Positions 1-64,000 are shown, counted from the first letter of the stretch. The stretch: DNA of 64,000 nucleotides from Alphaproteobacteria bacterium (GCA_017505705.1 JAFVOS010000010.1:2883-66882), one strand, 5' to 3'. Numbers and translations are program-made. Notes: generated from the letters alone by a model not told the origin.

Positions 1-3000
1 CGTCTGCAGGTGCAACAGTAAACCAGTATGCCCAATGGTATGCGAACAAATACACAATTGTGTATAACAGCAACAAGCCCAGTGCAGCAAGTGGAACAAT
101 TAGTGGCACAACTGCATCCAGTTCACATACGTATGATGTGATAAAGAGTTTGACAGATAATGGATATAAATTAACTGGTTGGACATTTGTGGGGTGGAAT
201 ACCAAGGCAGACGGTTCTGGAACCGCTTATGTAAATGGCGAATCTGTTGTTAATCTGGTGTCAGAAGATAATGGTAGCAAGACGTTGTATGCTCAATGGG
301 TCGCAAATACATTGACAATATATTTTAACAACGGCGGTGCAACAGGCAGTCCTACAAAGACCAGCATAACATGCAAGTATGATGCAGCGTGTTCTGCAAC
401 GACCCAGGGGGCAATGTTAAATACTAATCATACATTTGAAGGCTGGACAGATGTTGAAAATGGAACAACTGTTAAATACAACGCTGGCGCATCAATTAAA
501 AATATAATCAACAGCGGCAGCACGACATTGTATGCTGTGTGGTCTGGTTGTCCAAAAGCACAAGCAGGAACAGGTGTTGTAAAATCTGTGTTGGTTGGTG
601 TGACAGATAATGTTTGTCGCTATATACATACCTGCTCTGCTGGATTTTATAGCGCACGTCATTTGCAGAACATAACGGCCGCAACGATAACTTGTGCAGC
701 ATGTACAGATTTGCCTGATAATGCAAAGTGGACGGGTGCTGCAACAACAGATACGTGTGCATGGGAATGTGACGCCTGTGTTAAGGGGGCAAATGTAACA
801 TCGTGTGCTGTATCGAAAAACGAAAATGCCAGAACATGTACTTACACTGGTACGTGTAATGCAAACACATTTAAACCTGTGGCGAATAAATCAACAATCA
901 GTTGTACTGTATGTCCAGTTAACAGCTTTACAGAAGCAGATAACGTCAATACATATTGTACTTGTTCAATTGGACACAGCACCAACGGCAAGGTGACAGG
1001 ACCACAAACAACTGATTCAACCGTTTGTACGCCGATTACGGACTATAAGATAGACTATGTTATGAATGGTGGTACAAACTATATTGATGCACCTGGCGTC
1101 TACAAGTATGGTGTAGGGACAACGATTGATGGTGTGCCAGTGCGTACGGGATATACGTTTGCGGGTTGGTGTTCTGACAAGACGCTGAATTCATGTGCAA
1201 ATCAACATGTGATATCGGATTTTGCAACGGGGACACAAACTGTGTATGCAAAGTGGTCTGCAAACAGCTATAAGATTACATTTGATAGAAATGGCGGAAC
1301 CGGAGATATTCAAGAAAGTGTGATTTGTTCGTTTGACAGCGGTAATTGTGCAATGCCGGCTGTGACTTCGCTGGTGCGGGCAGGATATGTGGCAACAGGT
1401 AAATTATGCGAAAATTCAGATGGCAGTGGAAAATGCTATGATGCAAATGAAAATGTTGCAACAAATATTTCAGAAGATGCAACGGATACTAAATTGTATG
1501 TTATTTGGGAACCGGGGGTATTTAAGATTACATTATTGACACCAGAAGCGTCACGTAATGATGTTCAACCACCAGTGTATCTGAAATATACAGTTGGTTG
1601 GTATTCAGATGCAAACGCTGAAAATCCGCTGATAAATATGGACGAAACCAGATTGCCAGAAAGAGATGGTTATGTGTTTGATGGTTATAGAACAGCAGAT
1701 GGTGTAAAGATTGTTTCACCGGATGGTGTGATGCAAAAAACACAAGCTGAATTAACAGCTGTAACCGCTGATTCTGTGGCCACAGTTATGTGGCAGCCAG
1801 GTAAAACAGTGTGTCCAGCAGGATATTATTATCCTGGTCAGGGCGGAACATGTAATGTATGCGATGAAAATCATTGGTGCCCAGGTGGAACATTTGATAC
1901 CGATACCAAGGTTATTGGGGGACATAATTCATGTGCAGATGGCGGTGTGTCGTCTGGTGGTATATCTGCAACACATCCTGGGGTTTGTTATAAGAATTTG
2001 TTGCCATATACATCTGTGACAGGACTGGCAACAGGTACACAGACGTGCCACTATAATACAGAAAGCACTAAGTATGATTTGACTTGTTATAATTTTGCAG
2101 TCAGCACCTGTGCAGCAGGATATTACTTTGTATCTGGTAATGATTGTACAGAAGTTGGTCAGAATTACTATAGCGCAGAAGGCAGCATGTTAAAGAACCC
2201 CTGCCCTGAAGATGGTGTGACAGGTTCTTTAACAACGGCGAATTCCGCAACCCAGTGTTATAAAACAGTGGCGTATAGTTCAACATATGGTGCAGGTACC
2301 CAAGTTTGTAATTGGACAGATTATGATGTTGGATTTACAACAAACTGTCGCAGCAAGTTTATTGCAAGATGTGTCGGTGGATATTATCGTGCGACGCCAG
2401 ATGCAACAGATTGTGTGCCTGTGGGATATGGTGCATACAGTTTGATTAATAGTATTGATAAAATATTGTGTCCAGAAGACGGAAAAACTGATACGCAAAC
2501 TGCAGATGATGCGACGTTATGTTATCAACCAAACTATCCGTTTGTGACGGCACATGGCAGTGGTGTCAGATACTGTAATTTCAGCATATCGACCCAAGGT
2601 TATACGAACTGTCAAACCAATATGTTTACATCGTGCAATGATGGGTATTATTGGGCGAAACTGGGGGATGAAGATTGTGTGCCTGTGGGATATGGGTACT
2701 TTGGACCAGTGGCAGCAGATGACAATATGGGATATATGACAGGTCGTGATGCGTGCCCAGCGTTCTTGACGCGTCAGGGAATGACACAAACCGCAACCAG
2801 TGCAGATGCCAGTGCATGTTATATGACCAGAATATCGTGTAATGTGCCAAATGGTTCTGGTATTAAGCAATGTGGATACAACACGTCTACGGCTGATTAT
2901 ACGGCAAACTGTTCAGAATGTATGGTGACACTGTGTGAATCTAGATATTATTTGAATGACAACAAGTGCAACTTCTGTCCAGAAAATGAAATCTGTGATG

Positions 3001-4235
3001 AATTGTCACGCAAGGATTCTGATGAAAATGGTATGCCTGATGGAGAACCACTGATGTGTAAAGCAATGTTCAACAGTCGATATCCGTATGCTGATGCAGG
3101 TTCTATATTTGCGGGCCAATGTTGGGGCGTGTGTGACTTGTTGGAGAACGTTGTCAAAATGATAGGGCGTGATTACCAAGGAGATCCGATGGTTGACACT
3201 TGCGAAATTCAGATTTGTGAAGAACGTCACTATCTGACAGATGACAAGAGTGCTTGCTTAATCTGTCCAGAAAACTATATTTGTGGTCCAGAAACAACGT
3301 CTGATTTGGATGATGATGACATCCCAGATGCATCACCAAAATCATGTGCCGAAATTTCGGGTGGAACACACATATATGCCCCAGAAGGCTCTGTTGAATC
3401 ATCTCAATGTTATGCTAAGTGTGAAGGGTTTGATATCATCGGGGGACGTGCATATCCAAGAAAAGAAATCGTGTATTTTGGTTCAGATGTATGTGATTAT
3501 ATCGGAATGTCAGATACAGGAAACCCATGCCAGATTGAAGAAACACCAGATGGTTTGGCGTGCATAGAAGTGTCTTGTAATCCAGACTTCGAACTGATTG
3601 ATGGCAAATGTCAAAAGTGTGACAGACAGTATGCCACTGCGTATAAAGCAAATGGGAATTGCTTGGTAGCTAAGTGTAATGAAGGATATCATCCAGAAAG
3701 CGACCAGTGTATTGCAGATGAGCAAACATGTGATATGCCAAATGCAACCAAGGCTAAAAAAACGTGGAACCATAAATTGGGATCATATGGCATCTGCGAA
3801 ATTATAGAATGCGAAGAAGGATATCATGTTGCTTCTAATGCATGTGTACCAGATACGCAGTCATGCGAAATCAAAAACGGTACAGGTACACGCCAGTGGG
3901 ATACAGCAAAAAAAGCATGGGGTGAATGTGTTGTGACATCTTGTAAGCCTGGATACACAAATAATCCACGTGAATCAAATGAACCATTGGATGCATCTAA
4001 AAAATGTGGCGCATGTAGAAATACATTTGGTTTAAATGGTCAGGTTGCGGTCAGCACATGGATAAATGGCTGTGAAATTGGGGCATGCTTGTACCAGGGT
4101 GAATTGTATAACCTGGAAAATAATAAGTGTGTTGCAATTTGTAATCGTGCCCCAGATGAAACAGGTAGCATGCGTTGGGACGATGATGCGAAAAAGTGTA
4201 TACGTGAATGTAAACCAGGATACAAATCGTGGTAA
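1..4235 (+). CDS. Giant cysteine-rich surface/adhesin-like protein, 5'-truncated by the window edge
   Basis: The frame is open from nt 3 (SAGATVNQYAQWYANKYTIVYN...), so the N-terminus lies upstream. At least 5 units fit the ~80-aa pattern Y.I.Y..NGG.G...GY.F.GW...DGSG..Y....LYA.W (Listeria-Bacteroides/Flg_new type). From ~nt 1812 there are four ~88-aa Cys modules (C.GYY..DC..VG.G.Y...CPEDG.T...A..CY), then C.EGYH...C EGF-like units. Stop is at 4233-4235. Confidence 0.8.
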   Translation, partial: SAGATVNQYAQWYANKYTIVYNSNKPSAASGTISGTTASSSHTYDVIKSLTDNGYKLTGWTFVGWNTKADGSGTAYVNGESVVNLVSEDNGSKTLYAQWVANTLTIYFNNGGATGSPTKTSITCKYDAACSATTQGAMLNTNHTFEGWTDVENGTTVKYNAGASIKNIINSGSTTLYAVWSGCPKAQAGTGVVKSVLVGVTDNVCRYIHTCSAGFYSARHLQNITAATITCAACTDLPDNAKWTGAATTDTCAWECDACVKGANVTSCAVSKNENARTCTYTGTCNANTFKPVANKSTISCTVCPVNSFTEADNVNTYCTCSIGHSTNGKVTGPQTTDSTVCTPITDYKIDYVMNGGTNYIDAPGVYKYGVGTTIDGVPVRTGYTFAGWCSDKTLNSCANQHVISDFATGTQTVYAKWSANSYKITFDRNGGTGDIQESVICSFDSGNCAMPAVTSLVRAGYVATGKLCENSDGSGKCYDANENVATNISEDATDTKLYVIWEPGVFKITLLTPEASRNDVQPPVYLKYTVGWYSDANAENPLINMDETRLPERDGYVFDGYRTADGVKIVSPDGVMQKTQAELTAVTADSVATVMWQPGKTVCPAGYYYPGQGGTCNVCDENHWCPGGTFDTDTKVIGGHNSCADGGVSSGGISATHPGVCYKNLLPYTSVTGLATGTQTCHYNTESTKYDLTCYNFAVSTCAAGYYFVSGNDCTEVGQNYYSAEGSMLKNPCPEDGVTGSLTTANSATQCYKTVAYSSTYGAGTQVCNWTDYDVGFTTNCRSKFIARCVGGYYRATPDATDCVPVGYGAYSLINSIDKILCPEDGKTDTQTADDATLCYQPNYPFVTAHGSGVRYCNFSISTQGYTNCQTNMFTSCNDGYYWAKLGDEDCVPVGYGYFGPVAADDNMGYMTGRDACPAFLTRQGMTQTATSADASACYMTRISCNVPNGSGIKQCGYNTSTADYTANCSECMVTLCESRYYLNDNKCNFCPENEICDELSRKDSDENGMPDGEPLMCKAMFNSRYPYADAGSIFAGQCWGVCDLLENVVKMIGRDYQGDPMVDTCEIQICEERHYLTDDKSACLICPENYICGPETTSDLDDDDIPDASPKSCAEISGGTHIYAPEGSVESSQCYAKCEGFDIIGGRAYPRKEIVYFGSDVCDYIGMSDTGNPCQIEETPDGLACIEVSCNPDFELIDGKCQKCDRQYATAYKANGNCLVAKCNEGYHPESDQCIADEQTCDMPNATKAKKTWNHKLGSYGICEIIECEEGYHVASNACVPDTQSCEIKNGTGTRQWDTAKKAWGECVVTSCKPGYTNNPRESNEPLDASKKCGACRNTFGLNGQVAVSTWINGCEIGACLYQGELYNLENNKCVAICNRAPDETGSMRWDDDAKKCIRECKPGYKSW

Positions 4236-4265
4236 AAAAGAGCCCCAGTTTTGGGGCTTTTTATT
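4236..4265 (+). terminator. Intrinsic terminator
   Basis: Hairpin agcccc-agtttt-ggggct (4241-4258) followed by a T-run. Confidence 0.8.
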
Positions 4266-4303
4266 CATAGATTTTTATTCAGATTCATTGTATTATTGAA
4301 TTT

Positions 4304-5461
4304 ATGAAACTGTATGATATTGCGATTATCGGTGCGGGGGCTGCTGGATTAAGTGCGGCAGCGGTGGCTGTGCGACAAAACAAGTCTGTGTTAATACTGG
4401 ACATGGGGGATAGACCTGCCCGCAAAGTTTTGGCATCTGGTGGCGGGAAATGTAATATAACAAATACAGCTGCATCAGCAGATAGATATTTTGGTAATAA
4501 TAAAAATTTCGTTCGGGGTGCATTAAGTCGTGTGACCCCATATGATATTTTACAGTGGTGTGAAAGCCACAAATTAAATCTGTATGAAAAAACGCCTGGG
4601 CGTTATTTCTGTGCAGACGGTGCAGCAGCAGTGGTCGATGCATTGCTTAGTGATGCACAGATGGCATCGTTTGTGTATAAGACAAATGTTTTATCACTGA
4701 CCAAATCCAATGACTTGTTTATTATTAGTACCGACAATGGTAATTACAACGCAAAATCTGTAATTATTGCAACAGGTGGAATTTCTTTTGGAACGTTGGG
4801 GGTATCAGATGCTGGATATAAAATTGCCAAATCTTTTGGGCACCAGATTATTCCTGTGCGCCCTGCACTGTGTGCAATAAAAACAAAACGATTTGATTCT
4901 GAGCTGTCTGGAATATCAATACCGGTTGAAATACACGTTGACAATGAAAGCATTAATGACGATATGCTGTTTACACACTTTGGTATTGGTGGGCCGGCAG
5001 TATATCAGGCCACAGTTCGTGATATAAGTGCGGGGATAATGATTAATATGTGTCCAGGAAAAGATATTGTGAAAATCTTAAAACAAGCCAAGCAAACCAA
5101 TGGCCGCAATTTGATATCGACGGTGTTGGCACAGCATTTGCCAATGCGGCTGGTTCGCTTTATTATTGGCGATAAAAACAGAAATATTGCAGATTTTCGT
5201 GACACTAAAATCAAAGATATTGCATCACAAATTCAGGCTTGCACAATTGAATGTTCAGATATAGTTTTGTACAATATGAACAGTGCAGAAATTGTTCGTG
5301 GGGGCGTTTCAACAGATAAAATATCTTCTAAAACAATGGAGTCGTTGTTATGCCCAGGGTTGTTCTTTGCAGGTGAAGTTATTGACGTAGCCGGTGATTT
5401 AGGTGGGTTTAATTTGCACTGGGCATGGGCCAGTGGACGTGTTGCAGGACAAAACGCTTAA
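4304..5461 (+). CDS. HI0933/BaiN-like NAD(P)/FAD-dependent oxidoreductase
   Basis: N-terminal dinucleotide fold DIAIIGAGAAGLSAA, GGGKCNITN, IIATGGIS, and C-terminal FFAGEVIDVAGDLGGFNL.WAWASG. Confidence 0.8.
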   Translation: MKLYDIAIIGAGAAGLSAAAVAVRQNKSVLILDMGDRPARKVLASGGGKCNITNTAASADRYFGNNKNFVRGALSRVTPYDILQWCESHKLNLYEKTPGRYFCADGAAAVVDALLSDAQMASFVYKTNVLSLTKSNDLFIISTDNGNYNAKSVIIATGGISFGTLGVSDAGYKIAKSFGHQIIPVRPALCAIKTKRFDSELSGISIPVEIHVDNESINDDMLFTHFGIGGPAVYQATVRDISAGIMINMCPGKDIVKILKQAKQTNGRNLISTVLAQHLPMRLVRFIIGDKNRNIADFRDTKIKDIASQIQACTIECSDIVLYNMNSAEIVRGGVSTDKISSKTMESLLCPGLFFAGEVIDVAGDLGGFNLHWAWASGRVAGQNA

Positions 5462-5462
5462 A

Positions 5463-5492
5463 CAAAAACCCGCCATCGGCGGGATATTTTAT
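5463..5492. terminator. Bidirectional intrinsic terminator
   Basis: Hairpin cccgcc-atc-ggcggg flanked by A-run and T-run, between convergent genes. Confidence 0.75.
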
Positions 5493-6571
5493 TTATAATT
5501 ACCAATGTAAATCCCCATGTCTTGGGCAACTGATAACAATGGATCGTCAGGGTCAACATATGCATTTGCTGTGCACAAACCAGGGATTTTTGGATCAGAT
5601 GTGCTGTCGCCGGCGGCAACGAATTCTGCCAAAGACACTGTTTTACATTCACCACATTCTAATGTGGTAATAACATATGTTTCACCATTTTCAATTGCAT
5701 TGATGGCACAGTCGGCAAAACGGGTCGCCAAGATTCTGTCACATGCAGTTGTGTCGCCAGAACGTTGGGTGTGTTCTGGAAATGCGGTACGATTAACAAT
5801 GCCGGCAGCAGTTAATTTGCGTGAAATCATATCTGCAGGACGTCCAGAATGGCCACGCAACGTTATTCCTTCGGATACCATGATGATTCCATAATCTGTT
5901 GGCGCATTTGCCACGTGGGCAACCAAATCATCGACATTAAATTTAATTTCTGGAATCAGTATTGCAGTTGCACCAACGGCAATTCCTGCATTTAATGCCA
6001 AATTACCACAATCACGTCCCATGCTTTGCACAACAAACCAGCGGTGATGACTGCGTGCTGTTAACATTAACTGATCACAAAAAGAAGTTAATTGTTGTAC
6101 GGCGGTATCAAAACCAATTGTTCTGTCGGTTAATGGCATGTCCATGTCAATAGTTTTTGGGATGCAAACAAATTGCAAATCCTGGTATATCTCATGATTT
6201 GCCCATGCCAGGGATGTACTGCCGTTACCGCCAATTAAAATAAGTGCATCCAGTTTCAAATCATTTAACGATTGGCGCAATTGACGATTAAACTGTTTGA
6301 CACGATTGCGTTCGATTGCGGTTTCGAAATTCAGCGCACCAGCGTGACCATTGTGCAGAAAACTGCCCGACAGACGTGCATTTTCAATTGGCAAAATGTC
6401 TTCGGTTAAATCAATGGTTCGTGGTGTGCCACATAATCCGTCTGTGCCGTCTTGAATGCCGATAACATGCCATCCACGCAATGATGCACAACGAATAATT
6501 CGATGTATAGCGGTGTTTAATCCACTGCAATCACCACCTGTTGTCATAATACCAATTCGTTTCTTTTTCAT
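5489..6571 (-). CDS. pfkA: 6-phosphofructokinase (PFK family, ATP or PPi dependent)
   Basis: IGIMTTGGDCSGLNTAI, LILIGGNGS, CIPKTIDMD, and MGRDCGNLAL motifs. Confidence 0.88.
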   Translation of the reverse strand: MKKKRIGIMTTGGDCSGLNTAIHRIIRCASLRGWHVIGIQDGTDGLCGTPRTIDLTEDILPIENARLSGSFLHNGHAGALNFETAIERNRVKQFNRQLRQSLNDLKLDALILIGGNGSTSLAWANHEIYQDLQFVCIPKTIDMDMPLTDRTIGFDTAVQQLTSFCDQLMLTARSHHRWFVVQSMGRDCGNLALNAGIAVGATAILIPEIKFNVDDLVAHVANAPTDYGIIMVSEGITLRGHSGRPADMISRKLTAAGIVNRTAFPEHTQRSGDTTACDRILATRFADCAINAIENGETYVITTLECGECKTVSLAEFVAAGDSTSDPKIPGLCTANAYVDPDDPLLSVAQDMGIYIGNYK

Positions 6572-6678
6572 AATATTTAATTCCCTTAGCTAAATCAGAT
6601 GAATTATACCACAAATAAGTTGACAAAGAAATATATTTTGCTACATTTTGTCTAGCAATAATTTACAGGGGCAATCAG

Positions 6679-7809
6679 ATGGCAAAAGACAATAAAAACG
6701 AAAAGAAAAAGCAATCAACAGATTCTATGATTGACGAAGCAATTGCAAAGCAAAATGCATGGCTGGAAAACCGCAGAACATATACACGTGGCTTCTTAAA
6801 AAAACTGGATACGTTTGCACGCAAAAAAGATGAAAATCAATCTATTGACAAGAAAGAAATTGAACGTGCACGCAATCGCCGCAGTGTGATTGGTGCATAC
6901 TGGTTCCCTATTCTGTGTGCATTGGTCGTTATTTTTATTGCGATTTGGGTGGCGTTTGTACGTCAACCTGCCCCACAACGTGTTGTGGTTGTGCCAGCTG
7001 TTCCAGAACCTGTTGTGCAAGCAATAGATACAATGACAGCCCCAACATTCGATATTGTGCGTATTGAAAAAAATGGCAGCGTTGTTATTGCTGGGCGTTG
7101 GTTGCCACACCAAAACATCTCAATTGTTGTAAATGGCAAGATTGTTGCAACCGAACGCACAGATTCCGCCGGTGAATTTGTTTATGCGCCATCTAAGCCA
7201 TTTGCCGCCGGCAACTATACCATTTCATTAATGGGCACAGAACCAACCGTTAAATCCGAAGACAAAGTTTTTGTTTATGTGTCTGAAGCCGGGGCAGAAA
7301 ATTCTGTATCTTTGTTAATGACACGTGACGGCAGCACCCTGTTACAGGCCCCATCAATGTTGCGTGATGGCGATTTGTCTGTGTCCAAAATTGATTATCT
7401 GGATACAGGTCGTATTGTTGTGACAGGGGACGCATTGCCACGCCTGCGTGTGTCGTTATCACTGAACGATAAATATATGGGATTTGCACGTGTGTCAGAT
7501 CATCATCATTTTGGGCTGGGCGCAGATGTGGGCGAATTGGAAAGCGGCAAAGAATATTCACTGACCGTACGCATGCACGATGGAGATGGTCGCACCGTTG
7601 CCAGTGTCACACACGATTTTGTAATGCCAGAAATGACCGGCGATGATGACACATTTTATACTGTTCGTCGTGGGGATTGTTTGTGGATTATTGCACGCAA
7701 TTTCTTGCGTCGTGGTATTCTGTTTAGCATTATTGCAGAACGCAACAACATTGAAAACCCAGATCTGATTTATCCAAAACAATTGTTACAGATTCCAGTG
7801 GAAAAATAA
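6679..7809 (+). CDS. Membrane-anchored LysM peptidoglycan-binding protein
   Basis: Has one N-terminal TM helix (YWFPILCALVVIFIAIWVAFV) and a C-terminal LysM (YTVRRGDCLWIIARN...NPDLIYPKQLLQIP). Confidence 0.8.
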   Translation: MAKDNKNEKKKQSTDSMIDEAIAKQNAWLENRRTYTRGFLKKLDTFARKKDENQSIDKKEIERARNRRSVIGAYWFPILCALVVIFIAIWVAFVRQPAPQRVVVVPAVPEPVVQAIDTMTAPTFDIVRIEKNGSVVIAGRWLPHQNISIVVNGKIVATERTDSAGEFVYAPSKPFAAGNYTISLMGTEPTVKSEDKVFVYVSEAGAENSVSLLMTRDGSTLLQAPSMLRDGDLSVSKIDYLDTGRIVVTGDALPRLRVSLSLNDKYMGFARVSDHHHFGLGADVGELESGKEYSLTVRMHDGDGRTVASVTHDFVMPEMTGDDDTFYTVRRGDCLWIIARNFLRRGILFSIIAERNNIENPDLIYPKQLLQIPVEK

Positions 7810-8642
7810 TGGTTCGGCTAGACGTTACGCCACGTGTAAACTTGGCATTAAAAGTTACAAATTGGTGCAATTTGAATTGTGCCCATTGCTGTGAACGCAG
7901 TCACGCCAACGAACCATTTAATTTGATGCCAATTGATAAAATAGAACGCTATATTTGCGAATTCAAAGACATGGGTATACCTGTTTGGGACTATGTCACT
8001 TTTACAGGTGGCGAAACAATGGCACCATACTATATCGGTCATCATAAATACATTCCAACTGTAGCGGACATTTGTGCAAAAAACAATATGTCTGCATGTT
8101 TTAAGACAAATGCGTTGTGGGGTAATAAATTAATATTGTCTGGCAGCATTCTGAAATCACTGGCAGATATTGCACACAAACATGATCGCCAAATATCACT
8201 TGATATATCTATTGATGAATACCATGACAATATGAATGCGGCTGCCAATGTTGTTAATCAAATTATGAACAGTCAATATTTGTCTGCTGCGTTTCCTGTG
8301 TCTTTTGTCGGATTAAATACCCCTGCATCACAATATAAATATCAAGAATTTGCAAATATTCTTAGACAGCGTGGAATATATGTAGATCAAATGGATTCAG
8401 ATGGCAGTATCATTATGTCTAAAGGTAATAATCTGAACGTTATGTTTTATGAAATTGGCACATTGTCACGACTGGGGCGTGCAGCAGACAATGAATTAAC
8501 CCAGCATATACCAAATGGGTATACCGATTGCCTGATGATTACAAACGACGACCAGGTGATATTAAACCATAAACACAAAACCACAGTGGCCAATAAAACC
8601 ATTGGACAAGTCTATAATGAACTGATACAAAAAAAGAGATAA
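7809..8642 (+). CDS. Radical SAM domain protein
   Basis: CX3CX2C cluster motif CNLNCAHC at nt 7866-7889, followed by FTGGE. The start overlaps the LysM stop (TAATG). Confidence 0.75.
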   Translation: MVRLDVTPRVNLALKVTNWCNLNCAHCCERSHANEPFNLMPIDKIERYICEFKDMGIPVWDYVTFTGGETMAPYYIGHHKYIPTVADICAKNNMSACFKTNALWGNKLILSGSILKSLADIAHKHDRQISLDISIDEYHDNMNAAANVVNQIMNSQYLSAAFPVSFVGLNTPASQYKYQEFANILRQRGIYVDQMDSDGSIIMSKGNNLNVMFYEIGTLSRLGRAADNELTQHIPNGYTDCLMITNDDQVILNHKHKTTVANKTIGQVYNELIQKKR

Positions 8643-8647
8643 AAATT

Positions 8648-9274
8648 ATGGCATATAAAGATTTGGATTTACGTCGTCAACGTGGACGCGAAAGATATGC
8701 AAGAAATCGTGAAGCACGCAAACAGGCTGCACGTGAATACTATGCACGTAATGCAGATACGTTACGTGAAAAGAATCGTATTCGTGCATATGAAAGTCGT
8801 GAAAAATACAAAGATAAAATTCATGAATATCAGATAAAAAACAAAGATAAAATCAATGCAAGATGTCGTGCATATTATCAAGAGCACAAAGATGTAATAT
8901 TAGCGCAGGTGCGTCAACACCATGCCGAACACAGAGAAGAAATCCAGGCAATGCGCAATCAAGCAAAAGCAGAACTGCGCAACGCACGTGTTATGTGCCC
9001 TGCTTTTAAGTTTGTGGATAAAATACGTTTGGCAGATATAAAATTGTATACAAGCAAGTATCGACCATATTCCAACTTGCCGCATAAGGCTGCAAAAAAA
9101 TGCCAAGCGATTGTTATGGGCGATTATACACTGTGCCCAATTTGTAAAGATTGCACAATGTCTGACAAAAAGATGGAAGCGGTCTGTCCAATGCCACACG
9201 TGTTTGAATTTGAAAATGCTGTTGCCACAATCCGCGAACGAGCCGCCGATATTGTAATGGCAAACCAAAAATAA
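8648..9274 (+). CDS. Hypothetical basic protein with ~15-aa periodic R/K..YY..N/H repeats and a C-terminal Cys cluster
   Basis: The ORF starts 5 nt after the previous stop. Repeats include RERYARNREA, AREYYARNADTL, RCRAYYQEHKDVI. The C-terminus carries CPAF...CQAI...CPICKDC...CPMPH. Confidence 0.55.
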   Translation: MAYKDLDLRRQRGRERYARNREARKQAAREYYARNADTLREKNRIRAYESREKYKDKIHEYQIKNKDKINARCRAYYQEHKDVILAQVRQHHAEHREEIQAMRNQAKAELRNARVMCPAFKFVDKIRLADIKLYTSKYRPYSNLPHKAAKKCQAIVMGDYTLCPICKDCTMSDKKMEAVCPMPHVFEFENAVATIRERAADIVMANQK

Positions 9275-9278
9275 AAGG

Positions 9279-11021
9279 ATGCAAAAAATGTCAATGGCAA
9301 AACGCTTGTATAAAATTGCGTATGACCACGATGAATTGGTTCAGCGTACATCGCCCGAAGCCTTTACGCCATACAATATGTTAGGTGTTGATGCGGAACA
9401 ATACAATGCCCTGCCCGAACGGGAAAAGACCACGTTAAAATGGTTGGTGCGCGCGTCTGATATTATTGATCGTGTGGCATTACAAATGGACCATCCTTAT
9501 AATTTAGATTTTGAACTGTTTCTAGAATCGCGCCAATCTTTTAAAGATATAAAATTAACGCAGAAATTATTTCGTGGGCAACGTGGTATTTTTGCGACGG
9601 AAAAATCTGGAGCGCCGGTTGCGTTAACCAATGATGTTGAACCGCGTTTGGGGCGTGGTCTGTATCCGTATAATTTGTCCGTTGATGAATTTCACGACAT
9701 TTTAATTCATATGTTGGAAAGCGGATATAAAGATGAAGAGGTACGTGAAATATTAAATCAACGCACCATTGTAAAGCGTTTTGGCGATGAATTGAAAGCT
9801 GTTGATTATACAAATGCGTTCAAATTTGATTTTCGTTCGGCTGCATATGCATTACAGGCCGCCGCTATAAGCACGGAAAATTTCGATTTCAAAGAATATT
9901 TGACACTGCAATCCGCAGCATTGATGAATTACTGGCCATGGGCTGATTGTGAAGCGGATAAGAAATGGGCAACATTGCAATCGGGACCGCTGGAATTTAC
10001 ACTGGGGCGAGAATGTTATGATGACGCGATGACGCCAACGGTATTACAAAACCCAAAATTAAAATCTATGTTGGATGCGCGTGGAATCATACCATATGCC
10101 AAAGATAATCTGGGGGCGACGGTCGGTATTGTCGATACGGCCGGCACGGATTATTTGTTAAAAATAAAACAGCATTTACCAATGATGGCATCCAAGATGC
10201 CACGTGCAGACGAATATAAACAGGTCCTGGGGACAAACACCAAACAAACAATGGTCGATGTCGATGTTGTATCGGTCAGTGGGCACAATGCCGCGTATCG
10301 CAGTCAGATAACGTTGGCATTTAATCTGCCAAATGCAGATAAGATGGCGGTTCAAACCGGTGGCGGTCATCGGACAGTATATTTAAAACAAATGCGCCAG
10401 TGCAAATATGGCAATGGAATAGACGAAAAGAAAAATGCTTTACTGGCGCCGGAATTTCATAAATATTTTTCGGTTCGTGCCCTGCACGACTTTACAATTT
10501 TGCACGAAAATATGCATACATTGGGACCAAAAGACGGCCTGGATGCACTGGGTGAATATAAAAATATTATTGAAGAGCACAAGGCCGATGCGGGCTCTAT
10601 TGCGATGTTGGATGAACTGGTTCGAGCGGGATTTTTTACGCCACATCAAAAACAAGAACTGATTACGTCATGGCTGATTGCGTATTTATATCCGGGTGCA
10701 AATTTCAGTCGCGCCCATGCGAAGCGCAATATTATGCAACATAATATGTTATTTGAGTGTGGCGCAATTCGTCTGGATTCATCAAATCGTTTAGTCATAG
10801 ATTTTGATGCGGTTGTCGCACGTGGTAAAAAAATGTTGCGCGATGTGATTGATATTCAGTTATCAAAAAATCCAGAAATGGCACGTCAGTATATTGAAAA
10901 ATATGCAGTATGGTCGCCACAACTGGGAATGCTGGGGACGAAATTAGCCAACGTTGATAAACAGCGTAATTCTTATATCGTAGAACCATTGGCGGATATG
11001 TTACGCGGACGTCAGAAATAA
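9279..11021 (+). CDS. Zn-metallopeptidase/hydrolase, DPP-III-like (M49-related)
   Basis: HENMH(TLGP) at nt 10503-10517 and EEHKAD at 10573-10590. These resemble the HExxH...EExKAD pair of DPP III-like proteins. Confidence 0.55.
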   Translation: MQKMSMAKRLYKIAYDHDELVQRTSPEAFTPYNMLGVDAEQYNALPEREKTTLKWLVRASDIIDRVALQMDHPYNLDFELFLESRQSFKDIKLTQKLFRGQRGIFATEKSGAPVALTNDVEPRLGRGLYPYNLSVDEFHDILIHMLESGYKDEEVREILNQRTIVKRFGDELKAVDYTNAFKFDFRSAAYALQAAAISTENFDFKEYLTLQSAALMNYWPWADCEADKKWATLQSGPLEFTLGRECYDDAMTPTVLQNPKLKSMLDARGIIPYAKDNLGATVGIVDTAGTDYLLKIKQHLPMMASKMPRADEYKQVLGTNTKQTMVDVDVVSVSGHNAAYRSQITLAFNLPNADKMAVQTGGGHRTVYLKQMRQCKYGNGIDEKKNALLAPEFHKYFSVRALHDFTILHENMHTLGPKDGLDALGEYKNIIEEHKADAGSIAMLDELVRAGFFTPHQKQELITSWLIAYLYPGANFSRAHAKRNIMQHNMLFECGAIRLDSSNRLVIDFDAVVARGKKMLRDVIDIQLSKNPEMARQYIEKYAVWSPQLGMLGTKLANVDKQRNSYIVEPLADMLRGRQK

Positions 11022-11066
11022 AGTCTGGACATCGATGATAAAATAAGATACTATTTCGCCATACAT

Positions 11067-11082
11067 TGCGGGCGAAGGGAAT
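11067..11082. repeat. 16-nt direct copy of the tRNA-Gly 3' end (tgcgggcgaagggaat)
   Basis: Identical to 11268-11283 inside tRNA-Gly, with an offset of 201 nt. Confidence 0.9.
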
Positions 11083-11264
11083 GTTTGATTCCCATGTTCG
11101 TTTTCACTCCATGGGCCCCTTTCGCTACGTAAGACTCGAACTGCGTATTCACTTGTTCTCGTCAACTGACGCCCCGAACCCTCCCGTTGCTAACGCAACT
11201 CTTTCGGGTTCAATTCCGTCACCACAATCCAATAATTAAACCGGCACAAGGCCGGTTGAATTCT

Positions 11265-11338
11265 TGGTGCGGGCGAAGGGAATCGAACCCTCGCCTAAAG
11301 CTTGGGAAGCTTTCGTTCTACCATTATACTACGCCCGC
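11265..11338 (-). tRNA. tRNA-Gly (anticodon CCC), CCA encoded
   Basis: The reverse complement is GCGGGCGTAGTATAATGGTAGAACGAAAGCTTCCCAAGCTTTAGGCGAGGGTTCGATTCCCTTCGCCCGCACCA. It folds as a cloverleaf with anticodon loop TTCCCAA. Confidence 0.93.
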
Positions 11339-11390
11339 TGTTGTCTGGGGGTGATTCTATAATAATAAAACCACCTTGTCCAGAACAAAT

Positions 11391-11807
11391 CTATTGTTGT
11401 TCGTTTGGCTGTTCGCACAGTTCAACCGCATACAATGCAGACGGATCAGCAATCGTGCCACAAACCAAGCGGAAATTACATTTGTTTTCTGGTGTTCCCA
11501 TGTTTTCCATTGTCATGGCTGGAATAATATTCAACAGACATGTGCCCTCTTCTGCGTATTGTTCAGGCGCTTCGACAGAGAATAATTTTACAGTTTTTTG
11601 TTTATTCGCAACCGCAACCAATTCTTCTGTTGCGTCCAATTTCATAACATAGTCACCCATTGCACCCAATGCTACAATCGTGTTACGATGTGGTTGTTTG
11701 CCTAATTCCTGCAGTACAATGGCGGTATCTTCGAATGTTGGTTTTTCTGGGGCCTGGTCACATGCAACCAATGGCAGTGCAGCCAATACAAGTGCTAACT
11801 TTTTCAT
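11391..11807 (-). CDS. Hypothetical lipoprotein
   Basis: The ATG at 11807 is preceded by GGAG. It encodes signal/lipobox MKKLALVLAALPLVAC. The longer ORF-track start lacks an RBS. Confidence 0.65.
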   Translation of the reverse strand: MKKLALVLAALPLVACDQAPEKPTFEDTAIVLQELGKQPHRNTIVALGAMGDYVMKLDATEELVAVANKQKTVKLFSVEAPEQYAEEGTCLLNIIPAMTMENMGTPENKCNFRLVCGTIADPSALYAVELCEQPNEQQ

Positions 11808-11875
11808 TTTTTCTCCTTGCGTTTTATTGTGTGGTTTCAGTATAGCAAACGCATTAAACACATTGCAATAAATAT

Positions 11876-11904
11876 TTGACTTTTGACAAATATTAGTTCA
11901 TAAT
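11876..11904 (+). promoter_or_regulatory. Candidate sigma70 promoter of the rpsP operon
   Basis: TTGACT, 17 nt, CATAAT. It lies ~140 nt upstream of the rpsP ATG. Confidence 0.35.
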
Positions 11905-12043
11905 TGCCCTGCAAATCCCAAAGATTGCCATTTTAGTAACACCAGTTCGCAGCATGCGTGTGGCACATCATCCGACGAGTGTTCGTCCTTGGTGGCGGTT
12001 TTCTTTGTGGTTAAAACAGTTAATTAATAAAAGGAGCAAAATT

Positions 12044-12481
12044 ATGGCAACTGTTATTCGTTTGGCACGTTATGGTGCAAAAAAACGCCCATACTATCAC
12101 ATTGTTGTGACAGATTCACGCAATGCACGTAATTCTGGTAATGTTTTGGACGTTGTTGGTAAATATGATCCAATGCAGGCCAAAGATAGCGATAAACGTG
12201 TTATCTTGAAATTAGACGAAGTAAAAGCATGGTTGGAAAAAGGCGCACAGCCATCTGATCGTGTATACAAATTCTTGGCCAAGGCTGGATTGGTAAAACC
12301 AAAGGCAATCCCAGTTCAGACAAAGAAACATCTGCAGTCTGAAAAAACACAGATGAAGATTAAAGACAAGGCTGAAAAGTTGGCAAAAATCGCCGAAGAA
12401 AAGGCCGCTGCAGAAGCCGCCGCTAAGGCTGCAGCCGAAGCCCCAGCAGAAGAAGCACCAGCAGCAGAAGTTGCAGAATAA
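12044..12481 (+). CDS. rpsP: 30S ribosomal protein S16 with Ala/Glu/Lys-rich C-terminal extension
   Basis: MATVIRLARYGAKKRPYYHIVV; AAGGAG RBS at 12031-12036. Confidence 0.95.
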   Translation: MATVIRLARYGAKKRPYYHIVVTDSRNARNSGNVLDVVGKYDPMQAKDSDKRVILKLDEVKAWLEKGAQPSDRVYKFLAKAGLVKPKAIPVQTKKHLQSEKTQMKIKDKAEKLAKIAEEKAAAEAAAKAAAEAPAEEAPAAEVAE

Positions 12482-12563
12482 TAAATAATTTTGCCCTGCC
12501 CGGTATGCTGGAACAACAGATTTTGGCATATCGGGCATTTCGCAACTGGTAAAGGAGACAAAT

Positions 12564-12890
12564 ATGGCGATTGACACGATTAATCCTGATGTAGAAGTGT
12601 TTTATTATGGTAATAATGACGTGCCAACAATACCATGTGTGCACAAAGACGGCGAACCAAATTCAGATTTGGATTGCCCATATGATGGCACGTATTGTCG
12701 TCAAAAAGAGGCACGCATCAAAGCCTGGGCAAGAGCCATTCAATACTATGCTGAACATAAAATCAATAATCTGCTACATACATCAGCTGACATGTTTGAA
12801 GATTGCCCATTGGGCAACCTGGAATATAAGTGTATTCGCAAAATTCGCTACGAAAGAATGCTGCAGGCAATAAAACAAAATGTTAAATAA
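12564..12890 (+). CDS. Hypothetical small Cys-containing protein inside the rpsP operon
   Basis: Good RBS (aaaggagacaaatATG). The stop overlaps the rimM start. I recognised no family. Confidence 0.5.
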   Translation: MAIDTINPDVEVFYYGNNDVPTIPCVHKDGEPNSDLDCPYDGTYCRQKEARIKAWARAIQYYAEHKINNLLHTSADMFEDCPLGNLEYKCIRKIRYERMLQAIKQNVK

Positions 12891-13344
12891 CAATAAAATC
12901 TTGGTTGGAAAAATTGTTGCGCCCCAGGGAATCCGGGGTGAAGTGCGCATTCAGACATATTCTGATGCACCCATGGATTTTAAGAAATTCAATATTATCA
13001 GCGATAAATTTAAAGCCGAAGATTTTAGATTTGTGCGCACAATTCCAAATTCAACTGTTATTATTGCGAAAATTAATGGCTTTGATGACCGCAATGCTGC
13101 AGAAACACTGCGTGGAACAGAACTGTTTATCGGACGTGAAGATTTGCCAGACTTGGGCGAACAAGAATATTACCAGACTGATTTAATTGGATTGACCGTT
13201 AATCAGCGTGGCAATATTATTGGACGTGTTGCGTGCATCCAGAATTTTGGGGCTGGCGATATTTTGGAACTGGAAAACGGAGACATGGTATCATTTATCG
13301 GTGCAAATGTTGATATGGATGCAAGAATTATATATGTGAGATAA
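12880..13344 (+). CDS. rimM: 16S rRNA processing protein RimM
   Basis: ILVGKIVAPQGIRGEVRIQTYSD, plus its position between rpsP and trmD. Confidence 0.9.
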   Translation: MLNNNKILVGKIVAPQGIRGEVRIQTYSDAPMDFKKFNIISDKFKAEDFRFVRTIPNSTVIIAKINGFDDRNAAETLRGTELFIGREDLPDLGEQEYYQTDLIGLTVNQRGNIIGRVACIQNFGAGDILELENGDMVSFIGANVDMDARIIYVR

Positions 13345-13353
13345 GGAAAAAAT

Positions 13354-13629
13354 ATGCCAAAAAAGACATTTCAATTTGATGCGATTAATAAAAAATTTGA
13401 AGTTAAGTGCAATATGCCAGGAAAAGATTATTCTGTTGCCTGCCCTGTTATCAAGGTTTATCGGGCAGGAATTGGTACAGTATTGTCAACGTCGGCACAT
13501 GATTTTGATAAAACGCATGTTCACTTAGCTGAAGCGGCATCGGTTGAAACAGTAAAAATAATGTTCGATATTGGACAGTCTATGTGTAATTGTTGCAGCT
13601 TTAACGAAGTTAGAGGAAAGACAAAATAA
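13354..13629 (+). CDS. Hypothetical small Cys-containing protein inside the rpsP operon
   Basis: RBS aaggaaaaaatATG. It fills the rimM-trmD gap exactly, ending 2 nt before trmD. I recognised no family. Confidence 0.5.
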   Translation: MPKKTFQFDAINKKFEVKCNMPGKDYSVACPVIKVYRAGIGTVLSTSAHDFDKTHVHLAEAASVETVKIMFDIGQSMCNCCSFNEVRGKTK

Positions 13630-13631
13630 GA

Positions 13632-14312
13632 ATGCACTTTAACATACTGACTATTTTTCCAGAAATGTTTCCAGGCACCCTGGCGGGGGGTGTGGTTGGT
13701 CGTGCATTGGAACGTGGTATATGGTCGTATGATATAATTAACATTCGGGATTTTGCAATCAATAATTATGGCAGTGTTGATGATACACAATTTGGCGGTG
13801 GTGCCGGCATGGTTATGCGCCCAGACGTTTTGGGCAGCGCACTGGATTCTATTAAAAATCCTGGCAAGATTATATATTTTTCGCCACGTGGAAAAACACT
13901 GAACCAAAAAATCGTACGTGAATTTATCACAGACCAGGATGCGACATATACCCTGCTGTGCGGTCGATACGAAGGAATTGATGAAAGAATTATTGAAGAA
14001 TATGATATAATGGAATTATCTATTGGCGATTATATTCTGTCGGGGGGCGAAATTGCAGCCCAAGTTTTTGTTGACAGTTGCGTTCGTGTGATGGATAATG
14101 TGGTTCACGGTGGCAGTGACACCACAGAAAACGAAAGTTTCGAAATCGGGGGGTTAGAATGGCCATTATATACCCGCCCGTCAGTATGGCGTGGACGAAG
14201 CGTCCCAGAAGTCCTGCTGTCCGGTCACCATGGCAATATCGAACGGTGGCGGAAACAACAATCGGTTGACATAACCAAAGAACGTCGACCGGACTTAATA
14301 AAGGAAAAGTAA
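13632..14312 (+). CDS. trmD: tRNA (guanine37-N1)-methyltransferase
   Basis: [39 protein letters not shown], and LSGHH..I..WR. Confidence 0.95.
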
Positions 14313-14314
14313 AA

Positions 14315-14707
14315 ATGAGCATTATTAAAAAAATTGAACAAGAACAAGTTGCAAAATTAAAGGGTGACAAAGTTATCCCTGCATTCAAGGCTGGTGATAC
14401 ATTAAAGGTTCACGTCAAAATTAAAGACGGTGACAAATTCCGTATCCAGGTTTTTGAAGGTGTCGTTATCGCACGTGATGGCGGCAATGGCAACAACGCA
14501 TCATTTACTGTACGTCGTGAATCATACGGCGTCGGTGTAGAACGCAAGTTCCCACTGTACAGCCCATCAATTGAAAAAATTGAAAAGGTTCGTATCGGTA
14601 AAGTACGTCGTGCAAAGCTGTTCTTCTTGCGTGGATTGTCAGGTAAAAAGGCACGTATTGTTGAAGACCTGGCGGCAACAAGCGCAGAAAAAAATGCAAA
14701 CAAATAA
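14315..14707 (+). CDS. rplS: 50S ribosomal protein L19
   Basis: [31 protein letters not shown]...[19 protein letters not shown]. Confidence 0.95.
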
Positions 14708-14722
14708 TGATTTTGTTTTTAC

Positions 14723-14752
14723 AAAAAATCCCGCCATTGGCGGGATTTTTAT
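14723..14752. terminator. Bidirectional intrinsic terminator
   Basis: aaaaatcccgcc-att-ggcgggattttt. Confidence 0.85.
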
Positions 14753-15603
14753 TAATCGTCGCACCCCAATGATTCACGAACACTAGTGGTGTTAGCTATA
14801 GTATAGGAGCACGCAGAATAACATGAAGTTTCACATGCTGAAGGTGAAGCACTGGTGCTGGACCCCATGGTTGTGTAATAGAAATTCTTGCCGTTTGCAT
14901 TACACCAGCATGCAGCCCCGCTTGAAGTATTTTCTTTTGTACCAGGTATCATGTTATATTGTGTGCCCATCGAATCTAAACAGGCATATGTAATATCGGC
15001 ACATGCATCTTTTACCACAGTTCCGTCATATGCACATGTCCCACCAAAGGAAAAGGTGCCAGATTTATCATAATAACGTGCGGCATATATTACATAGCAC
15101 TCATTTATGGATTCTGACCCGGTGCCAGCTGTTGTCACATATCCATTTGCAACGTTAACAGCCGTGGTTAGAGCAGAATCTGCGTATGCGCCACTAAGTG
15201 CTGGGCACGTGGTGCACGATGATGCGTTTACTGTTGTGGAATATGTACCCTTAGCACACGAAACACAACCAGAACTGGTTTTATATGTTCCTGGTTCACA
15301 GCGGTAACATGATCTATACGAATAGGAACAATCTTGATGGGTTTTATTTGTTGTTTGCTGGGTATAGCCACTGTTGCACCCTGAACAGTCTATATATTTG
15401 ACATATAATGTTGTTGTCGTACCACTAACAGTTTCGCTCCATACATTGTAAAGTGTACTTGAGCTACTACAACCATTTGAGCTGCCATAAGAACCATTGT
15501 GATTAGCACCTGTAGGTACTGAAGTTTCTGTTGAACATGTATAGGCCCATCCAATTGATGGCGCTAAGATTAAACCTGAACATAAAATGAAAATCTTTTT
15601 CAT
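14752..15603 (-). CDS. Secreted cysteine-rich protein with ephrin-receptor/TNFR-like Cys repeats
   Basis: Sec signal MKKIFILCSGLILAPSIGWA. Repeats such as CEPGTYKTSSGCVSCAKGTYSTTVNASSCTTCP. It is very Cys/Ser/Thr/Gly rich. Confidence 0.7.
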   Translation of the reverse strand: MKKIFILCSGLILAPSIGWAYTCSTETSVPTGANHNGSYGSSNGCSSSSTLYNVWSETVSGTTTTLYVKYIDCSGCNSGYTQQTTNKTHQDCSYSYRSCYRCEPGTYKTSSGCVSCAKGTYSTTVNASSCTTCPALSGAYADSALTTAVNVANGYVTTAGTGSESINECYVIYAARYYDKSGTFSFGGTCAYDGTVVKDACADITYACLDSMGTQYNMIPGTKENTSSGAACWCNANGKNFYYTTMGSSTSASPSACETSCYSACSYTIANTTSVRESLGCDD

Positions 15604-15807
15604 AAAATCCCCCGTTTCTTGTGACCGCCAATGTAAACGGTGGTTTTAATTCGGCACTATTTTGCTGTTGACATGTGCCAGAAAACTGGGATAAAATAAG
15701 AGGCAAGAGATAACGAAAAAACTGACCGTTTGGATTAGGCAGTTATTTTTTTGTGTTTTTTATGTGTTTTCAATCAGATATATAAGAACTTAGATAATTT
15801 CTTTTTA

Positions 15808-16332
15808 TTATCTTGCAAACTGGCGTGGGGTGGCCAGAAATGGATTTTGCAACAATACAGGCTTATAACCTGTTTGTTCAACGCATACGTTTATGCAATT
15901 TGCATGATTGGCAAAATCATAATCTTGGATATGAATATGTCCATGAATGTTTGCAATTGGTGATGTGTCGCCAAATTCTGGCAGTGGTTCATGCGATAAC
16001 ATGATATATTGTTCTGCAATATAGACGGGATGCAAAAAAACCTTGTCAAAGCCACAGTCACGCCACCACGTTTCCGAATGACCACGATCATGATTGCCAA
16101 GAATTAAATATTTGCGCCCATTCATTTGATGTAAAATTTTGTAAACTTTCTCTTTTGTCGCACCATACATAACATCGCCCAGCCAATAACAAACATCTTG
16201 TTTTTGAACGACGGAATTATAATTCTTAATCAGTGTTTGGTTCATGTGTGCAATATTGTTAAACGGGCGCTGGCCGTTAACAATTATTTTTTCGGAATCA
16301 AAGTGTGGGTCGGAATATACATATGTCGCCAT
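15808..16332 (-). CDS. Metallophosphoesterase (calcineurin-like, small phage/AQ1575-like type)
   Basis: SDPHF, WLGDV, ILGNHD and HGHIH metal-ligand motifs in canonical order. Confidence 0.8.
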   Translation of the reverse strand: MATYVYSDPHFDSEKIIVNGQRPFNNIAHMNQTLIKNYNSVVQKQDVCYWLGDVMYGATKEKVYKILHQMNGRKYLILGNHDRGHSETWWRDCGFDKVFLHPVYIAEQYIMLSHEPLPEFGDTSPIANIHGHIHIQDYDFANHANCINVCVEQTGYKPVLLQNPFLATPRQFAR

Positions 16333-16334
16333 AA

Positions 16335-17273
16335 CTATTTACCCCCATGAATATTATTAATGTTTTGATTGATTGTCTGCAGCATACGCACAATATCAGC
16401 CCATGTTTCACGTGGTGCATTAAATGCCTCGGATGCAGTATGATAATCATCTGCCAAACGATACAGTGTGCTGTCATCAGGCAATAACACAATTTCTGAT
16501 GGTGATTTAACAGGCGTAATTTCTTTGGTTGTGTACTTTGCTTGATACGCTTCTATGTTGTGGAACAGTGGATACGTTTCTGATAAATCTACAAACGGTG
16601 CCAATGTTGCAACATCATAATAGTGGCGTGAAAATCCGTCATCAAAATGTGGAATACGGGCGTTGGCATTAGAATGCAGTGCATAGACTTTGTCCCAAAA
16701 AGTTTGCTGATATGCCACCGTCGGTACAGTCCCCATTGGAACCAATGTTGAATACGGCACAACAGAACGTACGGAAATTATACTGTCTGGGTATTTGCGT
16801 GGGATAATTTCAATACACAGATGTCCCATGTCTGTGCCAAAATGCGAACGATACAGCAAATGTAGTGTTGGCGATGATAAAAAGTGCTCTTTATTTTCCA
16901 GGGCATTCCAATCACGATCTGTGACAATCATAAATCTGGAATCTTGGTTGATGATATTGTTTATTGCCGGCTTTAACACATCAAAAACATAGTTTTTAAA
17001 ATTCTTGCGAAATGTGTTCAGCTTCTTTTTTGAATGCATATCTGGAATATCTGTGAAATCACTGCATGCTAAATCTATATCCTGGCCGATGCGGTTGCTG
17101 ATATTATATGATTTGGTAACGGATGCACCACCAGCAAAAACAAAATTTTTGTTTATATATTCATTTTGAAATAACTTTTCCAGTATTGCACATTCCAAAT
17201 AGTCCTTTTCAGCCATTTTTGGATTGTTTGTACGTGCAAACTCTAAAAACTTTTCTGGTTGTATTTTTATCAT
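16335..17273 (-). CDS. AbiEii/DUF1814-like nucleotidyltransferase
   Basis: EKDYLECAILEKL, FAGGASVTKSYNISNRIGQDIDL, and a later DKVYALHS...RHYYDVATL. The ATG at 17273 is preferred over the TTG at 17297. Confidence 0.6.
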   Translation of the reverse strand: MIKIQPEKFLEFARTNNPKMAEKDYLECAILEKLFQNEYINKNFVFAGGASVTKSYNISNRIGQDIDLACSDFTDIPDMHSKKKLNTFRKNFKNYVFDVLKPAINNIINQDSRFMIVTDRDWNALENKEHFLSSPTLHLLYRSHFGTDMGHLCIEIIPRKYPDSIISVRSVVPYSTLVPMGTVPTVAYQQTFWDKVYALHSNANARIPHFDDGFSRHYYDVATLAPFVDLSETYPLFHNIEAYQAKYTTKEITPVKSPSEIVLLPDDSTLYRLADDYHTASEAFNAPRETWADIVRMLQTINQNINNIHGGK

Positions 17274-17367
17274 CTTGACATATATTATTGCACACAATTG
17301 TCTTTTGTCAACTTTTATTTAAATATAGAATTTGACTTTAGTGGACACGAGGACTAATATTAAAAGC

Positions 17368-17739
17368 ATGAAAAAAATGTTTGCTAAAATCTTTCTTTTT
17401 GGGATAATAATGGGCGCCCTGCCCGGTGTGTTGGGCGCATACATTAATCGCAACACTGCAATTGTACGGGTTATGAACAAAGCCGCCGGCAAAGTCTATA
17501 CCCTGGAAATCCCAACAGGTGACAGTGCAAAGTTCGAAAAATTAAACATCACAATTCGGGCTTGCAAACAAACCGATCCTTTTGATGCAGAAGATTTTTT
17601 TGCTTTTATTGAGGCTTCTACTGTAACAGATGGTTTGATTTTTAGCAATTGGATGTCACGAAACGAACCTGGGGTTCAGCCGTTACAGCATGCCGACTAT
17701 GATTTGTGGCTGGTTAGTTGCGAAAACAAAGGAAATTAA
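17368..17739 (+). CDS. DUF2155 domain protein (alphaproteobacterial)
   Basis: Signal-like N-terminus. The pattern V.NK..GKV..L.I..G....F..L.I....C....P.....AF......IFS.WM....P....L.H..YD.WL..C matches. Confidence 0.65.
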   Translation: MKKMFAKIFLFGIIMGALPGVLGAYINRNTAIVRVMNKAAGKVYTLEIPTGDSAKFEKLNITIRACKQTDPFDAEDFFAFIEASTVTDGLIFSNWMSRNEPGVQPLQHADYDLWLVSCENKGN

Positions 17740-17742
17740 AAA

Positions 17743-18138
17743 ATGAAAATCAATAAAATTACTGGCTTTATGCTGGGCAATGCAGCACACGCACCAGAAA
17801 ATGGCGACAAATGGTGTGATTATGATACAGACGTATATATTTGTGCCGACCTGGATTGCGCAAAGCAGATACTGGCAGAATCGCATAAAAACACGATGGG
17901 GCCAGCTGTTGTTTGGACAACCATATATCGTGTAAAGGCAAATGATATAAACTGTAACAAAATTCAAAACAACATCATTTGGACAAACCAACCAACCAAA
18001 ATCATCGTTGATGCGCCTGTATATTACAGCGCACCAAAACAAATAACAAATGCAGAAATTCTGAGTAAGGCAGCACATGTTTTGCCACAGTATTCAAAAT
18101 TAATAAACAATGCATACAGCGAGGAGAATGTAAGATGA
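17743..18138 (+). CDS. Hypothetical protein
   Basis: The ORF is tightly packed after the DUF2155 gene. No motif recognised. Confidence 0.45.
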   Translation: MKINKITGFMLGNAAHAPENGDKWCDYDTDVYICADLDCAKQILAESHKNTMGPAVVWTTIYRVKANDINCNKIQNNIIWTNQPTKIIVDAPVYYSAPKQITNAEILSKAAHVLPQYSKLINNAYSEENVR

Positions 18139-18440
18139 ACTTTATAAAAAAGTATTTTAAAATTTTGGTGGGCGCAGGTGTCTTAGTGGTTGTGTTATTT
18201 ATATTCACAATGTCAATGCGTTCGAATGATTTGACTGGGGGTACGCTTAAAAACTGGCCGTCTGCCAGCACAGATGAACGCAGTGCAACCATTCGCACAC
18301 TGGTTGGCAGCGACGAAAACACAGAATTACTGGTGGCGTGTGTAGATAAAATGGCAACATTGCCAGATTCTGAACAAATGACCGTCACAGATGCAGCACG
18401 ACTGTGTAATCTGGGGATACAGTTAAAACAAAATCTGTAA
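18135..18440 (+). CDS. Hypothetical membrane-anchored protein
   Basis: ATGA start/stop overlap; N-terminal TM helix ILVGAGVLVVVLFIFTM. Confidence 0.5.
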   Translation: MNFIKKYFKILVGAGVLVVVLFIFTMSMRSNDLTGGTLKNWPSASTDERSATIRTLVGSDENTELLVACVDKMATLPDSEQMTVTDAARLCNLGIQLKQNL

Positions 18441-18444
18441 TACT

Positions 18445-19134
18445 ATGAAAAAACTGTTGTTGTGTGTTTTTTTATTAACTGGTTGTGCAGGTGTTCCTGG
18501 AATTCCATCGGGTCAAGATTATATGGGTGCAAAATATATTCGTGATCCACTGGGGGAAGACAAGGCACCAGATACAGACCCACTGATACGTTTCGACGCA
18601 TTTGATTGCACAACATTTGTAGAAACAGTTTTGGCTGGGGGTGACGTCAGCAATCTGAATCAAATTCGATACAAAGATGGTAAAATCGATTTTCTGAACA
18701 GAAACCATTTTATTGAATCTGATTGGCTGACAAACAATGCAAATCGTGTCGAAAATGCAAGCCATCAATACGGCAAGACTAAAACACGCAAACTGACCAT
18801 AGACAAGGCAAAATGGTTAAAAAAAGTCCACAAGATTGACGCTGACTTTGCACCCCAGCCTGTTTCACTAGAATACATACCATACCGAAACCTGGTTCAG
18901 CCAGATAACACAGAAACAATGATAGTACTGTTTATCAGTGCTAATTCTGGCAGTGTTGACACAATTGGGACAGAATTGGCAGTCACGCATATGGGGCTGC
19001 TGTTGCCAGGCGGAACAACTCTGCGCCACGCATCATCAGCCGCCGGACACGTGGTGGATGCTGATTTTATGAAATATTCTGAACGCCGTCGTCAAATGGG
19101 CGAAATGGGTGTTGCACTGATAAAGATAAAGTAG
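18445..19134 (+). CDS. Lipoprotein, DUF1460 (amidase-like) family
   Basis: Lipobox LLTGC. The motif D..PL.RFDAFDCTTFVETVLA is typical of DUF1460. Confidence 0.55.
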   Translation: MKKLLLCVFLLTGCAGVPGIPSGQDYMGAKYIRDPLGEDKAPDTDPLIRFDAFDCTTFVETVLAGGDVSNLNQIRYKDGKIDFLNRNHFIESDWLTNNANRVENASHQYGKTKTRKLTIDKAKWLKKVHKIDADFAPQPVSLEYIPYRNLVQPDNTETMIVLFISANSGSVDTIGTELAVTHMGLLLPGGTTLRHASSAAGHVVDADFMKYSERRRQMGEMGVALIKIK

Positions 19135-19139
19135 GTAAA

Positions 19140-20264
19140 ATGACAGATAAAAATATCATTCATATGGACATGGGCGCAATGGTTGGTGACAACCCAAGTG
19201 ACAAGCGTGCGTTGTTGTGTCTGGGCATAGAATCTTCGTGCGACGAAACATCTGCGGCAATCGTAGATTCCAATCGCAATATTTTATCACATATTATTTA
19301 TTCACAAATTCCTGAACACCAAAAATATGGCGGTGTTGTGCCAGAACTGGCGGCACGTGCACATATTTTGGCAATCGATCAAGTCATTCAACAAACACTG
19401 GATCGGGCGGGGAAAACAATTGACGACATCGATGTGATTGCGGCAACAGCTGGGCCTGGATTGATTGGTGGGGTTCTGGTTGGATGGATGGCCGCAACGG
19501 GTATTGCCCAAGCGACAGGCAAACCGCTGGTTGCGGTTAACCACCTGGAAGGACACGCATTGGTTCCACGCCTGCATGCGTCATCTGCAAATGGCGCTGA
19601 TGGCCAAACAAACGTAGAGTTTCCATATCTGCTGATGCTGGCATCTGGGGGGCACTGTCAGATTTTACTGGTACGTGGTGTCGGACAATACGAGTTAATC
19701 GGTCAAACATTGGATGACAGTGCGGGTGAAGCCTTTGACAAGGTTGCAAAAATGCTGGGGCTGGGGTATCCAGGCGGACCAATTGTCGATAAATGCGCCC
19801 AATCTGGCAACCCAAAGGCATTCGCATTTCCACGTCCGCTGTGCGATAAGCCTGGTTGCGATTTTTCGTTTAGTGGCATAAAAACCGCCGCACGAACATT
19901 CTTGGATAAAAACAATACGCCACATGATGACGCTTTTATAAATGATTTTTGTGCTTCTTTTCAGGCGTCTGTGGTGGATTGTATTACAAACCGTTTAAAT
20001 AATGCCATGAATGACGAACGCATCAAAAATGCACTTCCAAAGACGCTGGTGGTTGCGGGCGGCGTGGCAAAAAACAGCGCTATTCGTAGTGCACTGGAAA
20101 AATTGGCCCACAAACATAACATGACATTTGCAGCACCACCAATGAATTTATGTACCGATAATGGCGCAATGATTGCATGGGCAGGAATCGAAAATTATCG
20201 CATTGGGCGTGTTGTAAAATCACCAATTGCACCCAGACCACGTTGGCCATTGACAGAAATGTAA
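19140..20264 (+). CDS. tsaD: tRNA N6-adenosine threonylcarbamoyltransferase
   Basis: LGIESSCDETSAAIV, VNHLEGH, SGGH, and GYPGGP. Confidence 0.93.
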   Translation: MTDKNIIHMDMGAMVGDNPSDKRALLCLGIESSCDETSAAIVDSNRNILSHIIYSQIPEHQKYGGVVPELAARAHILAIDQVIQQTLDRAGKTIDDIDVIAATAGPGLIGGVLVGWMAATGIAQATGKPLVAVNHLEGHALVPRLHASSANGADGQTNVEFPYLLMLASGGHCQILLVRGVGQYELIGQTLDDSAGEAFDKVAKMLGLGYPGGPIVDKCAQSGNPKAFAFPRPLCDKPGCDFSFSGIKTAARTFLDKNNTPHDDAFINDFCASFQASVVDCITNRLNNAMNDERIKNALPKTLVVAGGVAKNSAIRSALEKLAHKHNMTFAAPPMNLCTDNGAMIAWAGIENYRIGRVVKSPIAPRPRWPLTEM

Positions 20265-20265
20265 T

Positions 20266-21255
20266 CTATTTTTGTTTTTGTGAAAATGTGTCTGATGGGG
20301 TTGGTTTTTCAACACTAATCACTGATTCCATTTTCTTTTGCGAAAAGTGCATCTTGGCTGTATTATAGTTTCGAACAACTGCATCAAAATCTTCACGCAA
20401 CATTTGAATTCTGATATTGTTTACGTGCTTTGGATTTTTTAAGATTTCTATTGCAGACCATTTAAAGCTGTGCAGGGCATTGCGCAATGATGCAAGATAT
20501 CTGTTGGACACAACATTTATCGGTCTGGCATGTGGCAATGCGTTGAATTCAGCAATCAGGCGTTCTATATCCAGCCAACCCAGGCGTGCATAATTCCGAT
20601 AGAACATTTCGTTTGCGTTTTCATATTTAGCATCTGCAACATCGATAATAGAAAGCGTCTTTGTTGTCTTGTCATAAAATATATTATGTTCATTCATGTC
20701 ACCATGAGAAAATACAACAGATGCATCATTCAATGATTCTGCATCAAACAAAGCCTTGGCTTTTTTAAGCAAATCGATATCTGGTTTACGCAAATACTTA
20801 GCAATATGATTCAGCACATATGCAAATGTGAATTTTTTATCATCGCCTGCAACCGCTGCGGAATCAAAATATTCGGCCTGGTTCATCACAGGCATATATG
20901 TTGCCATATCATTGATAAAGTGCGCCAAACCACGATAAACCAAACTTATATCCTGGGGCGACAGCCCTTCTGCAAAGCTGGTTGTCAGCGGATGCCCGGG
21001 CACACGTTCTTCAATTGCGAACAGCTGGGCTGCTGACACTTCTAGCATGTGTGGTACAAAGTAATTTGGATTATGTTTTTCACGCATAAAATCTTGAATT
21101 TTTTGGGCAGATTTTTGCTTTTCTATCCACAATGTTTGTTGCTTGGCCCCGGGCGCATCATTTGGACGCTTTATCACCAGACCATCTGCCATATGAACAT
21201 TTGTTTCACGTGGAACATTGGTATTTATTTGTTGCAATTTATCCAGATTACTCAT
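20266..21255 (-). CDS. Phosphotransferase/kinase-like protein (APH family)
   Basis: VFSHGDMNEHNIFYD....LSIIDVADA catalytic-loop and DFG-like segment. Confidence 0.6.
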   Translation of the reverse strand: MSNLDKLQQINTNVPRETNVHMADGLVIKRPNDAPGAKQQTLWIEKQKSAQKIQDFMREKHNPNYFVPHMLEVSAAQLFAIEERVPGHPLTTSFAEGLSPQDISLVYRGLAHFINDMATYMPVMNQAEYFDSAAVAGDDKKFTFAYVLNHIAKYLRKPDIDLLKKAKALFDAESLNDASVVFSHGDMNEHNIFYDKTTKTLSIIDVADAKYENANEMFYRNYARLGWLDIERLIAEFNALPHARPINVVSNRYLASLRNALHSFKWSAIEILKNPKHVNNIRIQMLREDFDAVVRNYNTAKMHFSQKKMESVISVEKPTPSDTFSQKQK

Positions 21256-21299
21256 AAGATAACTCCATTAACTTATCAATCTAATTATACCAGAAAACC

Positions 21300-22532
21300 A
21301 TGCAAAAACCAGAACCTTTTGTCAAGCCAGACAATGTATTTAGTGTAACCGATGCAGCCAACCTGTTAAAGGGGGTTGTAGAAACCGCTTTTCCCCGCAT
21401 AAAAATTCGTGGGGAATTATCGCAAATAACACGTGCGTCGTCTGGGCATATGTATATGACAATCAAAGATGCTGGGGCTGCTATATCTGCGATTATATGG
21501 CGTGGAACACCATTGAACATAAAGCTGGAAGAAGGAATAGAAGTTATTGTCACAGGTCGCTTTACAACATACCCTGCACGCAGCAACTATCAAATCATTA
21601 TCAGCGAAATAGAAATGGCTGGCGTCGGGGCAATTTTAAAAATGCTGGAAGAGCGCAAACAAAAACTGGCTGCCGAAGGGTTGTTCGACCAATCAAGAAA
21701 AAAGCCCCTGCCCCATTTACCAACCAGAATTGGTGTTGTGACCAGTCCAACGGGGGCCGCATTCCAAGACATCCAAAACCGCTTGCGTGAACGTTTCCCG
21801 GTACAAGTGTTGCTGTACCCCGCAACCGTTCAGGGCACAACCGCCGCAGCTGAGGTTGCAGCCGGTATCGAATACTTTAACACCGCCAACAACGTTGATG
21901 TTATTATTGTTGCACGTGGGGGCGGAGCATTGGAAGACCTGTTGCCGTTTTCAGAAGAAGTTGTTGTGCGTGCCGCAGCCGCCAGTCACATTCCACTTAT
22001 ATCTGGTGTCGGACACGAGCCTGACTGGATGCTGATTGATTTTGCAGCAGACGTACGTGCACCAACACCCACAGGTGCCGCAGAAATGGTTGTGCCAACA
22101 AAAATTTCTTTGTTCCAAGAATTAGATAACATGTGGGCCAGACTGTCTGGCACATTTACAACCAGATTAATAAACGCAAAATCACGAATTGACGCAATCA
22201 GCATAAAAAGCCCAAAGCAGCTGCTGATGGAGCACATGCAGCGAATGGACGACCTGGGGCGAACAATGAACATATTAATCAGCAACAAGATTATGTCGGC
22301 CCATCAAAAAATGGATGTTGTTTCACAATTCCCAACAATACTGCAAAATCGTATGACACAATTAAATCAATCTGTGACACACATGGGACAAATGCTGCAA
22401 TCGTTAAGCTATAAAAGCGTTTTGTCACGTGGTTATGCGATTGTACGTGATGCAGATGGCAATATCATCAGTCGAACTGATGCGGGGGTGCCCGCCAGTA
22501 TCGAGTTTGCAGATGGCGTTGCCCAGTTATAA
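21300..22532 (+). CDS. xseA: Exodeoxyribonuclease VII large subunit
   Basis: FSVTDAANLLKGVVE..F....IRGELSQ, IGVVTSPTGAAFQDI, IIVARGGGALEDL. Confidence 0.92.
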   Translation: MQKPEPFVKPDNVFSVTDAANLLKGVVETAFPRIKIRGELSQITRASSGHMYMTIKDAGAAISAIIWRGTPLNIKLEEGIEVIVTGRFTTYPARSNYQIIISEIEMAGVGAILKMLEERKQKLAAEGLFDQSRKKPLPHLPTRIGVVTSPTGAAFQDIQNRLRERFPVQVLLYPATVQGTTAAAEVAAGIEYFNTANNVDVIIVARGGGALEDLLPFSEEVVVRAAAASHIPLISGVGHEPDWMLIDFAADVRAPTPTGAAEMVVPTKISLFQELDNMWARLSGTFTTRLINAKSRIDAISIKSPKQLLMEHMQRMDDLGRTMNILISNKIMSAHQKMDVVSQFPTILQNRMTQLNQSVTHMGQMLQSLSYKSVLSRGYAIVRDADGNIISRTDAGVPASIEFADGVAQL

Positions 22533-22559
22533 AAACGCCCCAATTGGGGCGTTTTTTTA
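22530..22559. terminator. Bidirectional intrinsic terminator
   Basis: acgcccc-aatt-ggggcgt followed by a T-run. Confidence 0.8.
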
Positions 22560-22958
22560 TCGAACGACGGTGTTGCCTAATAATATATACAAATTTGTAT
22601 TTTTACTTAATGTGGGCATTATCTTTTGACGACGCAAAGCCTGTCGAATGTCGCATTGCAAACGAACGCTGTCTAAAAAGCTTAAATCATCCCAGAATCT
22701 TGTGATTCCGCCCATGGTTATTGGCTGGTGTGGTATGCTTACAAAGCGCTTGTTTCCTATGCTGTACGAATATGCCATGACCAATGGAAAAGGTTCTTTG
22801 TTCGCAGTTTCGTATAACTTGAATTCTGTGCCAACTGGTATTGTTGGTATAGAATGCGCCAATGTAACAACCCGGGTTTCACCCAGGGCATTTTTAATGA
22901 TTACCTCTTGACAAAACGGTGGCTGAACGTCGACTTTGGCAACAGTGTATTTTTTCAT
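22557..22958 (-). CDS. Hypothetical protein
   Basis: 133-aa ORF 4 nt downstream of recN. No motif recognised. Confidence 0.45.
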   Translation of the reverse strand: MKKYTVAKVDVQPPFCQEVIIKNALGETRVVTLAHSIPTIPVGTEFKLYETANKEPFPLVMAYSYSIGNKRFVSIPHQPITMGGITRFWDDLSFLDSVRLQCDIRQALRRQKIMPTLSKNTNLYILLGNTVVR

Positions 22959-22962
22959 AAAA

Positions 22963-24615
22963 CTATCCTTTTATTAACGTTTTTGCCATTGTGATGGATT
23001 CTGGGGTAATTTCGGCACCACTGATTATACGGGCAATTTCATTAATACGTTCGTCTGTTCCTATTTCTGCAACAGATGTAGTGGTTTTGCCATCAGCAAC
23101 AGTTTTAGATATCTTGAAGTGTTTGTCTGCATATCCTGCAACCTGGGCCGAGTGCGTTATTACCAACGCCTGGGATGATGACGCCAAGCGATTCAGACGA
23201 CATCCAACCGCAGACGCCGTCGCACCAGATATGCCGGTATCAACCTCGTCAAAGACAAAGACATGTTCGTTTTCTGAGCCAGACAAAACAACACGCAGCG
23301 CCAACATTAAACGTGCCAATTCACCGCCAGACGCCGCACGATGCAACGCAGCAAATGGCGAGCCCGGATTTGTTTTTATCATAAACAAGACATCATCTGT
23401 TCCACTTAACGACGGCGATGTGTGTGATATTTCTACTGCAAAATCAGCCGACCCCAGCTTTAAATCTGGCAACTCTTGCAATATACAATCACGCATCTTG
23501 GATGCTGCAACGGTGCGAGCCGATGACAATTCAGACGCCAAGGCATTAAACCTGGCCAAGGCAGAATCACGCAATGCGCCAACACGTTTCAGTTCTGCAT
23601 CCGAATTATCCAGCGCATCTAATTGCGACGCCATCTCTTGCAGTTTTACAGGTAATTCGTCCGCCTGAACACGATGTTTGCGGGCAGCTGCACGAATTGC
23701 GAACAAACGCTCTTCGATGGAATCCATATCATCCACATCCATAGATTCTGGTTCCAGCGCCCCAACGACATCTGATATAATTTCTGCAGCGTTATATAAT
23801 TTATCAATTTGATCCGAATATGGATTTGGGTCTGTCTTGATACGTTGCAAAATATGCGCAACATTAAACAACTGAGCATCCAATGACGTGCCATGTCCAT
23901 TTAACATTTCCAGTGCATCTTTTAGTATTGCTGCATTCTTTTCAGCGTTCATCATCGCAGAACGACGATTAGACAACTCTTCTTCTTCACCGGGCGCAAC
24001 GTTCAAAGCTTTTAATTCCGCAACATTGTGTGCCAGAAAATCACGTTCTGATTCTGTTCTGGTTAACAAATCTGTTAATTCTGCAAAGCGAACCTCTGCG
24101 TCATGATATTGAGCGTACGCGTGTTTCGTATTTATAAGCAAATCTGAAAATCCTGCTATGTTTTTTTCAGCAAATCTGTCCAACGTTGCACGATGCGTAG
24201 ATGGATTTAACAAAGTATGATTGGCAAACTGGCCATGAATTTCAACCAACGCATCACCAACCGCTTTTAATGTACGGGCAGACACAGGAACATCATTAAT
24301 CCATGCACGACTTTTCCCATCTGTGGACAACGTGCGCCGCAAAATAACACCTTCTGATTTATCTATACCGTTTTCGGTCAGTATGTCATTTACAGCATTA
24401 CCACAATCGTCAAACACAGCCGTCACAGATGCCATATCACAACCATGACGTATTAATCCAGTATCAGAACGTGCCCCCAACGCCAACGACAGCGCATCTA
24501 ATAAAATACTTTTACCTGCACCTGTTTCACCGGTCAGAATATTTAGCCCCGCCCCAAACGACAAATTCAGGCGTTCAATCAAAACAATATTAGAAATACT
24601 TAAATTTATTAACAT
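22963..24615 (-). CDS. recN: DNA repair protein RecN
   Basis: LNILTGETGAGKSILLDAL Walker A, a long coiled-coil, and C-terminal ASGGELARLMLAL...FDEVDTGI. Confidence 0.95.
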   Translation of the reverse strand: MLINLSISNIVLIERLNLSFGAGLNILTGETGAGKSILLDALSLALGARSDTGLIRHGCDMASVTAVFDDCGNAVNDILTENGIDKSEGVILRRTLSTDGKSRAWINDVPVSARTLKAVGDALVEIHGQFANHTLLNPSTHRATLDRFAEKNIAGFSDLLINTKHAYAQYHDAEVRFAELTDLLTRTESERDFLAHNVAELKALNVAPGEEEELSNRRSAMMNAEKNAAILKDALEMLNGHGTSLDAQLFNVAHILQRIKTDPNPYSDQIDKLYNAAEIISDVVGALEPESMDVDDMDSIEERLFAIRAAARKHRVQADELPVKLQEMASQLDALDNSDAELKRVGALRDSALARFNALASELSSARTVAASKMRDCILQELPDLKLGSADFAVEISHTSPSLSGTDDVLFMIKTNPGSPFAALHRAASGGELARLMLALRVVLSGSENEHVFVFDEVDTGISGATASAVGCRLNRLASSSQALVITHSAQVAGYADKHFKISKTVADGKTTTSVAEIGTDERINEIARIISGAEITPESITMAKTLIKG

Positions 24616-24656
24616 AGTCAGATTATAGAAATCTTATGAACATATTTTCAAGTGTT

Positions 24657-25100
24657 TTATACACGCTCTAGCATCCAATTGTGTGTCCACAAAATATATT
24701 TTTCTATGCTATAGTCAGGATAAATCTGTCGAATAAGTTTTGCGTATTCTTGCAGCTGGTTTCTATAAACATCAATAAACACATCACGATTAACATCTGT
24801 TTTATAGTCTAAAATCCAAACAGTTTTATTCTGATTGTCAACCAACACTCTGTCGATACGACGACTGACAAAGCGATTGTTTACCAACCCTGCGATGGGC
24901 ACCTCTGTTTGTGCAAGTGGCGAAAACAACTTAATCAGGATTGGGTTCTGTAATATTTTTTCTATTAAGCCCCCGTCCCCTTTGTGTCCTTGGTCACTGA
25001 TAACAATACGCCCCAACTGTATGTGCATATGTGTTCCTGCATCAGTGGCATATTTTGTACGGTCTGCTTCGGATAATATTTGGTGTATATCATTAGACAT
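24657..25100 (-). CDS. addA: AddA C-terminal PD-(D/E)xK nuclease domain as a separate ORF
   Basis: GTHMH..L, EVPIAG.....FVSRRIDRVLV....VWILDYKTD (RecB-type nuclease motif). It overlaps the helicase ORF end in a different frame. Confidence 0.6.
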   Translation of the reverse strand: MSNDIHQILSEADRTKYATDAGTHMHIQLGRIVISDQGHKGDGGLIEKILQNPILIKLFSPLAQTEVPIAGLVNNRFVSRRIDRVLVDNQNKTVWILDYKTDVNRDVFIDVYRNQLQEYAKLIRQIYPDYSIEKYILWTHNWMLERV

Positions 25101-27717
25101 TGGCAATCCTGATCATATCTTCTGTTTTTTCAAGGTTTGGTATCTGGCTAAACACACGCCACAGCTGGGTATGCCACGCAACATCTGGGGCAGATTTATT
25201 GTTTGTAAAACCATAAATATACAGATTGTCACGTGCACGTGTCATTGCAACATACAGCAATCTGTAATATTCTGCCAACCTGATATTCATCAATTGACTG
25301 GCGGCGAACGCACGACGAACTGATTTATCGGCACGTGGCGACCACAGCCAAACCGGCCATCCGTCTTTCTTGCCAGATATTGGGATAATATTTTCCGCAT
25401 CAGGCGTTCGAACAGTGTCAACCAAAAATACCGCTGGGGCCTCTAACCCTTTGCTGCCATGGACGGTGACGATACGAACGCCGTCGGACGCATCCATGTC
25501 ACGCTTAATCTGGCTGTTGCCGGTAATAAAGTTTTTAAGAAAATGTTTTAATGTACCAGGATTTGTGCGCTCATACGCCAATGATATTGTAAGAAATTCT
25601 TCCAGTGGATCTATGACCTGGTCACCCAAGGCGGATATCATGCGTCCACGCATATTATCATGGTTTAAAAATTCACAAAAGAATGAATATGGCCCCATAG
25701 TTTTAGACCATTCAATAACAGTCTTTAAATCTTGATATATATCTGGGAACGCATCTTGCAAAATTTCAAAAACCGTTATTGGAGGGGTGTTTATATCTTG
25801 CTTTTTTCGGGCAAAATTTTCAGCATTTCGCAATTGGCATATTTTAAAAATATCCGCATAATTCAATCTATAAAACGGACTTCTTAACACGCAACACAAA
25901 CTGTAATCATCTGTGGTATCTAAGCAGAAACGAACCAAATTTAACATATCACGCACCGCTGGAAATTCCGGCAAAACAATTCTGTCACTGCCCGCAACAT
26001 CAACAGACAAACGCTTTAATTCTGCGACCAATCTTGGCGCCAAAGGATAACGGTTTTGAACCAACACCATAATGTCTTTTGGTTTGAACGAATTGGAATC
26101 TATCAGCTTTTTAATGTGCGCCGCTATGCGTTTGACATAATCCGACAGAGATACTTCATCTTGTTTTTTTGATTGCAGTTTATACAATTCGACACAGCCG
26201 ACTGCCCCCTGTCTGAAACACTTATGCGGATTATTTACAAAGCCCGATATGTCACGCAATTCTGCATCCGCAAAAAATGTATCTACTGCACACAGAACAG
26301 ATGACGTAGAACGAAAACTTTGCGTCAGGGGGACTTCACGTATTGTGCGCAAGTTCTGACTTATTTGCTCTGCGATTGCGGTGCGACTATACGAAAACGC
26401 CGCCGGATCTGCGCCTTGGAAGCCATAAATAGACTGCTTGCTGTCACCAACGACAAACAAAGAATGGGGATTTTGTATCGTATCACCGTCTACAAAAAAT
26501 TCCCCCGACAGCATACGCAAAATATCCCATTGTGCCGGCGATGTATCTTGGGCTTCGTCCACCAATATATGCGACAACGACAAATCCAGTTGCGACAACA
26601 CCCAACCCATAGTCTGTGGGTTTGAAAACAACTTCCTGGTATACAGAATCAAATCTTCAAAGTCCAAGACGTTCGATTCTGATTTTAATTTCTTGTATAC
26701 ATTTGCAAACGCACACGACAAATCAAACATTGCGACACTGTCATCAAAAACCATGCGATTAGCATTGTATTGATTCAATGCATAAACACGAGCCTGTTCT
26801 TCGGCCAAATAGTCCTGTTTGGCAACATTAGCAATCGGGGCCTGGTCAGCAGTTAGATAAGCAAATTTGTATTTTTCAAAATCTATAGTTTTATCAATAT
26901 ACTGTTTGGTTAAGTTAATAATTTTATCCAAGTATCCCGCCGGCTTTTTTCGTGTTTTTTGATCCGCATCAGCCAATTCTATGATTTTTTCCAGTTTTTT
27001 ATAATCACAATCCGTATTTACCACAGAATCCAATTCTAGGAATTTACAAGTTGTTTCAACAAAGTATTTGCGATATTTAACAATATTTTCAACATCAAAA
27101 AAATTCTTATATTGTTCACATAAACACTGTAATAAATCAGGCATTGAAAATTCTGATATACGTGAAACAATATGTGCAAATGCATCGTTGACATGACCGT
27201 CATTATCTGGCGAACTTATCAATTTATCAAACGCATCTTGCAACATAATACGTTGCATATCATCCGATATCAATGACCAGGCTGGCGACAGCCCTGCTTC
27301 GGTTGGAAAACGATGCAGAATCTCTTCACAAAAACCATGAATAGTTTTAATTTTTAAAATATCAGGATTATCAATATATCTAAAAAATATTTGTCTGGCA
27401 TACGAAATATCCTCTGGGCTCACATCCACATTTACTGATATCCCAGACAACAAATCTTTTAATTCTTCGTCTGTGCTTAGTGCCCACTGGCGCAATGCTT
27501 TTAATATACGATTGCGCATTTCGCCAGCACCAGCATTGGTATAAGTCAAACACAATATCCCCGAATTATCATTGTCAGGACTGCGAAATAAAATACGCAA
27601 CAAACGCTGGACCAAGACACTGGTCTTGCCAGTGCCAGCGTTCGCCTGGACCCATATGTTTTCAGCGGGGTTTGCCGCCAAATCCTGCTCTGGTGAAAGT
27701 CTTTGTTTTTCTGCCAT
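25093..27717 (-). CDS. addA: Double-strand break repair helicase AddA (UvrD-like helicase part)
   Basis: NIWVQANAGTGKTSVLVQR, ILCLTYTNAGAGEM, ILVDEAQDTSP, VGDSKQSIYGFQGA, VTVHGSKGLE, LLYVAMTRARD. Confidence 0.88.
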   Translation of the reverse strand: MAEKQRLSPEQDLAANPAENIWVQANAGTGKTSVLVQRLLRILFRSPDNDNSGILCLTYTNAGAGEMRNRILKALRQWALSTDEELKDLLSGISVNVDVSPEDISYARQIFFRYIDNPDILKIKTIHGFCEEILHRFPTEAGLSPAWSLISDDMQRIMLQDAFDKLISSPDNDGHVNDAFAHIVSRISEFSMPDLLQCLCEQYKNFFDVENIVKYRKYFVETTCKFLELDSVVNTDCDYKKLEKIIELADADQKTRKKPAGYLDKIINLTKQYIDKTIDFEKYKFAYLTADQAPIANVAKQDYLAEEQARVYALNQYNANRMVFDDSVAMFDLSCAFANVYKKLKSESNVLDFEDLILYTRKLFSNPQTMGWVLSQLDLSLSHILVDEAQDTSPAQWDILRMLSGEFFVDGDTIQNPHSLFVVGDSKQSIYGFQGADPAAFSYSRTAIAEQISQNLRTIREVPLTQSFRSTSSVLCAVDTFFADAELRDISGFVNNPHKCFRQGAVGCVELYKLQSKKQDEVSLSDYVKRIAAHIKKLIDSNSFKPKDIMVLVQNRYPLAPRLVAELKRLSVDVAGSDRIVLPEFPAVRDMLNLVRFCLDTTDDYSLCCVLRSPFYRLNYADIFKICQLRNAENFARKKQDINTPPITVFEILQDAFPDIYQDLKTVIEWSKTMGPYSFFCEFLNHDNMRGRMISALGDQVIDPLEEFLTISLAYERTNPGTLKHFLKNFITGNSQIKRDMDASDGVRIVTVHGSKGLEAPAVFLVDTVRTPDAENIIPISGKKDGWPVWLWSPRADKSVRRAFAASQLMNIRLAEYYRLLYVAMTRARDNLYIYGFTNNKSAPDVAWHTQLWRVFSQIPNLEKTEDMIRIANV

Positions 27718-27803
27718 TTATGCCCTTGCTTTATTGTTTGAATTTTAGTATAAATCCAAAAGGACTGCAAGTTATATAACATTGTTATTTTTAGGGGGAA
27801 AGA

Positions 27804-29729
27804 ATGGAATTCAATCAATTGTTTTTGTATGGCATGGGAATTATGGGGGCGTTGTTGTTCGTGACGCTGATGGTGCTGTTTTTTGTTTCCAGAAAGTCAC
27901 AAAAAGTTATGCAATCTATGCTTACAATCATGACCAAACCAGACCATGCAAAAATTAATGATGCAAGACGCGTGTTGGCAGAAATATTAAAAGACGAAAT
28001 TGCTAAGATTGAATCCAGCTTCCAAACAATGCGAGATACCCTGAACAAACAAATTCAAACTGCAAATGAATTAAAAAACATCCTGGGGGAACAAAACGAC
28101 AAACTGGTTTTGACCGCTGATGATGCAACAAAAAAGATAGCAACCATGTCTGGTCGCCTTGACAACACAGTATCCGGATTACAAAGCGTTGTTGCATCCG
28201 ATGAATGGAAAGATGTGGAAAGCGCAACAGATAGATTCAGCGAAACGATAAACACACTGTTGACAAACATAAGCGAAACCACCCAATCAACCAAAGACCG
28301 CACAGAACAAATTAACAGCCAAATAAACTCTTGGATTGAAACCAGCGATACACTGGGACAAAATATGGCTGCAGAATTCAATAAAAACACCCAGCAAATG
28401 AAAGAACTGGGGGCAGAATCAGAAGCAATAACAGAAAAAATCGCAACCCTGGCAAAGTCAACAAGCGACGGATTTGGTGACGTTAAATCAGCAGCAGCCA
28501 ACTATGAAGAAATTATGATACGCAATGACAGGTTGCTGGATGGATATTTGGAAAAAATGGATACGTTCAGTAAACAGTCAAAAAAACAACTGACCAGCCA
28601 AATGAACACACTGACAAACACTGCAAACGTTGTTGGCGGTCAAGTAAGATTGGCAGAAACGTCAATAGATAAACAAATTCGCAAACTGACAGATATTGTT
28701 GAATCTTTGATGTCGTCTGCGGCATCTACCGAAGGGGCGGTACGTGGAATTTCCAGCGAAATTGCAGCACTGACCAAGCATTTTGATGGCGAAATCAAAG
28801 AATTTGCAACAGGCGTTGTGTCAGAACTAAAAACTGTATCTGGTGTTGCAAATATTACATTGGAAAACACCAAAGGCGCAGCAAATGCATTTTCAGAATC
28901 TGTCAAAGCAATGGCGACAGGCGTGCGAGAAACACTGATTGAAATGAACACTGCGCATACACAGCTGTCGGGACAATCAGAAAACCTGATAAAAATGTCA
29001 AATGAAACAACTGCACAATTGCAGCCTTTGTCAGAACTGATTGAAAAATATTATGCGGCCCTGCCCGACCTGACCAACAATTCTGTTGAAACCAGTGATA
29101 AGTTGGAAAAGATTGTAGCCAGCCTGACAGAGAAAGTAAACCAAATGAAGTCAGCAGTCAACGAAACAACAGATATGGTATCAGAATCCGCAATTAAACT
29201 GGAAGATTTGGCTGGAACATCACGCCAGCAAATGATTGATCTGATGTCTGATTACGCCAAGGCAGTTAATACAATGCAAACCCTAAACAAGCAGATGATG
29301 GTTGCACGTGCCACCGCACCAATGGACGCAATCAAAACAGCACCAGCAGAAACATTCGGCAAAGTGAGTTCTGCCGACTTTCTGGCCCAGGCAGAGCGCA
29401 TGTTCGACAAACTGCACGACCAATCCCAAGATTTAACACGTGCAATTGGTGCAGACATACCAGATGTCGTATGGAAAAAATATCATGCTGGCGATAAGAC
29501 CATCTTTTCTAAGTGGTTGGCAAAAATGCTTAATGCGGCAGACAAAAAACAGGTACGCAGCACAATAAAGTCTGACGCTGTATTCAAATCACAGGCTGTT
29601 CAATTCGTTCGCAGTTTTGATAAAATTATGTCTGGGGCACGTGATGCAGACAATCCAGATAAATTGGCTGCTACGTTGTTAAAAACCGACCTGGGACAAA
29701 TTTATGGAATATTAAAGAATAATTTGTAG
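27804..29729 (+). CDS. Membrane-anchored long coiled-coil protein
   Basis: Has an N-terminal TM helix (GIMGALLFVTLMVLFFV), ~500 aa of heptad-like Q/E/K/T-rich sequence, and a distinct ~130-aa C-terminal domain. Confidence 0.6.
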   Translation: MEFNQLFLYGMGIMGALLFVTLMVLFFVSRKSQKVMQSMLTIMTKPDHAKINDARRVLAEILKDEIAKIESSFQTMRDTLNKQIQTANELKNILGEQNDKLVLTADDATKKIATMSGRLDNTVSGLQSVVASDEWKDVESATDRFSETINTLLTNISETTQSTKDRTEQINSQINSWIETSDTLGQNMAAEFNKNTQQMKELGAESEAITEKIATLAKSTSDGFGDVKSAAANYEEIMIRNDRLLDGYLEKMDTFSKQSKKQLTSQMNTLTNTANVVGGQVRLAETSIDKQIRKLTDIVESLMSSAASTEGAVRGISSEIAALTKHFDGEIKEFATGVVSELKTVSGVANITLENTKGAANAFSESVKAMATGVRETLIEMNTAHTQLSGQSENLIKMSNETTAQLQPLSELIEKYYAALPDLTNNSVETSDKLEKIVASLTEKVNQMKSAVNETTDMVSESAIKLEDLAGTSRQQMIDLMSDYAKAVNTMQTLNKQMMVARATAPMDAIKTAPAETFGKVSSADFLAQAERMFDKLHDQSQDLTRAIGADIPDVVWKKYHAGDKTIFSKWLAKMLNAADKKQVRSTIKSDAVFKSQAVQFVRSFDKIMSGARDADNPDKLAATLLKTDLGQIYGILKNNL

Positions 29730-29736
29730 CACACAA

Positions 29737-29766
29737 TAAAAATCCCGCCATTGGCGGGATTTTTTA
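29737..29766. terminator. Bidirectional intrinsic terminator
   Basis: aaaaatcccgcc-att-ggcgggattttt, the same 27-nt core as at 14723-14752. Confidence 0.85.
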
Positions 29767-30462
29767 TCGTTGTTTTTGTATAAAACCATCTATTGTTGGG
29801 CGTATGGCGGCAAAAACTTCGTCTATGCTCATACGGGTGCCATCCGGCCGCATTTCATCAACAATTGTCCATTTCTTTGGATCACGCGACGCAATGTGAC
29901 GATAAACATCAGAAACATCAGTCAATAATTTCAAATCGGATTCATGTATATCTGGTTTGCCGTTTTGATATTCCTTCATACCGGTATATCGCATATCATA
30001 TGCCACACGCGGATCCAACGACAAATAAATATTATAATCTGGACGCAAAATTCCCATATTAACAAATTCAAGATTTTCCAGAAAATCAATCTTGGAATCC
30101 CACTGTTCGCGTGGGGTTTTCGCAATCGAAAATGCATTACTGTATGTGTATCGATCCATAATCACCCAACGGTCATCTTTTATCCACTGTTTTACCCATT
30201 TCATACTGCTTTGTCGGTCAAGCGCATATGGCAACATCGTATATTCAGCCGGCAGATCACGGGTCGGACCAAATTTACCGTTCAAATAATCTTTTATAAA
30301 CTGACCAAAAAAGGTGGGATAGTTATTAACAGTGTACATGGGAAAGGCCAATGTCTGGCAACAAATCCCCTTTGATTTCAAATATTCTACAATTTTTGTA
30401 ACCTGGGTGTGTTTGCCGGCTTTATCCGCCCCTTCGACGGCAATAAGTTTTCCAGTTGCCAT
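29764..30462 (-). CDS. tmk: Thymidylate kinase-like (dTMP kinase family)
   Basis: P-loop LIAVEGADKAGKHTQ and DRYTYSNAFS (DRY motif), with length and layout like eukaryote-type TMPK. Confidence 0.65.
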   Translation of the reverse strand: MATGKLIAVEGADKAGKHTQVTKIVEYLKSKGICCQTLAFPMYTVNNYPTFFGQFIKDYLNGKFGPTRDLPAEYTMLPYALDRQSSMKWVKQWIKDDRWVIMDRYTYSNAFSIAKTPREQWDSKIDFLENLEFVNMGILRPDYNIYLSLDPRVAYDMRYTGMKEYQNGKPDIHESDLKLLTDVSDVYRHIASRDPKKWTIVDEMRPDGTRMSIDEVFAAIRPTIDGFIQKQR

Positions 30463-30515
30463 ATATTCTTCCTTTTTTATTTTATATAAAAGCCCGCATT
30501 TATGCGGGCCGGTTG

Positions 30516-32597
30516 TTAATCTTCCAAGAAGCTGCGCAATTTACGTGCACGTGTTGGATGCTTCAGTTTATTCAACGCCTTTTGTTCAATCTGGCGGATA
30601 CGTTCACGAGTCACGCCGATATATTCACCAACTTCTTCCAAAGTGCTGGTCTTATTCGTTGACATACCAAAACGCTGACGCAGAACTGTTTCTTCCTTGG
30701 GGTCCAATTCTGACAGAATCTGGGTGACGATTTTACGCAAATTCTTTTGTGCCGCAGATGTAAATGGATTTTTCGCCGTTTCATCCGCAATAATTTCAAT
30801 ACGAGAACTGTCGTCTTCGGTACCGACGGGCGCTTCTAATGAAATTGGTTTCAAATTAACCTTCATCGCTTTGTGAATCTTGTCCACCGGCAGATAGATA
30901 ATCTTGGACAATTCTTCAGCGGTTGGTTGACGGCCATATTTATGCATAAATTGACGTGACGCACGTTGAATCTTGTGGATATTATCAATCATATGCACAG
31001 GAATACGAATTGTGCGTGCCTGGTCGGCAATACTGCGTGAAATCCCTTGTTGAATCCAGTTTGTGGCATATGTCGAAAACTTATTACCCAAACGATAATC
31101 AAATTTATCAACAGCCTTCATCAAACCAATATTACCATCTTGGACCAAGTCAGAGAAATCAAGTCCCAGACCACGATTGCTGGATTTTTTCGCAAACTTA
31201 ATAACCAAACGCAGGTTAGCTTCTATCATTTCACGTTTTGCACGTGCCGCTTCGGCCTGGCCACGACGAACCAATTCTACAACTTTTTTATATTCTGCAG
31301 TTGGTTGCCCGGTTTCTGTCGCAATAGCAGTGATATCTTCTTGAATCTTTAAAATATCTGCTTCGTGTTTTTTTGCAAAATTTGACCATACTGGATTCTT
31401 GTGCTTAGCCAATTTTTTTACCCAATTACGGTTCAATTCATTACCAACATATTCCGCCAAGAAGTCTTCACGCTTGACCTTGTTCGCCAGGGCCAAACGC
31501 AACAATTTACCTTCCAGTCCCATCAGCAATTGGTCACGTTTGGTTAATTGTTCTAAAATTTCTGCAACACGATCATCATTCAGGCGAATCTTGCTGACGT
31601 GTTCAAACAGTTCCAAACGCATTTTGTTGTATTTCTTTTCCAGTGCCATATCCGGCGCATCAGATGACAACAGATTTTCCAAACGCTTTGCCTGCAATTT
31701 TTGCATTCCGTTAAATATACGCTTTATCTTTGCAAACAGTTCCGTCACCATCGGCATCAAAGATTCTTCCATTACAGGAATTGGAACGCCAGACGTACTG
31801 CGTGGCGTATCTTCTTTTTTGATACCATCATCTTCGTCGGCATCGTCTTCTTCGTCTTCTTCTTCGACGGATGCGTCAGCCAAATCATCCAAGTCATCAT
31901 CATCCAAGTCATCAACGTGTTCAACACCCTTGGATTTTAATGCCTCTGACAACGCAGCCAATGATTTTTGTTCAGATTCGCTGGAATACATAACTTCCAG
32001 GTTTACAATATAACGCAACCGAATATCTTCGTTAAGCAGTTGCTGATACCAATCCAACATTGCCTGGATTGTCATTGGACTTTCACACAGACCATAAACC
32101 ATAAGGCGTGATGCGGCCTCAATACGTTGGGCAATGGCGACTTCGCCGGCAGCTGTCAACAACTGAACCGTACCAATCTGTTTTAAATACGATTGAACAG
32201 AATCTTGAACCCCCAGAACCAAACTGCCCGTCTGGCTGCGTTCCAATTGCTTGGCATAATGTTCATAGTCATCATCATTTACATCAACCTGTTCGGCATC
32301 TGCATTTAACAAATTACGTGTCTTGTCACGTGATTCTTCGGAATCATCTTCGTCATAGTATTTACCCAAATCACGTGGATAAGAATCTGTTTCCAGAACC
32401 TCAAGCCCTAAATCCTGTTGAAAGAAATCCAATACTTCGTCCTGTTCATCAGAAGGAATCTCGTCTGCTTCGGTGGCGGCTGTAAAATCCATTTGGGACA
32501 TATAGCCTACTTCCATTGCAGACTCGGCCAACTTTTGCAAGTTTTCTGGCAATGAATCAATCAGCAGTTTTGTTGCTTCGTCCAGTTTTTTAACCAT
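30516..32597 (-). CDS. rpoD: RNA polymerase sigma factor RpoD
   Basis: It has region 1.2 (SYLKQIGTVQLLTAAGEVAIAQRIE, GLCESP), an acidic insert, regions 2-4 (NLRLVIKFAKK, STYATNWIQQ), and C-terminal TLEEVGEYIGVTRERIRQIE. Confidence 0.96.
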   Translation of the reverse strand: MVKKLDEATKLLIDSLPENLQKLAESAMEVGYMSQMDFTAATEADEIPSDEQDEVLDFFQQDLGLEVLETDSYPRDLGKYYDEDDSEESRDKTRNLLNADAEQVDVNDDDYEHYAKQLERSQTGSLVLGVQDSVQSYLKQIGTVQLLTAAGEVAIAQRIEAASRLMVYGLCESPMTIQAMLDWYQQLLNEDIRLRYIVNLEVMYSSESEQKSLAALSEALKSKGVEHVDDLDDDDLDDLADASVEEEDEEDDADEDDGIKKEDTPRSTSGVPIPVMEESLMPMVTELFAKIKRIFNGMQKLQAKRLENLLSSDAPDMALEKKYNKMRLELFEHVSKIRLNDDRVAEILEQLTKRDQLLMGLEGKLLRLALANKVKREDFLAEYVGNELNRNWVKKLAKHKNPVWSNFAKKHEADILKIQEDITAIATETGQPTAEYKKVVELVRRGQAEAARAKREMIEANLRLVIKFAKKSSNRGLGLDFSDLVQDGNIGLMKAVDKFDYRLGNKFSTYATNWIQQGISRSIADQARTIRIPVHMIDNIHKIQRASRQFMHKYGRQPTAEELSKIIYLPVDKIHKAMKVNLKPISLEAPVGTEDDSSRIEIIADETAKNPFTSAAQKNLRKIVTQILSELDPKEETVLRQRFGMSTNKTSTLEEVGEYIGVTRERIRQIEQKALNKLKHPTRARKLRSFLED

Positions 32598-32629
32598 TAG
32601 ACAACCCTTGGCGTTTGTTGTTTTTTAAA

Positions 32630-33178
32630 TTATTTCTTCTTTTTAGCAGGTTTGCTGGCCGCTTTTTGTGCCTTGGCAACAGCATCATGGATTGCAGATT
32701 CAGAAACCAATCCCAATACAATCGGACTTTGAATTTGAATCAATGAATATGAATTGTGTGTTTTATTACGTACAGATGCAACTGTTGGGTTCGTGCTGCG
32801 CATCAGGCGTGCAACCTGGCCGTCTGACAATTCTGGATAATTTTTCAAAATCCACAAGATGCCCCCCAGGCGATTTTGACGATGTAATTTTGGCGTATAA
32901 CCAACCCCACGCTTGTTCTGTTTGTTCTGGGCAGTAATAATTTCTTCACGCAGTGTCAAGCGTGCAGACGCATCTGCTTCGCATTTTTCAATATCTTCAC
33001 GTGTCAATTGACCACTTAAAACAGGGTTCAATGGTTGAATTTTATATGTTTCTGCATCAGCAATACTTTTAACCTCAAGCTCATGCATGCCGCAGAAATC
33101 TGCGATTTGTTCAAATGTCAACGCTGTATTTTCAATCAACCAAAGTGCTGTTGATTTTGGCATATATGGATAGTTCAT
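32630..33178 (-). CDS. DUF1013 (TrcR-like) alphaproteobacterial protein
   Basis: MPKSTALWLIENTALTFEQIADFCGMHELEVKSIAD matches the conserved DUF1013 N-terminus. Confidence 0.75.
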   Translation of the reverse strand: MNYPYMPKSTALWLIENTALTFEQIADFCGMHELEVKSIADAETYKIQPLNPVLSGQLTREDIEKCEADASARLTLREEIITAQNKQNKRGVGYTPKLHRQNRLGGILWILKNYPELSDGQVARLMRSTNPTVASVRNKTHNSYSLIQIQSPIVLGLVSESAIHDAVAKAQKAASKPAKKKK

Positions 33179-33284
33179 GGAAATTTCCTCTTGTAATTAC
33201 GGGGGGTAATATACACCAATATTACCCCGATTTCAACCGATTTTTAATAATTTTTTATTCTGTGTATTTTTTCAAAAAGCAGTC

Positions 33285-34718
33285 TTAAAGAACCACATCC
33301 CATGTTGTGCCGTTCGGTCCATCACGAAAGACAATGCCACGTGTTGCCATTTCGTTTCGAATTGCGTCTGCTGTTACCCAATCTTTGTTCGCCTTGGCAG
33401 ATGCACGTGAGGCAATCGCAGATTCAATTTCAGATTCAGACACGCCGTTTGCCGCCAAAATCTTGTTCTGGGCACTGGCAATATAGTCCGACGGATCAAA
33501 TTGCAATACATTCAGCACAGACATCAATTCAACAATTTTAGCAACAATTGCACGCAAATCATATTCTGTATTCTTTTTAGCCAATTCTGCTGTAATAAAA
33601 TTAAACCAACTGAACAAAGACGCTGTCACACCTGATGTGTTAAAGTTATCATCCATTGACGTTTCAAATTCAGAAACAATTTTTCCAATCATTTCAGCTG
33701 TTTTGTCAGAATTTACATTATCAAATGTGCGGGCATTCACATCACGTATTACAGAATACATTTTGTATATGTGTCGTACTGCATCTGGGAAAAAGTTATC
33801 TGTGATATCAATATCTGTTGAATACGTATTTCTTAACAGTGCAAAACGAATTACATCTGCATCATATTTAGCCAGAACATCTTGTAATAAAATGCCATTT
33901 CCCAATGATTTACTCATTTTTTGCCCATTAACCTTGACCAGACCGCAATGAACCCAGTATTGAGCAAATGTTTTGCCAGTCAGAGCCTCGGTCTGGGCAA
34001 TTTCATTTTCATGATGCGGGAACACCAAATCACGTCCACCACCATGAATATCAATTTGTTCGCCAAGATATTTCATATTCATCGCACTGCATTCTATGTG
34101 CCAGCCAGGACGCCCCGCCCCCCATGGGGATGGCCAAGAAACCTCGCCAGGTTTGGCTGATTTCCACAGCGCAAAGTCACCGTCATTTAATTTGCCGGGT
34201 TCAACAGATTTTCGTACGCCTGTTTCATTTTTGTTTGTCTGGATATGTGACAATTTGCCGTATTGTGGGAAACTGTCCAATTTAAAGTAAACGTCCCCGA
34301 ATTCAGATGCATATGCATGACCTGAATCAATTAATTTTTGAACAAATGCGATAATATCATCAATACAATGTGTGGCACGTGCCATAATTGTCGGATTTTC
34401 ATTACCCAGCGCCGCCATTTCTGCATCAGTCTTTACAATATTTTTTTCTGCAAACTCAATTGGATCCACACCGACAGCATTGGCGTTCGCAATAATTTTA
34501 TCATCAACGTCGGTATAGTTGCGAACATACCTAACATCATAACCACGATATCGCAAATAACGTGTAATAACATCAAACGCAACAGATTGATAGGCATGTC
34601 CAATATGCGCATCTGCCGACACAGTAATACCACACGCATACATTTTCACAACCCCTGGGGTCAAAGACTTGAATTCTTGTTTTTGTCGTGTCATAACGTT
34701 ATATACTTTCAGTGTCAT
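33285..34718 (-). CDS. cysS: Cysteine--tRNA ligase
   Basis: YACGITVSADAHIGHA (HIGH), GWHIECS, and KMSKSLGN. Confidence 0.95.
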   Translation of the reverse strand: MTLKVYNVMTRQKQEFKSLTPGVVKMYACGITVSADAHIGHAYQSVAFDVITRYLRYRGYDVRYVRNYTDVDDKIIANANAVGVDPIEFAEKNIVKTDAEMAALGNENPTIMARATHCIDDIIAFVQKLIDSGHAYASEFGDVYFKLDSFPQYGKLSHIQTNKNETGVRKSVEPGKLNDGDFALWKSAKPGEVSWPSPWGAGRPGWHIECSAMNMKYLGEQIDIHGGGRDLVFPHHENEIAQTEALTGKTFAQYWVHCGLVKVNGQKMSKSLGNGILLQDVLAKYDADVIRFALLRNTYSTDIDITDNFFPDAVRHIYKMYSVIRDVNARTFDNVNSDKTAEMIGKIVSEFETSMDDNFNTSGVTASLFSWFNFITAELAKKNTEYDLRAIVAKIVELMSVLNVLQFDPSDYIASAQNKILAANGVSESEIESAIASRASAKANKDWVTADAIRNEMATRGIVFRDGPNGTTWDVVL

Positions 34719-34936
34719 ATGCGTTCTTCCTTTTTAATTTTCTTGTGTAGAGTTTAATAAATGGGTTATTTAAATGCAAACAAAATCAGTTTGCGAAAAT
34801 GCAACAATTAACAACAACAGTAAAAATTAATATAGCGTATTGTCATCTGATGTGTATTGTGACACACGAAGGATAAAAAAGTCAAGATTTCCGTTATAAA
34901 AATTAAACCGACCCGGGGGGGTCGGCTAAATTTTTA

Positions 34937-35024
34937 TGGCGGAGCGTATAGGACTCGAACCTATGGACCGAAAATTCCGGTCACAGATTAGCAATCTGCT
35001 GCATTACCACTCTGCCAACGCTCC
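34937..35024 (-). tRNA. tRNA-Ser (anticodon GCU), CCA encoded
   Basis: GGAGCGT acceptor stem, anticodon arm GCAGA-TTGCTAA-TCTGT, long variable arm GACCGGAATTTTCGGTCC, T-arm ATAGG-TTCGAGT-CCTAT, discriminator G. Confidence 0.9.
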
Positions 35025-35134
35025 GCATCATGCGACGCTTATTATATATAAACGGATTATAAATTGCAAGTTGTAAAATTAACTTTTTTGATTATTGACA
35101 AACGGGTTGTTTCAGATAAAATTGTCAAAACAAA

Positions 35135-35665
35135 ATGAAAAAAAGTCAAGAAAAACCACGTTTCTTTAAGTTAATCATGATGCAAGATTCGTTTTTTGCA
35201 GATACTTATAATATAGATTCACCAGACGACATATATCCAGGCCGATGTTTCTTTGCCAAAGGCAAGCAATTTGAATGGTGTACACACACAGACAGCATCG
35301 GATTTTGCCATCCCAAGGTTTGCTTGTGGAACGAATGGCCACTGATTCATTTTTGTGACAACGCTATTGATTTATTAATGTGGTACAAAATCGGATTACA
35401 TGACGCAAATTGGTTTAGAGAAATTTATTTCTATGAAATTACACCCTCTTTGCCCTATTATAAAGAACGCTGCAAAGACAAAAATAGATTATTTCAATGC
35501 GGTGCACGTGGAATAAAAATAATCCGCCACCTGACCATGGATGACGTTCTGCGAATTGCAAAAAAAGAAATCAACAATAATATCGAAGAAATTATTAATC
35601 GATACCCTGATCAAAATATGATGAAGTTGATTCTGTATGTGCAAGAAAATGCAAAAAATAAATGA
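35135..35665 (+). CDS. Hypothetical Cys/Trp/His-rich protein
   Basis: 176-aa ORF followed by a terminator. No family recognised. Confidence 0.45.
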   Translation: MKKSQEKPRFFKLIMMQDSFFADTYNIDSPDDIYPGRCFFAKGKQFEWCTHTDSIGFCHPKVCLWNEWPLIHFCDNAIDLLMWYKIGLHDANWFREIYFYEITPSLPYYKERCKDKNRLFQCGARGIKIIRHLTMDDVLRIAKKEINNNIEEIINRYPDQNMMKLILYVQENAKNK

Positions 35666-35692
35666 TAAAAAAACCGGCGAACCGGTTTTTTA
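35666..35692. terminator. Bidirectional intrinsic terminator
   Basis: aaccgg-cgaa-ccggtt with A and T flanks. Confidence 0.75.
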
Positions 35693-37435
35693 TTTATCTT
35701 CGCTGTCAACAGCGGGTTGATATATTTCCACATCACGCGTCATCGCAAAGAATTTTTCAGCACGACGTGCTGGCAATTCATCTGTGGAAATTTGCTGCAG
35801 TTCGTCAATATGTTTTGCAACCGCCGCCGATAACAATTCCATCGTTGTTTGCCAGTTTGTATGTGCACCCTTGTCTGGTTCTGGAATCACTTCGTCGATA
35901 ACGTTCAGATTCGCCATATCACGTGCTGTTAATTTCATTGCAGATGCTGCATCCGCCTTGAACTTGTTATCTTTCCACAAAATAGACGCACATGATTCAG
36001 GGGCAATAACTGAATAAATCGCATTTTCCAACATCAATATTCTGTCAGCCGTCCCAATCGCAATCGCACCACCAGATCCACCCTGGCCGACGTTTACAGC
36101 AACGTATGGCGTTTTAATAGACAACCCAACAGACATTGACATCGCAACCGCTTGGGATTGTCCACGTTCTTCGCCTTCACGACCAGCAAATGCACCGGCG
36201 GTGTCAAACAGCGAAATCAGTGGTAATTTAAACTTTTCTGCAAGACGCATCATACGCTGGGCCTTGCGATAGCCATCAGGATTTGCCATGCCGAAACGAT
36301 GTTTCTGTCGGGTTTCGATGGTTCTGCCCTGCTCTTGCCCGATGATTACAGCCGGTATGCCACGCCAAAATCCAATACCAGATCCCATGGCGGCATCTTC
36401 GGCGTATAATCTGTCGCCGGCAAGATACGTCCAATCTTCAACAATTCCATTAATGTAATCTAAAAAGTGTGGACGATTTTCATGGCGTGCCAACAACACT
36501 TTGTCATACGCAGGATTTTCGCCCATGCCACGCACTTTTTTATGTGTATCAATGGCTGGCGTCGCAATGTTTATCTGTTTTGGCGCACGTTTTTGCTTGG
36601 TCAAAACAGCCAATATTTTAACCAGTGCATCATGCAATTGCGCACGTGGCACAACCATATCGACCATACCATGTTCGTACAAATAATCTGCTGTCTGGAA
36701 ATTAGATGGCAATTTCTCACGAATATTCTGTTCGATTACACGACGACCTGCAAATCCAATGCGTGCACCAGATTCTGCAATATGAATATCACCCAACATT
36801 GCAAACGATGCGGTGACGCCACCAAATGTTGGGTCTGTTAGCAGAACAATATACGGTATCCCATTGTCATGCAATTTATTAACTGCCGCTGTTGTACGTG
36901 CCATTTGCATCAGGGACAATATGTTTTCCTGCATGCGTGCACCACCACTGGCAGTCACCATAATAAACGGCCGACGGGTTTCAATAGCGTGTTCAATACT
37001 GGCAACAATTGCGTCGCCAGCACTGCGCCCCATTGACCCCATCATAAAATCACCGTTTAATACGCATACCGTCGCTGGAACACCACCAATCATACCATCA
37101 GCAGATGTGACAGCATCACTGTATCCAGTTTCCGCACGTGCATCCGCCAATCTGTCAACATATGGAATGCGGTCAACAAACTGTAATGGGTCATCTGTTG
37201 CCGTCGGCAAGGTCAGTCTTTCCCACCCTGTGTCATCAAACAATAAATTAAATCGCTGTTTTGGGGTCATAATAAACGCACGACCACAACGTGGACAAAT
37301 GTATAGATTATCCTTGTAATCTTTGTAATATACCAAACGCCCACAGGATTCACATTTAATCCACATTAATCGACGAATACGATCATAGCGTTCACGATTA
37401 TTATTTTTGATACCAGACTTTTTACCAAACAACAT
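35690..37435 (-). CDS. Acetyl-CoA carboxylase carboxyltransferase, fused beta (AccD) and alpha (AccA) subunits
   Basis: It has an N-terminal AccD Zn-ribbon (CESCGRLVYYKDYKDNLYICPRCG) and GGARMQE. The second half has AccA-like GGSGGAIAIG and GMANPDGYRKA. Confidence 0.85.
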   Translation of the reverse strand: MLFGKKSGIKNNNRERYDRIRRLMWIKCESCGRLVYYKDYKDNLYICPRCGRAFIMTPKQRFNLLFDDTGWERLTLPTATDDPLQFVDRIPYVDRLADARAETGYSDAVTSADGMIGGVPATVCVLNGDFMMGSMGRSAGDAIVASIEHAIETRRPFIMVTASGGARMQENILSLMQMARTTAAVNKLHDNGIPYIVLLTDPTFGGVTASFAMLGDIHIAESGARIGFAGRRVIEQNIREKLPSNFQTADYLYEHGMVDMVVPRAQLHDALVKILAVLTKQKRAPKQINIATPAIDTHKKVRGMGENPAYDKVLLARHENRPHFLDYINGIVEDWTYLAGDRLYAEDAAMGSGIGFWRGIPAVIIGQEQGRTIETRQKHRFGMANPDGYRKAQRMMRLAEKFKLPLISLFDTAGAFAGREGEERGQSQAVAMSMSVGLSIKTPYVAVNVGQGGSGGAIAIGTADRILMLENAIYSVIAPESCASILWKDNKFKADAASAMKLTARDMANLNVIDEVIPEPDKGAHTNWQTTMELLSAAVAKHIDELQQISTDELPARRAEKFFAMTRDVEIYQPAVDSEDK

Positions 37436-37440
37436 GGCTG

Positions 37441-37719
37441 TTATCCATTCATCTTTTTAGTTAATTCACGACTGGGCTTAAATAATATTGTGGTACTGGC
37501 CGGCAGCGGCATTGGCATACCAGTGCATGGATTATATCCAATTTTGGTCGCACGTGAACGTGGTTGAAATGTGCCAAAACCACGAACCTCTATCCTGTTG
37601 CCGTTGGCGACGGATTCAATCATATGATCTGCTACGGTATCCAGGATTGCTGCTGCATCTGTGGCACGCATGTGCTTGAATTGAACCTGGATTGTTCTTA
37701 CGATATCTGAACGTTTCAT
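37441..37719 (-). CDS. ihfB: Integration host factor beta / HU family DNA-binding protein
   Basis: MKRSDIV....., NRIEVRGFGTF..R.R....G.NP.TG, and FKPSRELTKKMN. I chose the ATG at 37719 over the upstream GTG. Confidence 0.75.
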   Translation of the reverse strand: MKRSDIVRTIQVQFKHMRATDAAAILDTVADHMIESVANGNRIEVRGFGTFQPRSRATKIGYNPCTGMPMPLPASTTILFKPSRELTKKMNG

Positions 37720-37863
37720 TATTTTACCCTTATTGCTTTGCACTATATTATTAATGCGATAACAGATTTTATCAAGAACAAAGTTTTTATTTATTTGTGA
37801 TTACCTTCCTGTGACGAAAAATCAAGAAATCTTGTACAATATCATAAAGCACAGGAGATATAT

Positions 37864-38616
37864 ATGGACGATTTATTTGATGTATGTAATTGCGAAGGAA
37901 CAATTGAAGCAACCCAAACAATCCAAACAATGCCACTGATTGGTGATGTGGCGCCACAATTTTATGCACAGACTACAAATGGGCCTATATATTTTCCAAA
38001 TGATTTGTCTGGAAAGTGGATTGTGTTTTTTTCACATCCTGCAGATTTTACACCTGTGTGCACATCAGAATTTATTCGCTTTCAAGAATTAAGAGACCAA
38101 TTTAATGAAATGAACACCGAATTGGTTGCACTGTCAGTTGGGGCAATATCTTCGCATCTGGCGTGGATTGACGCCATCAGCAAAATGGATGGTGGAATTG
38201 ATATAAAATTCCCAATTGTTGCAGATACAGACATGAAAATAGCACGTGCATATGGAATGATTCACGACAATGCGTCTGATACCAGTGCAGTACGTGCAGT
38301 CTTTGTCATTGATCCACATGGTATAATACGAACAATTCTATACTATCCAGCCATTATGGGACGAAACTTTACAGAAGTGATGCGAATTATTGTTGGATTG
38401 CAAACTGCAGATGCGTTCAAAGTTGCAATGCCCGCAGACTGGTTGCCTGGTGAAGATGTTTTGTTGCCTGCACCACAAACAGTTGAACAAATGCGAAAAT
38501 CTGACAAAAAGAATAATCAACGTGCATGGTTTATGACATATAAAAAATTGGCATCTGACACGATATATAACAAATTGACACAGAAAACAAAAAAATCACA
38601 GTCTAAGAAAAAATAA
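37864..38616 (+). CDS. Peroxiredoxin (1-Cys/Prx6-like) with Lys-rich C-terminal tail
   Basis: FFSHPADFTPVCTSE peroxidatic Cys motif; AGGAG RBS before 37864. Confidence 0.88.
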   Translation: MDDLFDVCNCEGTIEATQTIQTMPLIGDVAPQFYAQTTNGPIYFPNDLSGKWIVFFSHPADFTPVCTSEFIRFQELRDQFNEMNTELVALSVGAISSHLAWIDAISKMDGGIDIKFPIVADTDMKIARAYGMIHDNASDTSAVRAVFVIDPHGIIRTILYYPAIMGRNFTEVMRIIVGLQTADAFKVAMPADWLPGEDVLLPAPQTVEQMRKSDKKNNQRAWFMTYKKLASDTIYNKLTQKTKKSQSKKK

Positions 38617-38641
38617 ATGGGGCATTCCCCCATTTATTAAA

Positions 38642-38986
38642 TTAAAAAACCAGTGGTAAATCTTTTAATTCCAGTGGCACACCATCACGTTCTGGATCCC
38701 ATTGATATTCTGACATAATCACTGTTTTATCGGGATTAAATTTTACGCCTTCGGTTTTAAGCATTCTGTATTGTTCGGATGCAAATCCACAGCACAACGC
38801 ACCATTTTTAAACACGACACGATGCCATGGCAGATGCCAGCTGTTTTTATTATTAGACGCATACCCAACAAAACGGGCCATACGTGGACGACCAATCATT
38901 GCCGCAATTTGACCAAACGTTGCCACCCGCCCAGACGGGATACGGGATACAACATCATAAACCTGTTCATTAAATGTCATTGCCAT
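38642..38986 (-). CDS. Alkyltransferase-like (ATL) protein, MGMT DNA-binding domain without the acceptor Cys
   Basis: RIPSGRVATFGQIA and PWHRV (nt 38816-38830) in place of PCHRV. The start is uncertain (M30 of the ORF-track protein was chosen). Confidence 0.7.
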   Translation of the reverse strand: MAMTFNEQVYDVVSRIPSGRVATFGQIAAMIGRPRMARFVGYASNNKNSWHLPWHRVVFKNGALCCGFASEQYRMLKTEGVKFNPDKTVIMSEYQWDPERDGVPLELKDLPLVF

Positions 38987-39074
38987 AGTGATTTTTATTC
39001 TAGGCACACAGACAGAAAAAGTCAAATAATAACCCTTGCAAAACAATTCTGGGAAATATATAATGCCAGGCACA

Positions 39075-39164
39075 GGAGCAGTGGCAGAGTGGTTGAATGC
39101 GCACGACTCGAAATCGTGTATAGGGGCAACTCTATCAAGGGTTCAAATCCCTTCTGCTCCGCCA
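39075..39164 (+). tRNA. tRNA-Ser (anticodon CGA), CCA encoded
   Basis: GGAGCAG acceptor stem, anticodon arm CACGA-CTCGAAA-TCGTG, long variable arm, T-arm AGGG-TTCAAAT-CCCT. Confidence 0.9.
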
Positions 39165-39170
39165 GAATTT

Positions 39171-39196
39171 AAAAAACCGCCAAATGGCGGTTTTTA
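39171..39196. terminator. Bidirectional intrinsic terminator
   Basis: aaaaaaccgcc-aaat-ggcggtttttt. Confidence 0.8.
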
Positions 39197-40354
39197 TACA
39201 TCAAAATTATAGTTTTTAACAGATTTAACGATTGCGGCAACTAACTTATCCTGGTGCGCAGACGTCTTTAATAATTTTTCTTCGGCGGCATTAGACAGGT
39301 GCCCCAATTCCAACAATGCCCCAGGTACTGTTGAACGCAGAACTGCAAATGGCGCATGGCGAACATCTGGACCGGGCTGCTGTTCAATTGATGATTTCTT
39401 GAAATATTTTGCACAGCCATTGGCGTATTCTTCACTCATTTCTGCGACTGCATGCTGCTGTAATGAAGACAATGCTATACGGATATTTTCTTCGAATTCT
39501 GTAAATCCTTCTACCCCGATTTTGTCAGCGGCATTTTCAGCCTCAGCCAGTTTTTTTGCCTCTTCGTCTGAGGCCTTTTCAGACAGCGTATATATAGAAA
39601 ACCCTTTCATCTTGCGACTGGGGTTGGCGTTGGCATGTAATGAAATAAACAAATCAGCTTTTTTCTGTTCAGCGATTTCTGCACGCTGGGCCAGTTTCAA
39701 GTAAGTATCACCACTGCGTGTTAAATGTGTTTTAAATCCATTGGCATCCAATTGCTTTTTTAATTTTCGTGCAACAGACAAAACGACGTCTTTTTCACGT
39801 GTGCCACCCTTGCCGATACAGCCAGGATCCTTGCCACCATGGCCAGCATCAACAACAATGGTATATTTTTTTGATGGTGCGCTGGATTTTGCAACAGCTG
39901 TCCCGGTTGCAGATGATGCAGATGCAGCACCACTGCCTGCGACAAAATCCAACACCAGACGATAATCGTTATCACCATTTGGTTCCAGCAACAAAATGTT
40001 AGATTTCTGAATTTGGGCAATTGGTTTGTTCAAATTTACAATAATTTGTAATGTGTCAGACACCTGGGCCTGGGCCAGCGATTTTACCAATGTGCCAGAT
40101 GCTAATTTTGGACTGATTCCCGTATTTGCAGCAGTATTTGGTAATGTCACAATCAATTGATTTGCTGGATACGACAAAGAATAAGACGGACGTACAGATG
40201 TTTCGATTACCAATCTGGTTTTGTTCCCGGGCTGAACACCGGTACGCAAAGATTTTAAAGTATTACGGGCAGCAAATGCCATACGTGGCAATGCCGTCAA
40301 TGCCAAGACACTAAAACCTGTTATTTTCAAAACACTGCGTCGTGATATTTTCAT
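39194..40354 (-). CDS. amiC: N-acetylmuramoyl-L-alanine amidase (Tat signal, AMIN domain, Amidase_3)
   Basis: MKISRRSVLKITG...AFA twin-arginine signal; IVVDAGHGGKDPG...FISLHANA. Confidence 0.88.
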   Translation of the reverse strand: MKISRRSVLKITGFSVLALTALPRMAFAARNTLKSLRTGVQPGNKTRLVIETSVRPSYSLSYPANQLIVTLPNTAANTGISPKLASGTLVKSLAQAQVSDTLQIIVNLNKPIAQIQKSNILLLEPNGDNDYRLVLDFVAGSGAASASSATGTAVAKSSAPSKKYTIVVDAGHGGKDPGCIGKGGTREKDVVLSVARKLKKQLDANGFKTHLTRSGDTYLKLAQRAEIAEQKKADLFISLHANANPSRKMKGFSIYTLSEKASDEEAKKLAEAENAADKIGVEGFTEFEENIRIALSSLQQHAVAEMSEEYANGCAKYFKKSSIEQQPGPDVRHAPFAVLRSTVPGALLELGHLSNAAEEKLLKTSAHQDKLVAAIVKSVKNYNFDV

Positions 40355-40451
40355 GTGCCGTATTATATCAAAAATCAACAAATCATTCAAGCCCCCATAT
40401 AGGAATAAAAAAAAGAACCGACAGATGCGGTCCTTGCTTTTTATGCAACCA

Positions 40452-41984
40452 TCATGATTTTACACCATATTTACCACGGTTTATTGGTCTGTATGACAAT
40501 GCCTCTGCCAGGTCGGACATTTCTATATTTTCCGCACCACGCAAATCTGCAATTGTGCGTGCCAAACGCTTAATACGGTTATACCCACGTGCAGACATCC
40601 CCATTTTTTCGGCAGCAGTATTTAAAAACGCCGTTAATTCATCGTCTAAGGCCGCAACTCGCTCTAATTCTGGGCCGTCTAATGTTGCGTTAACGTGTCC
40701 CTGGCGGGCAATTTGACGGTTGCGTGCTGCCACAACACGTGCACGAATTTCACGACTGGTTTCACGCAGAGCCCCATCATCGGTTTTCATTTCCCATGGA
40801 TTTACAGCATCTACATCAACATGCAAATCAATTCTGTCCAGCAATGGACCCGATATTTTATTCTGATATGCTTCGGCGCATCGGGGCGCACGTGTGCAAG
40901 ACATTGCCGCATTTCCTAAATGTCCACATGGACATGGATTCATTGCCGCAATCAACTGAAAACGTGCAGGATACGTCGCATTTCGACGTGCCCGGGATAT
41001 TAAAATCTGGCCACTTTCCATTGGTTGACGCAAAATTTCCAGGGTTGCACGATTAAATTCTGGCAATTCATCTAAAAACAACACCCCATTATGTGCCAAT
41101 GATATTTCCCCAGGTCTGGCGTCAGAACTGCCCCCGGACAGGGCAACAGGACTGGACGTATGGTGCACACTGCGAAATGGACGCACAGAAATCAGCGACT
41201 TGTTATTCAATTGACCGGCAATCGAATAAATCATGGATGTTTCCAGAATTTCTTCGGCGGTCATTTCTGGCAGAATCGTCGGCAGGCGTGATGCCAACAT
41301 TGTTTTGCCCGACCCGGGCGGCCCAACCATTAACATGGCATGTCCACCAGCAGCGGCAATTTCCAGCGCACGTTTGGCAGCAGCCTGGCCATGAACGTCT
41401 GACATATCAATGTTTTTTTGTGGCACACCATCGTTTTCAGCAACATGTGTCATGTCTGGCATTGCCAACACAGATGTGCCATTAAAGTGATTTATCAATT
41501 CCAGAACATGATTTGGCGCCAAAATATCATTGTGACCAGACAGACATGCTTCGCCACCCTGGGCATATGGACAAATCAACCCTAAGCCATTTTTGTTTGC
41601 CCACACCGCAGCCGGCAAGACAGCATCTGTTTTTACAATTGCACCGTCCAGCCCTACTTCGCCCAGGATTAAATATTTGGACAATTGTTCTTCGGGCAAG
41701 ACGCCAATTGCACATAATATTCCACATAAAATTGGTAAATCAAAATGAGAACCGCTTTTTTCAACATCAGCCGGCGACAGGTTTACAGTCAACCTTTTGG
41801 GTGGCAGTGTCAAATTCAATGCAGATAAAACATTACGTATACGTTCTGCAGATTCTTTGACAGCCCTGTCAGCCAAGCCAATTATATTGAATTCTGGTTT
41901 GGACAGACCCGATGCCAATTGAACCTGGACGTCTATTCTGGTTGCATCCATTCCATTAAAAATAACTGAACTTAATGATATCAT
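40452..41984 (-). CDS. comM: YifB/ComM family Mg-chelatase-like ATPase
   Basis: Lon-like N-terminal domain, Walker A MLMVGPPGSGKTML, GVLFLDELPEF, and NPCPCG. The start is approximate. Confidence 0.88.
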   Translation of the reverse strand: MISLSSVIFNGMDATRIDVQVQLASGLSKPEFNIIGLADRAVKESAERIRNVLSALNLTLPPKRLTVNLSPADVEKSGSHFDLPILCGILCAIGVLPEEQLSKYLILGEVGLDGAIVKTDAVLPAAVWANKNGLGLICPYAQGGEACLSGHNDILAPNHVLELINHFNGTSVLAMPDMTHVAENDGVPQKNIDMSDVHGQAAAKRALEIAAAGGHAMLMVGPPGSGKTMLASRLPTILPEMTAEEILETSMIYSIAGQLNNKSLISVRPFRSVHHTSSPVALSGGSSDARPGEISLAHNGVLFLDELPEFNRATLEILRQPMESGQILISRARRNATYPARFQLIAAMNPCPCGHLGNAAMSCTRAPRCAEAYQNKISGPLLDRIDLHVDVDAVNPWEMKTDDGALRETSREIRARVVAARNRQIARQGHVNATLDGPELERVAALDDELTAFLNTAAEKMGMSARGYNRIKRLARTIADLRGAENIEMSDLAEALSYRPINRGKYGVKS

Positions 41985-42058
41985 GTGATGCATATTATAA
42001 CTTGCGTTAAGTGATTTCAAGGTCTAAAATACCCCCTGTACAAATTAAGGATTGCATT

Positions 42059-43012
42059 ATGCCCGCAAAAAATAAAAATGTCGCACGTGAATGGTTTAAC
42101 ACTATATTTTATGGGGGCTTGATTGCGATTATATTTCGCAGTTTGTTATTAGAACCATTTAATATTCCATCGGGTTCTATGATTCCAACATTGCACGTTG
42201 GCGACCATATTTTTGTGACCAAGTGGTCATATGGATATTCCAGATATTCTTTTCCTTTTGGATCTTGGAAATTGTGGAATGGACGTTTCTGGGCAAGCGA
42301 ACCAGAAACAGGTGATGTTGTTGTCTTCAGAAACCCTGTAGATGAAAGTCAGGACTATGTCAAAAGACTGATTGGTAAACCAGGTGATAAAATTCAGATG
42401 ATAAATGGCCGGCTGCACATTAATGGCGAACAGGTTAAACGTGAAAATCCACGACCATATGTGTGGGCCGTATTACCCAAAGAACCAAAACGTGGCGAAT
42501 ATGAAAATGGGAATTTTGAAATTAATGGCAACAAGATTTTTGTAGACAATATGCCTGCTGAATTTAACTATACAATTCAGTACAGTCCAATGTGCAGCAA
42601 TCAGTATAAAAGAATTGTTAATTTTTACAGCGGGCCGGGTGCTGACAAACTGCCCCAATCCGAAGGAAACTGGAAACCAACCGAGGCGCCATGTGGTATA
42701 TTCATAATGACAGAATACACAGAAACACTGCCAAATGGCGTTCAGCACAGCATTATCGAAACGTCTGACAATGAATTATATTCCGATAATACGCCATTGT
42801 TTACAGTTCCAGACAATCATTTGTTTTTCATGGGTGACAACCGTGACAACAGCGGCGACAGCCGTATGCATGTCGGGTATGTGCCACGTGACAATGTGCT
42901 GGGGAAAGTATGGTTTACATGGTATTCTCATAACTATTTTGCACCAATGTTGTCAATATGGTCATGGGGTAAAAAAATGCGCTGGGGCAGATTTGGAATG
43001 GGTATAAATTAA
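42059..43012 (+). CDS. lepB: Signal peptidase I
   Basis: IPSGSMIPTL (Ser box), VKRLIG.PGD, and GDNRDNSGDSR. Confidence 0.92.
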   Translation: MPAKNKNVAREWFNTIFYGGLIAIIFRSLLLEPFNIPSGSMIPTLHVGDHIFVTKWSYGYSRYSFPFGSWKLWNGRFWASEPETGDVVVFRNPVDESQDYVKRLIGKPGDKIQMINGRLHINGEQVKRENPRPYVWAVLPKEPKRGEYENGNFEINGNKIFVDNMPAEFNYTIQYSPMCSNQYKRIVNFYSGPGADKLPQSEGNWKPTEAPCGIFIMTEYTETLPNGVQHSIIETSDNELYSDNTPLFTVPDNHLFFMGDNRDNSGDSRMHVGYVPRDNVLGKVWFTWYSHNYFAPMLSIWSWGKKMRWGRFGMGIN

Positions 43013-43014
43013 AA

Positions 43015-43647
43015 ATGAAAAAAATAAACTATAATTTTAAAAATGAAGATTTGTTGAATTTGGCACTGACGCAGAGTGGTGCTGATTCTGAACACAATAA
43101 CGAACGCCTGGAATTTATTGGTGACAGGGTATTGGGCTTAACGGTGGCAATGATGCTGTACAATACATTTCCAGACGAACCAGAAGGTGATTTAGCCCGA
43201 CGTCATGCAATGCTGGTTTCAACAAGCACATTGGCCAGCGTTGCAAAACAAATTGATTTGTCACAACATATTCGACATGGCCATATGACAGGCGGACGTA
43301 TTCAACACGTGCTGGCAGATGCCATGGAGGCTATTTTTGGCGCAATCTTTATTGATGGTGGTTGGGATGCGGCACGTGGGGTTATTACAGAACTGTGGAC
43401 GGATTTAATCCATCAAAATGAAGCCGCACCAAAAGACCCAAAAACAGCACTGCAAGAATTGGTACAGAAAAATGACAGTGGGGCATTACCACAATATACG
43501 TTCTTGGAATCGATGGGCGCATCACACTGTCCTGTGTTTAACGTTCGGGTGACAGCAATGGGCAAATCTGCAGATGGAAGCGGCGCATCAAAAAAAGCCG
43601 CCAGTATCAATGCGGCAGAAAAATTGCTGAAAATCCTTGCAATTTAA
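43015..43647 (+). CDS. rnc: Ribonuclease III
   Basis: NERLEFIGDRVLGL signature and a C-terminal dsRBD (DPKTALQELVQ...GSGASKKAASINAAEKLL). Confidence 0.93.
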   Translation: MKKINYNFKNEDLLNLALTQSGADSEHNNERLEFIGDRVLGLTVAMMLYNTFPDEPEGDLARRHAMLVSTSTLASVAKQIDLSQHIRHGHMTGGRIQHVLADAMEAIFGAIFIDGGWDAARGVITELWTDLIHQNEAAPKDPKTALQELVQKNDSGALPQYTFLESMGASHCPVFNVRVTAMGKSADGSGASKKAASINAAEKLLKILAI

Positions 43648-43690
43648 ATAAATGCCCTATAAAATCACATAAAAAAGCAAAGGAAAAAAC

Positions 43691-44017
43691 ATGTTTTCAA
43701 TTTTACTGGTTTTGCTAGTTATCGTAGCAGTGTTTATGATTGGTTTGATTTTGTTACAAAAGTCAGAAGGATCTGGGATGTCTGGTTCATCTGCGGCGGC
43801 AATGTTCGGCGGCGCACTGACAGGGGCAGCTGCTGGTAATTTTCTGACCCGGGCAACTGCGTGGTTGGCAACATTGTTCTTTATTTTGTGCGCAGCATTG
43901 GCGTTGGTTGCAGCCAAAACAGATATGGCAACCCAGCAAAGTCATTTGCGCCAGGAAATTTTGGAACAAGGGGATACACCCGTCGCACCAGTACAAACAG
44001 AAAATTCATCAAATTAA
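43691..44017 (+). CDS. secG: Preprotein translocase subunit SecG
   Basis: MFSILLVLLVIVAVFMIGLILLQKSEGSG, plus a second TM helix. Confidence 0.88.
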   Translation: MFSILLVLLVIVAVFMIGLILLQKSEGSGMSGSSAAAMFGGALTGAAAGNFLTRATAWLATLFFILCAALALVAAKTDMATQQSHLRQEILEQGDTPVAPVQTENSSN

Positions 44018-44043
44018 AAAACCCGCAATTGCGGGTTTTTATT
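44016..44043. terminator. Bidirectional intrinsic terminator
   Basis: aaaaaacccgc-aatt-gcgggttttt. Confidence 0.8.
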
Positions 44044-44526
44044 TTAGCGTTTACGAATGTTCTGACCGGTAAGAACAATTGGATTTAATACATATTCTTT
44101 GTCAAACAGTATGTACGGACCAAACACACGCATTTTACGTATATTGTGTATACTGTTTAACGGAACTCTTACGACCATATGTGGTAATTTGGTCTTGTCT
44201 GCGGATGCATCAAACGTGGTGTGAAATCCCATTTTTTGCAGATTTGTGTTAATGTGTTCACGTGCCAAAATACGAGCAATCGCATCTGTGTGATATTCTG
44301 GTTTTAATTTTGGAACAAACCTAACCTCGTTATAATACGGTTGTCTGGTTGCACGTGCAGTTGACGTATGATTGATTTGATACAATGCTTCGACCCGTCC
44401 CAAACCATGCCACATACGTTTAAAGATAGATGTTTCGGGTAAATCTGGCTGTGCAACGGTCTGTTCGTTTATTTTATAATCCAGCACCAAACTGGCAGAA
44501 TACAATGGGCCTTCTGAGTGTTCCAT
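44044..44526 (-). CDS. Hypothetical protein
   Basis: 160-aa ORF with no TM segment and no motif recognised. Confidence 0.45.
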   Translation of the reverse strand: MEHSEGPLYSASLVLDYKINEQTVAQPDLPETSIFKRMWHGLGRVEALYQINHTSTARATRQPYYNEVRFVPKLKPEYHTDAIARILAREHINTNLQKMGFHTTFDASADKTKLPHMVVRVPLNSIHNIRKMRVFGPYILFDKEYVLNPIVLTGQNIRKR

Positions 44527-44617
44527 AATAGAATCCTTTGTTTATTTAGTGACTGGATTGTATCAACGTTTATTAAATTTGCAATCTTTTAATTATTAGT
44601 GTAAAATAACGCCCGTT

Positions 44618-45088
44618 ATGGTACGTCAGATTATAAAATTTGGTCAGGTTTCTGAAAACCGCAAGGCGCGGTTCAATTATTCTATTGAAGATACAATTGA
44701 GGCAGGCATATCCCTGACAGGCGCAGAAATCAAATCTATTCGTTATGGATTGGTGACAATTGTCGATGGTTTTGTTCAGCGACGTGGGGACAACCTGTTC
44801 CTGGCGGGGGTTGAAATTCAGAAATTACCAACAGCGGCCAGAATTGTGAACTTTGATGAACGACGCAGTCGCCAGTTGCTGTTGCACCGCAATCAAATTA
44901 ATCGATTAATTGGCAAATTACAGGAAAAAGGCGCAACAATTGTTCCGCTGAAGCTGTACTTTAACAATCGTGGTAAATTAAAGGTGCTGTTGGGCGTTGG
45001 ATATGGTAAAAACAAGGTAGACAAGCGTGAAACAATAAAACAACGTGAATGGGATAAGAACAAAGCACGTATTTTAAAGGGAAAATAA
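44618..45088 (+). CDS. smpB: SsrA-binding protein
   Basis: NRKARFNYSIEDT.EAGI.L.G.EIKS.R, LLLHR.QI, and the C-terminal basic tail. Confidence 0.93.
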   Translation: MVRQIIKFGQVSENRKARFNYSIEDTIEAGISLTGAEIKSIRYGLVTIVDGFVQRRGDNLFLAGVEIQKLPTAARIVNFDERRSRQLLLHRNQINRLIGKLQEKGATIVPLKLYFNNRGKLKVLLGVGYGKNKVDKRETIKQREWDKNKARILKGK

Positions 45089-45112
45089 AAACCGCAAAAT
45101 GCGGTTTTTATT

Positions 45113-46483
45113 TTATTCAGATGCAGACGGTTTTACCAAAGCGCCACCAAACGCAACGTCCATTTTTACACCGTTTTCAACACCGTCATAATATTTAGCA
45201 GTACCACCAAATTCAGACGCCACGCCATTTTCACCATAGTATTTGATACTGGCACCGTCATAGTTATCAATTGTCTTGGCCGTATCTGTGACACCTGATA
45301 ATTGATAGTTTTCACCGATGGGGGCAGCCGGTCTAAATGTGATTTCTGAATCTGTACCATTGTTTACAATGAATACATGATACCATTTCATATCCACAGG
45401 CGCATCGTTTGAAGCAGCAGAAAAATTCATATCCAGTGTTTCTGTGCCATCTTTAAAATTAAGTAAAGCATTTGATGCGATACGTTGTTGTGTTCCATCC
45501 TTGCCGGTGACAACACCAACGGCTGTACCAGAAAAATCCATTTCCTGGTTCATTGCAACAACGTTTTCACGTGATACAGCCTTTAAAGAATAGCCACCTG
45601 CGAACACGTTTAATTTTTTGTCTGCCAGTATGTCTTGCAATGTTTCGTCTGTGTAATCACGACTGGTTGTTTTGTTTATCATACCAAAGTCAGAATATTT
45701 TAATTTATTTTTCAAACCATAACCAACAATACTTGCAATAACAGTGTCTGTTTGTTCGTCTGTTTCAATTGTTTTTACAAATTGCGTGCCACGATTGCGA
45801 CGACTATAATCTTCGCCAGATAATTTGACGCTAACAATTTCGCCATGTTCATCTAAAACAAATGAAAAATTATTTGTTCCGTCTGGTGATACAAAGTTAA
45901 TGTCTGATAAATCTTGGGATCTGTCTGTAATCAAATATTTATCGGGATTTTCAGAATCTTTATCAAAAAATTTATCCAACAAATGTTCTGCTTCAACCGC
46001 TGTTTTAATATGCATTGCGATTGAATTTTTATCATCGTCATTCAGTGTTGCATCCCATGTAAAATCATCAACACTGCCACCAGATATCATGTATGCATTC
46101 TTGATATCTTCGATACTTATTCCTTCAAACCCGGTGGTATAAATTGCATACATTTTTTCAAATGCATTTTTTGCAATATTGTACTGATTATTAAACACAG
46201 GTATCTTGTCCCGGGAATCCGCATTATTTGAATGCCCTGCATTTGCATATCTGTTGCCAGCAACCGACACAGCAGAAGATGTATCCTGGTTATATAGTCC
46301 CATCGCCTTGGCATGTGCAACAATTTCTGAACGATTTGTCACAGTTTGACTTAGTCCTGTTATCTGGGAATTTGATGCACGCACCTCAAGATAACGGCTG
46401 TTTGTGCTAACTGGTTGCGCATCACCCGTACTGGCACACGCACTTAACAACAATAATCCAGACAAGATAAAGATATGCTTCAT
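45113..46483 (-). CDS. Lipoprotein with C-terminal TbpB/fHbp-like beta-barrel (surface-lipoprotein type)
   Basis: Lipobox LLLSAC. The C-terminus has FSGTAVGVV...NALLNFKDGTETLDMNF......IKYYGENGVASEFGGTAKY.....VAFGG, resembling the G.FYG..A.E.GG.F...FG.. barrel signature. Confidence 0.45.
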   Translation of the reverse strand: MKHIFILSGLLLLSACASTGDAQPVSTNSRYLEVRASNSQITGLSQTVTNRSEIVAHAKAMGLYNQDTSSAVSVAGNRYANAGHSNNADSRDKIPVFNNQYNIAKNAFEKMYAIYTTGFEGISIEDIKNAYMISGGSVDDFTWDATLNDDDKNSIAMHIKTAVEAEHLLDKFFDKDSENPDKYLITDRSQDLSDINFVSPDGTNNFSFVLDEHGEIVSVKLSGEDYSRRNRGTQFVKTIETDEQTDTVIASIVGYGLKNKLKYSDFGMINKTTSRDYTDETLQDILADKKLNVFAGGYSLKAVSRENVVAMNQEMDFSGTAVGVVTGKDGTQQRIASNALLNFKDGTETLDMNFSAASNDAPVDMKWYHVFIVNNGTDSEITFRPAAPIGENYQLSGVTDTAKTIDNYDGASIKYYGENGVASEFGGTAKYYDGVENGVKMDVAFGGALVKPSASE

Positions 46484-46741
46484 ATTTTCCCCTTTTCCTT
46501 GTCTTCATAGTATTAAATATTGCAATGATATTCAAGACTATTATTTTGCAGCTAACTTTTTATTGAAAAAACACAACATCTGCATTATAATTCTTGGTAT
46601 GAAAAACAATATCGTTATCTTTTCTGAATTTAATTGCTGGCGCATTGCCGCCTGAACTGATATTTATTGTGCCCAGAAAATTTAGGGCTTTCATTTACAA
46701 ATAAAATTATTTAAAATCAATAACAAGAAAAGGTAATTAAT

Positions 46742-47734
46742 ATGTCAGAAAAAATCGTTTTAACAGGCATTAAGCCAACAGGCATGCCACATATTGGGAA
46801 CTATATTGGTGCACTGAAACCATTGATAGACCGGTCCAAGGCACATAAAACATTTATGTTTATTGCAGACCTGCATTCATTAAACACAATGCATAATGCA
46901 TCTGAAATCAAACAGCACACGTATGAAATCGCTGCACTGATGATATCGTTGGGACTGGATTTGAATAACACCGCCCTGTTCCGTCAATCTGATATCGATG
47001 AAATATATCAATTGAATACTCTGCTGATGAATGTGACGCCAAAGGGATTGATGAATCGTGCACACTCGTACAAAGCGGCAATGGATAAAAATACTGCAGC
47101 GGGGTTGGATATAGACGCCGGGATTAACATGGGATTGTATACATATCCTATTTTAATGACTGCGGATATTTTGCTGTACAACACAGATATTGTCCCCGTT
47201 GGTACCGACCAAAAACAACACGTAGAATTTGCACGTGATATTGCCGGATACTTTAATACAATGTATGGTCAAACATTTAAGTTGCCAGAACCAGTAATTG
47301 GATCCGATACAGGATTAATCCCAGGTTTGGATGGTCGCAAAATGAGTAAATCGTACGATAATATCATTCCGTTGATGGCACCTGAAAAAGAATTAAAGAA
47401 AAAAATAATGCGCATCATAACGGATTCAAAAACACCAGAAGAACCAAAAGATCCTGATACGTCTACGATTTATCAGTTGTATAAATTCTTTGCAACAGAA
47501 TCAGAATCTGCGGAATTTGTGAAAATGTTTCGTGATGGCGGGATGGGGTACGGCACTGCAAAAACAATATTGTTTGAAAAGGTAAATTCTGTGTTGGCAA
47601 ATCAGCGGACAGAATACGAACGATTATTGGCAAATAAATCTGAAATTGATGCAATATTGGCTGATGGCGCAATGCGTGCACGTGCTGTGGCAAAGCAAAC
47701 GTTGGAACGTGTTAAAAAAGCCATGTTGGGATAA
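46742..47734 (+). CDS. trpS: Tryptophan--tRNA ligase
   Basis: GIKPTGMPHIGNYIGA (HIGH-like), VGTDQKQH, and KMSKS. Confidence 0.94.
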   Translation: MSEKIVLTGIKPTGMPHIGNYIGALKPLIDRSKAHKTFMFIADLHSLNTMHNASEIKQHTYEIAALMISLGLDLNNTALFRQSDIDEIYQLNTLLMNVTPKGLMNRAHSYKAAMDKNTAAGLDIDAGINMGLYTYPILMTADILLYNTDIVPVGTDQKQHVEFARDIAGYFNTMYGQTFKLPEPVIGSDTGLIPGLDGRKMSKSYDNIIPLMAPEKELKKKIMRIITDSKTPEEPKDPDTSTIYQLYKFFATESESAEFVKMFRDGGMGYGTAKTILFEKVNSVLANQRTEYERLLANKSEIDAILADGAMRARAVAKQTLERVKKAMLG

Positions 47735-47761
47735 ACGAAATTTAATCAAAGGGAGAGAATA

Positions 47762-48490
47762 ATGAAAAAAGCATTAACATGGATTGGAACCGTTATTGGT
47801 ACTGGGGCGGTTTTGGCGTTGATTTTCGGTGCACTGGAACGTAAAAGCGAGCCACGCACAATTGCAGTTAATGGCGAATGCCTGACGACGGCACCACGTG
47901 ATCGTGTTGCGATAACACTGCGTGTGACAACGCTTGATAAATCTGCAGCAACATCTATGAAACAGGCAACTGCCAAAATCGCAGAAATAACTGAATTCTT
48001 AAAAAATCAAGACGTAGAAATGCAAACAACCCAGTTTAATTCCTATGAAAAAACAGAATGGAATCGTGATGAACAGAAATCTGTCACATTGGGAATTGAA
48101 ACAACGGTTGCAGTTGAAATTTCCGCAAAAAACATTGAAACAATCGAAAAGATTTTGACACAGTTTGCAGGCCAAACAAATGTATTTTCAGAAAACCTGC
48201 GCATGTTCACCAGCCCAGAAACGATGAAGCCGATAATGGAAGATTGTCTGGGGTCGGCGGTTGAAAATGCACGCACACGTGCAAACGCACTGGCCGCAGG
48301 AGACAACAAACGTGCAGGTAAAGTCTTGGCAATATCATACGGCACACACACCGATGATGTGATGTATTCTGGGGCAAATCTGATGCGGTCTAAGATGGTG
48401 ACCGCTGGCACAGTGGACGCAGCAGGAACAATTGTCACACGTGACACCCAGGTTTCTGTATCTGTATCCGCAGTATTTGAAATACGATAA
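47762..48490 (+). CDS. SIMPL (DUF541) domain periplasmic protein
   Basis: Has a signal/TM and IAVNGECLTTAPRDRVAITLRV. The overall pattern resembles BP26/SIMPL proteins. Confidence 0.65.
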   Translation: MKKALTWIGTVIGTGAVLALIFGALERKSEPRTIAVNGECLTTAPRDRVAITLRVTTLDKSAATSMKQATAKIAEITEFLKNQDVEMQTTQFNSYEKTEWNRDEQKSVTLGIETTVAVEISAKNIETIEKILTQFAGQTNVFSENLRMFTSPETMKPIMEDCLGSAVENARTRANALAAGDNKRAGKVLAISYGTHTDDVMYSGANLMRSKMVTAGTVDAAGTIVTRDTQVSVSVSAVFEIR

Positions 48491-48494
48491 ACAT

Positions 48495-49406
48495 ATGAAT
48501 GAACTGATTACAGAATTTATAGAATATCTGATTAAAACGAAGAATTATTCGGCGCATACAGCCGATGCATACGAATCGGACATTCGGGATTTTGTTGATT
48601 TCTTGGTCAAATTCAATGGCGCCGCTATATCTGTTGATGATGTGGCACATGCAGATACATTGATGTTTCGTTCATATCTGGCAGATCGACAAAAACGTGG
48701 ACTGTCGCATAAGTCAACGGCACGTGCACTGTCGTCTTTGCGTGGGCTGTACAAATATCTGGGGCGCAGATATGGTATAAAAAATGATGCAATTGGATTG
48801 ATATCTTCGCCCAAGGTGCCACGAAAATTATCCAAGGCAATCGATCCAATCGATGTCGAACATATGCATGACGCAATTACAGAAACAACCATAAAGAATC
48901 CATGGATTGCGGCACGTGATTGGGCGTTGGTGCTGGTGTTATTTGGGTGCGGTCTGCGAATATCTGAGGCATTGTCACTGCGCAACCAAGATATTGTTGG
49001 TTATCCAGACGTGTTGCGCATTGTCGGCAAAGGGGATAAAGAACGTCTGGTACCTGTTCTGCCAGTTGTGTGGGAAGCCGTAAAAAAATATGTATCTGTG
49101 CGTCCTTTTGCGTCTGAACCAGGAGATGCTCTGTTTCGCAGTGTGCGGGGGTTGCCAATGTCGGCACGAATGGCGGAAAAGGTTGTGGAAAATCTTAGAA
49201 ACTATATGCAATTACCAGACTATGTGACACCACATGCGTTGCGTCATACATTTGCAACAGCTTTGTTGGCGGGGGGCGCAGACCTGCGAAACTTACAGGA
49301 ATTGCTGGGGCACGCATCATTATCAACAACCCAATTATATACCAAAATTAATATGACAGAAATATCGAACATATATGCAAACGCCCACCCACGCTCGAAA
49401 AAATAG
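48495..49406 (+). CDS. xerC: Tyrosine recombinase XerC/XerD family
   Basis: N-terminal SAM-like domain (YSAHTADAYESDIRDF, ARALSSLRGLYKYL). Catalytic residues are seen in GLRISEAL and HALRHTFAT..L..G.DLR..QELLGHASLSTTQLYT. Confidence 0.85.
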   Translation: MNELITEFIEYLIKTKNYSAHTADAYESDIRDFVDFLVKFNGAAISVDDVAHADTLMFRSYLADRQKRGLSHKSTARALSSLRGLYKYLGRRYGIKNDAIGLISSPKVPRKLSKAIDPIDVEHMHDAITETTIKNPWIAARDWALVLVLFGCGLRISEALSLRNQDIVGYPDVLRIVGKGDKERLVPVLPVVWEAVKKYVSVRPFASEPGDALFRSVRGLPMSARMAEKVVENLRNYMQLPDYVTPHALRHTFATALLAGGADLRNLQELLGHASLSTTQLYTKINMTEISNIYANAHPRSKK

Positions 49407-49569
49407 ATAATATTTATTGGATATTGCTTTTTAAAAATCTTTATAATAAAAAATCTGCTTCCGTCACGTGTAATACAGGATTCTATACATCTGGGGTGAC
49501 GTGTCCCGCATCTGGTGCGATTAATGTAAATCTGGGTGGTACGACATACCATGCAATTTATTAAGGAAG

Positions 49570-49600
49570 AAAAAATCCCCCTTTCGGGGGATTTTTTTTA
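49570..49600. terminator. Bidirectional intrinsic terminator
   Basis: aaaaaatccccc-tttc-gggggatttttttt. Confidence 0.8.
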
Positions 49601-49611
49601 AATTGTTTTTA

Positions 49612-49761
49612 TTAACAACCACCGGTCATATTGCCAATGATTTTTGATACTGAAATATCTTTGTGCAGCAAGAAATCATATTCACAATTGCCAGATTTGT
49701 ATGAACCTGTGCAGGCAGCCAATGTCATAACAGCAAATAATGCTAATAATGCTTTTTTCAT
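49612..49761 (-). CDS. Small lipoprotein (49 aa), below the ORF-track length cutoff
   Basis: My translation is MKKALLALFAVMTLAACTGSYKSGNCEYDFLLHKDISVSKIIGNMTGGC. It has a GGAG RBS, lipobox LAAC, and a terminator downstream. Confidence 0.6.
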   Translation of the reverse strand: MKKALLALFAVMTLAACTGSYKSGNCEYDFLLHKDISVSKIIGNMTGGC

Positions 49762-49828
49762 CGTTTCTCCTTTTGTGTTTTTGTGAAAACATTCTTATTA
49801 TAAATCGTGAAAAAACTGTGTGCAACAT

Positions 49829-50179
49829 TTATATTGCATTTTTTATCCAAAAAATACGCAACCCACAAACTGCAATCACATCAAATCGTGCATCGCCAGA
49901 CCACCGATGTTGAATCAAATATGTATTCGCAGCGGCACGCAATCGACAGGCCTGGGGCGCAGAAACAGCATCGATGGCCGTCCTTAGGCTTGGACGATTC
50001 TTTACCTCTATAAAAACCAGCAGATTGCCACGTTTTGCAATTATATCTATTTCTGCACGATGGGTATTACGCCCCGTTATATATCGGCTGTGAACAATGC
50101 GAAATCCATGAAGGCGCAGGTATAAACGTGCAACAAATTCAGCCCACAGGCCACGCTGATAATTAGTTCTAGAACGCAT
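49829..50179 (-). CDS. yraN: YraN family (UPF0102) endonuclease-like protein
   Basis: GLWAEFVARLYLRLHGFRIV.....TGRNTHRAEIDIIAKRGNLLVFIEVKNR. The internal ATG at 50179 was chosen. Confidence 0.8.
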   Translation of the reverse strand: MRSRTNYQRGLWAEFVARLYLRLHGFRIVHSRYITGRNTHRAEIDIIAKRGNLLVFIEVKNRPSLRTAIDAVSAPQACRLRAAANTYLIQHRWSGDARFDVIAVCGLRIFWIKNAI

Positions 50180-50939
50180 ATGGTTTTGCTTTAAAGTTTT
50201 CACGTGCCTGTTGTATATTTTTTGATTCGTCGGTGGCATGACGGCCATTGTCAACCAATTCCAATGCACCATAGTATGCCATCATCACAGGATCATACGC
50301 ATTATCAGACGACGCCCATGTGTCTGTACCTGCATTCGGTGCCCCATATTTATCCAAAACATTTTGCCAAAATGCCAGAATCTTTTTATTGCGCTGATTT
50401 ACGAACTTCTCGCTGTCCCCTTCCAGGACATCAACATCGTTTTTATATACAACACGCCAAACAACATTATCAGTGGCATTGCTGGTAAAATAAACATCCA
50501 ATGTTTCACCGGTATTTTCCCGAACCAAATGCATTTCAGACGCATATAACAACCCCCTGTTCTTGGCCAGTGTGCGAACACACTGTTCCAGTTCTGATGG
50601 TATATATATACCGTTTTGTCTGCACTCATAATCCAGGTTATATTTCCAATCTTTGTGTATTGAATATACAATGCTGTTCTTGGGGCGCATAGAATACAAA
50701 CCACCATTATCAACAAACAAAGTCTGGACATCTTCAAAATTCATCCCCAGCATAACACCGGCAATATCAAACCCAGAAACAGCCATGGGCCCTGCCCCAG
50801 AATTAATTTCAATGCCTTCTAGTAAAAAGTCGGAATCCCCAGCATCGGTAATCGCAAATTCACTGAAATCAAAATCATCAGCATAAACGCCAGATGCCGT
50901 TAAAATTGATATTAAAAATATCCATGCCGTTTTTATCAT
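50169..50939 (-). CDS. Hypothetical secreted protein
   Basis: Sec signal MIKTAWIFLISILTASGVYA. It lies in the operon 6 nt after the upstream gene. Confidence 0.55.
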   Translation of the reverse strand: MIKTAWIFLISILTASGVYADDFDFSEFAITDAGDSDFLLEGIEINSGAGPMAVSGFDIAGVMLGMNFEDVQTLFVDNGGLYSMRPKNSIVYSIHKDWKYNLDYECRQNGIYIPSELEQCVRTLAKNRGLLYASEMHLVRENTGETLDVYFTSNATDNVVWRVVYKNDVDVLEGDSEKFVNQRNKKILAFWQNVLDKYGAPNAGTDTWASSDNAYDPVMMAYYGALELVDNGRHATDESKNIQQARENFKAKPYAF

Positions 50940-50945
50940 ATCTTT

Positions 50946-51593
50946 CTAGTCCACCAATACGTCAAACACACGAAATTTAAACAATGATGCAGGATCATCA
51001 CCAGATTCCAAACGTGTGCCAATATCTATTTCTTTGCCATTGGTATCACGCCAGAATCCAGGCTCGTACCGCATGTTTATATTCATTGTTCCACGTGTTA
51101 TAATGGGATCGTGCGCCAAATCATTTGGAACATCCCATGTTATTAATTCATATGTAATTTCCCACCAATTTTCACTGTCTTGGGGCAGACGCATGTCCAC
51201 CAGCCTTGCAATGCGCATAGCCTTGTTTGCAGCCATTGCAGAAATGTCCGAACCAGTGGTCTTTAACCACTGGTTAAAAACATTTTCTGATACCATTTTA
51301 CGCAGACCAATTTGCCCCCCCAGACGCTGGGTGACATTGACCATATCTGGTATAACATAGAAATATTCTGTCACAAATTTTTCAACCAGCATTTCACGTA
51401 TCTTGTCATTACTCAAATCCGAAATTGCCGCTGGCACACCAATGCGTTCAGACGACAAATTTGATGGCTGGAAAAAGAACGTATCAACAGTTTGCTGGGA
51501 CGCAGTATCATATATTGCAGCACCAACAACAATCATGCCAAATGTCAGGCATAATAATATCAATCCTGAAAAAAACATTATCAGCTTTTTCAT
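50946..51593 (-). CDS. Membrane-anchored periplasmic protein, possibly VirB8/NTF2-like fold (paralogue 2)
   Basis: Has an N-terminal TM helix (LIMFFSGLILLCLTFGMIVVGAAI), IREMLVEKFVTEYFYV, NWWEITYELITW, and a C-terminal FKFRVFDV. Start overlaps the upstream stop (ATGA). Confidence 0.45.
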   Translation of the reverse strand: MKKLIMFFSGLILLCLTFGMIVVGAAIYDTASQQTVDTFFFQPSNLSSERIGVPAAISDLSNDKIREMLVEKFVTEYFYVIPDMVNVTQRLGGQIGLRKMVSENVFNQWLKTTGSDISAMAANKAMRIARLVDMRLPQDSENWWEITYELITWDVPNDLAHDPIITRGTMNINMRYEPGFWRDTNGKEIDIGTRLESGDDPASLFKFRVFDVLVD

Positions 51594-52282
51594 ATATTAT
51601 TCACTGTCTTGTACGCATTAAAATCTGTTATATAAAAACCCATATTCTGTGGATAGTTTTCATAATCCGTCCCCAGTGTCACATATGATATCACAGGTAT
51701 AATATCACCAATATTTGATTTGATATTTGTTATTACACGCCATGTGCCGCCTGTGTCGGTGACATCACCGGTGGCAGAAACATATATGTCATCTGTATCA
51801 ACAAACCACGTCGTCCCATTTTCGGCCAGTATGCGATAACCAGGAACGATATTATTTATAAATTTATTATACAAATCTTCGCTGGCGTTACAATATATCT
51901 GGGCACGATCAGGGACATTATCTGAATTACATTCTGATTTTTCAGAAAAACCATACCACATATCATCATTTTCAGACACATTTGCAGATACAGAAAACCA
52001 ATTCTTGGTAAATTTCGCAATTACAGATTCCTGCATCGCACGATTACGTGATATAGTGCGTTCACCATGATCGTGTCCAACAACCTGCCAGGCGCCAGTG
52101 AAATTATCAATCGACACCAAAAATGGATGTATCATCTGTGACCGAGATGCCCACGCAATCAGCCCCCCGACAATCATTATTAACACAAAGACAATCATTA
52201 CGCCAATACCCATCACCCGGGACAATGCAATGCGTGGCCCCGCAGGAAATGCAGATGTGTTAAAATTGTCCGGATATCTCAA
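51590..52282 (-). CDS. Membrane-anchored periplasmic protein, possibly VirB8/NTF2-like fold (paralogue 1)
   Basis: TTG start after GGGGGGA. Has a TM helix (VMGIGVMIVFVLIMIVGGLIAW), PFLVSIDNFTGAWQVVG, MQESVIAKFTKNWFSV, TWRVITNIKS, and GFYITDFNAY. Confidence 0.45.
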   Translation of the reverse strand: MRYPDNFNTSAFPAGPRIALSRVMGIGVMIVFVLIMIVGGLIAWASRSQMIHPFLVSIDNFTGAWQVVGHDHGERTISRNRAMQESVIAKFTKNWFSVSANVSENDDMWYGFSEKSECNSDNVPDRAQIYCNASEDLYNKFINNIVPGYRILAENGTTWFVDTDDIYVSATGDVTDTGGTWRVITNIKSNIGDIIPVISYVTLGTDYENYPQNMGFYITDFNAYKTVNNI

Positions 52283-52318
52283 AACAATCCCCCCGTATGT
52301 TGTCCGGTGGAAAAATTA

Positions 52319-52465
52319 TTAAGCCTGGTACACCATGATGCAGGCGCATGGGCTTAACTTTAATTCATTATTGTCATAACCAACACCAACAGGTTCACGA
52401 TCATAAACCTGGCCGCAGCCGGCAAGACATAATGCAACTAATAATCCCAGAAATACTTTTTTCAC
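52319..52465 (-). CDS. Tiny lipoprotein (48 aa)
   Basis: The GTG at 52465 follows GGAGA. It encodes VKKVFLGLLVALCLAGC lipobox and a 32-aa mature peptide with PCAC near the C-terminus. Confidence 0.55.
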   Translation of the reverse strand: MKKVFLGLLVALCLAGCGQVYDREPVGVGYDNNELKLSPCACIMVYQA

Positions 52466-52521
52466 GTATGTCTCCTTCCTTTTTCTTTGATTATAAGAAA
52501 AATCCACATATATCGTCAAGA

Positions 52522-54792
52522 CTAAAACTGGGTCTCGAACGACAACAGGAATCTTTGTTCACGATCATATTCTGTCATCTTTAGCGGCCAACCCCAACTG
52601 AAATTCATTGGCCCCATTGGCGTATTCCAGTAAATACCAACACCAACGGATGTACGTATATTATCGTCGATATGATTTGGGCGCCCCATAAATGTATATT
52701 CTTTTTCTGGCGGTTTACCCAGCATACCATAGTCGGCAAAGACAAACCCTTTGACCTGGTATTCATCGGGGATAAATATTGGGAAGTTTAACTGGGTCGA
52801 ACCATTAATTTTCCACAATCCGCCCAGCGCATATGTACTGTAGAACCAATTGCGTGATCCAACACCAGCAACGTCAAATCCACGCAAAGATTCACCACCC
52901 AAGAAATAACGGTATACACGTGATACATAATCGCCGTCCAGTGGCTGAATATAACCGAAATCCAACGATGAGCGCAGTTGCCAGCGATCATCAAAAAACT
53001 TTACCATACCGATAATATCACCACTGTATCGCATAAATGATTCTGTGCCACCAAATCCGGTATATGCCAATCCTAAATTCGCCACAATACCGGTGTGGGT
53101 GTTCTGCTCAAAATTCGTGTCCAGATTATGATAACGCAAACTGGTTCCCAATGTGAACAATGTTGCATCTTGCCAGCCATCTTCGGCCTGGATATCATAG
53201 TTTTGATCAAACGATGCAGACAAACGTACACTTTGCGTCCAATGGTCGGTCAAACGCCACCCCAAACGACCCGCCACCATCAAAGAATCACGATCATATC
53301 CAAATCCACCAAGCGATGAATAGTCATACATTGTATATGACACATCAAACCCACCAGACAATTGACGACCAAACAAATATGGTTCTGTAAAACTGAACAA
53401 CGCCTGTTTCTGATATTCGGCAATTGATGCACGCAGTTGTACAATCTGGCCACGCCCCATGAAATTATTTTCGGTAATCCCTGCATCAATCATGAAGCCG
53501 TTAATGTTTGACCAGCCAAAACCACCAGACAATTCGCCTGTTGGCTGTTCTTCGACCCGAACATCCAGATTCATCATATTTTCGCCCGCCACACGTGTGG
53601 GCACCATCTGGACATCTTTGAAATAGCGTGTGCGCATTAATTTCTGGCGTGCTTCTTCGATTGTTTGGAATGAAAAAGGATCGCCCGCACGCATTGGCAT
53701 CAATTGTTCAATCACTGAATCAAATGTGCGGACATTGCCCAGAATATTTATCGAATTCAGATAAATACGATTTGTTTTTTGAATCTTGAATTTTAAATCG
53801 ATTGTTTTGTCATCTGCATTCTTTTGCGGTATTGGTTCAACATTAATAAAGGCATAACCATAGTCCGCAATACGACTGCGCATATCCATCAGGGTTTCTT
53901 CAACGTCATCAACATTGTATGTGTCGCCCGATTTCATGACAATTGTTTCGTTTAATACATCATCAGGGATATCACTGAATGGGTTGTCGATGGACAGTTT
54001 TCCAATTTTATATTTTGCACCTTCGTTAACAGTGAATGTGACAGAATAATATTCACGATCCGGGGTAAAAACACCATTTGTATCTGTCACATTAAAATCA
54101 ACATAACCGTTACGCAGGTAAAATTGACGCAACATTTGGGCATCGTATTGAATTCTGTCTTCGTCAAATGTGTCAAATTGCGTCATAAAACGCCACCACG
54201 CATGTTCACGAGATAAAATCTCGCCACGCAGTGTGCGGTCATTAAATTTTTTATTTCCTTCGAATTTAATGTCTGTAATCCATGTTGGGTGGCCTTCGGT
54301 AATCTCGTACACAACATTTACACGATTGTCATCCAATTCTATTTTTTGTGGCTCAATTTTTGTACCAAAGAACCCCTTGCGCTGGTATATTGTTAACATG
54401 CGCTGAACGTCCGCACCAATTTCAGATTCATCATACGACGCACGTTCTTTGGTTCTGATTTCCTTTTTCAAATCGTCTGTTGATATTTCGTCATTCCCTT
54501 CGACGGTGACCATGTTTATTATTGGCGCCTCAGATATATCAATTTTTAGCACATTGCCAGACATGCGGACACTGATTTTAGAAAAATAGCCCGATGATTG
54601 CAGTTTCTTGGCAATCTCGTTTGCACGATGCGTTCCAACATTATCCCCAACCTTGACATCAGACAAAATCCTGATAGATTCTGCATCCATGCGATGATTG
54701 CCAGAAACATCAATACGTGAAACCGTCGCACCATACGCAGGCACAACAACAGACAATATCAGCGCAAATACCAAACAGTTTTTATACTTCAT
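52522..54792 (-). CDS. bamA: Outer membrane protein assembly factor BamA
   Basis: Signal peptide, POTRA repeats (V.RI.V.GN.R....I), and a C-terminal barrel ending LLSFETQF. Confidence 0.93.
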   Translation of the reverse strand: MKYKNCLVFALILSVVVPAYGATVSRIDVSGNHRMDAESIRILSDVKVGDNVGTHRANEIAKKLQSSGYFSKISVRMSGNVLKIDISEAPIINMVTVEGNDEISTDDLKKEIRTKERASYDESEIGADVQRMLTIYQRKGFFGTKIEPQKIELDDNRVNVVYEITEGHPTWITDIKFEGNKKFNDRTLRGEILSREHAWWRFMTQFDTFDEDRIQYDAQMLRQFYLRNGYVDFNVTDTNGVFTPDREYYSVTFTVNEGAKYKIGKLSIDNPFSDIPDDVLNETIVMKSGDTYNVDDVEETLMDMRSRIADYGYAFINVEPIPQKNADDKTIDLKFKIQKTNRIYLNSINILGNVRTFDSVIEQLMPMRAGDPFSFQTIEEARQKLMRTRYFKDVQMVPTRVAGENMMNLDVRVEEQPTGELSGGFGWSNINGFMIDAGITENNFMGRGQIVQLRASIAEYQKQALFSFTEPYLFGRQLSGGFDVSYTMYDYSSLGGFGYDRDSLMVAGRLGWRLTDHWTQSVRLSASFDQNYDIQAEDGWQDATLFTLGTSLRYHNLDTNFEQNTHTGIVANLGLAYTGFGGTESFMRYSGDIIGMVKFFDDRWQLRSSLDFGYIQPLDGDYVSRVYRYFLGGESLRGFDVAGVGSRNWFYSTYALGGLWKINGSTQLNFPIFIPDEYQVKGFVFADYGMLGKPPEKEYTFMGRPNHIDDNIRTSVGVGIYWNTPMGPMNFSWGWPLKMTEYDREQRFLLSFETQF

Positions 54793-54794
54793 AA

Positions 54795-55865
54795 CTAGTT
54801 CCACCCAAATACACGTGCCAAATCATTCCACATTGTTAATACAAACAACCCCAGTATCAACAACCAGCCAACCATAATCGCAATTTCCATGCCGCGTCCC
54901 TGTAATTTGCGACGGGTTATACCTTCGATTATCAATATCAGCAAATACCCACCATCCAGCACCGGAAGTGGTAATAAATTAATGACTGCTAAATTCACAG
55001 ACAGTAATGCAATAAGCGACAGGAATGTAAAGAACCCTGCCAACATTGCAGCACCAGAATACTGGGCAATTGTAATAAACGACCCCAACTGCTTAGACGA
55101 ACGTTCGCCGGTCACAATCTGTTTTAACACGACAACCAATGTCTTGGATTCATAGTATGTTTTACGTGCACCAGAATACAAAGCACGAAAAATATTTTGA
55201 CGTGCTGGATCTGCTTTCTTGCTGCCATCGGCGACCATGCCCCATCTGTCCGCAGGACTTAATATCACATTTACCAAATTATCACCACGTGCAATCATAA
55301 CATTTGCATCACGATTTGATGCCAGTTCTTTGGCAATGATTAAATCCCCCCAGTTAGAAATATTTTCATCATCTATTTTTACGATTATGTCCCCAGGCTT
55401 AACCCCGGCATTAAACGCAACAGATTCTTGGATAACCTGGCCGACAACAGGCAACTGGGAATTGCCAACCAAACGTGGCTGGAACATAAACAGCGATGTA
55501 TATATTATCCATGCCAAAATAAAATTCATCGTGACGCCAGCCGCAATAATTATAAACTGTTTCCAGGCCGGCACCGACAGATAATGTCCACGCTTTTTAT
55601 CTGCGTCTAAATCTGCGTATTTTTTGCGGTTAAACATATCTTCTTGGCCGTATATAGAAACATATCCACCCAATGGTAAACATGCCAGTTTCCATACCGT
55701 ACCACGACGATCTGTCCATTTTAAAAGCGCAGGTCCAAATCCAATTGAGAAAGTATCAACACGCACACCAGCCCAACGTGCAGCCAAAAAATGCCCCAGT
55801 TCATGTACAAAAACCACAACGCCCAATACAATCAATAATGCGATGATGGTTAAAATAGTCTGCAT
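54795..55865 (-). CDS. rseP: RIP metalloprotease RseP
   Basis: HELGHFLAAR, a PDZ segment, and NLLPLPVLDGG. Confidence 0.93.
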   Translation of the reverse strand: MQTILTIIALLIVLGVVVFVHELGHFLAARWAGVRVDTFSIGFGPALLKWTDRRGTVWKLACLPLGGYVSIYGQEDMFNRKKYADLDADKKRGHYLSVPAWKQFIIIAAGVTMNFILAWIIYTSLFMFQPRLVGNSQLPVVGQVIQESVAFNAGVKPGDIIVKIDDENISNWGDLIIAKELASNRDANVMIARGDNLVNVILSPADRWGMVADGSKKADPARQNIFRALYSGARKTYYESKTLVVVLKQIVTGERSSKQLGSFITIAQYSGAAMLAGFFTFLSLIALLSVNLAVINLLPLPVLDGGYLLILIIEGITRRKLQGRGMEIAIMVGWLLILGLFVLTMWNDLARVFGWN

Positions 55866-55897
55866 GTTTTTCTTCCTTTACCTTGTAATAATGATAC

Positions 55898-56551
55898 TTA
55901 TAACATTGTCAACCAGACCAGTGGCAGCGCATAAATCCAACCATCAAATCTGTCCAGCATACCGCCATGACCAGGCAAGATATTACCAAAATCTTTGATA
56001 CCCATTTTGCGCTTAATCCAACTGGCGGTCAAATCGCCATACTGGGACAATAATGCGACACTGATACCTGTCCAGATCATGCCAAATGCCGACATAAACG
56101 GCAATCCACGAAACATTGCATATGCCACGTATACAGATGCACCACATACGATTCCTGCAATTTGCCCAGACCATGTTTTGTGGGCAGAAATACGTTCCCA
56201 CATCTTGTCGCCGCCAATCATACGCCCAAACAGCCATGCTCCAATGTCTGCGGCACAGATAATTAACAACAGTTGCAATACCAATTGTGGACGTGCACCA
56301 ACCTTGTTAATCGCCGCCAGCATCACAAACAGCCATGCCAAGAATACACAAAATGCAACACCATCTTTTTTCAGACAATCTTTGCCTGTCTTTTTCATAC
56401 ACAATACCATTTCAACAATCATCATCAATACGATAATTATCCCCAGAATTCGTACCGCAGGAAAACCAAAATATTCCAGCACAGCCGCCCCCCCAGCGAT
56501 CAGTGCCATAATTGCCCCCGCAAATATCCGCTGAATTGTGTTCTTAGACAT
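55898..56551 (-). CDS. cdsA: Phosphatidate cytidylyltransferase
   Basis: Multi-TM protein with the C-terminal signature SW.KR..GIKDFGNILPGHGGMLDRFD. ATG at 56551 with AAGGA RBS. Confidence 0.9.
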   Translation of the reverse strand: MSKNTIQRIFAGAIMALIAGGAAVLEYFGFPAVRILGIIIVLMMIVEMVLCMKKTGKDCLKKDGVAFCVFLAWLFVMLAAINKVGARPQLVLQLLLIICAADIGAWLFGRMIGGDKMWERISAHKTWSGQIAGIVCGASVYVAYAMFRGLPFMSAFGMIWTGISVALLSQYGDLTASWIKRKMGIKDFGNILPGHGGMLDRFDGWIYALPLVWLTML

Positions 56552-56564
56552 ATGATATCCTTTA

Positions 56565-57326
56565 TTATTTTCTACCTTTGCCAGAATAGTTGGCTTTCTT
56601 GCCACCACCAAATCTGCGATTACGTTTTGCAAATTCGTCCAATGTGTATTGCCACAGTTTTTCACTTTTTACAAAATCAGGCCAATGTTCCGGTACAAAC
56701 AGCAATTCTGCATACGCCAGTTTCCACAGCATAAAGTTGGAAATACGATATTCATTACTGGTTCGAACCATCAAATCGACTGGCAACAGGTCGCCTGTAT
56801 CCATAAAGGTTTCAAAAGATTCCTTGGTGACCGCTTCGCCAGATTCAATCGCAGCATTAACAGCATCAATAATTTCATCTTTGCCGCCATAGTTCAGTGC
56901 AAACACAACTGTACCACCTGTGTGTTCCGCTGACTTTTCTTCCAGTTCGTCACATAATTTTGCCAGTTTCTTGGGCAATCTGTCACGAGAACCAATAACA
57001 CGATATCGCAAATTCTTTTCAATCGCATTTTTTAAATTCTTTTTCAGTTCTGTATAAAACAAATCCATCAAGAAATCGACCTCTTCCTTGGACCGGTTCC
57101 AATTTTCCGTAGAAAACACCCAGAAAGTCACAGTTGAAACGCCACGCTTTAAAAACCAATCAACCAGGTTTTCAAAGTTAGCAATGCCAGCCTGGTGCCC
57201 CATTAATGGTGGCAAGCCACGATTTTCTGCCCAACGACGATTTCCATCACAAATAAATGCGATATGCTGAGGTATTTTGTTTTCTTGCTGTGTCAATTTA
57301 TTCTTGGTTTTAAATAATTTAAACAT
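56565..57326 (-). CDS. uppS: Undecaprenyl diphosphate synthase
   Basis: HIAFICDGNRRWA, FSTENW.R, RTSNEYRISNFMLWKLAYAEL. Confidence 0.94.
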   Translation of the reverse strand: MFKLFKTKNKLTQQENKIPQHIAFICDGNRRWAENRGLPPLMGHQAGIANFENLVDWFLKRGVSTVTFWVFSTENWNRSKEEVDFLMDLFYTELKKNLKNAIEKNLRYRVIGSRDRLPKKLAKLCDELEEKSAEHTGGTVVFALNYGGKDEIIDAVNAAIESGEAVTKESFETFMDTGDLLPVDLMVRTSNEYRISNFMLWKLAYAELLFVPEHWPDFVKSEKLWQYTLDEFAKRNRRFGGGKKANYSGKGRK

Positions 57327-57357
57327 GCGATATTTCCTGAAATTGTTGATGATATTG

Positions 57358-57918
57358 TTAAACAGCCATAATGTCTGCTTCTTTTTCTTTGGCGATTGCG
57401 TCTACTTCGGCGCCACGCTTGTCAAAAACCTTTTGAATATCATCTTCAAATTTGCGCTGATCGTCTTCGGAAATTTCTTTATCTGTGACGGCACGCTTGA
57501 TTTTACCCATTGCATCTTGGCGAATATTGCGCATTGAAATTTTTGCTTCTTCGGCATACTTTCCTGCAACTTTAACCAATTCACGACGGCGTTCTTCGGT
57601 CAAAGGCGGCATGTTCAAACGGATAACACCACCAGCCGTCATTGGGTTTAAGCCCAGACCAGAATCACGAATAGCCTTTTCAACCGCAGGCGCATTTGTT
57701 ATATCCCAAACCGTAACAGATAGTGTCTGGTTATCTGGGGTTGATACAGTTGCAACCTGGTTAATTGGCATTTCTGCACCATAAACAGGCACACGAATTG
57801 CATCCAACAGATGTACAGATGCGCGTCCTGTACGCAAACCAGCGTATTCATTGCGCAAAACATCCAATGTTTGTGCGGTTTTTTGTTCTACTTCTGCTTT
57901 TAAAATTGGATAATCCAT
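57358..57918 (-). CDS. frr: Ribosome recycling factor
   Basis: LRNEYAGLRTGRAS..LLD.I.V..YG, PPLTEERRRELVK. Confidence 0.95.
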   Translation of the reverse strand: MDYPILKAEVEQKTAQTLDVLRNEYAGLRTGRASVHLLDAIRVPVYGAEMPINQVATVSTPDNQTLSVTVWDITNAPAVEKAIRDSGLGLNPMTAGGVIRLNMPPLTEERRRELVKVAGKYAEEAKISMRNIRQDAMGKIKRAVTDKEISEDDQRKFEDDIQKVFDKRGAEVDAIAKEKEADIMAV

Positions 57919-57958
57919 ATAAAACTCCTTAAATATAAAAAAAGATTAGCAAATTGAT

Positions 57959-57987
57959 TTGACATTTGGCAAGAAGAAATATAAAAT
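57959..57987 (+). promoter_or_regulatory. Candidate sigma70 promoter for the tRNA-Ala/His cluster
   Basis: TTGACA, 17 nt, TAAAAT. It ends 12 nt before tRNA-Ala. Confidence 0.5.
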
Positions 57988-57999
57988 ATGTTTCCGCAA

Positions 58000-58075
58000 G
58001 GGGTTGTAGCTCAGTTGGTAGAGCACTTGCATGGCATGCAAGGGGTCGTCGGTTCGAGTCCGATCAGCTCCACCA
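58000..58075 (+). tRNA. tRNA-Ala (anticodon GGC), CCA encoded
   Basis: GGGGTTG acceptor stem with G3:U70, anticodon arm CTTGC-ATGGCAT-GCAAG, T-arm GTCGG-TTCGAGT-CCGAT. Confidence 0.92.
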
Positions 58076-58076
58076 G

Positions 58077-58152
58077 GAATCTGTGGTTCTGGTTGGGACA
58101 CTTGATGACATGCAACACGCACTCGTCGGTTCGAGTCCGATCAGCTCCACCA
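58077..58152 (+). pseudogene. Degenerate tandem copy of tRNA-Ala (perfect 3' 31 nt, decayed 5' two-thirds)
   Basis: 58123-58153 is identical to 58046-58076. The upstream part keeps only CACTTG..CATGCAA. The acceptor and anticodon stems no longer pair. Confidence 0.7.
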
Positions 58153-58166
58153 GAAAAATTCAGTAT

Positions 58167-58244
58167 GGCGGATATAGCTCAGTTGGTTAGAGCGTTGGTT
58201 TGTGGTACCAAATGTCGCCGGTTCGAGTCCGGTTATCCGCCCCA
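58167..58244 (+). tRNA. tRNA-His (anticodon GUG) with encoded G-1 and CCA
   Basis: G-1 plus GCGGATA acceptor stem, anticodon arm TTGGT-TTGTGGT-ACCAA, T-arm GCCGG-TTCGAGT-CCGGT, discriminator C. Confidence 0.92.
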
Positions 58245-58280
58245 TTATAAAAAGGCACCCCGACGGGGTGTTTTTTATTG
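58239..58280. repeat. Direct repeat copy A (tRNA-His 3' end plus terminator hairpin)
   Basis: gccccattataaaaaggcaccccga (58239-58263) is identical to 60698-60722. The hairpin cacccc-gac-ggggtg plus T-run also acts as the tRNA terminator. Confidence 0.9.
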
Positions 58281-58306
58281 ATTTTCTGTACATTTTATGA
58301 TACAAT
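58278..58306 (+). promoter_or_regulatory. Candidate sigma70 promoter of the MuF-lysozyme gene
   Basis: TTGATT (58278-58283), 17 nt, TACAAT (58301-58306). Confidence 0.45.
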
Positions 58307-58320
58307 ACACATATTCAGCA

Positions 58321-58370
58321 GACGACATTTTGTCGTCTTTTTTATTGCCCGCATTTGCGGGTGTTTTTTT
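58321..58370 (+). terminator. Two tandem terminator-like hairpins in the leader of the MuF-lysozyme gene
   Basis: gacgac-atttt-gtcgtc plus T7 (58321-58344), and cccgc-attt-gcggg-tgttttttt (58348-58370). The GGAG RBS and the ATG at 58384 follow directly. Confidence 0.6.
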
Positions 58371-58383
58371 ATGGAGAAAAGAA

Positions 58384-59577
58384 ATGCAAATACCAAAATT
58401 TTTACAAGAACTGATATCATCGCCCGAATATGGCGATAAAAACAGCGAAACTTATAAACGTGCAACAAGGTATATGAACATCTTGTACCCTGGCACAGTG
58501 GCGTTTGATGCCACAGGTCGTATGATGCGCCCAGAATATGATATGACATTGGAACAGTTCTACAAAGCCCAGCATGAAATAGAAACGGAGTTCGAGTCCG
58601 ATAAAAGTGAGGCAGAAGCAGATGTCCTGGATGCATACGGCGATTATTTTGAAACAATTGGTTTTAATTTTAATATTGAAGAATATGTCGTTTCTGGCAC
58701 GCCAATACCGGTCAAAGTCCTGATGCCGGGTGGCCATGTATCAAAGCGCAGTCTGGAAACTTATGCTTTGAATATTCCAGACTTTGAAATAAAGCCCAAG
58801 ATATGGATATGGCACAGCGAGCATGGCGAAAACACATGCGACGACTGCTTGGGGAATGATGGGACGGTCTATGAAAACAAAGAAGATATACCAGATATCC
58901 CCGTTCATCCAAACTGTCGATGCTGGGTTGAAGAAATAGAGCTGGACAAAAACGGCAAGAAAATAGGCAGCAAGGTTTACAAAGGTCAAAAGCCAGAAAC
59001 ACAAAAGGTAAGTGATATGAAAAATATATTAACTGATAAGTTTAAGAATGATGTGATGGCGCACGAAGGAATCAGAAAAAGTCCATACACAGATTCCAAA
59101 GGTTATTTAACAATTGGAATTGGCAAAAACATACATAAACTAAATGATTTTTTAAAGTTAGATATTATAAATACAAACACTGGTACGGAATTAACCGAAG
59201 CCGAAAAACAAAATATTCATTCAAAAATGGTATCAGAAATAAATAATGGTACTTTTAGAGAATATGATTATGCACACATACAAATATCGCCAAATCAAAT
59301 TTATAACCAGTTTAACCAACAACTGGAAATTGCATACAATGAATTAAACAAAAAAATAATGAATTTTATAGATATGCCGATATCTGTACAGCAAGCGTTG
59401 TTAGATATGCAATTTAATATGGGAAACAACAGGTTTTCTGAACGGTATTGGCCAAAGTTATTTGAAGCCATCAAAAATAAAGATTGGGAAACCGCCGCAA
59501 AGGAAGCGTCTGAAAGGAAAGATGTACAAAAGGCCCGTCGTGAATGGACAAAGCTAATGTTTCTAAATGCAAACTAA
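58384..59577 (+). CDS. MuF (SPP1 gp7 / Mu F-like) head-protein domain fused to a T4-type (GH24) lysozyme domain
   Basis: The MuF hallmark is IWHSEHGENTCDDCLGNDG....PVHPNCRCWVEE. The lysozyme catalytic spacing is HEGIRKSPYTDSKGYLTIGIGKN (E-x8-D-x5-T). The start was moved to the ATG after the hairpins. Confidence 0.7.
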   Translation: MQIPKFLQELISSPEYGDKNSETYKRATRYMNILYPGTVAFDATGRMMRPEYDMTLEQFYKAQHEIETEFESDKSEAEADVLDAYGDYFETIGFNFNIEEYVVSGTPIPVKVLMPGGHVSKRSLETYALNIPDFEIKPKIWIWHSEHGENTCDDCLGNDGTVYENKEDIPDIPVHPNCRCWVEEIELDKNGKKIGSKVYKGQKPETQKVSDMKNILTDKFKNDVMAHEGIRKSPYTDSKGYLTIGIGKNIHKLNDFLKLDIINTNTGTELTEAEKQNIHSKMVSEINNGTFREYDYAHIQISPNQIYNQFNQQLEIAYNELNKKIMNFIDMPISVQQALLDMQFNMGNNRFSERYWPKLFEAIKNKDWETAAKEASERKDVQKARREWTKLMFLNAN

Positions 59578-60512
59578 CGATAGAATATTTCGTGCAAAAT
59601 CAGGGTGGATGCGGTCATTTTAGCATATTTGACCGCATCTTGTTCTGACATATGTAATGCATCAGTATAGTATTTTTTGATATTGTCTGCCATTGCATCA
59701 TATATCAAAACCAGGTCTTCATATTTAGCCAGTTCTGATAATAAATCTTTTGCATAAAAAAACTTTTTTTCTTCAAAATTAAGTTTTATGAATAAGTCAT
59801 CGTGTGTTTTGCCCTGAAAAAAAGAAGTTGGGTAAGTCAGCATCCCTATCATATCATGATAATTTGATGTGCTTAATGCGAAACTTATTGTGCCATTGAT
59901 CGGTGGTTCTTGGTTTATTTTTGACAACGCATCAAAACTTGGGGATTGAACAAAACGCCTTATCTGTGTTATCTCATACGGATTAAACGGTTTGCAAATG
60001 CCCGCAATCGCAGCATCACGTGAACTGCCGAAATAGTCCTCTATCAATTCAAGTGCGTTTTCATTTTCTTTTATCATATCTATATAAACACAAGGCAAAG
60101 TCATGTGAAATAAATGTTTGGCATCATCAAAATTCTTAAAATATTCCGGCCAAGAAACCTCGTCTTTGAAATATTCAAAATAACAAAAATTATCATATGT
60201 ACCATGCGCACCATTGCAATCTGCGGCCATTATCTGCATTGCGTTGTGAATCAGTTGATTGGCATATTCAATGTCTTGGTATTCATTGTCTGACAAATAG
60301 ATATAAGCCAGATACAACATAGAATCTGTGTGTTTTTTATCATTTGCATCCAAGGTCGCTAAACATGCTTTGTATATATCAATCGCTTCCTGCTTTTTTG
60401 ACCAATCAAGGGAATAAATATCGCCACATACAGTGTGGTTGGTCTTTTTGGGTATATCATAATTACATCCCAGCAGACATAACAGACAAAGTGTTTTGAA
60501 AAACTTCTTCAT
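59574..60512 (-). CDS. Hypothetical lipoprotein, convergent with the MuF-lysozyme gene
   Basis: The ATG at 60512 gives MKKFFKTLCLLCLLGC lipobox. The stop codons of the two genes overlap. No family recognised. Confidence 0.55.
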   Translation of the reverse strand: MKKFFKTLCLLCLLGCNYDIPKKTNHTVCGDIYSLDWSKKQEAIDIYKACLATLDANDKKHTDSMLYLAYIYLSDNEYQDIEYANQLIHNAMQIMAADCNGAHGTYDNFCYFEYFKDEVSWPEYFKNFDDAKHLFHMTLPCVYIDMIKENENALELIEDYFGSSRDAAIAGICKPFNPYEITQIRRFVQSPSFDALSKINQEPPINGTISFALSTSNYHDMIGMLTYPTSFFQGKTHDDLFIKLNFEEKKFFYAKDLLSELAKYEDLVLIYDAMADNIKKYYTDALHMSEQDAVKYAKMTASTLILHEIFYR

Positions 60513-60697
60513 ACTTAAAATCTTATTTAGATTTATATTGTCTGTCAATGACATTATATACAGGTCATGTTGAATCAATCAGGAACGTTACACAACTTAC
60601 TGGTATGATTTTTTATTTCCGATAACACCTCGTTCAACAACGGGCACAAATCAAGCAATTGTTGTATATTTTCGGTTCGAGGTGTTTCAAATTCGGG

Positions 60698-60740
60698 GCC
60701 CCATTATAAAAAGGCACCCCGAAAGGGGCGTTTTTTGTTG
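60698..60740. repeat. Direct repeat copy B (degenerate tRNA-His 3' end plus terminator-like hairpin)
   Basis: 25-nt perfect match to 58239-58263. Upstream, cggttcgag also matches the tRNA-His T-arm. Downstream, ggggcgttttttgttg resembles ggggtgttttttattg. Confidence 0.9.
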
Positions 60741-60784
60741 CAAACCTATAGATTGTTTGTATACTGACGCAAAAAAGGTTAGAA

Positions 60785-61285
60785 ATGTCAGATATTCCGA
60801 ATACAGAATATATTACAATAAACAAGAATGGGATTTTTGTCAGTGGCAGGTCGGCAACAGCATATCGTGGTGCAGTCATAGGTTTCCCAGAATCTATACA
60901 GAAAAATTTTCAAAATCTTCAAAAACACTATCCAAACATTCAAGAAATGCGTTTTTTGACATCTAAAACAACGGGGGAATACTATAAAGCTGGAAATCCT
61001 GTCGATGAAAAGGGTGATAATCTTTGGGCATGCGTGGCTTTTAATGATGGTTATGTTGCACCATGGGTTCTGGTTTCTATTAATTATACACATGATTTCT
61101 ATATTCATCATAGAGTTGCAGGTTGCATGTCTAATATAGCAAATAACTATACATTTTTGCATGATTTGTTGGGGCGCTATCAAGATGTCACAGTCAGATT
61201 AAACCTGCAAAATATGGCGGGGCGCTCGTTTGAATTAAATGGCTTCAGATTGACGGTTGAAAAAATTACACAAAAAACAAAATAA
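60785..61285 (+). CDS. Hypothetical protein
   Basis: 166-aa ORF with an AAGG RBS, followed by a terminator sharing 17 nt with repeat copy A. Confidence 0.5.
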   Translation: MSDIPNTEYITINKNGIFVSGRSATAYRGAVIGFPESIQKNFQNLQKHYPNIQEMRFLTSKTTGEYYKAGNPVDEKGDNLWACVAFNDGYVAPWVLVSINYTHDFYIHHRVAGCMSNIANNYTFLHDLLGRYQDVTVRLNLQNMAGRSFELNGFRLTVEKITQKTK

Positions 61286-61289
61286 AACG

Positions 61290-61318
61290 ACACCCCCATC
61301 GGGGTGTTTTTTATTGCA
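61290..61318 (+). terminator. Intrinsic terminator, third copy of the cggggtgttttttattg motif
   Basis: caccccc-at-cggggtg plus T-run. 61300-61316 is identical to 58264-58280. Confidence 0.75.
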
Positions 61319-61436
61319 CGCATTCGCATGATTTTTTGCAGATTATATCATTGGTTGCGACAACTGATAAAAAATGGATATAGCGGTGCAAAAAAGAAAT
61401 CCCGCTGATGCGGGATTTCGTTTCTGCCTTTCTCTA

Positions 61437-62069
61437 TTAACGAGAATAGAATTCGACAACCAATTCTGGGAACATCTGTACAGGATATGGTACGTCTTCG
61501 AACGCAGGTACACGAACAAATGTCGCTGTAAAGTTTGCGCTGTCAACAGATACATAATCTGCAAAATTACGTTCGCCAGATTCCAATGCCAAGACAACCA
61601 ATGGCATCTGTTTCGCTTTTTCACTGACAGTGATAACATCGCCAGGTTTTACACGATATGATGCAACCTTGACACGTTGGCCGTTAACATAGATATGACC
61701 ATGGCTGATTAACTGACGTGATGAGAATACAGTTGGTGCCAATTTTGCACGATATACAACCGCATCCAAACGACGTTCCAACAAACCAATCAAGTTTTCT
61801 GGGGTGTCGCCCTTCATATTGTCAGCTTCCAGGTAATAGGCACGGAATTTCTTTTCGCCAATGTTTCCATAGTAGCCCTTTAATGTCTGTTTTGCACGCA
61901 TCTGTTTTGCGTAATCAGACGAATTGCCACCACGTGATGTTGGTCCATGCTGACCTGGTTTATATTTACGTTTGTTAAATGGGGATTTTGCCTGGCCCCA
62001 CAGATTGACGCCCAATGAACGTCCAATCTTTAATTTACGAGTATTGCGCTTTGCGCCTGCTCTTGCCAT
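61437..62069 (-). CDS. rpsD: 30S ribosomal protein S4
   Basis: MARAGAKRNTRKLKIGRSLGVNLWG...YG.QMRAKQ and an S4 RNA-binding domain (RRLDAVVYRAKLAPTVFSSRQLISHGHIYVNG). Confidence 0.95.
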   Translation of the reverse strand: MARAGAKRNTRKLKIGRSLGVNLWGQAKSPFNKRKYKPGQHGPTSRGGNSSDYAKQMRAKQTLKGYYGNIGEKKFRAYYLEADNMKGDTPENLIGLLERRLDAVVYRAKLAPTVFSSRQLISHGHIYVNGQRVKVASYRVKPGDVITVSEKAKQMPLVVLALESGERNFADYVSVDSANFTATFVRVPAFEDVPYPVQMFPELVVEFYSR

Positions 62070-62188
62070 TGTTTTATCCTTTTATTTTGGTTTTTTGGTG
62101 CCGGGGGTTTTAGAACAGAATCCTTATCGCAAACGGGACCAAAACAGCACCGTCGTTTAATCAGTTCTGATTACCCAGCGCGCATACT

Positions 62189-63049
62189 TTATAGTTTTTT
62201 TCCACGAAAATCAAGTATTTTCTGCAATGAAACAAAGTTTTTTATCCCGTTATTGCTTGCCTGGCATTCGGCTGTATCAAAATGTCTGCCAATCTGGGCG
62301 ATGTTATGCGCATCGTCAGATAATAATACTGGCACATGGTACATAGCCAACATTTTTTGTATATTGTCACATGGATACGGTTGCTTTAAATCAATTCCAT
62401 ACCCACCTGTGTTGATTTCAACCGGCGTACGCTTGTCTGCGATGGTGGCAACAACTTCTTCCTGGATACCATGCCACTTTTTATGCGTTCCCAACCCACG
62501 TTTGCGTGGTAAATCCAAATGCGCAATCCAATTAAACATATTAGATTCCGCCATGTTTTGAATGTTTTTCCAATACTGAACCAGCATCTTGTCGCAGGTT
62601 TTCGGATCGACAGATGCCATGTCATGTACATTGCAAATAAAGTCATTATATTCAACAAAATGAGATGCCCCGATTATATAGTCTGGCTTTAAAATTTGAT
62701 GAGCGGCGGAAAAACCATCACGCCACTGGTTGGTGTGGAAATAGTCAACCTCCATCCCACGCAGAATTTTTATATCTGGATTTTCTTGTTGTAAACGGTC
62801 CAGTTCAGCGTAATGCGACTTAAACTTTTCAATCGCCTGTTCAAAACAGTTGGCATAGATACTGGCATACCCCTTGGCCATGGCGACACCATACAATTTA
62901 CTGCGTTGAATATCAGGATGAACAATAAAGTGATTTGATATCCCAATCGTTTTAAAACCCATAGAACGTGCCACAGCAACCATTTCTGTGGCACTGTCAC
63001 GACCATCAAAACCAATGGTGTGGGTGTGTAATGTAAAATTCTGTATCAT
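62189..63049 (-). CDS. PHP-family histidinol-phosphatase-like hydrolase
   Basis: LHTHT..FDGR, SNH, GMEVDY, H.D., and LLSDDAH metal-ligand pattern. Confidence 0.75.
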   Translation of the reverse strand: MIQNFTLHTHTIGFDGRDSATEMVAVARSMGFKTIGISNHFIVHPDIQRSKLYGVAMAKGYASIYANCFEQAIEKFKSHYAELDRLQQENPDIKILRGMEVDYFHTNQWRDGFSAAHQILKPDYIIGASHFVEYNDFICNVHDMASVDPKTCDKMLVQYWKNIQNMAESNMFNWIAHLDLPRKRGLGTHKKWHGIQEEVVATIADKRTPVEINTGGYGIDLKQPYPCDNIQKMLAMYHVPVLLSDDAHNIAQIGRHFDTAECQASNNGIKNFVSLQKILDFRGKKL

Positions 63050-63112
63050 ATAAGCCTCCACGACAACATTGGTAATATAGTATAAAAATTATTTTTTTCA
63101 ATAAACACCTTT

Positions 63113-63143
63113 AAAAAATCCCCCAAATTGGGGGATTTTTTTA
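63113..63143. terminator. Bidirectional intrinsic terminator
   Basis: aaaaaatccccc-aaatt-gggggatttttt. Confidence 0.8.
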
Positions 63144-63482
63144 TTTCTTCCAAAACGCAAATCCACGACGGGCAGATTTTTCTTCACGCTGTTTTCGATC
63201 CTCGGCAGCACGACGACGTTCGGCACGACGTTCCTGGAAACGACGGGCAGATTCTTCGTCACGCTGGATCAGTGTAATCGTTGTGGCAGATAATTTATCA
63301 TTGCGAACTTCTTCTTCGAATTCAACGATATCGTTTTCATTCAAGAAGCGTATGCCAGCTGCCTTTAAAGAACTGGAATGAACAAATACATCATCTGTGT
63401 TGCCATTTTCGTTTGGGGTATCTGGTGTAATAAACCCAAAACATTTTTTACCATTATACCATTTTACTTTTCCCTGACGCAT
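63141..63482 (-). CDS. cspA: Cold-shock domain protein with Arg/Glu-rich C-terminal extension
   Basis: MRQGKVKWYNGKKCFGFITPD...DVFVHSS (RNP1/RNP2-like). ATG at 63482 after AAGGA. The longer ORF-track start was rejected. Confidence 0.85.
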   Translation of the reverse strand: MRQGKVKWYNGKKCFGFITPDTPNENGNTDDVFVHSSSLKAAGIRFLNENDIVEFEEEVRNDKLSATTITLIQRDEESARRFQERRAERRRAAEDRKQREEKSARRGFAFWKK

Positions 63483-63650
63483 AATCGAATCCTTTGTTAT
63501 GCTTGTTATGGTTCTGTGAGTCCATAAGAACCTGATTCCATTTTGACATTTTTGGAAAACTAACGCAAGGGGAATAAAAAGCAAAATATAACATTTTTGG
63601 GATTTCATAGTTCTTGAATTATCAATAAAATGTATTATATTTAATTGGCT

Positions 63651-64000
63651 ATGAAACAATATATATTACCTTTTCGGGATTTTGTGGTGCATCCGGGCCT
63701 GACGGTGCCGGTGTACATCGATAATAAAACATCAATTGCATGTATTGAATCTGCTGCAAAAATGGGACAGCGTCTGGTATTGGTCGCACAGCGCACATGG
63801 AATTATCCAGCATCAACAAAAGATATATACGATGTCGGAACAATTGGTGATATCATCCAGGTTTTGCGTATGCCAGATGGCGCCGTACATGCAATCGTTC
63901 GAACAACTGATGCTGTTAAAATCAGTGATGTTGTTATCGCAGATGGACTGTTTATAGGAAATACAGAACCAATCGCTGTTCAAGATGACACCACACATGA
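63651..64000 (+). CDS. lon: Lon protease, N-terminal fragment (3'-truncated by the window edge)
   Basis: My translation is MKQYILPFRDFVVHPGLTVPVYIDNKTSIACIESAAKMGQRLVLVAQR...YDVGTIGDIIQVLRMPDGAVHAIV. This matches the LON N-terminal domain pattern. The frame is open to the end of the window. Confidence 0.8.
   Translation, partial: MKQYILPFRDFVVHPGLTVPVYIDNKTSIACIESAAKMGQRLVLVAQRTWNYPASTKDIYDVGTIGDIIQVLRMPDGAVHAIVRTTDAVKISDVVIADGLFIGNTEPIAVQDDTTH

Follow-up and report, generated by a model that had tools for sequence, protein, structure and literature searches.

Closest described systems

Polymorphic toxins with a MuF-type N-terminus and adjacent immunity genes are already known (PMC5576092, PMC11699363). 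In these proteins (Jamet et al. 2017, PMC5576092; Apk2 and Bxa, PMC11699363) the MuF-type N-terminus is followed by variable toxin C-termini that are shuffled among related N-termini, and a small cognate gene lies directly after. Their genes belong to prophage head-morphogenesis modules, mostly in Firmicutes and Bacteroidales, and the payloads described for them act in the cytoplasm (nucleases, ADP-ribosyltransferases, (p)ppApp synthetases, deaminases and peptidases). The loci described here share this general architecture, but they are stand-alone genes beside tRNAs in Alphaproteobacteria with genomes of less than 1 Mb (PMC12306168), all of their payloads are predicted to target peptidoglycan, and their partner proteins are exported or membrane-bound. 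Judging from sequence comparison, they appear to be a new, stand-alone and tRNA-adjacent branch of the MuF polymorphic toxins with the cell wall as predicted target, with the qualification that the MuF match is partial and falls below the Pfam cut-off.

Three other systems resemble the locus in part. Pesticin of Yersinia pestis is a T4-type muramidase with a non-enzymatic N-terminal delivery part, which acts in the target periplasm and has a periplasmic immunity partner, Pim; the corresponding roles of the present proteins are predicted. Pesticin differs in being plasmid-borne and in using its N-terminus for TonB-dependent receptor binding and translocation, and the present lipoprotein, the counterpart of Pim, has no match to any family in the libraries that were searched. 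CdiA-CT and Rhs-CT orphan arrays also combine a conserved N-terminus, a sharp break point and recent horizontal spread of C-terminus and immunity gene, and their displaced orphan C-terminus–immunity modules likewise retain a short conserved stretch. They differ from the present family in the carrier domain and the presumed delivery route, and in that the break point here falls where a free-standing cassette seems to have its ribosome-binding site and start codon. Cis-mobilizable elements (CIMEs) are integrase-less elements between att sites at tRNA genes. As in CIMEs, a small insert without a recombinase lies between a tRNA 3' end and its copy, and tandem junctions suggest accretion. In contrast to CIMEs, the present clade has no known trans-acting integrase, the repeat in the window covers just 6 nt of tRNA and 19 nt of terminator, and closely related cassettes are found at six tRNA species, so that one site-specific integrase would not explain them.

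Organisation of the locus

The window is the whole stretch of DNA analysed, 64,000 nucleotides from an alphaproteobacterium (GCA_017505705.1, JAFVOS010000010.1:2883-66882). Near its right end an islet of two genes, with no recombinase among them, lies beside tRNA-His (Table 1). The repeat that bounds it, GCCCCATTATAAAAAGGCACCCCGA, occurs exactly twice in the window, confirming the original prediction of a perfect 25-nt repeat at the tRNA-His 3' end, and no match is expected in shuffled sequences with up to three mismatches permitted. The first 6 nt of the left copy are the tRNA-His 3' end and the remaining 19 nt are the left (5') half of the tRNA-His terminator; the right copy is followed by a second terminator hairpin, extending to about 60737. 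A decayed T-arm had been claimed ahead of the second copy, and the T-loop sequence cggttcgag is indeed present there at 60674-60682, one base from the earlier figure. It belongs to the right-end module of the cassette, which, including its pseudo-tRNA-His end, is 86-92% conserved in loci of seven other genomes (L012, L014, L018, L021, L022, L024 and L061). The module is also found in cassettes with other payloads, often with the next leader directly after it.

On the left, the final 30 nt of the decayed tRNA-Ala copy are those of the intact tRNA-Ala 3' end (an 18-nt probe plus a 12-nt exact leftward extension), and relatives carry one or two tandem copies. The decayed copy looks like an old integration scar adjoining the locus. 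The flanks consist of housekeeping genes (frr, uppS, cdsA, rpsD) and tRNAs.

The islet had been described as more AT-rich than its flanks. This is true from the domain junction at about 59005 rightward, where a low-GC tract (0.31-0.36) runs past the right repeat and through the neighbouring ORF F48 to about 61300. It is not true of the MuF half, which has a GC content of 0.424, near the genome's 0.411, nor of the right border, where the tract overruns the repeat; the low-GC borders do not coincide with the repeats. F48 has no Pfam, PHROG or NCBIfam match. In L001, L002 and L017 it is located between tRNA-His and the MuF cassette, and the order of F48 and cassette is therefore permuted. F48 may represent another cassette that adjoins the first at this site.

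Table 1. Features of the tRNA-His locus, in window coordinates.
Feature	Position	Strand	Details
tRNA-Ala	58000-58075		ARAGORN and Rfam
Partial, decayed tRNA-Ala copy	58076-58153	+	anticodon arm to 3' end
tRNA-His (GTG)	58168-58244	+	left anchor of cassette; ARAGORN; Rfam tRNA, 69 bits
25-nt direct repeat, left copy	58239-58263	+	
tRNA-His terminator	58250-58276		whole hairpin
Promoter of fusion gene	58278-58306	+	sigma-70 type, TTGATT-17-TACAAT, extended -10 TG
Leader	58320-58370	+	two tandem terminator-like hairpins between promoter and ribosome-binding site; z = -3.65
Leader hairpins	58320-58338 and 58346-58363		T-run after each
Fusion ORF	58384-59577	+	397 aa; MuF-like carrier and T4-type lysozyme
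MuF-like carrier domain	58384-59004	+	N-terminal, aa 1-207
Divergent GH24 (T4-type) lysozyme domain	59005-59577	+	C-terminal, aa 208-397; exchangeable payload
F17 lipoprotein	59574-60512	-	312 aa; lineage-specific family; putative periplasmic immunity protein
Right-end module of cassette	60513-60697		lipoprotein promoter, decayed tRNA-His T-loop and 3' end
Lipoprotein promoter	60548-60520	-	TTGACA-17-TAAGAT
25-nt direct repeat, right copy	60698-60722	+	
F48 promoter	60738-60765		
ORF F48	60785-61285	+	166 aa; low GC; function unassigned
F48 terminator	61289-61308		

A MuF-like carrier fused to a T4-type lysozyme

The claim that the longer gene joins a MuF-type head protein to a T4-type lysozyme is supported, and the two halves match their families with different strength. 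For the N-terminal half, the match to Phage_Mu_F (PF04233) has an E-value of 5e-5 and 24.4 bits, under the gathering score of 29.6, and spans model positions 60-111 only, i.e. the C-terminal half of the model; the match to TIGR01641 (7e-4) is also under its cut-off. Matches to PHROG minor head and head morphogenesis families range from 4.7e-9 to 7.6e-7, the minor head protein of cyanophage PSS2 is 27% identical (E 3e-6), and many homologues carry a precomputed PF04233 match. A comparison of profiles with SPP1 gp7 gave no significant match (E 0.13). Residues C152, C155, H175, C178 and C180, which form a CxxC...HPNCRC motif, are invariant, and dN/dS of the carrier is 0.08-0.19. On these sub-threshold or partial profile matches, we describe the protein as having a MuF-like carrier.

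The C-terminal half matches Phage_lysozyme (PF00959) above the gathering score (E 3.7e-9, 37.4 bits against 22.3). The proposed E-x8-D-x5-T catalytic spacing is borne out as E228, D237 and T243, a triad invariant in 40 homologues. Foldseek matched an AlphaFold2 model of the domain (pLDDT 83) to T4 gp5, pesticin and T4 lysozyme, each with probability 1.0; for the free lysozymes the TM-scores, normalised to the target, are 0.55-0.69. The top PDB match is the T4 cell-puncturing gp5 lysozyme, and pesticin, third there, also turns up in the BFVD list and, weakly, in Pfam; TM-scores to full-length pesticin are only about 0.3, the match being carried by the lysozyme half. PHROG and BLAST matches include internal virion lysozymes and tail-associated lysozymes.

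A polymorphic family with exchangeable payloads

The comparison set comprises 61 related loci of Candidatus Enterousia-like gut Alphaproteobacteria. The original prediction regarded the fusion gene as an unexplained orphan; it is rather a member of a locus type conserved in 57 loci, drawn from a one-genome-per-species collection in which a few genomes give two. The MuF-like N-terminus of about 207 aa is conserved across Enterousia-like genomes and the C-termini are interchangeable. They fall into four clusters, all predicted to target peptidoglycan (two GH24 types, GH108 and Tlde1/YkuD), which sit on N-termini that are 45-94% identical. Homologues whose N-termini are 80-98% identical end in PF00959, in PF05838, or in PF10908 with PF03734. 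Each cluster has its own downstream partner families, which are lipoproteins, signal-peptide proteins or small polytopic membrane proteins. Downstream arrays contain orphan C-termini that retain carrier residues ~171-207 only, and a second N-terminal family bears the same lysozyme domain at 92-98% identity. As seen in comparison among these sequences, the loci make up a polymorphic toxin family in which the C-terminus, the predicted payload, is exchanged together with the gene after it, in agreement with the earlier suggestion that the C-terminus is the payload of a polymorphic MuF toxin.

The unit that recently moved is smaller than the whole repeat-bounded islet that had been proposed. Between species, nucleotide identity is 96.9-98.8% for the lysozyme domain and 92-97% for the lipoprotein. 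The carrier, at 80-93%, and frr and uppS, at 76-86%, are less alike between these species. Synonymous divergence within genome pairs is lower in the lysozyme domain (dS 0.03-0.15) than in the carrier (0.44-0.76), and GC is 0.31-0.35 for the exchanged part versus 0.42. The comparison thus shows that the pair of lysozyme domain and lipoprotein has spread between species recently, by recombination between the carrier 3' end (gatATGaaa, 59014-59022) and the conserved right-end module. An internal ATG (59017-59019, M212), with aaagg ahead of it, marks the break point. The carrier, the lysozyme domain and the lipoprotein all have dN/dS values of 0.06-0.30, indicating purifying selection, and the option of a decaying remnant is therefore rejected.

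The structural matches invite another reading, in which the protein, like T4 gp5 or T7 gp16, is carried by a particle and cuts peptidoglycan so that DNA can enter; it would be a structural accessory of a phage or gene transfer agent, and the neighbouring gene would only prevent self-damage. The best PDB match and the PHROG and BLAST matches to virion lysozymes are as expected of such an enzyme. However, some of the swappable payloads are Tlde1/YkuD-type domains and thus no enzymes of lytic entry, and the strict co-variation of payload and partner, the orphan arrays and the recent spread between species are hallmarks of antagonistic toxin–immunity systems. We consider an entry hydrolase improbable.

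The lipoprotein partner

The lipoprotein has an LLGC lipobox with a nearly invariant Cys16, and its stop codon overlaps that of the fusion gene. A gene of the F17 family is paired with the C-terminus type of the window in 9 of 9 loci, and the pairing is seen again in four more distant loci (37-39% identity). In all of these F17 is convergent to and abuts this lysozyme type, down to 37% identity, which supports the suggestion that the two proteins are cognate partners. Homologues of F17 form 24 clusters in 5.8 billion proteins, and dN/dS of the lipoprotein is 0.11-0.23. Its structure, predicted alone, is all-alpha (pLDDT 85); it has no match in the PDB, the best comparison being to TPR proteins (E 0.077, TM about 0.2). 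Neither Pfam, PHROG nor NCBIfam returned a match. The lipoprotein had been expected to be a lysozyme inhibitor or immunity protein; it resembles no known one by sequence or fold (Ivy, MliC/PliC, PliG, Spackle, type VI immunity proteins and Pim were compared). Gene linkage makes it the probable, still putative, immunity protein for this lysozyme type.

Pairs of this kind bring to mind the effector and immunity proteins of contact-dependent secretion, e.g. type VI, where Tlde1, GH24 and GH108 domains are typical of periplasmic effectors; the MuF-like part would then be a recombination handle or an adaptor. The protein has no PAAR, VgrG, Hcp, MIX or other marker domain, Pfam gave only lysozyme, MuF and pesticin matches, and no such markers are among the families reported for the scanned flanking proteins. 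We consider a type VI effector very unlikely.

Association with tRNA genes

A co-oriented tRNA lies within 650 nt in 32 of 45 loci, and six tRNA species are involved. Repeats of tRNA 3' ends bracket the cassette at three tRNAs, namely His (in the window), Ser-TGA (32 nt, perfect) and Glu, and this shared geometry strengthens the att-like reading of the repeat. This comparison shows the cassette to sit at a tRNA 3' end and to be closed on the far side by a copy of that 3' end. As had been noted, the window has neither an integrase nor phage structural genes, as far as its ORFs were checked. Motif searching of the locus flanks found no integrase, the only recombinases being XerC/D-like and about 8 kb away. 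A truly empty site was not found among the relatives. L001 seemed to offer one, tRNA-His there preceding the sequence to the right of the islet, yet in L001, L002 and L017 tRNA-His is followed by a homologue of window 60718-61316 with the cassette just beyond, i.e. a permutation and not an absence. The cassette would first have reached the tRNA by site-specific or short-homology recombination, with the enzyme encoded elsewhere.

An inert relic of a tRNA-His prophage, in which the repeat is an old attL/attR pair and the genes are decaying cargo, would fit the repeats of tRNA 3' ends, the past integrations evident from the decayed tRNA-Ala copy, and the lack of integrase and phage genes. It is contradicted by the selection and conservation data: the reading frames are intact and under the constraint given above, the locus type is kept in 57 loci of a one-genome-per-species collection, and promoter and leader are conserved. 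The same compact architecture of two to four genes is moreover found at three tRNAs, which independent deletions would not reproduce. We regard a relic as scarcely credible.

A conserved promoter and leader

The -35 element, spacer and -10 element of the fusion gene promoter are kept in an alignment of all related loci irrespective of the tRNA, and in each copy a strong promoter precedes two tandem predicted terminators. A model of this leader (R1) scores 115 bits over 58276-58392; pairing is found in 91.5% of cells across 42 aligned loci, and hairpin 1 shows compensatory changes. The same leader design precedes F45, which has a phage virion-protein-type domain and a MuF domain, as well as stand-alone lysozymes and a tail-fibre-like gene with the phage tail-fibre N-terminal domain Mtd_N of Pfam.

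This arrangement is similar to those controlled by lambda Q (PR'-tR') and by GafZ of the Caulobacter gene transfer agent, which bind between -35 and -10 and carry RNA polymerase through terminators (PMC11150451). The likeness extends to the strong sigma-70 promoter, the terminators before the coding region, the conserved spacer where those proteins bind, and the use of one leader at dispersed phage-derived genes. The present loci differ in that no pause element is defined in them and termination and read-through are predicted. No candidate antiterminator gene was identified in the window or the locus flanks.

Proposed function and delivery

On balance, we think that the region probably is a toxin–immunity cassette on a MuF-like carrier, with control, particle delivery and tRNA arrival as proposed here. 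The lysozyme would act in the periplasm of a target cell while the lipoprotein guards the producer's own wall. The gene would normally be silent, with two intrinsic terminators after a strong promoter, and would be read only when an antiterminator is loaded at the promoter, as lambda Q and GafZ are. In antiterminating cells the MuF carrier would bring the toxin into a phage-like head, and the particle, whose genes would lie elsewhere, would eject it into neighbours; we infer both this delivery and the antitermination control.

Against particle delivery, the ORFs of the window that were checked and the locus flanks of up to 10 kb yielded no capsid, portal or terminase gene, and none is listed among the 25 most-hit of 142 matched families in a PHROG scan of 148 flanking proteins. 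Head genes were likewise not seen in those ORFs or around the 57 loci, and the cassette does not lie in a phage or prophage head-morphogenesis module. Neither the carrier nor this lysozyme type was found in 2.9 million IMG/VR viral contigs. Genomes of less than 1 Mb leave little room for a particle gene cluster.

The same observations would suit a released bacteriocin of the pesticin/colicin M type, made by few cells and set free by lysis or leakage with no particle, in which the MuF-derived N-terminus serves receptor binding and import to the target periplasm and the lipoprotein takes the role of Pim. Its merits are the repeated appearance of pesticin among the matches, payloads predicted to be periplasmic with exported partners, the very small genomes (PMC12306168), and the lack of particle genes in the window, flanks and IMG/VR searches. 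Against it, the N-terminus matches phage head-protein profiles and not translocation domains, the likeness to pesticin is confined to the lysozyme half, the cassette has no evident lysis or release gene, and the leader is common to tail-fibre-like and MuF-containing genes. We judge a bacteriocin unlikely.

Within particle delivery, a more far-reaching and rather doubtful possibility is a domesticated phage-derived delivery machine with scattered parts, one antitermination-controlled 'late' leader, a toxin-loaded head and tRNA-homing cassettes without integrase. The MuF-carrier cassettes would then load exchangeable cell-wall toxins for injection into competitors or host cells. Each would be a small mobile unit without an integrase of its own, homing to tRNA 3' ends at many different genes, perhaps by means of a structured element of ~110-140 nt pairing with a tRNA-specific acceptor strand.

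Implications

MuF toxins are the least understood of the polymorphic toxins, and the described cases are all prophage genes with cytoplasmic targets. A chromosomal branch directed only at the wall, with exported immunity, would be a cleaner test of whether a head protein carries toxin into cells; to reach a periplasmic target, the toxin has to be ejected across the outer membrane only. The shared leader of a promoter and two terminators gives a way to find the other members of the regulon, and the precise 19-nt tRNA-end duplications suggest a mode of integration that may be undescribed. If the doubtful domesticated machine did prove true, bacteria with genomes of less than 1 Mb would be injecting wall toxins by phage-derived means. 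An uncultured, genome-reduced gut lineage invests in several such cassettes and trades them across species, which bears on how these bacteria compete with, or live off, other cells.

The toxin family and its partner genes

A search of 5.8 billion proteins identified 210 relatives of the 397-aa fusion protein encoded beside tRNA-His. The named matches all come from uncultured gut Alphaproteobacteria (Candidatus Enterousia), bar a few labelled just Proteobacteria. Relatives have their first ~207 residues (the carrier) in common, at up to 98% identity, and differ in their C-termini (the payloads). Among 57 fetched loci, drawn from a collection holding one genome per species, the C-termini form four clusters: Tlde1/YkuD-like, classical GH24, divergent GH24 (the window type), and GH108 with a peptidoglycan-binding domain. 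Each cluster has its own downstream gene families, whose products are lipoproteins, proteins with a signal peptide, or small multi-span membrane proteins. Behind the window-type C-terminus, a gene of the lipoprotein family is present in nine of nine loci, always convergent and abutting. This clade-restricted family comprises 24 sequence clusters; of five contexts inspected for lipoproteins with just 37–39% identity, four again have a lysozyme-domain gene directly adjoining. Orphan C-termini in downstream arrays retain only the last ~35 carrier residues. Window-type lysozyme (92–98% identity) is also borne by a second, shorter N-terminal family that has the carrier's CxxC...HPxCxC motif, and thus payloads are common to two N-terminal families. 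Judged by sequence, the anatomy of the gene family is that of a polymorphic toxin system, and a toxin-immunity cassette is a well supported reading.

Members of the second carrier family (P0036, P0038, P0040–P0053) begin MSDIW and carry CGGECGGC...HPHCGC, then a peptidoglycan-binding domain; their payload is the window-type lysozyme or a Tlde1 domain.

The original prediction of a MuF domain joined to a lysozyme was upheld for the second half, the Phage_lysozyme match in Pfam being above threshold, and in part for the first, since the Phage_Mu_F match is present but falls below threshold and is confined to the last half of the model. The MuF-like assignment is backed by matches to head-protein families in PHROG and to a minor head protein of a cyanophage; profile comparisons of the carrier gave no significant match to SPP1 gp7 and no relative in the PDB. 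The lysozyme triad (E228, D237, T243) is invariant across 40 homologues, and the predicted AlphaFold2 structure (pLDDT 83) has T4 gp5, pesticin and T4 lysozyme as structural matches. The lysozyme half dominates a structure search with the whole fusion, which is uninformative on the carrier fold. In IMG/VR, neither the carrier (as single sequence or as profile) nor the window lysozyme type was found. The lipoprotein is modelled with confidence (pLDDT 85, pTM 0.81), and the model has no match in the PDB; if it is an immunity protein, the lipoprotein would represent a new family.

At the domain junction, aaagg is followed by an in-frame ATG (M212), so the lysozyme domain might also be translated by itself.

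Layout of the cassette

Repeat search, ORFs and tRNA calls bear out the predicted tRNA-His islet, with two genes between perfect 25-nt repeats. A search of the 64 kb that tolerated three mismatches found the 25-mer GCCCCATTATAAAAAGGCACCCCGA twice only, and shuffles gave zero matches. Its first six bases come from the end of tRNA-His, and the other 19 make up the left half of the tRNA's terminator hairpin. A longer ORF for the fusion gene, starting at 58297, was rejected as spurious in favour of the 58384 start because it would traverse the hairpins of the leader (the promoter and two terminators ahead of the toxin gene), and because homologues begin at MQxPKFLQ. The islet had also been suspected of being AT-rich: a low-GC tract does exist (0.31–0.36 vs 0.41 for the window), but it starts at ~59005, at the domain junction rather than the left repeat, and extends beyond the right repeat to take in a 166-aa ORF.

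The 166-aa ORF matches no family, has a GC of 0.357, is served by a promoter and terminator of its own, and among fetched loci is otherwise found only in L001, L002 and L017. Next to tRNA-Ala is a decayed copy of that gene from the anticodon arm onward, its last 30 nt matching the 3' end of tRNA-Ala itself exactly; in relatives, such partial copies, of ~80 nt, occur singly or as a tandem pair. It looks like a scar of integrations at the anticodon-loop position. Elsewhere in the window, a tract beside tRNA-Gly(CCC) and an AbiEii-type toxin locus may be other accessory islands, and a 1391-aa repeat protein is probably a surface protein.

Coordinates of features in the window and in related loci fetched from other genomes (L-numbers)
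Feature	Location	Detail
1391-aa protein	window 60-4235	Listeria-Bacteroides repeat domains
Tract beside tRNA-Gly(CCC)	window 6679-11021	LysM protein, radical SAM protein, two proteins without family match
AbiEii-type toxin locus	window 15808-17297	with metallophosphoesterase gene
tRNA-Ala	window 58000-58075	ARAGORN, Rfam
Decayed tRNA-Ala copy	window 58076-58153	
tRNA-His	window 58168-58244	ARAGORN, Rfam
25-nt direct repeat	window 58239-58263 and 60698-60722	
MuF-like::lysozyme gene	window 58384-59577	397 aa
Domain junction	window 59000-59022	ATG at 59017-59019
Left break point	window 59014-59022	gatATGaaa
Lipoprotein gene	window 59574-60512	convergent, 312 aa; stop overlaps fusion gene's stop
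Right-end module	window 60513-60700	~190 nt
166-aa ORF	window 60785-61285	
Second carrier family	L036:12688-13428	
F45 gene	L011:2165-2770	
F45 gene	L020:12335-12940	
F45 gene	L025:9161-9766	
F45 gene	L037:13275-13880 (-)	
Tail-fibre-like gene	L016:15879-16445 (-)	
Tail-fibre-like gene	L007:3666-4259 (-)	
Tail-fibre-like gene	L188:10001-10579	
Tail-fibre-like gene	L189:10001-10582	
Leader-like element and ORF	L147:369-1340	metagenome contig
Mini-element	L001:3538-3713	
Mini-element	L010:9641-9821	
Mini-element	L022:9019-9195	
Mini-element	L048:9388-9580	
Mini-element	L060:3045-3401	two copies
Mini-element	L038:9449-9626	
Mini-element	L051:9543-9723	

Recent exchange and selection

The window was compared at the nucleotide level with five species carrying the same payload. 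Identity is 96.9–98.8% in the lysozyme domain and 92–97% in the lipoprotein, against 80–93% in the carrier (a figure spanning all 11 relatives compared) and 76–86% in the core genes frr and uppS. For matching genome pairs, synonymous divergence is 0.03–0.15 in the lysozyme domain vs 0.44–0.76 in the carrier. By these differences, the payload and partner pair has spread recently between species. With dN/dS of 0.06–0.30 in all parts, the whole cassette is under purifying selection, which together with the recent spread rules out the reading of the islet as a relic.

Free-standing lysozyme cassettes have a ribosome-binding site and start codon similar to the left break point and the aaagg preceding it. 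On the right, the handle is a module that combines the promoter of the lipoprotein gene with the decayed T-loop and 3' end of a tRNA-His; seven other genomes keep this module at 86–92%, different-payload cassettes included, and the next cassette's leader often lies directly 3' of it.

Linkage to tRNA genes

A co-oriented tRNA gene lies within 650 nt in 32 of the 45 non-redundant loci with enough upstream sequence, against a chance expectation roughly estimated at ~2%, and six tRNA species adjoin cassettes (His, Lys, Glu and three Ser). The window type of repeat bracket recurs in two further cases: at tRNA-Ser(TGA) in L034, a perfect 32-nt repeat, from T-arm to CCA, brackets exactly the toxin gene and its partner, and at tRNA-Glu in L010 a decayed T-arm, 3' end and terminator close off a toxin gene with three partner genes. 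The sequence 3' of the right pseudo-tRNA end in L022 matches that 3' of a tRNA-His end repeat in L001, which is what would be left by insertion between a tRNA and its old flank. Given these recurrent tRNA-end brackets and the flank match, an att-like origin of the repeats is supported. In L001, L002 and L017 the 166-aa ORF lies between tRNA-His and the toxin cassette, in reverse order to the window. No truly empty site was seen among the loci compared; tRNA-Ser(CGA) is inverted relative to its neighbour, and an empty-site comparison (window vs L031, L033 and L039) was not usable. Integrases were sought in ~1 Mb of flanks, by motif and by scanning 148 flanking proteins together against PHROG; XerC/D-like proteins alone turned up, and no integrase. 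A single site-specific integrase would not account for targets at six tRNA species.

A conserved, structured mini-element of ~110–140 nt, with a terminator before it, sits in some loci between a tRNA gene (His, Glu, Arg(TCT) or three Ser) and an exact 19-nt copy of the tRNA 3' end. RNAalifold predicts, with covariation, that its 5' part pairs with the tRNA-specific acceptor strand. It matches no Rfam family and is absent from the window; Rfam searches of the window region and the mini-element loci found tRNAs only. Repeats of the 3' end are commoner at tRNAs with a toxin cassette (17/57 vs 2/30, p = 0.014).

A leader common to other phage-derived genes

Every locus has, 3' of the tRNA terminator, a promoter close to consensus (TTGAnn-17-TGnTATAAT), its spacer conserved, followed by about a dozen bases, two hairpins each with a T-run, and a ribosome-binding site. 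RNAalifold recovered hairpin 2 only, missing hairpin 1 because of indels, and pairs were therefore counted on a structure that we specified: across 42 loci, 91.5% of cells are paired vs 31–65% with partners slid, and hairpin 1 shows compensatory changes. Against Rfam, the leader gave sub-threshold chance matches only. A covariance model (R1) finds one copy in the window, and in other loci finds copies also upstream of stand-alone lysozymes, the F45 family and a tail-fibre-like gene.

F45 is a 201-aa protein combining a domain common in phage virion proteins with a full MuF domain (Pfam 8e-11). The MuF domain is C-terminal, the opposite order to the toxin; the N-terminal domain occurs on 285 IMG/VR contigs and in PHROG families annotated endolysin and tape measure. 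The tail-fibre-like protein (~190 aa) has a Pfam Mtd_N phage tail-fibre N-terminal domain (7e-11). Its gene belongs to the clade's syntenic core, is present also on an 887-kb contig, and is flanked by acetate kinase and a ~800-aa protein with no assigned function; the 846-aa protein upstream of it has no Pfam, PHROG or phage match. The promoter and two-terminator design precedes its copies in L007, L009, L011, L016 and L062.

Scanning metagenomes with the promoter pattern gave mostly chance matches in AT-rich DNA, and L147, L071 and L106 alone exceeded 40 bits with the leader model. In L147, a 283-aa ORF set between glycosyltransferase-like genes has the leader-like element (65 bits) upstream. 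Weak Pfam hints (T7 tail-fibre N-terminal and gp53-like C-terminal domains, E 0.01–0.04) make this a possible tail-fibre-like protein.

Lambda Q and GafZ of the Caulobacter gene transfer agent use this same arrangement, a promoter with terminators behind it and a conserved -35/-10 spacer (PMC11150451). By analogy, we infer that the cassette is controlled by antitermination and regulated together with other genes of phage origin.

Delivery and classification

Homology of the carrier favours packaging of the toxin into a phage-like head. Unlike the toxin-immunity reading, delivery of the cassette product is not well supported. Packaging is weakened because head genes did not turn up among the window ORFs checked nor, for flanking proteins, among the 25 most-hit of 142 matched PHROG families, because the carrier was not found in IMG/VR, and because genomes of the clade are <1 Mb (PMC12306168). 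A literature search found no published work on Enterousia phages or gene transfer agents. The main rival is release as a pesticin-like bacteriocin.

The nearest known kind is the MuF toxins (PMC5576092, PMC11699363), which are encoded in the head modules of prophages and have cytoplasmic toxins as their described payloads; by word search, lysozyme and peptidoglycan are absent from PMC5576092. The window family differs in lying outside the defining head-module context and in reaching the defining MuF domain score in part only, and so we file the cassette as working like the MuF polymorphic toxin family rather than as a plain member. It is noteworthy for its targeting of tRNA ends, its unexpected host and genomic context, a payload set that is entirely peptidoglycan-targeting, and a leader common to cassettes and other phage-derived genes.
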